Assembly (NCBI GenBank): GCA_027026255.1
Contig: JALVOT010000015.1
Span: forward strand, 413-64,412
Direction of reading: 5' to 3'
Origin: a candidate division WOR-3 bacterium
GTDB taxonomy: Bacteria; Hydrothermota; Tepidihabitantia; SM23-42
DNA length: 64,000 nt
In this document: one piece after another, positions 1 through 64,000 of the stretch
Layout of the letters: the number at the start of each line of letters is the position of its first letter
Position numbering within the stretch: the stretch's first letter is position 1
The notes under the pieces: generated by a model
What the model was told of the DNA's origin: nothing
The model's input: only the letters and a program-made list of their open reading frames with translations
The model's database searches: none
Position numbers and translations under genes: made by a program

Positions 1-61
1 GATAGCGGAAAAGAAAAAAGGTTATTTTGGGCAAGTAATATAGAACAGAAAGGAGGAAATA

Positions 62-889
62 ATGAAGAAACTGATTCTTGCTGGATTAACAATTGCCCTG
101 ATGTTTATTATTGGTTGTGGCGGTGCTGCGTTACTGCAGGCACCAAAGATTACCGGAGTGGTTGCGGATTCCAATTCCGTAACATTAACCTGGGAAGCAG
201 ATACGACAATTGAGAATGATACTGATTTTCAGGGTTACAATGTCTATGTCTCTACGGATTCAACCGAACTTCTGGTTTCCGATGGTGAGAATTTGAACAA
301 ATTCAATGCAACAGTAATAACCGGTAATACCTATACGGTTACCGGTTTGAGTAAGGATACTGTTTACTATTTTCAGGTGCGGACGGTAAATACCGATGAT
401 AAGGTGGGAGATTATAATACTGATGTGCCCTATGTCCAGATGTCACCGAGACCTGGATATGTAATTGGACAGTTGACTATGGAAATTAGTAGCGCGGATT
501 CAAATGAAACCGGTTGTGCATTAAGGTTTGAGACCGGTGAGGTTCTTGATGAGGTGAATGGTGAATTTCCTAATGCCGATGTCTTTGCGGATAAGGTTGA
601 TGCCGACAGTGCCCAGCTTGTTACGGCAAGTGCTCGAACCAATGGAAGGAGCACATTAATTGCAAAGCTTGACACAACCGTTTATTCGTATGATAACTGG
701 GATTTCAGTGGATATACATTTGGTAATGATGACCGACAGGTGATTAGGATAAATGATCTATTACTCTGTAAGACCGAAGAAGGCAATTATGTGAAGGTTT
801 TGATTCAGGATGTTGATCTTACCAACAATACAGTGAGTCTGAAATTTGCCTACCAGAATCTTGCTGATTATCCATATCTCTCTCCATAA
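62..889 (+). CDS. Lipoprotein with fibronectin type III domain and uncharacterised C-terminal beta domain
   Basis: AGGAGG SD; lipobox FIIG-C; FN3 motifs (SVTLTW...GYNVYVS...YTVTGL...YYFQVRTV). Confidence 0.75.
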   Translation: MKKLILAGLTIALMFIIGCGGAALLQAPKITGVVADSNSVTLTWEADTTIENDTDFQGYNVYVSTDSTELLVSDGENLNKFNATVITGNTYTVTGLSKDTVYYFQVRTVNTDDKVGDYNTDVPYVQMSPRPGYVIGQLTMEISSADSNETGCALRFETGEVLDEVNGEFPNADVFADKVDADSAQLVTASARTNGRSTLIAKLDTTVYSYDNWDFSGYTFGNDDRQVIRINDLLLCKTEEGNYVKVLIQDVDLTNNTVSLKFAYQNLADYPYLSP

Positions 890-907
890 TCTGGATAGAT
901 AAACTCT

Positions 908-936
908 GGGGGTGACATTGATGTCACCCCCTTTTT
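908..936. terminator. Intrinsic terminator hairpin between convergent genes
   Basis: Perfect inverted repeat GGGGGTGACAT-TG-ATGTCACCCCC followed by a T-run on +. Confidence 0.75.
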
Positions 937-1259
937 GTTTGAACACATTCTTCTATCCAGTCAAGATATGGTTTATATCCTTTTTCTATTGACCAGGAAA
1001 TGATTTCTGGAACTTCATAGGGATGATGCTGTTTTATAAGTTTCTCTAATTTTTTATAATTCGCCTTTTTTGTTTTTATAAAGGCACCATATTCAGCGGA
1101 ATGTTCAATTTTTCCCTTCCAGCGATAGATTGAGGATATTTTAAATATATTGGCGCAGGCGATAATTTTTTTATGAATTAATAAATTTATTATTTTTTTT
1201 GCTGAATTGAGATTGGGGAATGTGGTATAGATAATAATAAATGTTTTATCTGATTTCAT
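924..1259 (-). CDS. cutA: Divalent-cation tolerance protein CutA
   Basis: IACANI, SIYRWKGKIE, HHPYEVPEII motifs; start placed at ATG 1259 (GGAGG SD, TAATG overlap with mgtE stop). Confidence 0.9.
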   Translation of the reverse strand: MKSDKTFIIIYTTFPNLNSAKKIINLLIHKKIIACANIFKISSIYRWKGKIEHSAEYGAFIKTKKANYKKLEKLIKQHHPYEVPEIISWSIEKGYKPYLDWIEECVQTKRG

Positions 1260-2599
1260 TATAACCTCCACAGCAGTATCATCGTTATATTGAAATAGAT
1301 AAGCAGCGTGGTGGAATCAAGAATTGTGGTAATCAGGGGTCCGGACATCAAGGCTGGGTCAACCCCGAGTTTTTTAAATACAATAGGCAGAATACCACCC
1401 AGGGATGTTGCGATTACAATTGCTACAATCATTGCCACAGCAACCGTAAAGCCGAGCATTATATCACCCTGGAGTATAAATGCCCGAAGTGCGGTTATAA
1501 ATCCAGCAATGATACCGGTAAGGATTCCAATTAAAAATTCTTTACGCACTACCCGCCAGAGGTCGGCAAGTTTTATTTCTCCGGTGGCAAGTCCGCGTAC
1601 GACAAATGTTGCCGCCTGGGTTCCTGCGCTGCCACTGGTATTCATCAGTATGGGAATGAAGAAACTGAGTGTAACGAGGTTGGAAAAGAGAAATGAATAA
1701 TACTCTAAGATTGTGCCAGAAATGAATCCGGCCAAAGAGAGGATTATCAACCAGATTACTCTTTTTTTGGCGATGGAAAAGGCACTTGCCGACATATACT
1801 GTTCCGGGGCCTCTGATGCACCAAATCGAAAGATGTCCTCGGTTGCCTCTTCTTCAATAACATCCAGGACATCATCAGCAGTAATAACTCCCTTCATCCT
1901 GCCCAATGTATCTAAGACCGGGAGTGAAACCTCATCATATTTTTCAAAGACCTTTGACACTTCCTCCTGGTCCATATCCAAATTTACGCTGACAAAGTGT
2001 TTATTCATTACTCTGTCAACCTTACGATTTGGACTTGTTGTAAGCAGGTCCTTTAAGGGAATAATTCCTTTCAGACGATTAACCTTATCAACGACATATA
2101 TATTCTGTATAAAATCGATATCCTTTGCTTTAGTTCTGACAATTTTTAATACCTGCCCGATTGTAATATTCTCAGGCACAGTAATATAGTCGGTGGTCAT
2201 TAAACCACCTGCAGTATTCTTTTTGTATGCAAGTAGTTCGCGTGCCTTTACCTGTTCTCCTTCTTCAAGTAATGGAATGAGGTCTTCTACTTCTTCTTTG
2301 GGAAGAAGGGCGAAGAAGTCGGTTCGGTCATCAGGCGACATTTCATTAAGAATCGCCTTTTTCTTTTCCGGGGATAGAACCTTGAGTAATTCCAGTTTGA
2401 ACTTATCATCAAGAAATTCAAATATATCAGCAGCAAATTTTGTATCTAAGGAGTTGAACAGGGTCAGTCTTTCTTCAGGAGTTAACTCGGGCCAGGTCTC
2501 GGCAATGTCAGCCGGTTCAAAATATGATATTACCTTTCGAATTGTCCTTTTCTTCCTGCTGGCAATAAGTTCTCTTATTTCGGGTAATATAAATCGCAT
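1259..2599 (-). CDS. mgtE: Magnesium transporter MgtE
   Basis: MgtE N-domain, CBS pair (TAGGLMT, GVITADD), TM region (GSAGTQAAT, DPALMSGPLITTILD). Confidence 0.95.
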   Translation of the reverse strand: MRFILPEIRELIASRKKRTIRKVISYFEPADIAETWPELTPEERLTLFNSLDTKFAADIFEFLDDKFKLELLKVLSPEKKKAILNEMSPDDRTDFFALLPKEEVEDLIPLLEEGEQVKARELLAYKKNTAGGLMTTDYITVPENITIGQVLKIVRTKAKDIDFIQNIYVVDKVNRLKGIIPLKDLLTTSPNRKVDRVMNKHFVSVNLDMDQEEVSKVFEKYDEVSLPVLDTLGRMKGVITADDVLDVIEEEATEDIFRFGASEAPEQYMSASAFSIAKKRVIWLIILSLAGFISGTILEYYSFLFSNLVTLSFFIPILMNTSGSAGTQAATFVVRGLATGEIKLADLWRVVRKEFLIGILTGIIAGFITALRAFILQGDIMLGFTVAVAMIVAIVIATSLGGILPIVFKKLGVDPALMSGPLITTILDSTTLLIYFNITMILLWRL

Positions 2600-2604
2600 T
2601 ATTT

Positions 2605-2632
2605 AGTTTATCCTAAAATTTGTATTAGTCAA
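2605..2632 (-). promoter_or_regulatory. sigma70-like promoter of mgtE (leaderless)
   Basis: TTGACT-N16-TAAACT, ATG 5 nt downstream. Confidence 0.6.
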
Positions 2633-2661
2633 GGCGGCTGAGAATTTTTTAGACCCGGAAC

Positions 2662-2689
2662 TTGACATTATAAAAAGATTAATTATAAT
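2662..2689 (+). promoter_or_regulatory. sigma70-like promoter of selAB (leaderless)
   Basis: TTGACA-N16-TATAAT, ATG 5 nt downstream, no SD. Confidence 0.75.
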
Positions 2690-2694
2690 CTGGT

Positions 2695-4086
2695 ATGAAT
2701 AAAAATGAAATTCTGAGGCAGATTCCCTCGGTTGATACGATATTAAACTGGCCTGAGATTACAGATTATGCATCAAACATAAGTAATTTATATTTAGCCG
2801 ACCTCGTGCGAAAAATCGTGGATGAATTTAGAAAAAAGATTGGTGCCGGTAAAGATTTGAAGATCGCTGATTTGAAATCAGATATCCTTAATCAATTGAA
2901 GGAATTGACCGAGCCGTACTTCTGCTATGCAATTAATGGGCTGGGTATTATTCTCCATACGGGCCTGGGGCGGGCACCATTTGCAAGGGGCATAGATAAT
3001 GCACTGTTTTCAGTCGCCCAGGGGTATTCCCGTTTGCAGATTGATGATGAGGGTCGGCGGGCGGATCGCTACCAAAAGATTAATCTTCTTTTGCAGATTT
3101 TAACCGGGGCAGAGGGTGGAATCATTGTTAATAATAACGCCGGGGCAACTCTTTTGATATTAAACGAACTGGCAAAAGGCAGGGAAGTAATTGTTTCCCG
3201 GGGACAGCTTGTTGAGATTGGCGGTTCGTTCAGGATTCCGGAAATTATGGCTCAGAGCGGTGCGATTATGCGTGAGGTGGGCACAACCAATCGTACCCAT
3301 CTCAGGGATTATGAATCGGCAATAAACGAAAATACCGCGGCAATTTTGCGTGTTCACCAATCCAATTATCAGATAAGGGGTTTCACCAAAGAGGTGTCTT
3401 TGACAGAACTTATACAACTTGGCAAGAAATATAACCTTCCTGTGATTGATGATTTAGGGAGTGGTGCATTGGTTGACCTTTCAAAATATGGTTTACCAAA
3501 GGAACCCCTTATTCAAGAGAGTATCAAGGCCGGCGCCGATATTGTCTGCTTCAGCGGTGATAAACTTATCGGCGGTCCCCAGTGTGGTATTATTATCGGC
3601 AGGGATAAGTATATTAAGGCGATTAAGAAAAATCCCCTTACCCGGGCATTGCGCTGTGATAAACTTACGAATGTTGCTTTAGAGGCGACGCTCAGGGTCT
3701 TTCTTTTGCCGGAGCAGGAGATAGTTAAGGAACATACTGTATTTAAGATAATCTTAAAACCGCTTAATTTAATAAAGAAGCAGGCAGCTCGATGTGCCCG
3801 GATATTAAAGAAGAAATTTGGAAAGCGTTTAGAGGCCAGGGTGCGTTCAGACTTTTCAGAGACCGGTGGTGGTTCATTAAGCACCGAGCAATTACCGACA
3901 TATATTGTTGCGGTGAGGGTGAAAAAGATTTCGGTTTCACAACTGGCACGAAGGTTGCGTCGGTATAGGGTCCCTGTTTTCGGCAGAATTTCTGAAGATG
4001 AATATATCCTTGATTTTCGCACGATTTTACCGGGTGAGGAAAAGATTATCATTAAGGCGTTTGAGGAAATTCTGGGTAATGAATAA
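2695..4086 (+). CDS. selA: L-seryl-tRNA(Sec) selenium transferase
   Basis: INGLGIILHTGLGRA, VNNNAGA, SRGQLVEIGGSFRIP, EVGTTNRT, PLP-lysine motif FSGDKLIGGPQCG. Confidence 0.97.
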   Translation: MNKNEILRQIPSVDTILNWPEITDYASNISNLYLADLVRKIVDEFRKKIGAGKDLKIADLKSDILNQLKELTEPYFCYAINGLGIILHTGLGRAPFARGIDNALFSVAQGYSRLQIDDEGRRADRYQKINLLLQILTGAEGGIIVNNNAGATLLILNELAKGREVIVSRGQLVEIGGSFRIPEIMAQSGAIMREVGTTNRTHLRDYESAINENTAAILRVHQSNYQIRGFTKEVSLTELIQLGKKYNLPVIDDLGSGALVDLSKYGLPKEPLIQESIKAGADIVCFSGDKLIGGPQCGIIIGRDKYIKAIKKNPLTRALRCDKLTNVALEATLRVFLLPEQEIVKEHTVFKIILKPLNLIKKQAARCARILKKKFGKRLEARVRSDFSETGGGSLSTEQLPTYIVAVRVKKISVSQLARRLRRYRVPVFGRISEDEYILDFRTILPGEEKIIIKAFEEILGNE

Positions 4087-5989
4087 AAGGCATATTGTAA
4101 TCGGTACTGCCGGCCATATTGATCATGGTAAGAGTGCTTTGATAAAGAAACTCACCGGTGTTGACCCGGATCGATTAAAAGAAGAGAAGGAACGTGGAAT
4201 GACCACCGACCTCGGTTTTGCATTTTATGGTGATAATGCTACAATCATTGATGTCCCGGGCCATGAAAAATTCGTGCGTCATATGGTTGCTGGAGCAAGC
4301 ACCATAGATTTTGTATTATTTGTTATCGCGTCTGATGACGGTGTAATGCCCCAGACGATTGAACATCTTGATATTTTGAAATTGCTTGCGATAAAAAAGG
4401 GGCTGGTGGTAATAACCAAAAAAGATTTAGTTGAAGAAGCACGGGTTGAGGCGGTGAAACAAGAAGTGCGTGAACTTATGAAGAATACTTTTCTTGAAGA
4501 AGCGCCGATTATTGCGGTTTCCAATCTTACCGGAGAGGGTATCGATGAGGTGAAAAAATGGTTGGATGACCTTATAACAAAGGTTAAGGCAAAAAAGGAT
4601 CGGGGAATATTTCGATTATTTATTGACAGAGCTTTTATCATTAAAGGTTTTGGCACGATAGTTGCTGGAACCGTGCTTTCCGGAAGGATAAAGGTGGGGG
4701 ATACCCTTGAATTGCTGCCTTTGAAGAAAAAGGTTAAGGTGAGGGGACTCGAGGTTCATAATAAAAAGGTTCAGGAGGTAGGTACCGGGTTTCGCTGTGC
4801 CTTGAATATTATCGGAGCAGAGAAACAGACAATTTCAAGGGGGGATGTTCTTGCCCAACCTGGATTTTATGAACCTTCAAATTTTTTAAATGCTTCTCTA
4901 TATCTTTTGTATTCGGCAGGTAAACCATTAAAGAGTTTTACACGACTCAGGGTACATCTTGGCACCAAAGAAATATTGGGCAGGGTGGTGATTCTTGAAC
5001 AAAAGGAGTTATCACCTGGAGAAAAGGCGATGGTTCAATTCCGTTTAGAAAGTCCGGTCGTGAGTGATGTGAATGATCGATATGTGATAAGAACTTATTC
5101 ACCTCAGAGGACGATTGGCGGTGGGGTCATTATTGAACCCAAGGCAGTAAAGGTAAAGGGGTTTGACGAAAAATTGATTCAGCATCTTCAAAGGATTGAG
5201 GCTGCAGAGCCGGTGGTTATGGTTGAAGAGAATCTGCTGCTCAATTTTGAACTGCCAAGAAAGGTTGATGAAATCAGTTATGAGCTTAATCTGGATCGGT
5301 CTGAAGTAAATGATTTAATTGCTCAATTGATAAAAGATAAAAAGATTATCTGTATTGATAAAAAACGCAGTCTGTATTATCACCGGGAGAATTATGAGAA
5401 ATTAAAGAAGATTATTCTTGAAAATCTTGCCGAGTATCATAAAAAGAATCCAGCCCATATCGGTATGTCCCAGCAGATGTTACTCAAAAAGATTAGTCCG
5501 GGTCTTGATAAGAGCCTTTTGAATTTTACCCTTTGGGGACTGGCTGAGGAGAAGAAGGTGAGGCTCAGCGGTGATAAGGTCTGTCTATTTGATTTTGCAG
5601 TAAAACTTGAGCCAGTATTGGACCGAATGGCAAAGGCGATTGAGGATATTTATCTTAAGACGGGTTATAAAACACCAGGTTATGATGAACTTAAAATGCG
5701 CGGGCTTGGTCCGGAAAAGGCTTTAAAACAGGTTTATCAATATCTGCTTGATTCTGGAGTTCTTATCCAGGTTGGTGAGGCAAGGGTATTCCATAGAAAG
5801 TATGTTGAAGATGCTGAAAGGCGATTGGTAGAGTTTTTACGCAGCCATAATGAAATCAGGGTTTCTCAGTTCAGGGATTTAATTGGGGCGACCCGAAAAT
5901 ATGCGCTTCCCCTTTTAGTCTATTTTGATACAAATAATGTTACAATAAAGAGAGGAGAGGTAAGGGTGCTGGGGCAGAAATACCGCTAA
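4079..5989 (+). CDS. selB: Selenocysteine-specific elongation factor SelB
   Basis: [23 protein letters not shown] GTPase motifs; C-terminal winged helix ([16 protein letters not shown]); start placed at ATG 4079 overlapping the selA end. Confidence 0.97.
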
Positions 5990-6095
5990 TTACCTCAGTC
6001 CATCCGGTTGCTTCGGTTGAAATTCTTATGAGTTTAATGTTTTCCCCTGTGGGTTAAAAACAGATACAAGGCGGAAGTGGAAAGGAATTAAAGAT

Positions 6096-6189
6096 TGGCG
6101 GAGGCGTGTAGGAATCGAACCTACCGTCCCCCTTTCGAAGGACACCTGGATTTGAAGTCCAGTAGGCACACCAGCACCTATCCGCCTCC
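6096..6189 (-). tRNA. selC: tRNA-Sec (anticodon UCA)
   Basis: Folds by hand as GGAGGCGG-AT-AGGTGC TGGT GTGCCT-ACTGGA CTTCAAA TCCAGG-long variable arm-GTAGG TTCGATT CCTAC-ACGCCTCC-GCCA; 94 nt; adjacent to selAB. Confidence 0.95.
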
Positions 6190-6198
6190 AGCATCTTA

Positions 6199-6226
6199 AT
6201 TTTAATTAAAATAGTTAAAAAGTCAA
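6199..6226 (-). promoter_or_regulatory. Promoter of selC
   Basis: TTGACT-N16-TAAAAT, 9 nt upstream of the tRNA 5' end. Confidence 0.6.
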
Positions 6227-6588
6227 TGGTGATGCATTGATTAATACATTCAGGTGTAAATTGGGTATATTGCTGTGCACCCATTGGTGCATCACTTCCC
6301 TTTTATCAATATTGTGCATCTATAATTCAGCATGGAACGGGATTAGCGGATTAGGGTAAGCAAAGTTTTAAAATTTCGAGAGATTAGATTGCCCTTAAAA
6401 ATAATATGAGGATTGAGTTTGTGTTCTATAATATCACGGGTTAAAAGGTATAAAATTGGCGGGGACAAAGTGCTGTTGTGAACAGAAAACAGATGATGAA
6501 GGCAGCCGTGATTTCCAGCTGGTTTATATTTTCCTATTTATCGATTGGATGATTAGAATAAGGTTGTAAAGCGTTGGTAGTATTCTTT

Positions 6589-7344
6589 TTAAGTCTTTAG
6601 AATACGCTGCATTGAGCGGTGCAGGATTTCAATATCCACCTTGGTGACCAATTTGCCCTGATAGGCAAATGATATATAACCGGTCTCTTCTGATACCACA
6701 ATACAAAGGGCATCGGTCTGTTCACTAATCCCCAGCGCCGCACGGTGCCTCAGGCCATAGCGATCTCCTAAATCAGGATTTTCACTTAATGGTAGAACAC
6801 ATCCGGCCGCAGCAATCTTATCTTCCTGTATAACACAGGCACCATCGTGAAGCGGGGTGTCGGGAAAGAATATCGTCCTTAATAAAGAAGAGTTTACCTG
6901 GGCATCGATTCTAACCCCTGTTTCAATAATATCATTAAGCCCATCATTGTTCTGGATTAAAATTAAGGCACCGATATTTTCTTCTGACATTCTTTTGACC
7001 GCATCCAATATTTCATCAAAAACTGCGCTTTGTTCAACTTTTAAAAAGAATTTGACCGGACGCTGTCGGCCGATACGGGCTAAGGCATTTCTTATCTCTG
7101 GTTGAAAGACAATAACAAAGGCAACGACCCAGATTGTTAAGATTGAATTCATAATCCAGGAGAGTGCCTTGAGGTCAAGCCAGCGGGCAATAAAGGAGAT
7201 TACAAAGAATATGACCAGGCCGACAAGGATTGAGGTGGCCTTGGTGCCTTTGATGAATTTAAAGAATGCATATAAAAGTATTGTCACAACTATAATATCG
7301 ATAATATCAATACCACGCAGCGGCAGGAATCCAAAGAGTTTCAT
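6589..7344 (-). CDS. cdaA: Diadenylate cyclase CdaA (DacA)
   Basis: Three N-terminal TM helices, FQPEIR, LHDGA and GLRHRAA catalytic motifs, VSEETG. Confidence 0.95.
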   Translation of the reverse strand: MKLFGFLPLRGIDIIDIIVVTILLYAFFKFIKGTKATSILVGLVIFFVISFIARWLDLKALSWIMNSILTIWVVAFVIVFQPEIRNALARIGRQRPVKFFLKVEQSAVFDEILDAVKRMSEENIGALILIQNNDGLNDIIETGVRIDAQVNSSLLRTIFFPDTPLHDGACVIQEDKIAAAGCVLPLSENPDLGDRYGLRHRAALGISEQTDALCIVVSEETGYISFAYQGKLVTKVDIEILHRSMQRILKT

Positions 7345-8516
7345 CTCACAATCCTGTCAATTAAAAGGGCGACCTTTTTTGCCGGTTTAACATCATGCAT
7401 TCTGATGATATCAGCGCCGTTTTTTATGAGCAGGGCTTCAACCCCGAGGGTGCCTTCAAGCCTCTGCTCAACTGAAAGATTAAATGGTATGCCGATAAAA
7501 GATTTTCTTGAATGGCCAACAAGTATTGGACGATTCAGGGACTTGAATTCTTTAAGACGGCGAATGATTTCATAGTTGTCTTCAAGCCTCTTACCAAAAC
7601 CCAGCCCGGGGTCTATTATTATCCTCTCCGGTTCAATACCAGATTGAAGCGCGAAGTCTATTCTTTTTCTCAAATAGTTATATATTTCGTCCATCAAATC
7701 ATCATAATAGGGGTTTTTTTGCATTGTCCTTGGGGTTCCTTTGATGTGCATAATAACAACTCCAACCTTATTCCTGGCGACTATCCTGGCGAGTCTTTTA
7801 TCAAAGCTCAGGCCGGATATATCGTTTATGATACTGGCACCTTCTTTTATGGCAAATTCAGCTACCCCTGCCTTATATGTATCAATAGATATTGGAATCT
7901 TAAATTTTTTTACAATTCCAGGTAGAATTTTTTTGAGTCTTGCAATCTCTTCTTTTTCATCAACCCTTAGGGCACCGGGTCGGGTCGATTCTGCCCCAAT
8001 ATCGATGAAATCCGCACCCGCTTTAATCATATCCTGGATTGTCTTTTCAATCTGAAATAAATCAGTAAATCTGCTTCCCGGATAGAATGAATCCGGGGTG
8101 ATATTGATAACGCCCATAATCAGGGTGCGGTTGAGTTTAATGTTTTTGTTTTTGATACGCAGAACAGGTTTTCGGGATTGGTTGATAAATTTTGATAGTT
8201 GCTGATGAAGGTTTTTCAGGAGGGGCTGTTTTCTGAGCCGGGTAATAATTTTATCAATTTCTCTGTGGTTTGCAAAGAGGATTGCATTGAATCTTTTATT
8301 TTTACGACATTCATATACATCCCTGGGAATGGCGAGGTCGGCGCCGGACAGAAGTGCTGTTTGCTTTAGGATATTTGCCTGGGCAGTGCTCAGGTTGTCG
8401 ATTTTGATAATATGATAATTTAATTTTTTCATAAAGATATTGTATGCCCGGGGATCCAGCTTCAATTTTTTAAATTCCTGTAAGGCACATTTTTTGTTAA
8501 GTATAAGCAAACGCAT
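7341..8516 (-). CDS. folP: Dihydropteroate synthase with N-terminal extension
   Basis: MGVINITPDSF, DIGAESTRPG, IIDPGLGFGK, SRKSF, IIRMHDV. Confidence 0.95.
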   Translation of the reverse strand: MRLLILNKKCALQEFKKLKLDPRAYNIFMKKLNYHIIKIDNLSTAQANILKQTALLSGADLAIPRDVYECRKNKRFNAILFANHREIDKIITRLRKQPLLKNLHQQLSKFINQSRKPVLRIKNKNIKLNRTLIMGVINITPDSFYPGSRFTDLFQIEKTIQDMIKAGADFIDIGAESTRPGALRVDEKEEIARLKKILPGIVKKFKIPISIDTYKAGVAEFAIKEGASIINDISGLSFDKRLARIVARNKVGVVIMHIKGTPRTMQKNPYYDDLMDEIYNYLRKRIDFALQSGIEPERIIIDPGLGFGKRLEDNYEIIRRLKEFKSLNRPILVGHSRKSFIGIPFNLSVEQRLEGTLGVEALLIKNGADIIRMHDVKPAKKVALLIDRIVR

Positions 8517-8521
8517 AATTT

Positions 8522-8550
8522 ATTATATATATAAATGGTGTTTAAGTCAA
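8522..8550 (-). promoter_or_regulatory. Promoter of folP-cdaA (leaderless)
   Basis: TTGACT-N17-TATAAT, ATG 5 nt downstream. Confidence 0.65.
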
Positions 8551-8581
8551 TAAGAATGGCTGTGTTTTCAAAAACGAACAC

Positions 8582-8609
8582 TTGACATATTGCAAATTTT
8601 TTATATAAT
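8582..8609 (+). promoter_or_regulatory. Promoter of M23 peptidase gene
   Basis: TTGACA-N16-TATAAT, ATG 8 nt downstream, no SD. Confidence 0.7.
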
Positions 8610-8617
8610 CTCATCCT

Positions 8618-9541
8618 ATGGCAAATTTTGTTGATATAATTCTTGTTTCGAAAAGTCGTAATTTTTTCCGCAGTATTAGACTCTCAACCGGTCTGACGAT
8701 TGTGGGTATAATAATATTTGCATTAATTTTTATCTCAACCGTTGTTCTTTCTATCTATAATATTCACCGGGCATATTCCTCGGTTGAATTCAGGTATCAG
8801 GAAAATGAGAATAAACAATTATTGAGAAAATTGGATTCATTAGAGCATTATTTGAGTTTGAGCGAATCAAAATTTAATCAATATATCGTCCAGGATATCC
8901 GGGAACGGACATACTGGCAGATGGCTTATATCCATCCCGATGTCTGGTCAATGGGTATCGGTGGTAAGAAGTATAAGCCCATTAATAAAACAGTTTCTGA
9001 ACATATCAACCGCAAACTTAATGAAATCTATGAAACACTTGATATATTAAAGGGTAAATATATGTTAAGAAAGTCAAGTCTTGTCCAGCTTTATCAGAAG
9101 CAAAACAAGGAGTTTCAACTCTGGTCTCATATTCCATCAATTAATCCGATTCCGGGCCGTAGAATCGGTTCTGGTTTTGGTTATCGTGTTGACCCTATTG
9201 ATAAGAAGACGATTAGAATGCACTGGGGTGTAGATATTGGAGCGCCTAAGGGGACATTGATTTATGCAACCGCCGATGGTGTTGTTTCATATGTGGGCTG
9301 GAATCACGGATATGGTTTGATGGTTGATATTGACCACGGGTATGGATTTCGAACCCGATATGCCCATTGCAGTAGTGTCTGTGTAAAGGTGGGCGATGTC
9401 GTAAAACGGGGCCAGGCAATTGCCCGGGTCGGAAATACAGGACGAACCACCTGTCCTCATCTTCATTATGAGGTGCATGTCTCCGGAGTGAAAGTTAATC
9501 CGGTAAAATATATTACCGTTGCCGCGACCATAACTGACTGA
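8618..9541 (+). CDS. Membrane-anchored M23 family peptidoglycan metallopeptidase
   Basis: N-terminal TM, coiled coil, HWGVD (HxxxD), YAH, PHLHYEV (HxH). Confidence 0.92.
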   Translation: MANFVDIILVSKSRNFFRSIRLSTGLTIVGIIIFALIFISTVVLSIYNIHRAYSSVEFRYQENENKQLLRKLDSLEHYLSLSESKFNQYIVQDIRERTYWQMAYIHPDVWSMGIGGKKYKPINKTVSEHINRKLNEIYETLDILKGKYMLRKSSLVQLYQKQNKEFQLWSHIPSINPIPGRRIGSGFGYRVDPIDKKTIRMHWGVDIGAPKGTLIYATADGVVSYVGWNHGYGLMVDIDHGYGFRTRYAHCSSVCVKVGDVVKRGQAIARVGNTGRTTCPHLHYEVHVSGVKVNPVKYITVAATITD

Positions 9542-9856
9542 GATTTTTATTTATTCTCTTTTAACATCAGGCCTTTAATTTAACAAATCTGTTCAAGCAA
9601 CAGAGACTCGTTCAATATTTCCTGATAATGATACACACAGTTTCTGTCGCCCGGGGAACTTTGATACCTTTATGTTATTATGGAAAAACTATATCGGTAC
9701 TGCAGACATCCGCATCGACGGCAAGTATTACAAATAACCTGGTATCGGCTGGAGCCGTTCAGAATTTCCGGATGGTTAATGGTTATCTATGCTTGGTGAA
9801 TCATCATCGACGGCTATCTTTATAGTTTTGGTAATCCGGATTCGTTCTCTGGATAC

Positions 9857-9884
9857 TTGATTTTATAAGGAATATTGTTATAAT
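9857..9884 (+). promoter_or_regulatory. Promoter of BNR-repeat gene
   Basis: TTGATT-N16-TATAAT followed by AAGGAGG SD and ATG 9904. Confidence 0.55.
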
Positions 9885-9903
9885 ATATATGAAGGAGGTA
9901 AAT

Positions 9904-12092
9904 ATGCAGGGTTTGATTGTTCTCTTTATGCTGGGCATATCTGTTCCGAGCCCGTTTAAAAAAGCGCGGGAACTTCAAACAAACCAGTACTTATATCAAA
10001 AATATGAAATAATTAATAACCAATCGGCAAATCCCTGGACCTGGACTTTCGTTGGACCTGAAGGCGGTGATATTTTGTGGGTGGTGAGCCATCGCAATTC
10101 AAGCGGCGCGGCCCTTGCCTATCAATCGAGGATGTGTGGCGCACGACAGACGGCGGGGCGAATTGGGAGCTTGTGTTACCCGAATGCTGGCCTCAGGGAG
10201 GAGTGATGTTGACACCAACGACTGGTATTGTAGTTGATGGTGATGATGAGGTTTTGATAACCTCGGATGCCGGACAAAATTGGTCACAGGTTCTTAACTG
10301 TCATAATTTTCATACCGCTACCTTTGATGTCATTGATACCGTTATTTATGTTGTGGATAGTTTTCCACTTCGGGTGTGGCAGAGCACAAATTCCGGCTTG
10401 ACCTGGCAGTTAAAAGGGATGGTTAATTCCGCATATCTGGATAATGCTGATGTGATTGCTCACATACCGGAAGAACCGAACTGGCTATGGTTAATCGGAC
10501 ACCGTGGCACAAATGATACCATTGCATATATTTTAAATTCACAGGACTATGGTGCAACCTGGACATTTATTGATACAATCATTGCTGATGATATTACTGA
10601 TTTCCAGCAGGATCCATGGCATAGAGGACATACAATGCTCTGTACTGACTACGGTATATATCAGGCATCATCACGAACCGGTCCCTGGACCTTAATGACA
10701 GAAGCATTCATTGATGGTATTTATAAGCCTGTAGATATTGAGTTTATTGGTAATGATACAATTCTTGTTTCCAGTATTCTGAATCCCGGTATCTTTATAG
10801 GGGTGTATAATTCCGGAGTCTGGAACTTTAATCGGGTTGAGAATCGCGAGGTTTGCAGTAAGATGTCTTGTGGCGGCACAAATACATTCTACTGTGGGAG
10901 TTTGGGGCAGGGTGTATTCAAGTCCACGGATAACGGTCAGTCCTGGAATATTCAGAAAAATAATCTTTATGCCCAGGCACTTATCAGTCGCGGCGCAGCA
11001 AGTCAAATTCCTGATTCCACTCTGTATTTTATTGATTTTGGCGGTAATGTCTATCGCACCTCTGATTGGGGTGTAAACTGGACTGCACTGCAAAATTTTC
11101 TCTCTTATGGTTATGCTGTTGAGACCGCACCATTTGACCCCAATTTTGTGATTGTCTCGGCATTGAACATTGCGGTTGTTGGAACTACTATGACTCATTA
11201 TACAATCTATACATCCACTGATGCCGGGGCAAGTTGGAATCCGGTCGATTCTACTTATAATGCCTCGGATTTCGCTGTTTGTAGTAATCCCAATATTATT
11301 GTGGGAATCGTGGATACATTCTTGATTCGTTCTGATTCCGGAGGCCGTAATTTTACACCGGTTTTGGAAAATGCGCATTCCTTTATTAATTTGGCGGGAA
11401 TTGATACGCTCTTTGTGACAACTTATGAATCCACCTATGTGAGTACTGATCAGGGTGTAACCTGGTCTCCTTTGCTGGGTTATGGCGGCGAGGTTGCTTA
11501 TGATAATACACGGCAGTTACTTTACATCGCAGGAGATAATCTCTACCGATACGACCTCAAATCAGGGATTCTTGATAGTTTACGATATAATGCAGTTAGC
11601 GTTTCGGTTTCTCCCAATGGTAACCTCTATTTTCTTGGTAAAACCGATACCCTGCGTATTGTTCGTTCATTTGATGGTGGTAATACTGTGAGGGATGAAA
11701 TATTCCCGGTACAATTTTCTATGGGCGGTTTGATTGCTGGAGATGATGGCGTATTCTGCTATCGGGCATTTCGCGGTTTCTGGGTGAGTAATGATGTTTC
11801 CGGGATTATGGATTATCAAAAGGATTTACCCGGCGGCAGGACCTTTTTCGCTCCTACGATAATCAGGCGGGGAACTGCACTAAAGCTCTATTTTGAGATT
11901 GATAAACCGCTCGATCTCAGACTTGACCTTTATGATGTTAGTGGTCGATTGGTTAAAGAGATATTCAGGGGCAAAATTGAACCCGGGCGTCATACCATTG
12001 AATATGCAACCCGGGACCTTTCCTGTGGAATCTATTTTCTTTCTATTGATAATACCTCCGGAGTTCAGGTTTTAAAACAGGTTATTTATTAA
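9904..12092 (+). pseudogene. Secreted BNR/Asp-box beta-propeller protein with T9SS-type C-terminal domain, split by a 1-nt frameshift near 10119
   Basis: Frame 1 gives signal peptide and WTFVGPEGGDI; frame 3 continues LSIEDVWRTTDGGANW with many SxDxGxTW repeats and a LYDVSGRLVKEI...LSCGIYFL tail; the frameshift may be a sequencing error. Confidence 0.7.
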
Positions 12093-12110
12093 AAAAGGAA
12101 GATCAAAATT

Positions 12111-13097
12111 ATGAAAAAAATTGCTGTTTTAGGTGCAACCGGATTGGTTGGAGAAACGCTTATTAAGGTTTTAGAACAGAGAAACTTTCCGGTGAAGCAA
12201 CTCTATCCATTTGCATCAGAGAGGAGTGAAGGCAGGACTGTTGTCTTTAAGGATGAGGAGTTTGATGTTATCTCAGATATTGATGAGTTTATTGATGATG
12301 TGGATTTGGTATTTGGATGTCTTGACGCTGAACTGAGTCGTGAAATCATACCAAAATTTAATGGGAAGGCGGTGGTTATCGACAACTCGAATGCATTTCG
12401 TATGAACCCTGAGGTGCCCTTAGTTGTGCCTGAGGTCAACCCGGATGCGATAAATGACCATAAAGGTCTCATTGTCAATCCCAACTGTTCAACGATTCAG
12501 ATGGTTGTTGCCCTGGGTCCGCTGCATCGGGCATCCAAGATTAAAAGAATTTTTGCTGCGACATATCAATCGGTCTCCGGCTATGGTCGGGATGCAGTTG
12601 AGGAATTGGAGTATGAAAATGAATTTCTCGGTTTACATGAAGATATCAATGATATTGATGATAGTCCTTTTCCATTTGCGATTGGTAATAATCTGATTCC
12701 TCATATCGGCGAATTTTTTGAGAATGGTTACACAAGGGAAGAGTTGAAGATGGTGGATGAAACAAGGAAGATACTGCAGGATGATTCGATTCTGGTGAGT
12801 GCGACCTGCGTTCGGGTTCCGGTATATATCGGTCATAGTGAGGCGATATCTGTCGAATTTGAAAAGCCATTGAGTGTTGCTGAAGCAGAGGAAATACTAA
12901 GCAGTGCCGCGGGTGTGAAATTATTTAAAGATAATAAATATCCGATGCCCCGGGATGTTGTGGGTAAGGGTGAAGTTTTTGTAGGAAGATTGAGAAAGGA
13001 TACCGCCTTTGAGAATGGTCTGGCGATGTGGGTGGTTGCCGATAATTTACTCAAGGGTGCTGCCCTGAATGCCGTGCAGATTGCGGAGATGCTGTAG
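12111..13097 (+). CDS. asd: Aspartate-semialdehyde dehydrogenase
   Basis: GATGLVG, DNSNAFRM, NPNCSTIQ, ATCVRVPV, GHSE, DNLLKGAALNAVQIAE. Confidence 0.96.
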   Translation: MKKIAVLGATGLVGETLIKVLEQRNFPVKQLYPFASERSEGRTVVFKDEEFDVISDIDEFIDDVDLVFGCLDAELSREIIPKFNGKAVVIDNSNAFRMNPEVPLVVPEVNPDAINDHKGLIVNPNCSTIQMVVALGPLHRASKIKRIFAATYQSVSGYGRDAVEELEYENEFLGLHEDINDIDDSPFPFAIGNNLIPHIGEFFENGYTREELKMVDETRKILQDDSILVSATCVRVPVYIGHSEAISVEFEKPLSVAEAEEILSSAAGVKLFKDNKYPMPRDVVGKGEVFVGRLRKDTAFENGLAMWVVADNLLKGAALNAVQIAEML

Positions 13098-13099
13098 GC

Positions 13100-14269
13100 T
13101 TGATTGGCCTGATAGTCTCCCTGGTTTTCATCCTGGTCCTTTCCCGTAAGAGCCTTCCTCTGGCACTGGTATTGGGTGCAGTCGTCCTTGGTATATTTAC
13201 CCTGCCGGTATCATTGATGCTTGAAAAAATCTATCTTACCATTACCGACCTTTCTATTATTTTTCTCGCCCTGGCGATGGGTGTGATTCCACTCATTGGT
13301 GGAACAATGAAGCATAGCGGACAGATTGATGATTTGGTTAATAATCTGCGTATTGGCAAGAAAGGTCTGCTTGCCCTTTCTCCGGCAATAATGGGGTTGT
13401 TGCCGATGCCTGGGGGTGCACTTTTATCCGCCCCGATTCTGGAAAAGGGCGGTGAGGATGTGCCTTCGGATCTGAAGGTGGCAATTAATGATTGGTTTCG
13501 CCATCTCTTTGTAATGATTTATCCTCTGAGTTCAGCGCTCATCGCTTCGGCAAAGATGTCCGGGATGAGTGTCTATTCAGCGATGCTCTATCTCTTTCCG
13601 ACATTTTTCTTTGCCCTTTTTCTCGGTATAATATTCTTTATCAGAAGGGTTGAAGGAAAGATTATCTATCCAGAACGTTTTCAGCTGAACAGGTTGTTAC
13701 TTCCGCTTTTTATTATCCTCATCGCCCCGGTCTTTGATTTTTTGATAAAGAGTTTGCATATCTTTAAGATTAAAGAGATTGCAACGCTTTCGGGTGTTTT
13801 AATCGCCCTGGTTTTATCCATCGTCCTGAGTCAGAGTCGGCTTGATTTTAAAAAAATTATTGGGGAGATGAAGCCCTATAATTTTTTCTTTATTATTATT
13901 GGAATGTTTCTGTTTTTAAATATCTTTAAATCTACAAATGCCGTCGAGATGATTGCCGCAATACCCCTGCCGATTGCCACCCTCGGTGTGGTGGTCGGTT
14001 TTCTTCTCGGTTTTGCTACTGGGCGGGTGCTTTTACCGGCTTCAATCATCCTCCCGGTTTATTTGACCCAGGCATCGATTACCCCGGCGTCCTTTGCCCT
14101 GATATATACTGCAATCTTTTTCGGCTATGTCATTTCTCCGGTGCATCCCTGTGTTGGTGTTTCCCTTGTTTATTTTAAGGTTTCCTTAAAAAATTTCTTC
14201 CGACTTTTGGCATTACCCACTGCCATCATCTTCTGTCTTACCCTTTTTCTGTCATTTGTTCTGAAATGA
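13100..14269 (+). CDS. DUF401 family (ion-transporter superfamily-like) membrane protein
   Basis: Multi-TM; MGLLPMPGGALLSAP, WFRH, SPVHPC motifs; TTG start. Confidence 0.75.
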   Translation: MIGLIVSLVFILVLSRKSLPLALVLGAVVLGIFTLPVSLMLEKIYLTITDLSIIFLALAMGVIPLIGGTMKHSGQIDDLVNNLRIGKKGLLALSPAIMGLLPMPGGALLSAPILEKGGEDVPSDLKVAINDWFRHLFVMIYPLSSALIASAKMSGMSVYSAMLYLFPTFFFALFLGIIFFIRRVEGKIIYPERFQLNRLLLPLFIILIAPVFDFLIKSLHIFKIKEIATLSGVLIALVLSIVLSQSRLDFKKIIGEMKPYNFFFIIIGMFLFLNIFKSTNAVEMIAAIPLPIATLGVVVGFLLGFATGRVLLPASIILPVYLTQASITPASFALIYTAIFFGYVISPVHPCVGVSLVYFKVSLKNFFRLLALPTAIIFCLTLFLSFVLK

Positions 14270-14293
14270 AAATTTTGTAGATTATAATTATTT

Positions 14294-16618
14294 ATGTTCT
14301 GTCTGTTATTAATAATAATGGGTGTTCAGTCAATTCAGTGTTTGATAAATCCAAAATTTTCTGCTTATGGTATTGTGGTTACGGATAACCGGTATTCTTC
14401 ACTATATTTGATAAAAGGTAATCATCTGGAGAAACTTGTATCAGGTCCGGGTTGCGGTCGATATTATACTTTATCAAAAGACGGCAGATTTATCGGTTTT
14501 AAGTTGATATCTGAAGATGGTAGTCAGGTTCCGGTAATCTATGACATAATTAATAATAAGATTGACAGTCTTTTTCAACCCCGGTTTCAGGTTGGTCAGG
14601 TCAGTTTTGACCTTGAAGGCCGGTGTGCCTTTACGATTGGGAATCAGCTTGTTGTGATGTGTGATGATTTTATAAAAAGATATCCGCTGAGTAACTATGC
14701 AAATATTGCTCCGATTTCTCCGGATGGTGGATATGTTGTTTTTAATGACGCATCAGATCAGCTCTGGCTATTCAATCTTTCCGATAATAAAAAAATTTGT
14801 ATTACCGATCATAAACAGGGATATCTTTATCCGGTCTGGTCAAATGATTCACGATTCATCGCCTATACATCAATGGATGGTTTTATTAAGGTTTATGATA
14901 TATATTATAAAAAGAGATATAACCTCGGCAAAGGGATGGGATATTCCTGGACATTTGATAATAAACATCTTATATTCTATACTACAGAATCGGATGGTCA
15001 TAGATTGCTCAAATCCGAACTTTTTCTGGAAAGATACGATGGGAGGGAAAGGATACAGCTGACTGCGACTGATGATATCTTTGAGATGAATCCCGGGTTT
15101 TACGCCCGGGATAAGATTATCTTTGATTCTTATAAGAATGGAGAGATATGGACGGGCCGGATAAAGGATAATCAGCTGATTGGTCTGAAAAAGGTTTTTG
15201 GTTCTTGTGATACTTTCAAGATAAATTATTACGATGTAAAATATACCGGTTGTCGGGCTGGTTCACTTGATGTTCCATATTTACATCAGGTTTATGATGT
15301 TCCGGATTGGTTTGATGGGCACTGGGCATGTGCACCGACAACTGCAATGATGGGTATTGCCTTTTATTATAGGTTGCCTTTTTGGGATTGTCGGTGTTCT
15401 TCACCAGGTGGCCATATCAGTCATTATGGAAGATATATATGCGAGCGTTATCACTATTATGAGATTGATTATAATCTCCAGGCACAGGACCCTTCAGGCA
15501 ACCGGGCTCAAGGCGGTTATGGATATATGTGGTATGATACCAATCGTCCGTATACCCAGATGGCATTATATTTGTCAAATCATGGGTTGAATTCCTGGCG
15601 TGATGATTCACCAACATTTAATGAAACAACCGATGAGCTGAATGCTGGTTATCCTTATGGTATGTGTGTCGGGCTTACCCAGGCAGGCCATCTGGTGCTT
15701 GCGGTTGGTTGTGTATCTGGTCGGCATATCCTTATCTTTAATGACCCCTATGGTAATAAGAATACCCCTGGTTATCCAAGTTATGATGGTAAGTATGCAC
15801 GCTATGATTGGCCAGGATATAATAATGGCTATGAAAATCTTAATTATGTCTACTGGACAGTGGGGATGAGGGGAGTGCTGGAACCTTTAACAGATACGAT
15901 TGTTGATGACCTCCAATTTAATGGTGGTTTTTATTTAAATACTAATGCCCCTTCGTCAATGAAGTTCTGGCGGGATAGGGAACCTGGCTTTCGTCACCAC
16001 TTCTGGTGGACATACACCACCGCAGTATTAACTGAAGATACCTGTTATGCAATCTGGACGCCGGTTTTAGAAGAGTCGGGTGACTATGAAGTTTTCTCTT
16101 ATATCCCCGGGAATGATGCTAATGCTGCAACTGCACGATATCAGGTATTTCATAAAGACGGTGTTGATACTGTAGTATTGAATCAGGCAGATTATAATGA
16201 TGAATGGGCGTCTCTTGGTGTCTATCCTTTTGATACTGCGGGTGGTTATGTTTATCTCGGTGATGGAACCGGGATTCAGGGTGAGCACATCGGGTTTGAT
16301 GCGATGAGATGGAGTTTCAAGGGAAGCGGAGTTGTTCAAAAAAGAGGCGGCGGATTTGCTTATGCAGTTTCTCTATATCCCCAGCCTGCTAAAAAAGTGA
16401 TTCATCTGCGATTCAATTCCAGAAGGGTATGTGATTTATCAACCGCGTTGTTTGATATTACCGGAAGATGTCTCTACCAGGAAGATAGAACAACGGTCGG
16501 CCCGGGCTTGCAGGTGATTAACCTTTCTTATCCAGAAATTCCTTGCGGGGTTTATCTGCTCAGGATTTCACTTGAGCATAAAGATATATTCAAGAAAATT
16601 GTCTTTATCGATAAATAG
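14294..16618 (+). CDS. Secreted multidomain protein: TolB-like propeller + C39-like cysteine peptidase + Golvesin/Xly-type beta-sandwich + T9SS-type CTD
   Basis: SPDG/WSND repeats; VPYLHQ...WACAPT...GHLVLAVG...FNDPYG; AIWTP...GDYEVF...EWASLG...FDAMRW; YPQP...FDITGR...GVYLLRI. Confidence 0.75.
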   Translation: MFCLLLIIMGVQSIQCLINPKFSAYGIVVTDNRYSSLYLIKGNHLEKLVSGPGCGRYYTLSKDGRFIGFKLISEDGSQVPVIYDIINNKIDSLFQPRFQVGQVSFDLEGRCAFTIGNQLVVMCDDFIKRYPLSNYANIAPISPDGGYVVFNDASDQLWLFNLSDNKKICITDHKQGYLYPVWSNDSRFIAYTSMDGFIKVYDIYYKKRYNLGKGMGYSWTFDNKHLIFYTTESDGHRLLKSELFLERYDGRERIQLTATDDIFEMNPGFYARDKIIFDSYKNGEIWTGRIKDNQLIGLKKVFGSCDTFKINYYDVKYTGCRAGSLDVPYLHQVYDVPDWFDGHWACAPTTAMMGIAFYYRLPFWDCRCSSPGGHISHYGRYICERYHYYEIDYNLQAQDPSGNRAQGGYGYMWYDTNRPYTQMALYLSNHGLNSWRDDSPTFNETTDELNAGYPYGMCVGLTQAGHLVLAVGCVSGRHILIFNDPYGNKNTPGYPSYDGKYARYDWPGYNNGYENLNYVYWTVGMRGVLEPLTDTIVDDLQFNGGFYLNTNAPSSMKFWRDREPGFRHHFWWTYTTAVLTEDTCYAIWTPVLEESGDYEVFSYIPGNDANAATARYQVFHKDGVDTVVLNQADYNDEWASLGVYPFDTAGGYVYLGDGTGIQGEHIGFDAMRWSFKGSGVVQKRGGGFAYAVSLYPQPAKKVIHLRFNSRRVCDLSTALFDITGRCLYQEDRTTVGPGLQVINLSYPEIPCGVYLLRISLEHKDIFKKIVFIDK

Positions 16619-16841
16619 ATGAAACTCGGAGTTTTGTGTGACAGCCATTCTTTTATAAAAAAATCTAAACCAGGCGATTGATTATCTTCAAAGACTCGGG
16701 GCCGGGATTATAATTCATCTCGACGACAATGAAGTGCTGTAGAAAAAGCAGTTGGTTTATGTTGTGTTGTATGGACATACCCATATACCTGATATAAAAT
16801 GGAATAATTCATAGCTGCCAGTATGTGCAGTAAATGCTGGA
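16619..16841 (+). pseudogene. Relic of YfcE/MJ0936-type metallophosphoesterase
   Basis: Manual translation across frameshifts: MKLGVLCDSH / NLNQAIDYLQRLGAGIIIHLDD / YVVLYGHTHIPDI / AVNAG. Confidence 0.75.
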
Positions 16842-16911
16842 TTTGATGGGTTGTTGGAACAGGCGATTGGTGTTGTCGTTACGGTATTGAATGATGAAGA
16901 ATATTAATAAA

Positions 16912-18411
16912 TCAGTTCAAACTGATTATAAGCTGATATAAAGAACGCACACCAAATCCCGTTCCGCCTTCCGGGGTATAGAAGTCTTCTTCTTCAGCCA
17001 TTTCCTTGCCGGCGATATCAATATGGAGCCATATAGCATCTTCAACAAATTCTTTTAAGAATATTCCTGCAGTAATCGTATGTGCCTTTCTGCCTCCGGA
17101 ATTTTTGATATCTGCTACATCACTCTCAATCTGTTTTGCATATTCTTCAAAGAGCGGTAATTCCCAAAATTTTTCTCCGGTCGAGTTGCTGATTTTTAAT
17201 AATCGGTTGATAAGCCCCGGGTTATTACCCATTATTGCTGCGGTAAGGTCACCAAATGTCACCACACAGCCGCCAGTAAGGGTTGCAATGTCAATGATAT
17301 ATTTTGCCCCTTTATTCTGACTGTAGCAGATTGCATCGGCAAGGGTCAGCCGGCCTTCAGCATCGGTTGAGATGATTTCAATGGCCTTATTGTTCATCGC
17401 CCGAACAATATCACCAGGCCTTGAGGCGGTTCTGGAAGGCAGGTTTTCTACCGCCGGGAGGATTGTCAACAGATTGACCTTTGCACCGACCCGGGCTAAG
17501 GCAAGGGTTGTGCCCAATACTGCAGCCCCACCTGCCATATCACCCTTCATCGTTTCCATCCCCTTAGCAGGTTTGAGTGAGATGCCTCCAGAATCAAAGG
17601 TTACGGTTTTACCGATTAATGCGGTGAGTGGTTTTTTTGAATTTTTTATCCTCAGGCTGATAAAATACGGTTCATTACTACTGCCCTGGGCAACTGAAAG
17701 AAGCGCGCCCATCTTGAGTTTTTTTAATTCAGGTCTGCGCAGCGCCTTTACCTCGATTGCCTTGCTCAATTTTAATTTTTTGATATAGTCGTTGATGCGC
17801 AAAAAAAGTCTTTCGGGGGTAAGGTTATTAGCGGGTTCATTGATTAAATCCCGGGCAATATTCTGAGATTCCGCAAGAATTTTACCCAACCCAGTTCCCT
17901 TTTTAATCGCCTTTATTCGATCTTTATTCGATTCAATGATTGAAAATTGTGTTGGTTCAATATCATCGGGTCTATTTTTATATTCCTTGAATTTATAGAT
18001 TCCCAGGATGGTCCCTTCAATGATCGCCTGGCTTGCCTCAGCAAAATCTATGTCTTTTAGGTCGGTTCCATAAATGACTGTGCCGATACTTTTTGCCTTT
18101 GATTTTAATGCCTTTTTTATTGCCGCACCTGCCGCCTTTCTAATCGTATCCAGATTGAATTTTGTCTTTTCCCCCAAACCGAGCACCATCACCCTTCTTG
18201 CGGGAATTTTATTGAATGTATGAAAGACCACGGTTTCACCCAGTTTGCCTGTAATCTCCTGATGATTTATCATGTCGGTTATTATCCCCTGCAATACCTT
18301 ATCGAGTATTGTAGTATGACCCCGGGGTTGTTTCATACCTTCAAAGTGGCTAACAATCAAAATATCACCATCAAAATCGCATATCGGTTTATTTAATATT
18401 TTTATATCCAT
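16912..18411 (-). CDS. pepA: Leucyl aminopeptidase (M17)
   Basis: GKTVTFDSGG, MKGDMAG, STDAEGRL, DIATLTG, WLHIDIAG; start placed at ATG 18411 just after the -10 box. Confidence 0.95.
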   Translation of the reverse strand: MDIKILNKPICDFDGDILIVSHFEGMKQPRGHTTILDKVLQGIITDMINHQEITGKLGETVVFHTFNKIPARRVMVLGLGEKTKFNLDTIRKAAGAAIKKALKSKAKSIGTVIYGTDLKDIDFAEASQAIIEGTILGIYKFKEYKNRPDDIEPTQFSIIESNKDRIKAIKKGTGLGKILAESQNIARDLINEPANNLTPERLFLRINDYIKKLKLSKAIEVKALRRPELKKLKMGALLSVAQGSSNEPYFISLRIKNSKKPLTALIGKTVTFDSGGISLKPAKGMETMKGDMAGGAAVLGTTLALARVGAKVNLLTILPAVENLPSRTASRPGDIVRAMNNKAIEIISTDAEGRLTLADAICYSQNKGAKYIIDIATLTGGCVVTFGDLTAAIMGNNPGLINRLLKISNSTGEKFWELPLFEEYAKQIESDVADIKNSGGRKAHTITAGIFLKEFVEDAIWLHIDIAGKEMAEEEDFYTPEGGTGFGVRSLYQLIISLN

Positions 18412-18417
18412 AATATG

Positions 18418-18445
18418 AGTATACACGGATGGGACTGAATGTCAA
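18418..18445 (-). promoter_or_regulatory. Promoter of pepA (leaderless)
   Basis: TTGACA-N16-TATACT, ATG 6 nt downstream. Confidence 0.7.
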
Positions 18446-18582
18446 TTGATTTTGAAACTGAATTCTGCTATCAATATTCTTGAGATTTTCGGTCCTCTGT
18501 TTGGTGCATAAGGGACCGCAGTTTCTCAGGTGTCCCAATTTCCTGTGTTTTAATTACCGCGCGTTTTGTAAAACCAGAATTG

Positions 18583-18610
18583 TTGACTTTTTATCTTTTT
18601 TAATTAACAT
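18583..18610 (+). promoter_or_regulatory. Promoter of buk
   Basis: TTGACT-N16-TAACAT then AGGAGG SD. Confidence 0.5.
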
Positions 18611-18627
18611 TACAAAAAGGAGGTGCG

Positions 18628-19701
18628 ATGGCATTTAATATTCTGGTTATCAATCCTGGTGCTGGTTCAACAAGAGTTGCATTATACAAGAATAATACCC
18701 CGCTCATTGAAGAAAATATAAGGCATCGGCCTGAAGAACTTTTAAAATTTAAGCATATAATTGAGCAATATTCATTCAGAAAAGATAAGGTGATGGAGTT
18801 GTTAAAATTAAAGGGGGTTGATTTAAATAGTATTGATGCGGTTGTCGGCAGGGGAGGACCTTTTAAACCTCTGGTAAGCGGAACATATCTGGTGAATGAA
18901 AAACTAATTAATGATATAAAATCTGGTAATTACCAATCTGACCATCCTTCCCTTCTCGGTGTAATGATTGCCCAAGAGATTGCCCGGGCATTGAAGATTA
19001 ATGCCTATTTTGTTGACCCTGTTTCAGTGGATGAATTCTGGGAACTTTCAAGATTTTCCGGTTTGAAAGGGATAAGGCGTAAGGCATTGAGTCATGCCTT
19101 GAATATTCGGATGGTGGCAAAGAAGACAGCCGAAGAACTGAATAGACCATATAAAGATTGTAATTTTATTATTGTGCATTTAGGAACCGGAATTACTGTT
19201 GCAGCGCATCTTAAAGGGAGACAGGTTGATTCTTCAAATGCCAATGAGGACGGGCCATTTTCACCCCAGCGCACTGGTGCATTACCTACAATTCCTCTGG
19301 TAAAATTGTGTCTTAGTAAAGATTATCGATATAATGATTTAAAGACCATACTTAATCGTAAGGGTGGTTTATTATCTTATCTGGGAACCGATGATATTGA
19401 AGAGGTTGAAAAACGGATTGCTCGCGGTGATAAAGAGGCGAAACTTGTCTATGATGCAATGGTTTATCAAATTGCAAAGGAGGTTGGAGCATATGCGGTG
19501 GTTTTAAAGGGTTATATTGATGCCATTATCATCACCGGCGGCATTGCCCATTCAAAGGGGTTTGTTAATGAACTTAAGCAGTGGATTGGGTTTTTGTGTC
19601 ATAAGATTTTTGTCTTTCCCGGTGAAGGGGAGATGGATGCCCTGGCACTCGGGGTATTGAGGGTGCTTAAAAACGAAGAAGAGGTTAAGATTTATGATTA
19701 G
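18628..19701 (+). CDS. buk: Butyrate (branched-chain carboxylate) kinase
   Basis: ILVINPGAGSTR, VGRGG, VDPVSVDE, HALN, VHLGTGI, GPFSPQRTG, TGGIAH. Confidence 0.93.
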   Translation: MAFNILVINPGAGSTRVALYKNNTPLIEENIRHRPEELLKFKHIIEQYSFRKDKVMELLKLKGVDLNSIDAVVGRGGPFKPLVSGTYLVNEKLINDIKSGNYQSDHPSLLGVMIAQEIARALKINAYFVDPVSVDEFWELSRFSGLKGIRRKALSHALNIRMVAKKTAEELNRPYKDCNFIIVHLGTGITVAAHLKGRQVDSSNANEDGPFSPQRTGALPTIPLVKLCLSKDYRYNDLKTILNRKGGLLSYLGTDDIEEVEKRIARGDKEAKLVYDAMVYQIAKEVGAYAVVLKGYIDAIIITGGIAHSKGFVNELKQWIGFLCHKIFVFPGEGEMDALALGVLRVLKNEEEVKIYD

Positions 19702-19872
19702 AACCTTATTTGAAATTAATAAAGTAATCATTGATAAAAAAGCGTCTAAAAGTAAGTTGTGGATGGAGGGGGTTGTTGGTTTTTCAGTTATCCCGGGTTT
19801 TATGTTTTTTTAATCGGAATATCTATGTTATCGGTATAATTTAGTTATAATCCCGGGATGCTCTTCAAATAA

Positions 19873-19900
19873 TTGACACCAGCGAATTTTTGGGTATAAT
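19873..19900 (+). promoter_or_regulatory. Promoter upstream of iorAB
   Basis: TTGACA-N16-TATAAT. Confidence 0.65.
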
Positions 19901-20154
19901 AGAGTGATGTTTAAGATATTTAAATTGAATCATTCCCGTCTATCTTGCATTAGCGATGCATATTTTTTAAAACGAAAAAGAGGAATTGATGAAAACAACG
20001 GTGAACATGAAATTTGATAAACTGCTACAGTTTTTTCAGAGGCGGTTTTTTCGGGCAGCAAATCTGAGAAAGAGACTGGATATACCGGCACGATTGCACA
20101 AAAAAAGCGAATTTTTCAGTTTTACTGGTTCTCATAAGGAATAAAGCAAGAATA

Positions 20155-21891
20155 ATGAAAACTTTATTACTTGGTAATGAAGCAGTGGCGAGGGGTGCCT
20201 GGGAGGGGGGATGTAATGTTGCTACGGCATATCCGGGAACCCCGTCCACCGAAATATTGGAAAACATCAATAGATATTCTGAAATCTATACTGAATGGTC
20301 GGTTAATGAGAAGGTTGCCTTAGAGGTTGCGGCTGGAGCCTGTTTTGTCGGAGCAAGGGTGCTTGTGGCGATGAAACATGTCGGTTTGAATGTTGCTGCT
20401 GATCCGATGTTCTCAATGGGTTATTCAGGTGTTACCGGAGGATTTATTATTGTCTCGGCTGATGATCCGGGAATGTGGTCATCCCAGAATGAACAGGATA
20501 ACCGGTATTACGCAAGGCATGCCAAGATAGCGGTATTAGAGCCGTCTGATTCCAATGAGGCAAAGTTATTTACTGTTTTGGGCTTTGAAATATCGGAGAA
20601 ACTGGATACTCCAATTCTCCTGAGATTGACAACCCGAATTTGCCATTCTCTTGGTGTGGTTGAATTGGGAAAACGTAAGGAACATAATGTCGGGGCTTAT
20701 GTCCGGGATACAAAGAAACGTCTTTTACTTCCCATCCATGCACGATTAAGGCATATCATTGTAGAGAAACGTTTGCAAAAACTAAAATCATATAGTGACC
20801 GATTCAAATATAACCGGATTGAGTGGGGTGGAAAAAAACTCGGGATTATTACATCAGGTATTGCATATCAGTATGCGCGCGAGGTATTTCCTGAAGCAAG
20901 TTTTTTGAAATTGTCCCTTACCTTTCCTCTGCCTGAGAAATTGATTAAAAGGTTTAGCCGTGCCGTAAAGAAGATAATCGTTGTTGAAGAGGGGGAGCCG
21001 ATTATTGAGAATGAACTTAAGGCAATGGGTATTAAGGTCATCGGTAAAGAGAAGATACCGATATGTGGGGAACTTACTCCAGAAATCATCAGGGATAGTT
21101 TTGCTGAAAAGAAGAGGTCTTATCCTAAGAAAAAGATGCCTCTCCGGCCACCGGTTCTATGTCCAGGTTGTCCACACCGGGGGGTCTTTTATATTATAAA
21201 TAAACTTAAACTTACTGCGACCGGGGATATCGGCTGTTATACACTTGGTGCCTTACCACCCCTTAATGCAATGGATACCTGTATCTGTATGGGTGCCTCG
21301 GTTACCAATGCCCAGGGACTGGAAAGGGCCGGAGGCAGGGAATTTAGCAAGAAGGTTGTTGCGGTAATCGGTGATTCAACATTCTTTCATTCAGGAATCA
21401 CCGGGCTTGTCAATGCGGTCTATAATAAGGCAAATCTGAATCTTTTAATTCTGGATAATTCTACCACGGCAATGACCGGACATCAACCCCATCCAGGGAC
21501 CGGTAAACTTGCCAAAGGCAGTGCAGGTAAAAGGGTGCTGCCTGAAGAGATTGTGCGGGGCTGCGGTGTGGAAATGGTTAGGATTGGTGATCCCAATAAT
21601 TTAAAGGAGACAGAGACATTGATAAAAGAGGCTGTTAATTTTGATGGTGTGTCGGTTATAGTCTTCCGGCGTCCCTGTGCCTTATTGGTAAAGCCTTCTC
21701 AGCCCTATTGGATTGACCCGGAAAAGTGTATCGGTTGTCAACTCTGTTTGAAGATTGGTTGTCCAGCAATAGGCCTGAAATTTCCCGATGATCGGGAAAA
21801 ACCTCTGGCCGTCATTGATGAAGTATTATGTGTTGGTTGTGGATTGTGTGTTCAGGTATGTCCCAGGGATGCAATTACTAACAAGAGATGA
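20155..21891 (+). CDS. iorA: Indolepyruvate:ferredoxin oxidoreductase alpha subunit
   Basis: GNEAVARG, YPGTPSTE, KHVGLNVAAD, LCPGCPHR, GDIGCY, GDSTFFHSG, C-terminal 2x[4Fe-4S]. Confidence 0.95.
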   Translation: MKTLLLGNEAVARGAWEGGCNVATAYPGTPSTEILENINRYSEIYTEWSVNEKVALEVAAGACFVGARVLVAMKHVGLNVAADPMFSMGYSGVTGGFIIVSADDPGMWSSQNEQDNRYYARHAKIAVLEPSDSNEAKLFTVLGFEISEKLDTPILLRLTTRICHSLGVVELGKRKEHNVGAYVRDTKKRLLLPIHARLRHIIVEKRLQKLKSYSDRFKYNRIEWGGKKLGIITSGIAYQYAREVFPEASFLKLSLTFPLPEKLIKRFSRAVKKIIVVEEGEPIIENELKAMGIKVIGKEKIPICGELTPEIIRDSFAEKKRSYPKKKMPLRPPVLCPGCPHRGVFYIINKLKLTATGDIGCYTLGALPPLNAMDTCICMGASVTNAQGLERAGGREFSKKVVAVIGDSTFFHSGITGLVNAVYNKANLNLLILDNSTTAMTGHQPHPGTGKLAKGSAGKRVLPEEIVRGCGVEMVRIGDPNNLKETETLIKEAVNFDGVSVIVFRRPCALLVKPSQPYWIDPEKCIGCQLCLKIGCPAIGLKFPDDREKPLAVIDEVLCVGCGLCVQVCPRDAITNKR

Positions 21892-22469
21892 AGAATAATA
21901 ATAAAAATATTGTAATCTGCGGTGTCGGTGGTCAGGGTATCATCCTTGCTTCGAATGTCCTCTGTTACACCGCTTTTCTTGAAGGGTATGATGTCAAAAA
22001 GAGTGAGGTGCATGGAATGGCACAGCGGGGCGGCAGTGTTATTACCCATGTCCGATTTGGTAAGAAGATATATTCTCCGCTGATTGAAAAGGGCGGGGCG
22101 GATTTTATACTTGCCTTTGAGAAATTGGAGGCATTACGATATGCAGATTATCTTGATAAGAATGGGGTGATTATCGTTAACAACCGTGAGATTGTCCCTG
22201 TTTCGGTCCTTGTCGGTTCAGAAAAATATCCGGTTGATATTAACAAAAAACTCAAAAGATACAGAAAAGCATATCTTGTTGATGCCGAAGACACTGCCAG
22301 GAGTCTTAAAAATTTTCGCGTTGTAAATATTATACTACTCGGTTTTCTCGCCCGATTTTTAAAATTCAAAAGGCAATCCTGGTATGAGTCGATTAAAAAA
22401 TATGTGAAGCAGAAGTTTGTTGATTTAAACATTGAGGCTTTTAATCAGGGTATTTCTTTAAATCGGTAG
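21888..22469 (+). CDS. iorB: Indolepyruvate:ferredoxin oxidoreductase beta subunit
   Basis: GVGGQGIILAS, SEVHGMAQRGGSV; ATGA overlap with iorA. Confidence 0.95.
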   Translation: MKNNNKNIVICGVGGQGIILASNVLCYTAFLEGYDVKKSEVHGMAQRGGSVITHVRFGKKIYSPLIEKGGADFILAFEKLEALRYADYLDKNGVIIVNNREIVPVSVLVGSEKYPVDINKKLKRYRKAYLVDAEDTARSLKNFRVVNIILLGFLARFLKFKRQSWYESIKKYVKQKFVDLNIEAFNQGISLNR

Positions 22470-22494
22470 GATGCTTTTGCCGGATGAAGCGATA

Positions 22495-22522
22495 TTGATA
22501 TCAGCAATGTCCGGGTTATAAT
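22495..22522 (+). promoter_or_regulatory. Promoter of recO (leaderless)
   Basis: TTGATA-N16-TATAAT, GTG 5 nt downstream. Confidence 0.6.
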
Positions 22523-22527
22523 GAATT

Positions 22528-23259
22528 GTGCCTCAGATTGTTAAGACCTCCGGTTTTATTCTAAAGACAATTCCATTTAAGGAATCAAGTCTGATTGTTT
22601 CGGTGTTAACAAGTCGTGCCGGTCGCATAAAAGTTCTGGTAAAGGGTGCAAGAAGACCGCGGAGTAAGTTCTGCGGTACAATGGAACCATTCAATCTTGA
22701 TGAAATCATCTATTACAAAAAAGAGACAAAGGAAATCTATACACTCAGCGATGCCGTTGTCTTAGACCATTTTGAAGACCTGCGGATTAATCCAGAAAAG
22801 GTTAACGGTGCATCGGTACTGTGTGAGTTTTTTGAAAAATCATTGGCGTTGGAACAACCGGGTTATTCTGCATATACCTTGCTTTATGAGTTTCTTAAAA
22901 GGCTGCGGAAAACTTCAGAAGAATTGATTAAGCCCCTTGTTCTTATCTATTTGTTTAATGGTCTTCGTATCAGTGGTTTGATGCCTTATCTGGAATGTTG
23001 CGTGTGTTGTAAACGGGCAATCGAACCGGATAAAAGTGTCCAGTTGAGTATTTCGGCAGGTGGTGTTGTCTGCCCGGGAGACTATGATGATACTGTAGTA
23101 TCTGTAAGCTGGCAAACATATCAGACCCTGGTAAAGATTTATAAAAATAAAAAAATTCAATACTCCCGGAAGATATTTGAAGAAATTGAAGGATTTCTTA
23201 ATGCTTATATATATTTCCACTTGAACAACCTGGTGCTCAATTCATTAAAGTATCTATAA
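22528..23259 (+). CDS. recO: DNA repair protein RecO
   Basis: N-terminal OB fold (ESSLIV...KGARRPRSK), Zn-finger CVCC...GGVVCPG. Confidence 0.9.
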   Translation: MPQIVKTSGFILKTIPFKESSLIVSVLTSRAGRIKVLVKGARRPRSKFCGTMEPFNLDEIIYYKKETKEIYTLSDAVVLDHFEDLRINPEKVNGASVLCEFFEKSLALEQPGYSAYTLLYEFLKRLRKTSEELIKPLVLIYLFNGLRISGLMPYLECCVCCKRAIEPDKSVQLSISAGGVVCPGDYDDTVVSVSWQTYQTLVKIYKNKKIQYSRKIFEEIEGFLNAYIYFHLNNLVLNSLKYL

Positions 23260-23445
23260 AGAATATTCTTCTTACCGACAGACCGGTTTCCGGTTTGATT
23301 GAGCAATCCGGATTCAGGGTGGGAAGGTATTTGGAATATCTTCAATTGAAAAGGGAATCGAAGAAGGGAAGATTATTATTGATGAGATTGGGAAGGCGGA
23401 ATTTTTCTTTGAGTTATTCAGAAGATTGCACTTGAGGCACTCGAT
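23256..23445 (+). pseudogene. Relic of THEP1/NTPase_1 family nucleoside triphosphatase
   Basis: Manual translation: KNILLTDRPVSG (decayed Walker A) / FRVGRY / IIIDEIGKAEFF (Walker B, DEIGKME-like) / ALEALD. Confidence 0.7.
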
Positions 23446-23495
23446 GCATCTGGCAACCAGAATATGCTGTCCGGATGAATCTGGAAGAGAGCGGC

Positions 23496-24833
23496 TTAAA
23501 AATTATATCTTACCTGAAAGAGGAGTTCCTTATTATCGCTGATTTTGCCGAATTTTGTGTTTGAACCGCCCTGGATTATTCGGGTGCCGATTGTAATCCG
23601 GGCGTTATCCATTGGTTGATAGCTGATTTGTGGTGCATAAACAAAGGCGAGATTATTTTTCCGGTCTTTGAAATCCTTGATCTCAAGGCTGCTATTGAGG
23701 GGTGAAATCTTTATTCGGTCACCAAAGAAAGAATATTCTGAGCCAATAAAGAGGTAGTCTTCTAAATTGTCTGCTCCCCTTTCTCCGGTGAAACCATGAA
23801 GATACTGGATGTTTATATAGAATCCATTTTTGAATGTGTAGTCAGCACCGAGCAGATATCGTGCATAAATACTATTGTCGAGTATTACCGAATCTGTAAT
23901 GCCCATACCCAGTTGTGACAGGTCCATCCTCTGGGTTACTTTTTCAGGATAGTAGATGGCAAGTTCTGACCAGATTCCAACATCACCAATCGCCCCGGCA
24001 GCATCTGCTCCGAAAATATGCATATGCGGATAGAACAGTTCACTTCTCAGATTTACCTTTCCGGTGGTCGGGTCCGGAGAAAAAATTAGTTTCTGACTGA
24101 TCGGCAGGTCATCTCTTCCATAGAGATAACTGAGGCTTATGTCATAACCGAACACGGTATTGCCAAGTTTGAGACCGAACTTAGAACTGTTTTTTAGATT
24201 ATTCTCAGGCAGTATTACAGAATCGGTAATCTCACCCGGTTCCAGACCGGCTGGTAAATCAATGGCTGGAACCAGGGCATTTTTCCATTCACCGGTGGGC
24301 AGAACGCCGGGCGTAAAAATAGGTATGAAGATTGCATTCAGGGTATAGTTACCAAGATAGATGCTTGCGCATACGCCATCAGAGCTCAGATGTCGACCAT
24401 AATCCCAGATATCCTCAAGGTCGTTGGGATTGACATTGTCGGTTGGATTTACCTTATCACCACTACCCCAGGCGATACGCTGTCGGCCAATCCTGAGGTC
24501 GATATTTTTCAGAAGAAAACCGTAGAGGTCGATATACGCCGAACGCAGTTCCATATCAAAAGGGCTGAGTTTATCTCGATTACCAAGGTCGGCACTGTTT
24601 TTGACAGATGGAAAACCCAGGGAACGGAACCAGAAATTCGTGTAGAAGTGTGCCCGGTTAAAGGGCTTTAATTCTGCAGTTAGATTTAAGCGGTATTCAC
24701 GCCAGGAAAAGTCATAGTCGTTGATTAACTGAAGGCGGTTATCGGTCTGGAGATAACCGTTCCAATCTATTTTTGCACCCTGGGCAAGGGAGATTAACCC
24801 CATACCCAGTATGATTGCAATAAAATGCTTCAT
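23496..24833 (-). CDS. Predicted outer-membrane beta-barrel protein (DUF1302-like)
   Basis: Signal peptide, LRIGRQRIAWG..D..NPTD motif, C-terminal VRYNF; context with MMPL and LolA-like genes. Confidence 0.7.
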   Translation of the reverse strand: MKHFIAIILGMGLISLAQGAKIDWNGYLQTDNRLQLINDYDFSWREYRLNLTAELKPFNRAHFYTNFWFRSLGFPSVKNSADLGNRDKLSPFDMELRSAYIDLYGFLLKNIDLRIGRQRIAWGSGDKVNPTDNVNPNDLEDIWDYGRHLSSDGVCASIYLGNYTLNAIFIPIFTPGVLPTGEWKNALVPAIDLPAGLEPGEITDSVILPENNLKNSSKFGLKLGNTVFGYDISLSYLYGRDDLPISQKLIFSPDPTTGKVNLRSELFYPHMHIFGADAAGAIGDVGIWSELAIYYPEKVTQRMDLSQLGMGITDSVILDNSIYARYLLGADYTFKNGFYINIQYLHGFTGERGADNLEDYLFIGSEYSFFGDRIKISPLNSSLEIKDFKDRKNNLAFVYAPQISYQPMDNARITIGTRIIQGGSNTKFGKISDNKELLFQVRYNF

Positions 24834-24845
24834 TATTTACCTCCT

Positions 24846-25592
24846 TTATCTTTTTAAATATCTTTTTGTGAATATATTGTCGGATAGCCCGGAATTGAAT
24901 TTTGCATCTTTTATAGATATCACGGTCGTATGTTTAGTCTTTAAATTTTCCATTGTAGATTTCCGGGCAATCCAACAGCCGTCGATCTTTTCAATCGCTT
25001 CCCGGGTCAGGATTTTTATTAATTTATTTTTCTTGTTGTAGTATTCAATGCGGGTGGGGAAAAATTTGTCTTTCAGAACCCAGATTTTTAAACTGCCGTA
25101 GCCGGTTTTTATATTCTCTTTTGGTTTTAATTGTAGTATGTAGTAGTCGTTATTATCTTCAAGCAGTTCGGGTTGCCATTTTTCATTATAGTTTATCGCC
25201 TCCATATCCTCATAGGTCATATCGGTTCCCGCAAATCGATTATTTTTGATGTGCCCGGCGATGCGTCTTACCTTCTGGAAGGCAGGGAGATACAGATACA
25301 TTTTACCGTTGGGGAGGGATAGAAATCCGATGCCGCGCTGGTCTGCTGGAGCAAGGAATTTAGTCATTCTTTTGTTGTTTCCTTTTTGATACATCACAAT
25401 CTCCCGTATCTTTTCATCACCATTCCTATCGATTAATTTTAATTCCATAGTTATCTTCTGGTCTAAAGGACCATTGATTACTTTATCCACCCGGTCCATA
25501 ATATCTGAGGCGGTGGGTTTTTGCCCGAATTGAAGGCCGGGTAGAAGAAGTATTGCGCTGGTAAAGATGATTGTTTTGAATTTATTTTGCAT
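24846..25592 (-). CDS. LolA-like outer membrane lipoprotein-sorting protein
   Basis: FLAPADQRGIGFL, LYLPAFQKVRRI, FAGTDMTYED motifs. Confidence 0.85.
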   Translation of the reverse strand: MQNKFKTIIFTSAILLLPGLQFGQKPTASDIMDRVDKVINGPLDQKITMELKLIDRNGDEKIREIVMYQKGNNKRMTKFLAPADQRGIGFLSLPNGKMYLYLPAFQKVRRIAGHIKNNRFAGTDMTYEDMEAINYNEKWQPELLEDNNDYYILQLKPKENIKTGYGSLKIWVLKDKFFPTRIEYYNKKNKLIKILTREAIEKIDGCWIARKSTMENLKTKHTTVISIKDAKFNSGLSDNIFTKRYLKR

Positions 25593-27859
25593 TATTGCCT
25601 CCTTTTATTTATTAAAATTATTATTGACGGTAATATTAATAGGGCACCGATTCCAGCACCGAGCATTGTAATTGCCACCAGGATACCAAATCTCTGTAAG
25701 GGGATTAATTGGGCGAAGACCAATGCCAGAAAACCGAGGATTACGGCAAGGTCATTTATGAATATTGCCTTACCCGTAGTGCGTAGTGTATTGATTACTG
25801 CCTGGTTAATATCATTAGCCCTTTTTCTTTCTTTGAGAAAACGGTGAAAAAGATGGATTGAGTAATCGATTCCGATACCGATGGATATACTGCCGACAAG
25901 CACAGTAGCAATATCAAGGGGGATCTTTGTATAACCCATAAATCCGAAGATTGTAATCAAAGAGAAGACGATGGGCAGCAGCCCAATAAATCCATAAGAC
26001 AGAGAGCGCATCATTAGAACAAGAATGATGAATACTGCAATAATTGCGATGAGCAGACTCTGAACCAGGCTTTTCTTTATACTGAGGTCGAGTTTGCAGT
26101 GGATTGATGGCATACCAGTAAGATAGAAATGGGTGCCGGGGCCGTTTATATTCGAGAGATATTTATTGATTGCCTGGACAACCTGATGTACCCGCTGGGT
26201 TTTGAGCCCGCTGCTTAAGGTTGCCTGAATTACCGCTTCAGTTCTGTCGCTGTTTATCAACTGCTCTATTACCTCTTCACTTTCAAGTAGAAAGAAGAGG
26301 TTTGACACCTTTGCCTCATCCTGAGGGATTTTTCTTCCTTCACCCATCACCTCATTCATCCATGCGATGAGGTCGGCAATTGATTGTGTATTATGGATAT
26401 CCGGGAATGAATCAAGGAAGGATTCTAATTTTTTTATTTTTCTCAGAGTCGCTGGATCCTTAATATTCCCTTTGACCAATATCTGGATTGGGGTTGAACC
26501 ACCGAATTTTTCTGCGATTACCTTTTCCGTGTGTCGAAAATCGGTCTCCGGTTTGAAATAATTCAGGATATCAACCTTACGTTCAATTTTTGGTATGCCA
26601 AGGCTTGCGATTATTATTAACAATATACCGCATATTAAGATTGTCTTGTATTTTTTTATAATAAATGGACCAGGATTTATAATAATTCCGGTTTTTGTCT
26701 TTTTCTTCTCTTTTGGGTTTATCCAGTAAATCAGACCGGGAATAAAGGTGAGAGAGATAATAAGTGAAAACAGAATACCCAGACTACAGAAGATGCCAAA
26801 GTCTTTGATTGCGGTAAGGTATGAGCCCAGGATAAATGATGAGAATCCGAGTATTGTAGTTGCACTGGCGAGGATTACCGGTAGTGTAACACTACTTAAG
26901 GCGTCTATCGATCTCTGTAATCGGTTCTTTTTAGTATCCCTTTCCATAAAATGGCTGATGACATGGATTCCATAGGCACTGCCCACGGCAAATAGAATTA
27001 CAGGAATGATATCCGAGATAATAGTTATAGGAATATGTAAAAGTGCCATTATCGCCAAGGTCCAGGTTGTGCTGAGCAGGACCGATAAGATTGGCAGAAT
27101 AACGCGGAAGAGATTCTGGAATCCGATAGTAAGGGCAAAAAGGATAAATATCATCACCAGAGGGATGAGAAGTTTCAAATCCCTGATAATCATATCACTG
27201 ATACCAACCATTAAAAATGGCTGGCCACCATAATAAACCTTTTCATTTAAGTTAAGTTTTTCAACGGTTTTTTTTAACCGACGCGCGGTCTTCATCTGGT
27301 CTGTTTCACGGTTTAATCGGCAGATTATTATTGTTTCTTTTGCATCTAAGGATACAAGGTTTTTCCGGTACATATCCCTGGAAAGGGTATAGGCTTTAAG
27401 TTTTTTGAGTTCGGCTCGGGTGCCGGGCGGATTTTCGGTGTCGATTAATGGTCCGATTTCAAGCCCTTCATCGGTCATTTTTATATTTAATATATTGGTC
27501 AAACTTGTGACAGATTGCACACCTTCGAGATTTTGAAACTGTTCCGTGAGTTGGGCGATATGGTTAAGGGTCTTTAAATTGAATACATCATCGGTCTCAA
27601 GCACAATCATTGCAATTAGATTTCCGCCGTATTCTTTTCCTATATAATCAAAGAGTTTAATCAGCGAATCATTTTTCGGCATATAGGACATAATATCGGG
27701 CTGGGTCTGGATGTCTTTGATAAAGAATCCGAGAAAGGCGGTGAGTATTATGGTGCCAATTACAATTACCTTGTGGTTATTCAAAACCACTGAGGCAAAT
27801 TTCTGGATTATCCCCTTCTGGAATATTTGACTATTTTGGTCTTTTGGTCGATAATGCAT
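25592..27859 (-). CDS. MMPL/RND family transporter
   Basis: Two repeats of TM + large loop + 5 TM; AVGSAYGIH, SIGIGIDYSIH. Confidence 0.9.
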   Translation of the reverse strand: MHYRPKDQNSQIFQKGIIQKFASVVLNNHKVIVIGTIILTAFLGFFIKDIQTQPDIMSYMPKNDSLIKLFDYIGKEYGGNLIAMIVLETDDVFNLKTLNHIAQLTEQFQNLEGVQSVTSLTNILNIKMTDEGLEIGPLIDTENPPGTRAELKKLKAYTLSRDMYRKNLVSLDAKETIIICRLNRETDQMKTARRLKKTVEKLNLNEKVYYGGQPFLMVGISDMIIRDLKLLIPLVMIFILFALTIGFQNLFRVILPILSVLLSTTWTLAIMALLHIPITIISDIIPVILFAVGSAYGIHVISHFMERDTKKNRLQRSIDALSSVTLPVILASATTILGFSSFILGSYLTAIKDFGIFCSLGILFSLIISLTFIPGLIYWINPKEKKKTKTGIIINPGPFIIKKYKTILICGILLIIIASLGIPKIERKVDILNYFKPETDFRHTEKVIAEKFGGSTPIQILVKGNIKDPATLRKIKKLESFLDSFPDIHNTQSIADLIAWMNEVMGEGRKIPQDEAKVSNLFFLLESEEVIEQLINSDRTEAVIQATLSSGLKTQRVHQVVQAINKYLSNINGPGTHFYLTGMPSIHCKLDLSIKKSLVQSLLIAIIAVFIILVLMMRSLSYGFIGLLPIVFSLITIFGFMGYTKIPLDIATVLVGSISIGIGIDYSIHLFHRFLKERKRANDINQAVINTLRTTGKAIFINDLAVILGFLALVFAQLIPLQRFGILVAITMLGAGIGALLILPSIIILINKRRQ

Positions 27860-27868
27860 AAAATTTTT

Positions 27869-28453
27869 TTATCTCCTTTTTATACCGTTAAAAAGCAAAT
27901 CAAATAAGGTGTCGATGTTTCTGTTCAGTTTTTTAATATCCTTTTCTGTTGCCCAGTGGTATTCGAGTCCTTTCATTCCTACCACAATCGTGAATGCGGT
28001 AAGGTCGAGGTCATCAATTTCAAATATTTTTTTTTCAATACCCTGTTTGAGTATCGATTTTATCGTTTCAATCTCAAAGGAATCAAATTGGCTTCTAAAT
28101 TTCTGGATGAATTTGTAGTTTTCCAAATATTCATCCTGGAATGCACTATAGACATTGGCGAGGCGGTTCAGTGCATTCATCCTCGCCTTGAAATAGGTGC
28201 GTAGTTTATCCGTAGGAAGTTTTTCCCGGGCGATTGCATTTAGGATCTCTGATTTCAAAATATTCCCTTCTCTTTTAATGACTGCCTTAAAGATATCTTC
28301 CTTGCTGGAAAAATAATGGTAGAGTGAACTCTTCGCCCGATTATTCGCCTTTGCAATATCCTCCATTGTCGCCTTGCGCAGGCCATAGCGGGCAAAGATT
28401 TTAACCGCCGATTCAATAATCTGGTCGCGGATATCTTTAGTGCCTTCGGGCAT
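27869..28453 (-). CDS. TetR/AcrR family regulator
   Basis: HTH IIESAVKIFARYG..ATMEDIAK...SSLYHYFSSKEDI. Confidence 0.93.
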   Translation of the reverse strand: MPEGTKDIRDQIIESAVKIFARYGLRKATMEDIAKANNRAKSSLYHYFSSKEDIFKAVIKREGNILKSEILNAIAREKLPTDKLRTYFKARMNALNRLANVYSAFQDEYLENYKFIQKFRSQFDSFEIETIKSILKQGIEKKIFEIDDLDLTAFTIVVGMKGLEYHWATEKDIKKLNRNIDTLFDLLFNGIKRR

Positions 28454-28475
28454 AATTTACCCCCATAAAATTTTC

Positions 28476-28488
28476 GACTAAATTAGTC
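28476..28488. promoter_or_regulatory. Probable TetR operator
   Basis: Inverted repeat GACTAA-A-TTAGTC between the -10 box and the tetR start. Confidence 0.55.
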
Positions 28489-28505
28489 AAATGTTTCATT
28501 GTCTA

Positions 28506-28533
28506 ATTATATTCAAAATTTAACCTCTGTCAA
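28506..28533 (-). promoter_or_regulatory. Promoter of tetR-MMPL operon
   Basis: TTGACA-N16-TATAAT. Confidence 0.7.
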
Positions 28534-28547
28534 GGGGTAAAATAACA

Positions 28548-29570
28548 TCAGCAAATTTCTTCAATGATTCCACCGCCCAGGACCAGGTCATCTTCATAAA
28601 AGACCACAGATTGTCCCGGGGTGATTGCCCATTGGGGTTTTTTAAAAGTAACCTTTATCCGTCCGTTTTTCAAAGGGGTGATTCGCGCCGGGGCAAGGGG
28701 TGCCGTATATCTTATCTTTGCCTGAACCATCCTTTTATTGAGTCGGTTAAATGGAATAAGATTTATATCTCCGGCAATAAATTCTGATTTATAAACATCC
28801 TTTTTTTCTCCAACATATAAGGCATTTTTTTTCGGGTCTATCTTTATGATATAATAAGGCTGTTTATGGCTGATACCAATACCCCGGCGCTGGCCCCAGG
28901 TATAAAAAAAGATACCCTTATGCTGACCAATTATTCTGCCATCTTTGTTGATTATTGGCCCAGGCCTTTCGGGCAGTTTTTTTTTAAGAAATGTTGCACA
29001 GTCAGTATCCGGAAGAAAGCAGGCATCCTGACTCTTTTTCCTCTTCGCAGTGGGAAGTTTAAACTTTTTGGCAATGTGGCGCACCTCTTCTTTTGTGTAT
29101 CGGCCAAGGGGCAGGATGGTTCGGGCAAGCTGTGTTTGTGTAAGGCGATAAAGAAAATAGGATTGTTCGTTTTTATCGCGCCCCTTTTTTAAAAGAAATC
29201 TTTTATTATTTTCTTCAACCCGTGCATAATGGCCGGTGGCAATGCGATCAAATCCGAGTTCTAAAGCCTTATTAAGAAAGAGTTCAAATTTTATATAACG
29301 ATTGCACAGGATACAGGGATTTGGTGTTCGGCCCTGATTATATTCTTCTATAAAATTTTCAATTATGATTTTTTTATATTGGGTGGTGAAATCGAAGCAG
29401 TGAAATGGAATTTTTATTTTCTTTGCTACCCGGCGGGCAAATTCAATATCTTTATCGGTAACACCCTGAAACACCATAATTGCTGCTTCGACTTCATAGC
29501 CTTCTTTTTTTAAAAGAAAGGCAGCTGTTGATGAGTCAACCCCACCACTCAGGGCAAGAAGGATTTGCAT
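28548..29570 (-). CDS. mnmA: tRNA 2-thiouridine(34) synthase
   Basis: LSGGVDSS, TPNPCILCN, ATGHYA, QSYFL, SQDACF, ITPGQSVVFY. Confidence 0.96.
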   Translation of the reverse strand: MQILLALSGGVDSSTAAFLLKKEGYEVEAAIMVFQGVTDKDIEFARRVAKKIKIPFHCFDFTTQYKKIIIENFIEEYNQGRTPNPCILCNRYIKFELFLNKALELGFDRIATGHYARVEENNKRFLLKKGRDKNEQSYFLYRLTQTQLARTILPLGRYTKEEVRHIAKKFKLPTAKRKKSQDACFLPDTDCATFLKKKLPERPGPIINKDGRIIGQHKGIFFYTWGQRRGIGISHKQPYYIIKIDPKKNALYVGEKKDVYKSEFIAGDINLIPFNRLNKRMVQAKIRYTAPLAPARITPLKNGRIKVTFKKPQWAITPGQSVVFYEDDLVLGGGIIEEIC

Positions 29571-29585
29571 CAGAGCCTTTTTGCT

Positions 29586-31265
29586 CTATTTTTCCATTGG
29601 TATCTTGATACCCTTTTTTCGGGCTACTTCAATTGCCTTTTCATAACCGGCATCATAGTGCCGGGCGACTCCTATACCCGGGTCATTGGTGAGAACCCGT
29701 TCAATTCTTTTATCCATATCCCTGGTTCCATCACAAACCAGAACCTGACCAGCATGGATTGAATAGCCGATACCCACACCACCGCCGTGGTGGATGGAGA
29801 CCCAGGAGGCACCAGATGCTGTATTGAGCAAGCCATTGAGGATGGGCCAATCAGCAATCGCATCCGAGCCGTCAAGCATACTTTCGGTTTCCCGATAGGG
29901 TGAAGCAACCGAACCGGTATCAAGATGATCCCGTCCAATAACAATGGGTGCCTTTAGTTCACCATCTCTTACCATCTGATTTATCTTAAGACCCAATTTA
30001 TCCCTTTCTCCATAACCGAGCCACATAATTCTTGCGGGCAGTCCCTGGAATGATATTTTTTTCTGAGCAAGTTTTATCCACCTTTTGATTGCCGGGTCAT
30101 CACCAAACATCTTTAAAACCAATTCATCGGTCTTATAGATATCTTCCTTGTCTCCAGAAAGGGCGGCCCATCTGAATGGACCTTTGCCTTCACAGAAAAG
30201 TGGTCGGATATATTCAGGAACAAATCCTGGTATCACAAATGGATTTTCAACTCCGGCACGTTTTGCCTGACCACGGATATTGTTGCCGTAGTCAAAGGTG
30301 ATTGCACCCTTCTTTTGCATTTCAATCATCGCCTCAACCTGTCTGGCAATTGATTCTAATGCCCGTTTTTTATACTCTTCAGGATTTGTGCTGCGTAGGT
30401 GAAGGGCGTCTTCTAAACTCATTCCTCCGGGAACATAGCCATTCAATTCATCATGGGCTGATGTCTGATCTGTAAGAATATCAGGGATTATTCCCCGGCG
30501 CACCAGTTCGGGTTCAATATCTGAGGTATTGCCGACCAGACCAACCGAGAGGGGCTTTTTCTCTTTTACTGCATCAAAGACGAGTTCCAATGCCTTGTCA
30601 AGGTCATCAACCATTACATCACAGAAGCCCTGGTCAATGCGTCTTTTTATCCGTGCGGGATCGACCTCAATATCAAGAATTACACCTTCATTCATTGTTA
30701 CTGCAAGGGGCTGGGCACCACTCATTGCACCCATCCCACCGGTGAGAACCCATTTACCTTTTAGAGAACCTTTAAAATGCCTTTTTGCGCAGGCAGCAAG
30801 GGTTTCATAGGTACCCTGAATAATCCCCTGGGTTCCAATATAGACCCAGGACCCGGCAGTCATCTGCCCATACATTATCAAACCCAGGGCCTCAAGTTTT
30901 CTGAAGTAATCCCAGTTTGCCCAGGCTGGAACCAATAATGAATTGGCGATTAGAACCCGGGGTGCATATTCAAATGTTTTAAAGACCCCGACCGGTTTAC
31001 CGGACTGGATTAGAAGGGTTTCATCATTTTCCAGTTCTTTTAATGTCTTTACAATTCTATGATAGCATTCCCAATTTCTTGCTGCCCTGCCGCTTCCGCC
31101 GTAAACAATCAACTCTTCAGGTCTTTCTGCAACATCAGGGTCCAGATTATTTTGAAGCATTCTTAAGGCTGCCTCTTGTTGCCATCCCTTACAGCTGATT
31201 TCAGTTCCGCGCGGGGCAGAAATAGGTTTATAAACATATTCTTTCATCGTTTTAGTTTTTTTCAT
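29586..31265 (-). CDS. hutU: Urocanate hydratase
   Basis: [41 protein letters not shown]. Confidence 0.97.
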
Positions 31266-31291
31266 TAAACCTCCTTGTTCTATTTTGTTCT

Positions 31292-31319
31292 ATTTTAGCA
31301 ATAAATTGAGGATAGTCAA
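31292..31319 (-). promoter_or_regulatory. Promoter of hutU
   Basis: TTGACT-N16-TAAAAT then AGGAGG SD. Confidence 0.6.
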
Positions 31320-31569
31320 GATAAAATCGAGGGAGATTGTGCGATTCTGATTTCAGGGACATCGTATTTGCATAAAATATTATATCTTAAAATACCGCTA
31401 AATTAACCCAATTTTTATATCTTTGCGGTTGTTGGAATATCGAGGTGCAGGATGCAGGGACAACAAAAATATCATCTGATTTGCTGTTTTATGGCTTGGA
31501 TATCCTGATCAATCGTAATGATTTTGTAATTATCTTTTGAAATAAAATCTTTTGCCTTCAATCCCTGTA

Positions 31570-31597
31570 TTGACTTGTTTGCAAATTTGTATATAAT
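31570..31597 (+). promoter_or_regulatory. Promoter of HEAT-cysS-efp operon (leaderless)
   Basis: TTGACT-N16-TATAAT, ATG 7 nt downstream. Confidence 0.65.
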
Positions 31598-31604
31598 TCG
31601 TTTA

Positions 31605-32588
31605 ATGAAGTGGCTGTTATTACTGAATTTTCTGCTGCTTTTTTTGACCTGCGGCACTCCACCGCGTGAGAGGGCATTGCAGATTTTAAATAGTGGTATT
31701 AAGGACAGTTCAGTTGTTATCCGGGTCAATGCGGCAAAGGGACTTAAGGAAATCGGTGATAGCCGGGGTATTGAGGTGCTTTATAAGATACTGCAGGGGG
31801 AGGATGAAGATGGTATTATTGCAGCCCTGAACGCTCTTTATGACCTGCAGGAAAAGAGGTTCTCACTCTTAGTTGTAAATTTAATCAAAGATGCTAATCC
31901 TCTGGTTAGAACTGAGGCATATCGGGTGGTTGCCCGGCTTTCGCAGCCCGAGGTGAAACAGATTCTCATTAATGGAACCAGGGACCATATTGTGAGCATC
32001 AGGAGAATTGCATATCAGGGATTGGCTCAATTTAATGATGAGAAGGTTATCCGGGCCGGTCTTTCTGATCCCGACCCATTGGTCAGGATCGAATCCGCAA
32101 GGTCTTTAGGATTATGCGGGGAAAATGGGATGGGGAATTTTATAAAGAAAGAGTTGAAGTTGATGAATCCTGAAGTCTGGTCAAGGGGTGTGATTTGTCT
32201 TGCCGAGCTTAAGGATACTTCATCCCTCGGTTTTATCAAAAAACTTCTTTTTGATACACCCTGGGATTTGAAACTCAGTGCATGCGAGGCGCTTTTAATG
32301 CTTAATAATGATTCTGGAAATGAGATTTTAAAACAGGCGCTTAAATCCGATGACCCGTTTGTCCGAATTAAGGCAGTGGAAATACTGAAGCGGTATCCAC
32401 TCCCGGAATTTTTTGAACCGCTTAAACAGGCAACCCAGGATGAATATATAAATGTTTCGATCGGGGCAATTGATGACCTGCGTCACTATCATAAAAAGGA
32501 ATTAAAGAAATTATTTGTTCAACTTTTAGATGCCCCCAACCCTCTGGTGAGGATTGCCGCAGCGGTTGCATATCTTAAGGCGGAATAA
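31605..32588 (+). CDS. HEAT-repeat lipoprotein
   Basis: MKWLLLLNFLLLFLT-C lipoprotein-type signal; repeated L.D.dp.VR..Aa.aL units. Confidence 0.8.
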   Translation: MKWLLLLNFLLLFLTCGTPPRERALQILNSGIKDSSVVIRVNAAKGLKEIGDSRGIEVLYKILQGEDEDGIIAALNALYDLQEKRFSLLVVNLIKDANPLVRTEAYRVVARLSQPEVKQILINGTRDHIVSIRRIAYQGLAQFNDEKVIRAGLSDPDPLVRIESARSLGLCGENGMGNFIKKELKLMNPEVWSRGVICLAELKDTSSLGFIKKLLFDTPWDLKLSACEALLMLNNDSGNEILKQALKSDDPFVRIKAVEILKRYPLPEFFEPLKQATQDEYINVSIGAIDDLRHYHKKELKKLFVQLLDAPNPLVRIAAAVAYLKAE

Positions 32589-34063
32589 TGGGATTAAGAT
32601 TTTTAAATACACTTTCCGGTAAATTGGAAAATTTCAAACCTATAAATAATGGAGAGGTGGGAATCTACAGTTGTGGTATGACAGTTCAGGGACCGCCTCA
32701 TATCGGTCATATCCGCGCTGCACTTAATCGTGATGTCCTTGTGCGCTGGCTTAAATATCTCGGTTATAAGGTAACGAGTGTTGAAAATTTTACTGATGTT
32801 GATGATAAGATTATTCAAAAACAGAAAGCATATAAAAAAGATTGGCGGATAATCGCTCAGGAGAATATTGATAAATATTTGCAGGTCTGTGACCAGCTGA
32901 ATATTGAAAGGGCAACGGTCTATCCCAGGGCATCCCAGCATATTGAAGAAATTATTAATCTGGTTCAGGGACTTGTTGATAAGGGGTATGGATATGAAAA
33001 GAAAGGCGATGTCTATTATCGGGTGAGAAATTTTACCACCTACGGTAGGCTATCCAAAAAGAGTATTGATGAATTAAAGTCTGGAGTTCGGATTGAACCG
33101 AGTGAAGAGAAAGATGACCCATTAGATTTCGCCCTCTGGAAGGCGGCAAAGGCGGACGAGCCCTTCTGGTTCAGTCCCTGGGGAAAAGGAAGACCAGGAT
33201 GGCATATTGAATGTTCTGCGATGTCAATGCATTATCTCGGTAAGACGCTTGATATCCATACCGGGGGTGAAGATTTAATCTTTCCCCATCATGAGAATGA
33301 GATCGCCCAATCCGAGGCGGCAACGGGTCAACAATTTGTGCGCTACTGGCTTCACACCGGTTGGGTTACCCTTGGTGGTGAAAAGATGTCAAAATCTACC
33401 GGCCATTTTCTCCTTATTGATGAACTTTTAAAGGAGTATCGTCCCAATGTGGTAAGATTATATCTTTTAAAGACCCATTATAGAAATCAGATTGAATTTT
33501 CCCGGGCACGGCTTGATGAGGCAAAATCGGCATATTTACGGATTCAGACCTTTCTCAGTAGTTTTAAGGAATTGCCTGATATTGAGAAACCATTAATGCT
33601 TGAGGAATTTTCTGAGGCGATGAATGATGATCTTAATACGCCCAGGGTATTGGGCATTATCTATGATTTAATAAAGAAGGGCTATGAGACTTCGGATATT
33701 GATATCGCCTGTACTGTAAAGTATTATTTGAGGATATTGGGATTTCGGGATGAATCAACCGAGCCGCCGTTTGAATCGGTCTCTGTTACTTTAAAGGAAA
33801 TAATAAAAAAATTGGAAGATGATGGTCGTCAAAATATACTTGATGAGATAAAAGATGAACTCTGGAAGATGTATGGAAATTTCAGGCGTGCCGGGGATGT
33901 CTTTCCCGGGATGGTGGATTTGATTCTTCGGATAAGGAATATATTAAGAAAGGAAAAAGATTATTCATTTGCAGATTATATCAGGTCACGGCTTGCAGAT
34001 ACGGGTATTCAGATTCAGGATATTAATCTTGATAAAAGTACCTATAGATTGGAGGTGCGATGA
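32588..34063 (+). CDS. cysS: Cysteine--tRNA ligase
   Basis: CGMTV, HIGH, DFALWK, GRPGWHIECSAM, FPHHENE, KMSKS. Confidence 0.97.
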   Translation: MGLRFLNTLSGKLENFKPINNGEVGIYSCGMTVQGPPHIGHIRAALNRDVLVRWLKYLGYKVTSVENFTDVDDKIIQKQKAYKKDWRIIAQENIDKYLQVCDQLNIERATVYPRASQHIEEIINLVQGLVDKGYGYEKKGDVYYRVRNFTTYGRLSKKSIDELKSGVRIEPSEEKDDPLDFALWKAAKADEPFWFSPWGKGRPGWHIECSAMSMHYLGKTLDIHTGGEDLIFPHHENEIAQSEAATGQQFVRYWLHTGWVTLGGEKMSKSTGHFLLIDELLKEYRPNVVRLYLLKTHYRNQIEFSRARLDEAKSAYLRIQTFLSSFKELPDIEKPLMLEEFSEAMNDDLNTPRVLGIIYDLIKKGYETSDIDIACTVKYYLRILGFRDESTEPPFESVSVTLKEIIKKLEDDGRQNILDEIKDELWKMYGNFRRAGDVFPGMVDLILRIRNILRKEKDYSFADYIRSRLADTGIQIQDINLDKSTYRLEVR

Positions 34064-34617
34064 TTAATGCTACTCAGATTAGAAAGGGGATGCTCATCAA
34101 ACTTGATGGCGTTCCATATGTTGTTTTAAATGCGACACATATTACACCGGGTAAGGGACGGGCATATATGCAGTGTGTGATAAGAAATCTCCAAACCGGA
34201 CTTTCCCGGGATATAAGATTTCGTTCTAATGACCGTGTTGAAAAGGCTGAGGTGGAAGAGATAGATATGGAATATATCTATAATTCCGACAATATCTATT
34301 ATTTTATGGACCTTGAGTCCTATGAGCAGATTCCAATCGATGCAGAACTTATCGGTGAATCAAGGAAATTTCTTCAGCCGAATATCAGGGTCCGGGTGAG
34401 ATTCTATGAAGGCAAGCCACTTGGTATTATTCTTCCCAAGTATGTAATTCTGAAGGTTGTTGATACCCAGGCACATATCAAGGATGCAACTGCCCAGGCG
34501 CAGATGAAACCGGCAAGGCTTGAAGGTGACCATAACTGTCAGGTTCCTCCGTTTATTGAGGTCGGGGATTTGATAAAAGTAAATACCGAGACCGGTGAAT
34601 ATGTTGAGCGGGTTTAG
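34060..34617 (+). CDS. efp: Elongation factor P
   Basis: PGKG loop, YYFMDLESYEQ, VPPFIEVGD..KVNTETGEYVER. Confidence 0.96.
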   Translation: MINATQIRKGMLIKLDGVPYVVLNATHITPGKGRAYMQCVIRNLQTGLSRDIRFRSNDRVEKAEVEEIDMEYIYNSDNIYYFMDLESYEQIPIDAELIGESRKFLQPNIRVRVRFYEGKPLGIILPKYVILKVVDTQAHIKDATAQAQMKPARLEGDHNCQVPPFIEVGDLIKVNTETGEYVERV

Positions 34618-34673
34618 AATTACATTAAGTTCTTTGTTAAAAGATTTTGCCTTTTGGGGCAAAAGGAGGTATT

Positions 34674-35057
34674 ATGTCTAAGGATTTACAAGAAACAATA
34701 AGAGAGGTTGCGGAAAAGATTCCTGGTTGTCGTTATGTCAGCCTTGTTGGTTATGACGGCATAACCGTCACCCAGTATATAATTGAAGCGAATTTTGATG
34801 TCAGCCTTTATGATGCTGAAGTTTCATCAATTATGCTGGCATCCAGGGAAGTAAGGAAGAGCCTTGAATTGGGTATTGATAAAGAGTTGATCTGGTTGAC
34901 CGAAAATTCATTTTTTATCATCCATCCATTGAGTGAAGAGTATTTTATCTATGCCTGTCTTAAGTCCTCGGATTCAAGCCCTGGTGTGGCAAGGATTACA
35001 TTAAACAAGGCAAAGCCGGAGATTAAGAAGATTATATATCCTGAATCTGGTTTGTAG
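34674..35057 (+). CDS. Roadblock/LC7 (MglB-like) domain protein
   Basis: AGGAGG SD; IPGCRYVSLVGYDGI and GVARITL patterns, length typical of the family. Confidence 0.7.
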   Translation: MSKDLQETIREVAEKIPGCRYVSLVGYDGITVTQYIIEANFDVSLYDAEVSSIMLASREVRKSLELGIDKELIWLTENSFFIIHPLSEEYFIYACLKSSDSSPGVARITLNKAKPEIKKIIYPESGL

Positions 35058-35082
35058 ATTTCTCGCAGTAGCGGGAGGATAG

Positions 35083-36951
35083 ATAAAAAAATTAGGCATT
35101 GGGATTCTTGGTGCCTTAGCAGCTGGTATTATATTTCAAAATTTAATTGAACCCCGGTTGCCCATTAATATTCTTTTTTGTATTTTTGCCTTAATATTAT
35201 CTTTTTTTAGAAAAGATTTTCTTTTTTTGGCTGTTGGACTTTTAAGCGCTATTAATACTTCTTTATGCCGACCGCTTAATCTTCCGGACATAAAACGGGA
35301 TATAAGATTTCTGGGTGTCGTAACCGGTGAAGAGTACTATCCGGATTATAAAAAACTCTTTATTAATATAGATAAAATTTTATTAAAGAGTGATACAATT
35401 GATTATCGCATTCCCGTGGAATTTTTCTCTTATCAGAAAGGGACAATGCTTGGTAAAAGGGTGATTATCAAGGGCAGGATTAGGCCGTATAAAAATTTTG
35501 TTTTCCATAATCTCCTTACCGGTTCAATCATTGGTTCTTATCCGGATAAAAATATTTTACATCAATTATTTTTTAACATCCGAAGTTATATTGAGGGATT
35601 ATTTAAGAGAATCTTCGCACCCCAGGATTATGATATTGCGACAGGCCTGGTGCTTGGCGGGAGCGGTCGTCTGAGTAAACCGGTAAAAGAAGTTTTCAGA
35701 AGAGCCGGGGTTTTACATATCCTGGCGGTTTCCGGATTGCATGTCGGTTTTGTGATTGCATTTCTGGGTATGATTCTTATCTTTATCCCGGTGGACAATC
35801 GGATAAAATTTCTCATAATTATTGTTGGCCTTTTTATCTATGCCGGTATCATCGGATTTCGGCCGAGCGTATGCCGGGCTGGTATAATGGCATTTCTTTT
35901 CGGTCTGGGATTGGTGCTGCAGAGAAATGTTGAACCACTTCATATCATAAATATTACTGCGATGGCATTTTTAACGGTTAACCCTATGCTTTTGTTTGAT
36001 GTCGGAACAGAACTTTCATTTTCTGCTGTATATGGTATTATTATTTTATATCCGGAATTAGAAAAACATTTCATCAGTAAGATTGAGAACCGTTTTATTA
36101 AAGCAATAATTTCAATAATGGCGGTCTCCCTTTCTGCTCAGCTCTTTGCGCTTCCATTGATAAGTTTCTATTTCCATAAGATTCCTACACTGGCGGTATT
36201 TTCCAATGTCCTGATTGTTCCTCTGGTATCAGTAATTATCTTTATGCTGTATATATCTGTTTTTGTCAGTTTAATCTGGATGCCATTTGTGCATATCCTT
36301 GCATTCTTTATTTCTCAATTAATTTTTATTTTGCTTTATGTCGGTAGATTTTTCGCCTCAGTACCGGGTTCGGTTCTTTATGTTACGATATCACCAATAA
36401 TTCTTCTTTCTTACTACCTGCTCTTTTTCAAAAGGACCTGCTTTCCGGGTATTGTTATTATAACCTCATTTCTGATTATTTTTTCTGTAGCTTCATTCGG
36501 TGATAAAATTATTATAAAACATTATTCCCGGGGCCTGTTAATTACTACACCTGTAAGGGAGAATATCTTTATTGCCAAAGGTAGTGGCGGTGTGCGAGCA
36601 GCAACATTTCTTGATTATCAGGGGCTTGAAGAACTGGATTATCTGATTGCAGCGAGAAGGTTCTATCGGGTAAAAAAGAGATTTGTTAAGGCGGTTGACC
36701 CATTACATTTCAAACACTTGAAACTCGGTCGACTGCGGATTCTATTATCGCGTAATTTCAGGGTGGAATTTAATGGTAGGACGATTTTCCAGGAACGGAA
36801 TGATGGCGATAATTTTAAAACCGGATGGATTGAGTATATAGTCAGCGATGGAAACCGCATCTACAAATTTAATGTCTCACCAGTGAATTCGATATTCAAT
36901 CATTTGTTGACGGAACTCAAACTTCTCCGGGGGCTATTTTTAACAACTTGA
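35083..36951 (+). CDS. comEC: ComEC/Rec2 competence membrane protein
   Basis: GVLHILAVSGLHVG, PSVCRAGIM, LSFSAV; frame is open from 35083 (ATA after GGAGG); first conventional start is TTG 35158. Confidence 0.85.
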   Translation: MKKLGIGILGALAAGIIFQNLIEPRLPINILFCIFALILSFFRKDFLFLAVGLLSAINTSLCRPLNLPDIKRDIRFLGVVTGEEYYPDYKKLFINIDKILLKSDTIDYRIPVEFFSYQKGTMLGKRVIIKGRIRPYKNFVFHNLLTGSIIGSYPDKNILHQLFFNIRSYIEGLFKRIFAPQDYDIATGLVLGGSGRLSKPVKEVFRRAGVLHILAVSGLHVGFVIAFLGMILIFIPVDNRIKFLIIIVGLFIYAGIIGFRPSVCRAGIMAFLFGLGLVLQRNVEPLHIINITAMAFLTVNPMLLFDVGTELSFSAVYGIIILYPELEKHFISKIENRFIKAIISIMAVSLSAQLFALPLISFYFHKIPTLAVFSNVLIVPLVSVIIFMLYISVFVSLIWMPFVHILAFFISQLIFILLYVGRFFASVPGSVLYVTISPIILLSYYLLFFKRTCFPGIVIITSFLIIFSVASFGDKIIIKHYSRGLLITTPVRENIFIAKGSGGVRAATFLDYQGLEELDYLIAARRFYRVKKRFVKAVDPLHFKHLKLGRLRILLSRNFRVEFNGRTIFQERNDGDNFKTGWIEYIVSDGNRIYKFNVSPVNSIFNHLLTELKLLRGLFLTT

Positions 36952-37079
36952 TATTCGCATCAGGATATCTATAGTTTAATTTTGGTGTATGGCTGAGAAG
37001 GTATTGTAGATTGCACACCATTATGGAATAAAGAATACACATATCGGTAATATCCGGTTTTCGAAATAGCATTCATTTA

Positions 37080-37107
37080 TTGACCTTTTTTGAATTTATG
37101 ATATACT
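37080..37107 (+). promoter_or_regulatory. Promoter of flippase gene
   Basis: TTGACC-N16-TATACT, ATG 9 nt downstream. Confidence 0.55.
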
Positions 37108-37116
37108 CTGTTGAAT

Positions 37117-38511
37117 ATGAAAAGATTATCAAAAAATTTTATTGCTCTATTTGTCAGTGATATTGTTGTTAAAATACTTGGTTTTGTTGCTACAGTATAT
37201 ATTGCGCGCGTCCTTGATATTTCGGGATTTGGACTTATCAGTTATGGGGTGGCGTTTTTAAATTATATATTGCTTTTTTGTAACCCCGGGCTTACTACAA
37301 TTGGTGTGCGCGAGATTGCAAAGGATATCCAGCATAGTAAGATCATTGGCGAAGTTATCGGAATCAGGACATCCCTTTCGCTTATTATATTTTTATTATT
37401 TGGTATCGGATTGATTCTTGCGCCGGGCAGTGCATTAACGAAAAAAATAATATTCTTTTATGCACTTTGTATGTTTCCTGCATCCTTTTTATTGGAATTT
37501 GTGTTTCAGGGTAGACAGGAGATGGAATTTATCGGTATCGGGAGGATAATACAGTATGGTGTTTATCTTTTTCTGCTGTTCTTTTTACTGAAAAGCAGCG
37601 GTGATATCCTTATGGTGCCGATTTCATTCCTGATCGGATATTCGGCGGTCACATTATTTTTGTTATTTGCCTTTCTCAAGAGATATAAATCCTTCTATTT
37701 TTCATTTCGGAATTGGCGTGCGTTGTTTGCAACGGCGATTCCGGTTGGTATGGCAACGGCACTTAATCAGATTTCTGTAAATCTGCCGGCAATTATACTC
37801 GGTATCTTTCATAGTAAATCAGAGGTCGGAGTGTTTACTGCGGGATTGAAAATCATTGTGGTTTTTTTAATCATTGAAAGGGTTTTTTATTACATCTTCT
37901 TTCCCATCATCGCCCAGCAGTATAGCCAGGCACCTGAAAAACTAAGTCGAAGTTTCAGTTTTATGATACGCATAATATTTGCTATTACGGTTCCGGTTTT
38001 ATTCGGCGGACTTATTTTGAGCTCAAGGATAATTGTCGGTATCTATGGCCCAGCTTTTGCCCGAGCCGCCGGCGTCTTTTCCATTCTCCTTTTCTATTTT
38101 TTCCTTTCTCCATTGAATACAATTCTCGGTTATGGACTTGTTGCCCTTGATAAAGAACGGCTGTTTTTTCGGATAATTACGATAAGCTCGGTTGTAAATT
38201 TTCTGTCTCTTTTTATCCTGGGTATATATTATCAGGCCGCCGGGGCGGCGATTGGTCTTATTATCGGAGAGGTAATCGGGGTAATTTTGATGTATCGCAC
38301 ACTGCGTAGATATGTGAGATTTTCTTTTTTAGGCTCAGTTGTGAAAGCTCTGCCGGCGGGTTTTCTTATGCTGATTTTGTTATATATATTTAGAGGATTG
38401 AATATAGTTTTTCTTATTATTATGAGTGCGGTTATTTATGGGTTTGTATTTTATCTTACGGGTGGTGTATCCAGTGAGGAGTTGAGATTTTTAAAAAAAT
38501 CTTTGAAATAA
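37117..38511 (+). CDS. Wzx/RfbX-type polysaccharide flippase (MOP superfamily)
   Basis: About 12-14 hydrophobic segments; YIARVL...FGLISY, GVREIA, FQGRQEM, EVGVFTAG. Confidence 0.85.
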   Translation: MKRLSKNFIALFVSDIVVKILGFVATVYIARVLDISGFGLISYGVAFLNYILLFCNPGLTTIGVREIAKDIQHSKIIGEVIGIRTSLSLIIFLLFGIGLILAPGSALTKKIIFFYALCMFPASFLLEFVFQGRQEMEFIGIGRIIQYGVYLFLLFFLLKSSGDILMVPISFLIGYSAVTLFLLFAFLKRYKSFYFSFRNWRALFATAIPVGMATALNQISVNLPAIILGIFHSKSEVGVFTAGLKIIVVFLIIERVFYYIFFPIIAQQYSQAPEKLSRSFSFMIRIIFAITVPVLFGGLILSSRIIVGIYGPAFARAAGVFSILLFYFFLSPLNTILGYGLVALDKERLFFRIITISSVVNFLSLFILGIYYQAAGAAIGLIIGEVIGVILMYRTLRRYVRFSFLGSVVKALPAGFLMLILLYIFRGLNIVFLIIMSAVIYGFVFYLTGGVSSEELRFLKKSLK

Positions 38512-38594
38512 AAAAGCTGTACGACCGCCTTTTTTTATCTTTTTTTTAAAACAAATTAAGAAAAACCGTGTAGATAATTCAGATATCAGATTGC

Positions 38595-38622
38595 TTGACT
38601 TATTGATTAATATCAATATAAT
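38595..38622 (+). promoter_or_regulatory. Promoter of ALDH-aminotransferase operon
   Basis: TTGACT-N16-TATAAT; AGGAGG SD before ATG 38678. Confidence 0.65.
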
Positions 38623-38677
38623 GGATAAATATAGAAATTTTCTATTTTCAACCTAAAAATCACAAACAGGAGGTTAT

Positions 38678-40174
38678 ATGAAGGAATACAGAAATTTTAT
38701 TGATGGGAAACTTGTGCCTTCAAATTCAGGTCGGACATTTGAAAATCGTAATCCCGCAAACTGGGATGAGGTTGTCGGGGTTTTTCCCAGGTCAACGGCT
38801 GAGGATGTAGAGAAGGCAATCGAATCGGCAAAAAAGGCTTATAAGAAATGGCGTCAGATTCCCTGGCCCAAACGTTCCGAAATTATGCGCCGGGCTGCCG
38901 AGATTATGATTCAGAAGAAAGAAGAACTCGCAAGGTTGATGACCAGAGAGATGGGTAAGGTGATTAAAGAAACACGAGGCGATGTCCAGGAAGGTATTGA
39001 TACCGCATTATATGCTTCAATCCAGGGAAGGAAGTATTTCGGTTATACGGTTCCCTCTGAGTTGTCAAATAAAAGTTGTATGACAAAGAGGGAGCCACTT
39101 GGTGTCTGGGGACTTATTACGCCCTGGAATTTTCCTATTGCGATTCCTTCCTGGAAGATATTTCCCTGTTTATTGAGTGGTAATACTGCGGTCATTAAGC
39201 CGGCGACCTATACCCCGGCGTCAGTAGGTGAATTAGCAGGTATCTTACAGGAGGCAGGTGTTCCGGATGGTGTTTTGAATGTTGTTTATGGAGGCGGGGG
39301 AGAGGTTGGTGAGGCGCTTCTAAATCATCCTGATATTGTCGGTATTTCATTCACCGGTTCTTCTGAGATTGGTCGGAGAATCGGTGAGGTTTGTGGAAAG
39401 AGACTGAAGCGTTGTTCATTAGAACTGGGGGGAAAGAATGGTCAGGTTGTGCTCAAGGATGCAGACCTGGAACTGGCAATTGAAGGTGTGCTCTGGGGAG
39501 CATTTGGAACAACCGGCCAGCGCTGCACGGCTACCTCAAGGTTGATTATAGAAGAACCGATATATGATGAATTTATCGCCCGGCTAAAAGAGAGGGCTGA
39601 AAAGTTGAAATTGGGTGATGGACTTGATGAGATGATCGATGTCGGTCCATTGGTGAGTGAGGCACAGCGCGAAACCGTCCATTCCTATGTGGAGATCGGC
39701 AAAAAAGAAGGTGCAAATCTGATTACCGGCGGTGAGTCATATACTGAAGGGGAATGTGCAAAGGGCTGGTTTTATAGACCGACAATCTTTATTGATGTTA
39801 AACCACAGATGCGTATTGCCCGGGAAGAGATTTTTGGACCGGTTCTTTCGGTATTAAAGGCGAAAAATTTTGAGGAGGCGATTGAGATACTTAATGGAAC
39901 CTCATATGGATTATCTTCAAGTATCTATACGAAGGATTTGAATAAGGCACATAAGGCAATAGAACTTGCAGAAACCGGTATTGTCTATATTAATGCCCCG
40001 ACCATTGGTGCGGAATGTCATCTTCCCTTTGGCGGTATGAAGAATACGGGAAACGGCCATCGTGAAGGCGGCTGGACTGCATATGAAATATTTACTGAAG
40101 TGAAAACAGTCTACATTGATTATTCAGGTGCTTTACAAAAGGCACAGATTGATACCTGGGATAATAGGGATTGA
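38678..40174 (+). CDS. NAD-dependent aldehyde (semialdehyde) dehydrogenase
   Basis: [24 protein letters not shown] (catalytic Cys), EEIFGP, PFGG. Confidence 0.93.
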
Positions 40175-40177
40175 ACT

Positions 40178-41530
40178 ATGGCACAAAAAAGAAAAAGGGG
40201 CAGATTACCAATAATCAAAACTGAGTTGCCAGGACCACGAGCCCGGCAGATTTTGCGTCAGGATCAGAAATATGTTTCTTCCTCATATACCAGGGCATAT
40301 CCTGTGGTTATAGATAAGGGAGATGGGGTATGGGTTATGGATGTTGACGGTAACCGATTTCTCGATTTTACTGCGGGAATCGGCGTGCTTTCAACCGGAC
40401 ATTGCCATCCTGAAATTGTTAAGGTTATAAATAAACAGGCATCGCGATTTCTTCATATGTCAGGGACCGATTTTTATTATAAGGTACAGAGCTGGCTTGC
40501 TGAAAAACTTGCCGAGATTGTTCCCGGGGCAAAGAATAAGAAGGTATTTTTTGCCAATACCGGAACTGAGGCGGTTGAATGTGCAATGAAGCTTGCTCGT
40601 TATCACACCCGAAGGCAGAGGTTTATCGCCTTTATCGGTGCATTCCACGGCCGCACCCTGGGCTCTCTTTCTCTCACCGCATCCAAGGCTGTTCAGCGGC
40701 GTTATTTCAGCCCTTTGGTTTCTGGAGTGTATCATGTGCCTTATGCATACTGTTTTCGGTGTATGTTTCACCTTCAATATCCATCCTGTAATATGGAGTG
40801 CGTGAGATACATTGACGAGGTCATTTTTAAAAAGGTTGTGCCGCCGGAAGATGTCGCCGCGATATTTGTTGAACCAATCCAGGGAGAAGGTGGCTATATC
40901 GTACCACCGCCGCTCTTTCTCACGCATTTAAGAAGACTCTGCAATAAGTATGATATTCTTCTGGTTGATGATGAGGTTCAGGCCGGTATGGGCAGAACCG
41001 GCAGGATGTTTGCGATTGAACATTTTAAAGCCAAGGCAGATATCTACTGCATTGCCAAGGGGATTGCATCGGGTTTACCCTTGGGTGCATGCGTGGCACA
41101 AAGCGGAATAATGAACTGGCCACCGGGTTCTCATGCCTCAACATTCGGTGGAAATCCTGTTGCCTGTGCTGCAGCATTAAAGACAATTGAACTACTGGAA
41201 AATGGTTTGATTGAGAATGCAGAAAAACTTGGTCAGATTGCCCTGGAAAGGCTGAAGGAGTTAAAGCAGCGTTATGATTTTATTGGTGATGTAAGAGGAA
41301 AGGGATTGATGCTTGGAATTGAACTTGTTGGTGATGCAATTACCAAAGAGCCAGTTTCGGATAAACGGGATGCGGTTGTATATGAGGCGTTCAAACAGGG
41401 TCTGCTGTTACTGGGTGCCGGTGAGAGTACAGTTCGTCTGATACCCCCCCTGGTGCTGAATGAATCAGAATTACATCTGGGGCTTGATATATTCGTCAGG
41501 GTGATTAAAAAGATTTTTAAAAGGTCTTAA
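40178..41530 (+). CDS. Class III PLP aminotransferase (GabT/ornithine aminotransferase-like)
   Basis: AFHGRT, EPIQGEGG, DEVQAGMGRTG, IAKGIASG (PLP Lys), STFGGNP. Confidence 0.92.
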   Translation: MAQKRKRGRLPIIKTELPGPRARQILRQDQKYVSSSYTRAYPVVIDKGDGVWVMDVDGNRFLDFTAGIGVLSTGHCHPEIVKVINKQASRFLHMSGTDFYYKVQSWLAEKLAEIVPGAKNKKVFFANTGTEAVECAMKLARYHTRRQRFIAFIGAFHGRTLGSLSLTASKAVQRRYFSPLVSGVYHVPYAYCFRCMFHLQYPSCNMECVRYIDEVIFKKVVPPEDVAAIFVEPIQGEGGYIVPPPLFLTHLRRLCNKYDILLVDDEVQAGMGRTGRMFAIEHFKAKADIYCIAKGIASGLPLGACVAQSGIMNWPPGSHASTFGGNPVACAAALKTIELLENGLIENAEKLGQIALERLKELKQRYDFIGDVRGKGLMLGIELVGDAITKEPVSDKRDAVVYEAFKQGLLLLGAGESTVRLIPPLVLNESELHLGLDIFVRVIKKIFKRS

Positions 41531-41531
41531 T

Positions 41532-41568
41532 AAAAAAAGGGGGCTGATGCCCCCTTTTTATTTTTTTT
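41532..41568. terminator. Bidirectional intrinsic terminator
   Basis: AAAAAAAGGGGGC-TGAT-GCCCCCTTTTT between convergent genes. Confidence 0.85.
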
Positions 41569-41575
41569 GTTATTT

Positions 41576-42067
41576 TTAATAACTGGGCATTAGATAGATT
41601 CCAAACCAGACATCGGTTGTATCAATGCTTTTAAAATACTCATCCATAACAACAAAGTGGAGTATTGCTTTTGCTGATTGAAGGTGTTTTGTGGATAAAT
41701 ATCGACGCACAGTGTCGAGCGGAAGATTTACATTTAATAATTTGAATGTATCCACAGCTTCCGGATTTGTTATACCTTTAATTTTTGCATAGATTGCCAG
41801 TGGTTCAGCAGGGCCAAATATATAATTACCGTTTTTATCATAATATTCCCAGATCAATTCCTTTAGATAGCAATCAACTGAATTTTTCGCAACAAAATCA
41901 ATTTCATCAATGACTGCATAATGTGTAGAATCACCTGTATGTGTATACCAACCCATTGGATGTATATAGGTGATTTCAACATCCGGTTTCAGCTTTGCTG
42001 ATTCCTTTGCATAGTCACATGCAATAAAGACCATCATAATAGCCAGAATTACCAGAATTTTTTTCAT
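41576..42067 (-). CDS. Hypothetical lipoprotein
   Basis: AGGAGG SD, MKKILVILAIMMVFIA-C lipobox; no family recognised. Confidence 0.7.
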   Translation of the reverse strand: MKKILVILAIMMVFIACDYAKESAKLKPDVEITYIHPMGWYTHTGDSTHYAVIDEIDFVAKNSVDCYLKELIWEYYDKNGNYIFGPAEPLAIYAKIKGITNPEAVDTFKLLNVNLPLDTVRRYLSTKHLQSAKAILHFVVMDEYFKSIDTTDVWFGIYLMPSY

Positions 42068-42094
42068 CGTTCCTCCTTTTCTCATATCATAACA

Positions 42095-42122
42095 ATTCTA
42101 TTCAATATTTTTAATTTGTCAA
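42095..42122 (-). promoter_or_regulatory. Promoter of lipoprotein gene
   Basis: TTGACA-N16-TAGAAT. Confidence 0.6.
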
Positions 42123-42340
42123 GGGGTAAAAATGCTGACTCCTCTCCACTTTTTGTCTTGATTTTTGTGAGAGGCGAAAGATATTTCATAATATTTTTTC
42201 AATTTCTGTTTCAGGCTCAGTAATACTATCCGGAGATTTTATCTGCAGATAAATTTCGGGCGGCAGACTCTGAATCAAAATATCTACTTATAGATACTTA
42301 CGGTGTTAAATATTGAAATTTTTGTCTAAGTGTAATATGA

Positions 42341-42892
42341 CTAAGCTGGCTTTTTTAAGTTTTTGCCGTAGGTGTAGCCCTTTTCAAATGCCTTCAGGTT
42401 GAGAGGAATCGCCTTTTCCGGAACAGAATCCGGGATTGCCTTTTTCATCGCTTCGGGGCTTACAACATCGGTGATTGCAGTAAAGAAGCCGAGCATTACT
42501 ACATTGGCCACAATTTTTATTCCCAGTTCTTCAGCAAATCTTGTTGCCGGGATGGCGAATGTTGTGTTCACCCTATCCGACTTTGGTTTTACAAGGTCTT
42601 CATCATAAAGAAGAATTCCGTTTTCTTTGAGTTCAGATTCAAATTTATCATACCCGGCCTGGGACATTGCAACTAAGATGTCTGATTTTGTAACATAGGG
42701 ATATAGTACCTTTGTTTCTGCAACAACAAGCTGGGAACTGCAGGCACCGCCGCGGGCTTCAGGTCCGAACGATTGATTCATTGTGGCAAATTTATTGTCA
42801 TAGATAGAGGCAGCTTTACCGACAATAATCCCGGAACGAATAATACCCTGGCCTCCATATCCGGCAAATCTTATTTCAAACATCCTATTCAC
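42341..42892 (-). CDS. korC: 2-oxoacid:ferredoxin oxidoreductase gamma subunit
   Basis: EIRFAGYGGQG, QSFGPEARGGA, NVVMLG, NLKAFEKG. Confidence 0.9.
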   Translation of the reverse strand: MNRMFEIRFAGYGGQGIIRSGIIVGKAASIYDNKFATMNQSFGPEARGGACSSQLVVAETKVLYPYVTKSDILVAMSQAGYDKFESELKENGILLYDEDLVKPKSDRVNTTFAIPATRFAEELGIKIVANVVMLGFFTAITDVVSPEAMKKAIPDSVPEKAIPLNLKAFEKGYTYGKNLKKPA

Positions 42893-43661
42893 CTTCCTTT
42901 TTTGGTTCTGCTACCGCCCCTGAATAGGGGATGAATTTATCACCCAAAACCCTGGTAAGCTGGGCATTATATGTGTCGAGATAGGTAGGTCTTTCTAATG
43001 TAGTGAATCTTCCAATAATAATCTTTTGATCGTTTCTGATTTCTGTTTCCCTTGGTTCAATTCCCTCTTTTATTTCTGAATTTTCATAGTAGAAGTTTAA
43101 TAAACTCGATTCAATTTTATCAATGCCCTGATAGTAATTTAATCCCGGCGCCAACACCTCAATTACTGATAGTCCATTTTTCTGAAGTGCTTCGGTTATC
43201 GATTTTGCCAGTTCATCGGTATGAAGGGCAGTCCAGCGCGCCGTATAGACCGCACCGCAGGAATTTGCAAGATGTGGGATATTAAAGGGCTCTTCAAATG
43301 TGGAATAGGCGGAAAATTTTGTGGTAGTTTCTGGTGCGGATTTATGGGCAATTTCCCGATATATAAAACTGTTGATGCAGATGACGGTTAGTTCCATATT
43401 TCTTCGTCCGGCATGAACAAGATGATTACCACCCAGGGTGATCAGATCACCGATTATTGGAATTACCTTTAATGATGGATTGGTAAGTTTCAGTCCGGTG
43501 CCAAAGGCAACTGCCCGACCTCGATTGGTATGGAAATAATCCACGCCAAGATATTTTATATCCTCGGGCCGAAATGGAATATCCGATGTTATTGAAATCT
43601 TTTGTGGGTTTATACCCGATTCTTTAATCCCATTTGCCAGTGTTTCAATAAATGTACTCAT
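42885..43661 (-). CDS. Degenerate 2-oxoacid:ferredoxin oxidoreductase beta subunit (KorB')
   Basis: Alignable to 44889-45743 (GRAVAFGTGLKL, GGNHLVHAGRRN, PFNIP, YTARWTALH) but lacks the Fe-S cysteines and GDGD/NN; start placed at ATG 43661 (ATGA overlap). Confidence 0.85.
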   Translation of the reverse strand: MSTFIETLANGIKESGINPQKISITSDIPFRPEDIKYLGVDYFHTNRGRAVAFGTGLKLTNPSLKVIPIIGDLITLGGNHLVHAGRRNMELTVICINSFIYREIAHKSAPETTTKFSAYSTFEEPFNIPHLANSCGAVYTARWTALHTDELAKSITEALQKNGLSVIEVLAPGLNYYQGIDKIESSLLNFYYENSEIKEGIEPRETEIRNDQKIIIGRFTTLERPTYLDTYNAQLTRVLGDKFIPYSGAVAEPKKEGE

Positions 43662-44899
43662 TCCTTTGCACTCCAATTTCCTTCAAAGACCAATTTTTCT
43701 AACCTTGTCTTGAATTCAATGATACCTTCGGATTTTTTCTCCTTTTGTGCACCCAGTTCGATAGCATCACAGATATCCTGGGGATTGTGAACGCCCGCAC
43801 CACCGTGGGGAACAAGCACAACATTGGCTTTTCCATCACAACACCTTTCTATCTCAAAGACAATCTGTCCATAATTGATTTCCGGAACCACAAATGCCTT
43901 GACTCGATTTGCCAGTTCTCTAATCTTTTCATCGGGAAACGGCCAGACCGTAACAAGCCTGAGATTTCCGACCTTGATACCTTTTTCCCGCGCCATATCA
44001 ATCCCTTTTATTGCTACCCTTGAGGATATGCCGTAGGAGACAACCACTACTTCGCAGTTTTCAGTTTCTTCTTCTTTCAGTTCAATAATCTTATCTTTAT
44101 TTTTTTGAATTTTATCGATAAGCCTTTTAAGATATATTCCCCTTGGTTCATCCTTTTTAACAGGATAGCCCTTTTCATTATGGGCAAGTCCGCTGATGAA
44201 TAGATTCAGACCATCCCCGGCTTTTGCAATCTGGGGGATGAGGTCGGAGCCAGGTTTAAATGGTAGATATTCTTCCGCCGACCCCTTATAGAAGTTTCTG
44301 GGTTCAATCTCAATTTCATCAGCTGCCGGGATGACAACCTTTTCTGTCATATGACCAACACATTCATCCGCCATAATCATTACAGGGCAGCGGTATTTCT
44401 CGGCAAGGTTGAATGCCTTGATTGTATAATCGAACATTTCCTGGGGAGAATCCGGGGAAATCGCAATGATTTCATAATCACCATGTGAACCCCAGCGTGA
44501 CTGCATCATATCTGCCTGACCGGTTTTGGTCGGTACCCCTGTAGATGGGCCACCCCGCTGAACATTTAGCAGGACAAAAGGTGTTTCAAGCATTGCCCCG
44601 TATCCGATTGTTTCCATCATCAATGAATAGCCGGGTCCTGATGTAATCGTCATCGCCTTGGCTCCTCCCCAGGCAGCACCTAAAACTGCGGCAATAGAAG
44701 CGAGTTCATCTTCCATCTGGATGAAGATTGCCCCGGCTTTTGGTGCGACACGGGCAAATGCCTCGGCGGCTTCAGTAGAAGGGGTAATCGGATAGCCAGC
44801 AATAAATTTGCATCCTGCAGCCAATGCACCCCAGCCGGCAGCGACATCACCGTCAATATAATAGACACCGGTAAGAACTGATTTTGGATCAGCCTTCAT
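43658..44899 (-). CDS. korA: 2-oxoacid:ferredoxin oxidoreductase alpha subunit (canonical motifs)
   Basis: YPITPSTE, QMEDE, TSGPG, VQRGGPSTG, EINYGQ. Confidence 0.93.
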   Translation of the reverse strand: MKADPKSVLTGVYYIDGDVAAGWGALAAGCKFIAGYPITPSTEAAEAFARVAPKAGAIFIQMEDELASIAAVLGAAWGGAKAMTITSGPGYSLMMETIGYGAMLETPFVLLNVQRGGPSTGVPTKTGQADMMQSRWGSHGDYEIIAISPDSPQEMFDYTIKAFNLAEKYRCPVMIMADECVGHMTEKVVIPAADEIEIEPRNFYKGSAEEYLPFKPGSDLIPQIAKAGDGLNLFISGLAHNEKGYPVKKDEPRGIYLKRLIDKIQKNKDKIIELKEEETENCEVVVVSYGISSRVAIKGIDMAREKGIKVGNLRLVTVWPFPDEKIRELANRVKAFVVPEINYGQIVFEIERCCDGKANVVLVPHGGAGVHNPQDICDAIELGAQKEKKSEGIIEFKTRLEKLVFEGNWSAKE

Positions 44900-45743
44900 T
44901 GTCCTCTCCTTTTATCTGAGTGCGCCATTTATTGTAACGTTCCGTATAACTTGGTCTTTCCCGATCGACAAATTTACCGCAGATAATATTCGATTGGAAC
45001 GGGATATCAAGATTTTTTGTATTCTCACCATGTCGGATTTCTGCATTGGTATGATAGAACCTCATCATATCGATTCCATCCCCCAGACGATTAATCCGGG
45101 AGTAATACTGGGCACAGGGTGATATAACTTCAATCAAAGAAAATCCTGTTTTATGCAATGCCTCAACTATGGAGGTTGCCAATCTGCGCACATGGAGTGC
45201 AGTCCAGCGTGCAACATAGACCGCACCTGCAGAATCAGCAATATAGGGAATATTGAATGGCGGTTCAACACATCCGTAAGGTGAAGTGGTGGCATAGGCG
45301 GTAAGTGGGGTGGTCGGGGCAACCTGACCACCGGTCATCGCATAGATGAAGTTATTTACACAAATCACAACCATATCAATATTTCTTCGTGCGGCATGGA
45401 TAAAGTGATTTCCACCGATTGCAAGCAGGTCTCCATCACCGGAAAAGACGATGACCTTTAAATTAGGATTTGCCAGTTTAATACCGGTTGCAAATGGAAT
45501 AGCCCGACCATGGGTTGTGTGGAATGAGTCAAGTTTCACATAACCTGCTACCCTTCCGGTGCAGCCAATGCCGGAAACAATGCAGACATTATTTAAGTCA
45601 ACCTGTGCCTTATCAAGTGCTGCGGCAAGGGTGGTAACTGCAATGCCGATACCACAACCCGGACACCAGATATGGGGTAGTCGGTCCATCCGGAGAAGAT
45701 TCTCCATCGGATGGTAGGTATTCCTTGTGGTTAATGTTTCCAT
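44889..45743 (-). CDS. korB: 2-oxoacid:ferredoxin oxidoreductase beta subunit (canonical motifs)
   Basis: WCPGCG, SGIGC, HGRA, GDGD, NN..YAMTGGQ, SPC. Confidence 0.94.
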   Translation of the reverse strand: METLTTRNTYHPMENLLRMDRLPHIWCPGCGIGIAVTTLAAALDKAQVDLNNVCIVSGIGCTGRVAGYVKLDSFHTTHGRAIPFATGIKLANPNLKVIVFSGDGDLLAIGGNHFIHAARRNIDMVVICVNNFIYAMTGGQVAPTTPLTAYATTSPYGCVEPPFNIPYIADSAGAVYVARWTALHVRRLATSIVEALHKTGFSLIEVISPCAQYYSRINRLGDGIDMMRFYHTNAEIRHGENTKNLDIPFQSNIICGKFVDRERPSYTERYNKWRTQIKGEDNEG

Positions 45744-45758
45744 AATGATACCTTTTTT

Positions 45759-46958
45759 TTATTTTGGAGCATATTCAATAATTCCTTCTTTTTTACTATT
45801 TTCCCTGGATGCCTGAATAATTGCATTTAATATGTCATCGGAATTTTCAACACCCTTTTCACCGTGGGTAACAAATATTGTGTTTGCATTCCCCTGACTG
45901 CATCTCTGGATTTCATAAACGAGCTGGCCATAATTCATCTCAACCGCGACAAATGCCTTTGCCTTTCTGGAAAGTTCCCGGACGCGATTTTCAGCAAAGG
46001 GCCAGATTGTATCGAGTTTTAATAAACCGGTTTTTATCCCTTGCTCTCTTGCCTTTTGTTGTGCCTGTTTTGCTGCTGAGAAACTTGAACCATAGGCAAT
46101 AACTATAATCTCAGCATCTTCGGTTGCCAGTTCTTGAAAGCGGACAATCTTTTCTGCATAATTTCGAATCTTTCGGACCAGGGGATGAACATTAAATTCC
46201 TGACATTCTTCATTCATTATCGGATAGCCCCGTTCATCATGGGTCAGACCTGTAACATGGAATTTATATCCAGCCCCGATGTCAACAAGCCTGGGGATAA
46301 GGTCTTCATCCCTTTTAAAGGGTAGATATTTTTCCTGGGGACCATCATAATATCGTCTCGGTTCAAGTTTGATATCCTCGGCGCGGGGGATTGTAACATC
46401 GGATTTCAGATTGACTAAATAACCATCGGTGAGAACAACTACAGGAACCCGGTAATGTTCAGAAAAGTTGAATGCCTTAATCATAAAATCAAAGATTTCC
46501 TGAACCGTGGAAGGCGCAAGGCCAATTATTTCATAGTCACCATGAGAACCCCATCTTGATTGGAAGATATCACCCTGGGCCGGTGCAGTTGGTATGCCGT
46601 GCCCTGGTCCGACCCGCTGAACATCAACGATGACACAGGGTGTTTCAAGCATCACCCCGAGTCCCATATGTTCCATCATCAAAGAGAGTCCCGGTCCTGA
46701 AGTAACGGTCATAGACCTCCTTCCGGTCCAGGATGCACCAAGCACTGCAGCCAGTGCAGATATCTCATCCTCCATCTGGACATATACTGCATCCAGGGTC
46801 TTTGCCCGCTCTAAAAAATAGTTACTTATCTCAATCGCCGGTTCAATGGGATACATACCAAGGAATCGGCATCCAGCCGAGATTGCCCCTTCAACACAGG
46901 CTTGACTTCCACTTAATTGATGGGTCCCGGTTTTTAATGAATCTTTTGGCGGCTTCAT
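45759..46958 (-). CDS. Divergent 2-oxoacid:ferredoxin oxidoreductase alpha subunit (KorA')
   Basis: Paralog of 43658-44899 with YPIEPAIE for YPITPSTE and QRVGPGHG for QRGGPSTG. Confidence 0.88.
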   Translation of the reverse strand: MKPPKDSLKTGTHQLSGSQACVEGAISAGCRFLGMYPIEPAIEISNYFLERAKTLDAVYVQMEDEISALAAVLGASWTGRRSMTVTSGPGLSLMMEHMGLGVMLETPCVIVDVQRVGPGHGIPTAPAQGDIFQSRWGSHGDYEIIGLAPSTVQEIFDFMIKAFNFSEHYRVPVVVLTDGYLVNLKSDVTIPRAEDIKLEPRRYYDGPQEKYLPFKRDEDLIPRLVDIGAGYKFHVTGLTHDERGYPIMNEECQEFNVHPLVRKIRNYAEKIVRFQELATEDAEIIVIAYGSSFSAAKQAQQKAREQGIKTGLLKLDTIWPFAENRVRELSRKAKAFVAVEMNYGQLVYEIQRCSQGNANTIFVTHGEKGVENSDDILNAIIQASRENSKKEGIIEYAPK

Positions 46959-46964
46959 CGGTCT

Positions 46965-48623
46965 TTAAAATATGTCAATTATACGGGCTAAAGCGGCCCG
47001 GCCTCGATAATCGGGTAAGAGAATCGGTGCGCGTCTTTCAGGTTTAATCCCTGCCTCATTAAGCATATCAATATATTTTTTAACATGTTCCAAGGTAATG
47101 TTTCCGGTTTCAGTATGGGTTTTGACATATTCAGCAGCATTTATTCCTGCCCTTCTACCAAAGACAAGACAGTCAAGGGTAGAATTGCCCATTAAACGAT
47201 TCTTTCCGTGCACACCACCAGATACCTCTCCAGCAACCCAGAGGCCTTCAACATTTGTCCTTCCCCAGGGGTCGGTTTCTACCCCGCCATTTTGGTAGTG
47301 CAGGGTAGGAAATACCAATACCGGATCCTTTGACATGTCAATACCATTTCTTTTGTACAGACGGGTCATTCCGGGAAAAGCCCGGGCAAGATAGCCCTTA
47401 CCATTTTTAATATCAATAAGCGGCGTATCAAGCCAGATTCCTCTTAATCCGGTTGGTGTGGTAATCCCTTTGTTTCTCACATAACACTCTCGAATAAATG
47501 ATGCGGCTTCAACATCCCGGGGTTCGAGTGGGAAGACAAATGCTTCACCATCAACATTCACTGGTTGGGCACCACTGCTGCGAAGTTTCTCAGTAAGCAG
47601 ATAACCGACAATCTGAATTGGATAGGCAGCACCGGTTGGGTGGTATTGCACTGTATCAATATCCCGCAATTTTACACCGACCCGATAGGCAAGTACCGGA
47701 CCATCAAATGTTGCACCATAATGATTTGTTGTTGGAAAACCCCGGATATGAAGTCTTCCAAATCCTCCGGTCGCCAGAATCGTTGCCTTGGCACGAACAA
47801 TTTTGTATTCGCCGGTCTCCAAATTCCATAAAATCGCTCCGGTTACTTTATTATTATCATCGGTAAGCAGTTCAATTGCCGGATACTGCTCCAGACAGAG
47901 GATCTGCCGATTCCTGAATTCATCCCTGATTACCCTTAACTCTTCCAAACCGGTGTAGTCGCGGCAGGAATGCATACGTTTTATAGAAGTTCCACCACCC
48001 CATTTTTCCACCAGTTCACCATTCTCTTCACGGTCAAAGATGGCACCCATTTCAATCAACCATTTGATAATAAATGGAGCGTCTTCAACCAGGGCACGCA
48101 CAACATCCGGTTTGTTGGCAAAGTGACCGCCTCCTATTGTATCAAGATAATGGCGCTGGACTGAATCGATTTCCCGGTCTGCAGCCTGGGTTCCGCCTTC
48201 AGCCATAATGGAATTGGCATCGCCGTGCCGAAGTTTGTTAACAAGAAGAATTTTATCACTTGGTACACCACTATTATTCGCCCATAGTGCGGCAGATGTT
48301 CCGGCAAGCCCGCCGCCAATAATTAAGATATCGGTCTCATAGTCTATTTTTGAGAGATCGGTTTTGCCGGGGTCAATTAAGGGATATGCCTCAAGTAGAT
48401 CGACGACCTCATTGGGGCCAATATCACCTTTGTTGGGCCCTATTGTGATCACCCTTTTTCCACCCGGGGCATAGTCAGGATGGACCTTAAGGACTTCTTC
48501 CTGTTCCTGTCTGGACATTGCCGGCGGCGTATAGTTGATTCTGCTTGATCTTGTCTTTTCAACCTTTTCAATAAGTTTTCTCATATATTCAGGATATCCA
48601 TCGATCAATTTAATCTCAGCCAT
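46965..48623 (-). CDS. Soluble FrdA/SdhA/TfrA-family flavoprotein
   Basis: IGGGLAG, MAEGG, QYHPTG, LTEKLR, EPRD, PTLHYQNGG, HGKNRLMGNS; about 85-aa N-terminal extension; ends without the full helical C-terminal domain. Confidence 0.88.
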   Translation of the reverse strand: MAEIKLIDGYPEYMRKLIEKVEKTRSSRINYTPPAMSRQEQEEVLKVHPDYAPGGKRVITIGPNKGDIGPNEVVDLLEAYPLIDPGKTDLSKIDYETDILIIGGGLAGTSAALWANNSGVPSDKILLVNKLRHGDANSIMAEGGTQAADREIDSVQRHYLDTIGGGHFANKPDVVRALVEDAPFIIKWLIEMGAIFDREENGELVEKWGGGTSIKRMHSCRDYTGLEELRVIRDEFRNRQILCLEQYPAIELLTDDNNKVTGAILWNLETGEYKIVRAKATILATGGFGRLHIRGFPTTNHYGATFDGPVLAYRVGVKLRDIDTVQYHPTGAAYPIQIVGYLLTEKLRSSGAQPVNVDGEAFVFPLEPRDVEAASFIRECYVRNKGITTPTGLRGIWLDTPLIDIKNGKGYLARAFPGMTRLYKRNGIDMSKDPVLVFPTLHYQNGGVETDPWGRTNVEGLWVAGEVSGGVHGKNRLMGNSTLDCLVFGRRAGINAAEYVKTHTETGNITLEHVKKYIDMLNEAGIKPERRAPILLPDYRGRAALARIIDIF

Positions 48624-48637
48624 TTTTACTCCTTTCT

Positions 48638-49393
48638 TTAATCTGGTTCCCGCTGGCGCTCTGCATACATCTTTTCCAGCTCTTCCCTTGATTTACTTGT
48701 GATAGTATCCATCGCCTCTTTGAATTTTCCCTTTTCAATCTCCTCAACCCGTTTTTTTAGATGTTTGGGCATAGTCAGACCATATCGACCATACATTCTT
48801 CTTCCTAATTGGGCGACATGATACTGGACGATTTCTGCTGGACACCTGATTGCACACATACCACACTGGATGCAGTCAAATGAATCATCGGCAACAGCTT
48901 CAAAATCACCCCGGATTGCCGACTGCACATAGTCCATCACCTCTAAATCCTGGGGGCAGGACTTTGTGCAGGTGTTGCAGGATACACACCTGGCAACCTC
49001 AGGATAGTATTTTATAAATACCGAGGCATCATAGGGTTCTTTGGTGATGTCATATATCGCCTTTTCTGCAGGTGAGAAAGGAATCTGTACCAAATACATT
49101 CCATCTTCAACCCTGGTTTGACAGGCTAAATCCGCCTGAAGTTTATATTCACCTGCTCTTCGGTAGATTGTAGCACAGGCACCACAATGGCCCTGTCTGC
49201 ATCCAACACTTCGGAGTAGTCGATAGCCAGCATATTCAATTGCCGTAAGGATTGTTAAATCTGCAGGAACCCTATAGCCTTTTCCCATTATATAGATTGT
49301 GACCCAATCCTTGATATCCTTTTCATCAACCCCGGTGGTTACAGGACGATTTGCCTCGGCAATTCTTTCCATAATGTTGGTTTTCTCTTCCAT
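48638..49393 (-). CDS. FrdB/TfrB-like iron-sulfur subunit ([2Fe-2S] + 2x[4Fe-4S])
   Basis: GCRQGHCGAC...LACQ; CVSCNTCTKSCP; CIQCGMCAIRCP. Confidence 0.88.
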   Translation of the reverse strand: MEEKTNIMERIAEANRPVTTGVDEKDIKDWVTIYIMGKGYRVPADLTILTAIEYAGYRLLRSVGCRQGHCGACATIYRRAGEYKLQADLACQTRVEDGMYLVQIPFSPAEKAIYDITKEPYDASVFIKYYPEVARCVSCNTCTKSCPQDLEVMDYVQSAIRGDFEAVADDSFDCIQCGMCAIRCPAEIVQYHVAQLGRRMYGRYGLTMPKHLKKRVEEIEKGKFKEAMDTITSKSREELEKMYAERQREPD

Positions 49394-49406
49394 ATTTTTT
49401 TTCTCC

Positions 49407-50303
49407 TTACTTTATAAGTCCCTTTTTCTTGAGCAGGGGTTTAGGATCCACATAATTCTGGTTAAAACCAAAGGTTTTATTATCAAGGCCGAAGGCAACC
49501 GCAATTAGTTGTGTAATGTAGAATACAGGCATCTGCTGGAAATCAGGATGGTTTTTTAGTACCTCTTTTTGGCGTGTATCAAGATTGAAGGCGCATAGGG
49601 GACAGCAGGTTGTTATCGCCTCGGCTCCTTCCTGTTGGGCATGACCCAGAATATTATAAGCAAGTTCCGCCACCTTTTCTTTATTATTAACGGTTTGATA
49701 ACTTCCGCAACATACCTTTTTATAGGGATTGTCAATCACCTCAGCGCCGAGTGCCTCAAGCAGGTCCTTCTGGATTGTTGGATCCTCCGGGTCATCAATA
49801 CCTACCTCTATGGGTCTTAATATCATACATCCATAATATGGGGCAACCCTTAGATTCTTTAAAGGATTTTTTGCTTTCGCCTTCAACTTATCAAAACCGA
49901 TTTCTTTTAATAATTCTAATAATTGAATCACTTCAATCTCGGCACGGTAATCCTTTTCTCGATACATTAAGTCATTTATTTTTTTTAGGTCTTCAGTATT
50001 TTCCTTAACACGCAGGTTACTTCTTTTCAGTGTATTAAAACACATTGAACAGAGGGTAAGGACACGTTTTTCATCTTCTATCTGACCATTTTCTATCATT
50101 TCCTGAACCCGGATTAGATTTCTTATTGGTGCGACATGATGAATTAAGTCATCAGCGGTTAAGGAGAATACAGTGCCGCAGCAGGTCCACCTCGGCAATT
50201 CGACCATTTCAATGCCCAGTTCCCGGGCGATTGCGATTGCTGAGGTTTCAAAATTTTTTGCAGTTGTTTTTAAGGTGCACCCAGGATAATAAGCAATTTT
50301 CAA
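49407..50303 (-). CDS. hdrB: Heterodisulfide reductase subunit B
   Basis: Two CCG domains: YYPGC..WTCCG..CSMC; YYGC..VCCG..CPLC. Confidence 0.93.
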   Translation of the reverse strand: MKIAYYPGCTLKTTAKNFETSAIAIARELGIEMVELPRWTCCGTVFSLTADDLIHHVAPIRNLIRVQEMIENGQIEDEKRVLTLCSMCFNTLKRSNLRVKENTEDLKKINDLMYREKDYRAEIEVIQLLELLKEIGFDKLKAKAKNPLKNLRVAPYYGCMILRPIEVGIDDPEDPTIQKDLLEALGAEVIDNPYKKVCCGSYQTVNNKEKVAELAYNILGHAQQEGAEAITTCCPLCAFNLDTRQKEVLKNHPDFQQMPVFYITQLIAVAFGLDNKTFGFNQNYVDPKPLLKKKGLIK

Positions 50304-50312
50304 TTCACACCC

Positions 50313-50714
50313 CTATCCGGTAAATTTTCGACAGGCACTTACAATTGCAATCTGAGGAAGGGAAACAAGTTCATATTTGGGGATTTTCTTTATTTCGACA
50401 TAGTCAAGCGCCTTTCTCAGATATACCTGTCTTAATGCTTCAGCAACCTTGGAGACATCAAGGTTGCGGGGACATCGGACTGTGCAGCTGTAACAGGAGG
50501 CGCATACCCATATTGCTTTGCTATTTAATACATCCAGATCACCCAATTGGACCATCCTCATTATCTGTGATGGTGTAATGTCCATATCCGCCACCATAGG
50601 ACAGGAACCAGAGCAGGTTCCGCACTGTTCACAAAGGGTTATGTCCTGATCAGCCAGTTCATTAATCTTTTTCAGAAATTTGATATTCTCTGAGGTGATG
50701 ACAAGTTTCTTCAT
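50313..50714 (-). CDS. hdrC: Heterodisulfide reductase subunit C
   Basis: CEQCGTCSGSCP; WVCASCYSCTVRCP. Confidence 0.92.
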   Translation of the reverse strand: MKKLVITSENIKFLKKINELADQDITLCEQCGTCSGSCPMVADMDITPSQIMRMVQLGDLDVLNSKAIWVCASCYSCTVRCPRNLDVSKVAEALRQVYLRKALDYVEIKKIPKYELVSLPQIAIVSACRKFTG

Positions 50715-51133
50715 TGCTTAGAAACCTCCTTCTTGAGTGGTCCGAGTTTTTCAATCTCATTGATGAATTCATTGACAACTTTCTGAAATTTGCCACCCTC
50801 ATTTGCGGAAATCCATTCCAGCCTGACACGCTCAGGTTCGATACCAAGACTGCTTAATAGACTCTTAAGCAGGATTATTCTCCTTAAAGTTTTATAATTG
50901 CCATCCACATAATGACAATCTCCAGGATGACAACCAGCAACCAGTATACCCCAGGCACCACGGTCAAATGCTTCCAAGATCAGTTCCAGGTCAATCCGAC
51001 TTGAACACATACTTCTGATAATTCTAAAATGGGGCTTCATCTGAAGTCTTGATGTTCCTGCAGCATCAGCCCCAGCATAAGAACACCAGTTGCAGCAGAA
51101 AGCAATTACTTTTGGTTCGTTATTGTCTTTCAT
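50711..51133 (-). CDS. mvhD: MvhD/FlxD-type [2Fe-2S] adaptor subunit
   Basis: FCCNWCSYAGAD, MCSSRID, GCHPGDCHY, WISANEG. Confidence 0.93.
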   Translation of the reverse strand: MKDNNEPKVIAFCCNWCSYAGADAAGTSRLQMKPHFRIIRSMCSSRIDLELILEAFDRGAWGILVAGCHPGDCHYVDGNYKTLRRIILLKSLLSSLGIEPERVRLEWISANEGGKFQKVVNEFINEIEKLGPLKKEVSKQ

Positions 51134-60510: not shown

Positions 60511-60538
60511 ATTTTATTTACAATTTTCTAAAAGTCAA
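60511..60538 (-). promoter_or_regulatory. Promoter of AI-2E gene (leaderless)
   Basis: TTGACT-N16-TAAAAT, ATG 7 nt downstream. Confidence 0.6.
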
Positions 60539-60890
60539 TGATTAATACTGTTAACTCCTTACCGGTTCAGCTGTTCTGTATCCACCGTTTTATCGGTTTT
60601 AGGTGCGTATTTACTTTGCCCGGTGTAAACTCCGCGAAGCATTTCAATCAGACAGACTAAATGAATCAAAAAACCGGGATTATTTGTTTCGTTCCGAGTC
60701 TTTAAAATGACAAATTCTTTAAGGTCGCCCTGAATCTATTTTTTCCGTCAGCCTGATTCTCTGAGTTTTGATTACGGTGCGTAGCGTATTTTGTGCCGCA
60801 AGAAGTGCCTTCATTAAAGTGCCGGTATTTATTACAGCAAAGCGTTTTTTATTCAGTGCCAGCGAACGACTTATCGGACGAAATTTCTCC

Positions 60891-63800
60891 TTACAGCTTC
60901 ACCTTCATTTCAATCGGCGGTTCAACTCCCTGGTTATTTGTATTGTAATATTCATAGACACGGGATGAGCTGACCTTGGCACGGATCGGATACTTTGCCC
61001 TTAGATGATACGCAAATTTCACCGGTTTATTGGAAGAGACCTTATCAAGATAGATGATAAGTTGTCTTGGTGTGATAGTGTATTTCTGAATCTTTTTGCC
61101 GACGAGTTCATCCAGATCCGGTGTCTGCACCTCAAATCCTGGTGGAATACCAAGGTCAACCATTACAAGCTGGGCGGTTCCCTGTCGGCGCAGTTTGATT
61201 TGAACATCAACCTTGACCAGGTCGTTTATTCTCAGTTCGGTGCGGTCATAATCAACCGCAATCTCAAAACCAGGAATCTGAGGTCTGGGCACAATCTTCC
61301 AGGGCAGATAATAACTCTGGCAGATTTCATATAAGAAGTTTCCTTTGCCCTCAAGAGCAATCTCAATCCTGTTTTTCTGTTTTAACCCTTCATTCAGATC
61401 AATTTGATGCATTAAATCGGCATTTTCTTTATTAACCTTCAATCTCTTTATCTCTTTGCCGTTCATCGTTACAATCACGCGGGCATCGATATCTTCAGTC
61501 ATACCACCGAGTGCAGCAACCAGGGCGCGCAAACAGATTACAGTTCCCTGGGTTGTATGCCACATCCCAGATGCATTTTTGGACCGAATAAGATAGGTAA
61601 GTGCCCTGGTGGCGATATCACTGAATTTTCCGGATTTTACAAGGGCATAGGCAGCAAGGCCGGTCGCCTCTATATCTGCCCCTTTACCCTTAGAAAATGT
61701 AATCGATGGAATGTCTGATTCCCACCAGACTGCATCATCTTTTTCCTTTGCCATACCAATAAGTTTTTTCAGCACCTTAACCGTAATCTTGGATTTCGGC
61801 TGGTTGGCGACAAATGCATTGGCAACCAGGGCAAGCATATATGGGTCCTTTGCAGCATTTAAATTCTTTTCAAGGAATGATAAGCCCCTGGTTATTGATT
61901 GGTCTGATTCACCAATTTCACCCAGACTCCACAAAATATATGCTGTAGGAAGAATCTCATTTTTCTGAATCTTTGACCAGGATTCAGCATGCAGATACTG
62001 TTTATCCGGAGACCAGGAACCATCTTTATTCTGCTTTGATTTGAGCCAGTTTGCAGTCCTCTGGATTAATCGTTCATCAATTTCGTGGACCTTTGCCATA
62101 TCATTGAATTCCATCAGACCATAAGCGGTCAGCACCTTATTTGCCGGGGCGTCACCAAACCAGGAGAATCCTCCGCCCTCGACCTCAAAAGAGAGCAGTC
62201 TCTGATAACCAAGGCTGATATATTCTTCAGCAGTCATTTCAATGTCCGGTTTTATCTGCTCGGTCTGCCTCAGATAATTGAGAATCAGAATATTGGGGTA
62301 GGTTACTGATGAGGTCTGTTCAAAACAGCCATATGGAACCCTTAAAAGTTTATCAAGGCCTTCAACCACCTGGGAGAAGATTCCCGGATACAATTTTAAG
62401 ATCAATGAGTTTGCCTCAGGGATTGCATCCTCAGGGAATGAAATTTCTTTGACGATATTTTTGCTGAGTCGGTCTGAGATGATATTTTCAAACCGCTTGC
62501 CGTCAGGAAGGACCTGGATTCTTCTCTTTATTGCATCGGACTTTGTTTCGCCATAAGCCTTTACAAGTATTGTGAAGTTACCAATCTTTTTCACCCGAAT
62601 TGGAAAATAGGCGACACTCACCTCATCTTTTTTTAACTCTTTGGTTATCTCATCCTGGTTCAGGATATCAAACCAATCTTCAGGTTGTAGTGCAAGTTTT
62701 ATCTTCTGGTTATGGGGTAGATAATTATAGATTGCGACCGGGATTGATATCTCATCACCCTGAGTAAGTGCTACAGGCAGGTCAATGTCGATAAAGAAGT
62801 CCTGAAATACCCGAATCCGGGATGCAGTAGAACCGAGTTCACCGTTCATTGATGAGGCAAATGAACTGACCCGCCAGGTCGTGATTGCATCAGGCATTGT
62901 AAGGGAAAGGTCTGCCTTGCCATCAGTACCGGTAATGAGTGCCGGCTCAAATATGAATGTCTCAGGAAAGAATTCCCTGATTCTTGGTTCTTCTTTTGCC
63001 GGTCTAATCTTCCGTTTTGTCTTGTCTTCGGATTTTACAGGTCCAGGCACTGCCGCATTCACCTTTAATGCCGGTGCTACCAGCATCTCTTCCTTGGCAA
63101 GGACGCCTCTTCCAGCTCTAAATCCTCCGGGCCATCTCTTTAAATCATCTTCAGTATCAAATACACCATCGGGTCCTGCACTCGCAATCTGGAAGTAGTA
63201 GAAGTATTCTTCAGGACAGGTAATCTTATATCTTCTTCCCCAGGGGTCTTTGATGTCCTTTTCATTTAATAACTTTTCTTCTATTAATGTTGCAATCGCA
63301 TTTCTGGTTCTGGGGTATTCATTATGTTTTGAATGGTATTTGTTGAGCGCCTTATAGATTTTATCCCTTGTGTCAGTCAGTCTTTTGTAGTATGCTTTAA
63401 TAATTTTTTTATTAACATTCTGGGGTGTAGTATAGTTTACAGGGAATGGATTTTTAGGCACGAGTGTTGAAAACATTACATTCTCAATCCTCGGATTAAT
63501 CTCTGGTTTTTCAACAATCTCAATCGGGGTGAATCCGTGAATCTCATATCGCGGTTTTAAAATCTGCTTTTCCAGCAAGAAATATACCCTTTCCAATCCC
63601 GGGTGTAATTCACTTACGGCAAAGACCGCCTCATCCACCACTGCAACACAGAGCGCGGCAACCCTTGGTTTGCCGTTCTTGTCGGTGACACGAAACCGGA
63701 GTTTTCCATCCTCGCCAGGCAGGTATTCTTTCTTGTCCGGGGTTATCTTGATTAATAAATCATTCGCCGGATGGATATAACAGAACCGTGTATCCCTTAT

Positions 63801-64000
63801 AATGTCTCCACCTGGATTGACGATATAGGCATGGAGCCAGATTGAACCGGAAAGACCCGGGGTAATGGGGATTGAGAGCTGTCCCTGACCATTATTTATC
63901 CGAACCGATTTTGTTAAAAATGTTTGATTGTCTTTTATGATATCAAGATATGCCCGACCAGTCTTCTTTGTGGTGAGAAAACTGAGATTGAGTGATTCAC
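60891..64000 (-). CDS. Alpha-2-macroglobulin family thioester protein (5' end beyond window)
   Basis: Frame stays open to the window edge; VVDEAV, IREFFPET, PDAITTW, thioester motif GCFEQ, MVDLGIPPGF, RVYEYYN. Confidence 0.93.
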   Translation of the reverse strand, partial: ESLNLSFLTTKKTGRAYLDIIKDNQTFLTKSVRINNGQGQLSIPITPGLSGSIWLHAYIVNPGGDIIRDTRFCYIHPANDLLIKITPDKKEYLPGEDGKLRFRVTDKNGKPRVAALCVAVVDEAVFAVSELHPGLERVYFLLEKQILKPRYEIHGFTPIEIVEKPEINPRIENVMFSTLVPKNPFPVNYTTPQNVNKKIIKAYYKRLTDTRDKIYKALNKYHSKHNEYPRTRNAIATLIEEKLLNEKDIKDPWGRRYKITCPEEYFYYFQIASAGPDGVFDTEDDLKRWPGGFRAGRGVLAKEEMLVAPALKVNAAVPGPVKSEDKTKRKIRPAKEEPRIREFFPETFIFEPALITGTDGKADLSLTMPDAITTWRVSSFASSMNGELGSTASRIRVFQDFFIDIDLPVALTQGDEISIPVAIYNYLPHNQKIKLALQPEDWFDILNQDEITKELKKDEVSVAYFPIRVKKIGNFTILVKAYGETKSDAIKRRIQVLPDGKRFENIISDRLSKNIVKEISFPEDAIPEANSLILKLYPGIFSQVVEGLDKLLRVPYGCFEQTSSVTYPNILILNYLRQTEQIKPDIEMTAEEYISLGYQRLLSFEVEGGGFSWFGDAPANKVLTAYGLMEFNDMAKVHEIDERLIQRTANWLKSKQNKDGSWSPDKQYLHAESWSKIQKNEILPTAYILWSLGEIGESDQSITRGLSFLEKNLNAAKDPYMLALVANAFVANQPKSKITVKVLKKLIGMAKEKDDAVWWESDIPSITFSKGKGADIEATGLAAYALVKSGKFSDIATRALTYLIRSKNASGMWHTTQGTVICLRALVAALGGMTEDIDARVIVTMNGKEIKRLKVNKENADLMHQIDLNEGLKQKNRIEIALEGKGNFLYEICQSYYLPWKIVPRPQIPGFEIAVDYDRTELRINDLVKVDVQIKLRRQGTAQLVMVDLGIPPGFEVQTPDLDELVGKKIQKYTITPRQLIIYLDKVSSNKPVKFAYHLRAKYPIRAKVSSSRVYEYYNTNNQGVEPPIEMKVKL

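What the first reader, a model, noticed from the sequence alone, without database searches (positions are those of the whole stretch)
42885..46958. Reciprocally degenerated korAB duplication suggesting an asymmetric, half-active OFOR with a pseudo-enzyme beta subunit
Seen: pair 1 is an altered alpha (YPIEPAIE, GPGHG) with an intact beta; pair 2 is an intact alpha (YPITPSTE, GPSTG) with an apparently dead beta. KorB' has lost WCPGCG, and has SGIGC to SDIPF, THGRA to NRGRA, GDGD to GD, NN..YAMTGGQ to NS..YREIAHK and SPC to APG, so all Fe-S ligands and the TPP/Mg motif are gone. It still keeps an uninterrupted 258-aa frame, whereas dead genes elsewhere in this window are broken by deletions and frameshifts. 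Established: OFORs are dimers of protomers with TPP sites formed by alpha and beta domains. Inference: one working site (KorA+KorB) and one structural or regulatory half (KorA'+KorB') that breaks symmetry, possibly to dock the Hdr/Frd module.
Basis: partly seen in the sequence, partly recalled or inferred. Interest (0 to 1): 0.82.

Follow-up and report, generated by a model that had tools for sequence, protein, structure and literature searches.

The report
Half-dead duplicated 2-oxoacid:ferredoxin oxidoreductase
A five-gene operon encodes a ferredoxin-linked 2-oxoacid oxidoreductase in which one alpha/beta pair keeps the catalytic residues and a conserved second pair has lost them, so the enzyme probably works as a lopsided complex with a single active site.

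Summary
On the minus strand lie korA1 (altered), korB1 (intact), korA2 (intact), korB2' (no Fe-S ligands) and korG. They sit at the end of an hdrA-mvhD-hdrCB-frdBA operon.

KorB2' is not decaying. All 120 listed homologues (59-80% identical) share the same losses. dN/dS is 0.06-0.20. The gene order is the same in 19 of 19 complete loci.

The degeneration is complementary within each subunit:
- KorA2 keeps the substrate-binding Thr, Arg and Ser-Thr (19/19 to 20/20). KorA1 has relaxed them (Thr 0/20).
- KorA1 keeps the loop that, in the Sulfolobus OFOR structure, reaches into the other protomer's active site (Leu 20/20). KorA2 has relaxed it (9/20).

This pattern fits a heterotetramer with one active site, built from KorA2, KorB1 and the KorA1 loop. 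KorA1·KorB2' would be a structural pseudo-protomer. Physical assembly is inferred, not shown.

The proposed docking of the Hdr/Frd module is not supported. A relative has the same Hdr-Frd context with a single korABG, and 8 of 18 five-gene loci have no Frd block upstream.

Eight literature searches found no description of this. I rate it a new variant of a known enzyme kind.

The parts
45759..46958 (-). korA1: OFOR alpha paralogue with relaxed cis substrate residues (YPIEP, GPGHG) and an invariant trans loop (FHVTGLTHD...ECQE)
   Evidence: POR_N 5.8e-60; NF006412 465.9 bits, cutoff 411. Thr39 position 0/20 Thr, Arg115 13/20, Leu238 20/20, Gln253/Glu254 20/20; dN/dS 0.03-0.175.
44889..45743 (-). 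korB1: intact OFOR beta with four Cys ligands, GDGD and NNFIYAMTGGQ
   Evidence: TPP_enzyme_C 7.6e-33; the motifs are invariant across the orthologue sets (14 and 20 sequences), except the CPGC loop, where the two Cys are invariant and the inner Pro/Gly vary; dN/dS 0.03-0.125.
43658..44899 (-). korA2: OFOR alpha with intact cis substrate residues (YPITPSTE, QRGGPSTG), a relaxed trans loop and a conserved extra C-terminal tail of about 17 aa
   Evidence: NF006412 520.3 bits. Thr39 19/19, Arg115 20/20, Ser119/Thr120 20/20, Leu238 position 9/20; tail present in 19 of 19 full-length orthologues.
42885..43661 (-). korB2': 258-aa cofactor-poor KorB paralogue (pseudo-beta). It has no CPGC segment, no Cys ligands, a two-residue deletion in GDGD and H78R.
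   Evidence: 120/120 lack all four Cys; dN/dS 0.06-0.20; pLDDT 85.5; top fold matches are OFOR beta chains, TM 0.62-0.68.
42341..42892 (-). korG: the single gamma (domain III) subunit gene
   Evidence: POR 1.6e-36; NF006323, 204 bits, cutoff 235. It follows korB2' in 18 of 18 loci that extend beyond korB2'.
46965..53082 (-). Context, same operon: hdrA (51130-53082), mvhD (50711-51133), hdrC (50313-50714), hdrB (49407-50303), frdB-like Fe-S protein (48638-49393), frdA/tfrA-like flavoprotein (46965-48623)
   Evidence: Gaps or overlaps between consecutive genes are 15 nt or less (coordinates).
53187..53214 (-). Sigma-70-like promoter match (TTGACA-16-TATAAT, 12/12), about 100 nt upstream of hdrA
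   Evidence: This is a consensus match only.

Best explanation
The five genes most likely encode one obligately asymmetric 2-oxoacid:ferredoxin oxidoreductase, probably acting on 2-oxoglutarate. I picture a heterotetramer core, (KorA2·KorB1)(KorA1·KorB2'), plus KorG.

TPP, Mg and the only [4Fe-4S] cluster sit in KorB1. The substrate carboxylate is held by Thr39 and Arg115 of KorA2. The substrate pocket is completed in trans by the invariant TGLTHD...CQE loop of KorA1.

The second, symmetry-related site would be formed by KorA1 in cis, KorB2', and the KorA2 loop in trans. It has lost its cluster ligands, its ferredoxin-docking CxxC loop, part of its TPP motif and its substrate residues. It survives only as structure.

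KorA1·KorB2' is therefore a pseudo-protomer. It is retained because an OFOR protomer needs a partner protomer for its dimer interface and for its trans-acting elements.

The likely origin is a tandem korAB duplication followed by complementary loss of function. That would lock the four proteins into a heteromer, as in duplication-degeneration-complementation or constructive neutral evolution. An adaptive gain, such as removing coupling between the two sites, is possible but not needed.

Shown here: the sequence pattern, the purifying selection and the conserved gene order. Inferred: physical assembly, cofactor content and substrate.
For: 1. Reality and conservation.
- 250 homologues of KorB2' at E<=1e-10. 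The 120 listed are 247-270 aa and 59-100% identical.
- All 120 lack the four Cys ligands, carry the GD deletion and have H78R and G58D.

2. Selection (NG86 dN/dS over the six pairs with finite dS).
- KorB2' 0.06-0.20; KorA1 0.03-0.175; KorB1 0.03-0.125; KorA2 0.04-0.13.

3. Gene order.
- A1-B1-A2-B2' in 19 of 19 loci with full context. korG follows in 18 of 18 loci that extend that far.

4. Complementary degeneration in alpha (20 A1, 20 A2 with one partial, 6 single-pair alphas, 3 outgroup alphas).
- Thr of YPITP: A2 19/19, single 6/6, outgroup 3/3, A1 0/20.
- Arg115: A2 20/20, A1 13/20.
- Ser119: A2 20/20, A1 7/20. Thr120: A2 20/20, A1 1/20.
- The position aligned with StOFOR1 Asp468a (alignment) shows the reverse: Leu in A1 20/20, single 6/6, outgroup 3/3, A2 9/20.
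- Gln253 and Glu254: A1 20/20, single 6/6, A2 1/20 and 0/20.

5. Structural meaning of these positions, from passages of PMC5020499.
- One a-b pair holds one TPP.
- Thr256a and Arg344a bind the substrate carboxylate, and mutating them abolishes or strongly lowers activity.
- Asp468a' comes from the other protomer and lines the pocket.
- The 2-oxoglutarate-specific Hydrogenobacter KorAB has Leu at that position.
- The CxGC loop ligates the cluster and docks ferredoxin.

6. Beta tails.
- A C-terminal motif [LFIV][GKR][DES]x[FY] is present in B2' 20/20 and single-pair betas 6/6, and in B1 0/20.

7. The catalytic pair resembles the single-pair enzyme of relatives.
- Single alpha is 61-64% identical to A2 and 51-54% to A1. 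Single beta is 64-68% identical to B1 and 41-46% to B2'.

8. Rates.
- Mean pairwise distance: A1 0.43 and B2' 0.51, against A2 0.31 and B1 0.26.

9. Fold.
- KorB2' is predicted to fold as an OFOR beta subunit (pLDDT 85.5; TM 0.62-0.68 to 5b46_B, 5b47_B, 5b48_B, 6n2n_B and 8ys5_C).
Against: - No direct evidence that the four proteins assemble.
- The mapping of the trans loop rests on one phmmer alignment to a distant structure. I could not inspect coordinates, though the aligned TG-x-x-H motif is conserved.
- Glu63 of QMEDE is the residue that, from recall, activates TPP. It is invariant in KorA1 as well (20/20), which is unexpected for a purely dead site unless it has a structural or cross-site role.
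- KorB2' keeps the Asp of GD (120/120) and NN (104/120), so TPP binding is not excluded.
- Rate covariation did not single out the proposed pairs. Partial Mantel r: A1-B2' 0.37, A2-B1 0.36, A2-B2' 0.32, B1-B2' 0.44.
- The order of events is unresolved. The alpha tree gave (single,(A1,A2)) with SH-aLRT 95, but the AU test does not reject (single+A2) as a clade (p 0.49). The beta tree is unresolved.
- The substrate is not established. KorB1 scores 257.6 bits against the 2-oxoglutarate beta model, below its cutoff of 364.
Confidence: 0.62

Rival explanations
1. KorA1·KorB2' forms its own complex, separate from an ordinary (KorA2·KorB1·KorG)2 enzyme. It would have a new non-catalytic job, such as a regulator, an assembly factor or an adaptor for another redox partner.
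For: Both proteins are under purifying selection. Both carry family-specific invariant residues not seen in the catalytic copies: B2' has D27, P32, R47, F116, E150, Q234 and F243, and A1 has D226. Hdr-type genes are frequent neighbours.
Against: If KorA2·KorB1 formed a homodimer, the KorA2 trans loop would face an active site and should stay conserved as in single-pair enzymes. It does not (Leu 9/20, Gln253 1/20, Glu254 0/20). KorA1, whose loop would then face a dead site, keeps it 20/20. All four genes always occur together, in 19 of 19 loci.
Confidence: 0.15
2. The second site is altered rather than dead. KorB2' still binds TPP/Mg and, with KorA1, carries out a cluster-independent reaction or binds a different ligand. 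An example would be non-oxidative decarboxylation of a 2-oxoacid to an aldehyde, or an allosteric site.
For: The Asp of GD and NN are retained (120/120 and 104/120). Glu63 is invariant in KorA1. Passages of PMC5020499 state that the cluster and CoA are not needed for non-oxidative decarboxylation in StOFOR1. An aldehyde dehydrogenase and a class-III aminotransferase lie next to the operon.
Against: The GDGD loop is shortened by two residues. SGIGC is replaced by SDIPF, H78 by R, and TGGQ by IAGK-like sequences. The KorA1 carboxylate-binding position is Thr in 0/20 and is filled by seven different residues. Arg115 is lost in 7/20, which argues against any one conserved substrate. The ALDH/aminotransferase neighbours also flank the single-pair form in L018. 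In the AlphaFold model the former TPP loops (residues 71-90 and 111-120) are the low-confidence parts.
Confidence: 0.12
3. Two independent enzymes follow gene adjacency. KorA1·KorB1 would be an OFOR with new substrate specificity and KorA2·KorB2' something else.
For: Gene order alone. MtOOR shows that replacing the Thr of YPITP (YPIRP) can retune specificity (passage of PMC5020499).
Against: The KorA1 residue at that position is not conserved: A5, V4, E3, M3, Q3, P1, R1. KorA2's invariant substrate residues would then face a beta subunit with no cluster and a damaged TPP motif.
Confidence: 0.05
4. korA1 and korB2' are decaying leftovers of a duplication and have no function.
For: Loss of catalytic motifs. 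They also evolve faster than their paralogues.
Against: dN/dS is 0.03-0.20. Frames are intact in 20 loci. Orthologues are 59-67% identical in records labelled as several different phyla. Family-specific invariant residues exist.
Confidence: 0.02

Closest known systems
Three- and two-subunit OFOR/OGOR enzymes without a ferredoxin domain: Sulfolobus tokodaii StOFOR1/2 (5b46-5b48) and Magnetococcus marinus OGOR (6n2n). Also the four-subunit H. pylori OorDABC (8ys5) and the P. furiosus alpha subunit (1yd7).
   Same: Same domains: alpha = POR_N + PFOR_II, beta = TPP_enzyme_C, gamma = POR. These are the best sequence matches among solved structures and the best fold matches for KorB2'. KorA2 and KorB1 carry every hallmark motif.
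   Different: From passages and the Fig. 2 legend of PMC5020499, the OFORs shown there (StOFOR1, StOFOR2, DaPFOR, MtOOR) are symmetric dimers of identical protomers with two equivalent sites. That this holds for all known OFORs is my recall. Here a second, non-identical alpha/beta pair with no cluster ligands is encoded and conserved. That implies one active and one dead site.
Single-pair korA-korB-korG of close relatives (loci L015-L020)
   Same: Same genomic locus. In L018 the synteny is identical: hdrA-mvhD-hdrCB-frdBA-kor...-lipoprotein-aminotransferase-ALDH. The alpha is 61-64% identical to KorA2 and the beta 64-68% identical to KorB1.
   Different: Only one alpha and one beta. A single alpha chain carries both the cis residues and the trans loop (6/6). 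In the five-gene form these are split between KorA2 and KorA1.
Enzyme-pseudoenzyme heteromers ('prozymes'), for example trypanosomatid deoxyhypusine synthase and PRMT1
   Same: A catalytically dead paralogue is retained as an obligate partner of the active paralogue in a heterotetramer. I saw only the search listing and abstracts of PMC3663545 and bioRxiv 10.1101/776112.
   Different: Different fold, chemistry and domain of life. Here two dead subunits, one alpha-type and one beta-type, arose together, and the degeneration is reciprocal within the alpha chains.
Five-subunit OGOR (ForDABGE) of Hydrogenobacter thermophilus.
   Same: An OFOR encoded by five genes.
   Different: As I recall, its extra subunits are small delta/epsilon proteins and not a second alpha and beta. 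No call tested this.

Membership tests
2-oxoacid:ferredoxin oxidoreductase (OFOR) superfamily | Alpha subunit with domain I (POR_N) and domain II (PFOR_II) | tested here: met
   KorA1 5.8e-60 and 2.5e-20; KorA2 7.3e-65 and 5.4e-20. Both exceed the NF006412 cutoff (465.9 and 520.3 against 411).
2-oxoacid:ferredoxin oxidoreductase (OFOR) superfamily | Beta subunit with a TPP-binding PP domain (TPP_enzyme_C) and the GDG...NN Mg/diphosphate motif | tested here: met
   This row is for KorB1: 7.6e-33, with GDGD and NNFIYAMTGGQ invariant in 20/20. KorB2' has the domain (1.4e-17) but a shortened GD loop and no TGGQ, so for KorB2' the motif is only partly met.
2-oxoacid:ferredoxin oxidoreductase (OFOR) superfamily | Four Cys in beta that ligate the proximal [4Fe-4S] cluster (CxxC, GC, PC) | tested here: not met
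   This row is for KorB2': 0 of 4 Cys in 120 of 120 family members. KorB1 has all four, and they are invariant in 20/20.
2-oxoacid:ferredoxin oxidoreductase (OFOR) superfamily | YPITP motif and the substrate-binding Arg in alpha | tested here: not met
   This row is for KorA1: Thr 0/20, Arg 13/20. KorA2 meets it: Thr 19/19, Arg 20/20.
2-oxoglutarate-specific OFOR (OGOR/Kor) | Scores above the curated cutoff of the 2-oxoglutarate equivalog models | tested here: not met
   KorB1 against NF007207: 257.6 bits, cutoff 364. KorA2 against NF007206: 344.9 bits, cutoff 579. Leu at the StOFOR1 Asp468 position, as reported for H. thermophilus KorAB, is present in KorA1. So 2-oxoglutarate is a plausible substrate but not an established one.
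Pseudoenzyme subunit | Homologous to an enzyme, lacks the catalytic or cofactor residues, and is maintained by purifying selection | tested here: met
   for the losses. for dN/dS 0.06-0.20. for conservation across many genomes.
Obligate heterotetramer (A2·B1)(A1·B2') | Physical co-assembly of the four chains | tested here: inconclusive
   Only indirect evidence: the complementary conservation pattern and the invariant gene order. The one modelling job gave no verdict (see Tried and rejected).

The most novel reading that the evidence does not exclude
This would be the first OFOR built as an obligately asymmetric machine. A single active site would be assembled from three different polypeptides: KorA2 in cis, KorB1 with the cofactors, and the KorA1 loop in trans. 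It would be backed by a conserved cofactor-less pseudo-protomer.

It is widespread: public records label members as WOR-3, Stahlbacteria, Cloacimonetes, KSB1, Latescibacterota and Gemmatimonadota.

It would be a natural one-site TPP enzyme. That makes it a ready test of whether the two sites of a TPP enzyme need to communicate (half-of-the-sites or alternating-sites models). It would also be a clean bacterial example of complementary degeneration that locks duplicated subunits into a heteromer.
Probability: 0.55. Interest if true: 0.72.

Novelty: new variant of a known kind. Interest (0 to 1): 0.62.

Why it matters
From passages and the Fig. 2 legend of PMC5020499, and from recall for the wider family, OFORs are symmetric dimers with two equivalent TPP/Fe-S sites.

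A conserved natural version with one live and one dead site would show that a single site is enough. It would let biochemists study intersubunit communication in a TPP enzyme without making mutants. It would add the OFOR superfamily to the enzymes known to recruit pseudoenzyme partners.

There is also a practical consequence. Annotation pipelines label all four genes as korA or korB (source names). Metabolic reconstructions of these uncultured phyla could therefore count two oxidoreductases where there is probably one.

Tried and rejected
1. Complex prediction. I submitted the four-chain core: KorA1 14-262, KorB1 20-270, KorA2 14-262 and KorB2' 1-240, each with its own alignment. The verdict was 'no answer': score 0.60, but 0.52 in the control with chain 2 replaced. 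No contacts were given. It says nothing for or against binding or about which alpha pairs with which beta.

2. Rate covariation by partial Mantel test on 19 taxa. L021 was dropped because its KorA2 is cut by the contig end. The test did not single out the proposed pairs, so it is inconclusive.

3. Order of events. The quick alpha tree put the single-pair alphas outside (A1,A2). The AU test does not reject single+A2 as a clade (p 0.49), and the beta tree is unresolved. I therefore make no claim on whether the three-gene form is ancestral or a secondary loss.

4. Expression. The look-up of sequencing runs listed no RNA holder.

5. The strict C-tail pattern under-counted (B2' 14/20, single-pair beta 1/6). 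I replaced it with a looser pattern, chosen after seeing the sequences.

6. The threshold for calling KorB2' orthologues in the phylum survey (350 bits or more) was chosen after seeing the score gap. G060 (316 bits, 1 TGA) and G008 (partial, at a contig end) fall below it and are left out of the 36.

7. Idea that the 1103-aa ORF at 54321-57632 is an HdrA-like protein like those beside kor clusters in relatives. Rejected: it is TamB-like.

8. Literature. Searches, plus a term search inside the Nov 2026 PFOR review PMC13768988, found no description of a dead KorB paralogue or an asymmetric OFOR. Only listings, abstracts and passages were seen. Subscription journals are not covered. Supplements were closed, so Table S4 of the WOR-3 paper PMC12542636, which may list kor copy numbers, was not seen.

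Full report
ANATOMY

The minus strand of the window carries eleven tightly packed genes. Gaps or overlaps between neighbours are 15 nt or less.
- hdrA 51130-53082
- mvhD 50711-51133
- hdrC 50313-50714
- hdrB 49407-50303
- a 2Fe-2S / 2x4Fe-4S protein, 48638-49393
- a TfrA/FrdA-like flavoprotein, 46965-48623
- korA1 45759-46958
- korB1 44889-45743
- korA2 43658-44899
- korB2' 42885-43661
- korG 42341-42892

A perfect sigma-70-like match lies about 100 nt upstream of hdrA (a consensus match only).

Pfam and NCBIfam confirm the family assignments. Both alphas exceed the cutoff of the generic 2-oxoacid:acceptor oxidoreductase alpha model. The betas and the gamma score below the cutoffs of every specific model listed.

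KorB2' most likely starts at the ATG at 43661. That ATG overlaps the korA2 stop as ATGA and is preceded by GGAG.

The two alphas are 47% identical and the two betas 42%.

KorB2' lacks the N-terminal ~30 residues that carry CPGC. It has SDIPF for SGIGC, NRGRA for THGRA, GD for GDGD, NS..YREIAHK for NN..YAMTGGQ and APG for SPC. KorA1 has YPIEPAIE and GPGHG where KorA2 has YPITPSTE and GPSTG.

One correction is needed. The Mg/diphosphate motif is damaged, not erased. Across the family the Asp of GD and the first Asn are kept in 120/120 and the second Asn in 104/120.

KorB2' IS A CONSERVED FAMILY, NOT A DECAYING GENE

A protein search returned 250 homologues at E<=1e-10. The 120 listed are 247-270 aa and 59-100% identical. 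That is far closer than KorB2' is to its own paralogue KorB1 (42%).

In all 120:
- the four cluster-ligand cysteines are absent;
- two residues of GDGD are deleted;
- His78 is Arg and Gly58 is Asp.

Sources label some members as WOR-3, Stahlbacteria, Cloacimonetes, Armatimonadetes and KSB1.

Nei-Gojobori dN/dS over the six locus pairs with finite dS:
- KorB2' 0.06-0.20
- KorA1 0.03-0.175
- KorB1 0.03-0.125
- KorA2 0.04-0.13

Several pairs are near saturation at synonymous sites. The two least diverged pairs give 0.075 and 0.20 for KorB2'.

AlphaFold2 with a 20-row alignment gives a confident model (pLDDT 85.5). Its best PDB matches are OFOR beta chains (TM 0.62-0.68). The low-confidence stretches, residues 71-90 and 111-120, are the former TPP loops.

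CONSERVED FIVE-GENE ARCHITECTURE

A scan of species-representative genomes gave 14 loci. Cutting regions from relatives' genomes gave more.
- The order korA1-korB1-korA2-korB2' is seen in 19 of 19 loci with complete context.
- korG follows in 18 of 18 loci that extend beyond korB2'.

Among 41 relatives' genomes, 24 have a KorB2' orthologue. In a 272-genome sample of the phylum, 36 do, spread over eight family codes. The 350-bit threshold was chosen after seeing the score gap.

Relatives without KorB2' carry a plain korA-korB-korG at the same place (L015-L020).

RECIPROCAL DEGENERATION WITHIN THE SUBUNITS

I aligned 20 KorA1, 20 KorA2 (one partial), 6 single-pair alphas and 3 outgroup alphas. 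The outgroups come from a second korABG elsewhere in these genomes. I then compared conservation column by column.

Residues that act in cis on the substrate are invariant in KorA2, in the single-pair alphas and in the outgroup, and relaxed in KorA1:
- Thr of YPITP: A2 19/19, single 6/6, outgroup 3/3, A1 0/20 (A, V, E, M, Q, P or R instead).
- Arg115: A2 20/20, A1 13/20.
- Ser119: A2 20/20, A1 7/20.
- Thr120: A2 20/20, A1 1/20.

The segment 231-254 (YKFHVTGLTHD..GYP.M..CQE) behaves the opposite way. It is invariant in KorA1 and in the single-pair alphas, and relaxed in KorA2:
- Leu238: A1 20/20, single 6/6, outgroup 3/3, A2 9/20.
- Gln253: A1 20/20, A2 1/20.
- Glu254: A1 20/20, A2 0/20.

In the phmmer alignment to StOFOR1 chain A, Leu238 aligns with Asp468.

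The Sulfolobus OFOR paper (PMC5020499; passages seen) states the following:
- One a-b pair holds one TPP and defines a protomer.
- Thr256a and Arg344a bind the substrate carboxylate and are essential.
- Asp468a' from the other protomer lines the substrate pocket and governs use of 2-oxoglutarate.
- The 2-oxoglutarate-specific KorAB of Hydrogenobacter has Leu at that position.
- The CxGC loop both ligates the cluster and docks ferredoxin.

The beta subunits show a parallel asymmetry.
- KorB1 keeps every cofactor motif (20/20) but lacks a C-terminal [LFIV][GKR][DES]x[FY] motif.
- KorB2' has that motif in 20/20 and the single-pair betas in 6/6. KorB1 has it in 0/20 and the outgroup in 0/3.

MOST LIKELY MECHANISM

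Every element that builds or services one active site is conserved. These are the KorA2 cis residues, the KorB1 cofactor motifs and the KorA1 trans loop.

Every element of the symmetry-related site is relaxed or deleted. These are the KorA1 cis residues, the KorB2' cofactor motifs and the KorA2 trans loop.

This is what a (KorA2·KorB1)(KorA1·KorB2') heterotetramer with a single active site predicts. It is hard to reconcile with homotypic complexes. In a (KorA2·KorB1)2 enzyme the KorA2 loop would face a live site and should be conserved. In a (KorA1·KorB2')2 particle nothing would keep the KorA1 loop invariant.

The physical protomers would therefore be the cross pairs, not the gene-adjacent pairs. 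The catalytic pair also resembles the single-pair enzyme of relatives more closely (alpha 61-64% against 51-54%; beta 64-68% against 41-46%). It also evolves more slowly (mean distances 0.31 and 0.26 against 0.43 and 0.51).

The simplest origin is a tandem korAB duplication followed by complementary losses that make the copies mutually dependent. No selective advantage needs to be invoked, though one is possible.

The steps from sequence pattern to assembly, cofactor content and substrate are inference.

WHAT IS NOT SUPPORTED OR NOT RESOLVED

The suggested role in docking the Hdr/Frd module is not supported.
- The Frd block lies upstream in 10 of 18 five-gene loci with enough context. It was not found in 8 (L003, L006, L009, L010, L011, L021, L022, L023).
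- L018 has the identical hdrA-mvhD-hdrCB-frdBA context, and the same downstream lipoprotein, aminotransferase and ALDH genes, with only a single korABG.

TPP binding by KorB2' cannot be excluded from sequence. Glu63 of QMEDE is invariant in KorA1 too.

The order of events is open. The quick alpha tree gave (single,(A1,A2)) with SH-aLRT 95. The AU test does not reject single+A2 (p 0.49). The beta tree shows a long KorB2' stem (0.76) and an unresolved branching order.

The one complex-prediction job gave no verdict, and rate covariation was uninformative.

COMPARISON WITH WHAT IS KNOWN, AND NOVELTY

KorA2, KorB1 and KorG are ordinary members of the OFOR superfamily. They are closest to the ferredoxin-domain-less two- and three-subunit enzymes.

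KorA1 and KorB2' are homologues that fail defining features of the family: the YPITP Thr and the four Cys. They meet the definition of pseudoenzymes.

The arrangement works like the enzyme-prozyme heterotetramers of trypanosomatids (abstracts seen in the listing). The difference is that two dead subunits arose together, and that the two alphas have each lost different elements.

Seven literature searches and a term search of a Nov 2026 review of PFOR diversity found no mention of such a form. The WOR-3 genome survey only lists korABCD generically (passages). Its supplements could not be read.

I rate this a new variant of a known kind. It is of real interest to OFOR and TPP enzymologists and to people who study pseudoenzyme evolution. 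It is not a new kind of system.

Noticed in passing
window 46965-53082 (-): Upstream in the same operon lie hdrA-mvhD-hdrC-hdrB, a 2Fe-2S/2x4Fe-4S protein and a TfrA/FrdA-like flavoprotein. The flavoprotein's FAD domain starts only at residue 98. The best NCBIfam hits are thiol:fumarate reductase TfrA (301 bits, cutoff 718) and, for HdrB, the MFR SdhE anchor and CoB-CoM HdrB. All score below cutoff. This looks like a soluble Hdr-coupled fumarate/succinate module of unknown electron partners.
   Followed up: partly
L018 (G017) compared with window 38678-53082: A same-family genome has identical synteny (hdr-frd-kor-lipoprotein-aminotransferase-ALDH) but a single korABG in place of the five genes. 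The two forms replace each other at one locus. Whether this happened by loss or by replacement is unresolved.
   Followed up: partly
window 43658-43711 (-), KorA2 residues about 397-413: KorA2 carries an extra C-terminal tail (KT[KR]LEKLVFEGGxKLKE-like). It is present in all 19 full-length KorA2 orthologues and absent from KorA1 and the single-pair alphas. It sits exactly where KorB2' has lost its N-terminal segment. It faintly resembles the HPMENLLR stretch at the KorB1 N-terminus, so it might be a remnant of the old beta N-terminus fused to alpha. This is speculative.
   Followed up: partly
L027 (G000:C14, about 248.7-251.3 kb of that contig): The same genome has a second, ordinary korA-korB-korG cluster, 40-49% identical to the genes studied here. 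I used it as the outgroup.
   Followed up: partly
L002-L005, L007-L009, L015, L016, L022, L024-L026, downstream of korG: Many related loci have a second Hdr-like cluster right after korG. It contains a 950-1400-aa HdrA-like protein, MvhD, a ~380-aa HdrC-like protein, HdrB-like proteins and split HdrA-like ORFs. Some also have a small ORF after korG (71 aa in L022, 85 aa in L006) that matches part of HdrA. This cluster is absent at that position in the window.
   Followed up: no
window 38678-41530 (+) and 41576-42085 (-): An aldehyde dehydrogenase (Aldedh, 6.3e-175) and a class-III aminotransferase (2.1e-122) converge on the operon. Between them and the operon lies a 169-aa ORF with no Pfam family. 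The trio is conserved in L018. The enzymes suggest a GABA/succinate-semialdehyde type route, which was not tested.
   Followed up: no
KorA1 residue 226; KorB1 residue 187 / KorB2' residue 150: There are family-specific charge reversals. Alpha Lys226 (A2 20/20 and the single-pair consensus) is Asp in A1 20/20. Beta Arg187 (B1 and single-pair betas) is Glu in B2' 19/20. These could be determinants that enforce heteromeric pairing. They could not be mapped without coordinates.
   Followed up: no
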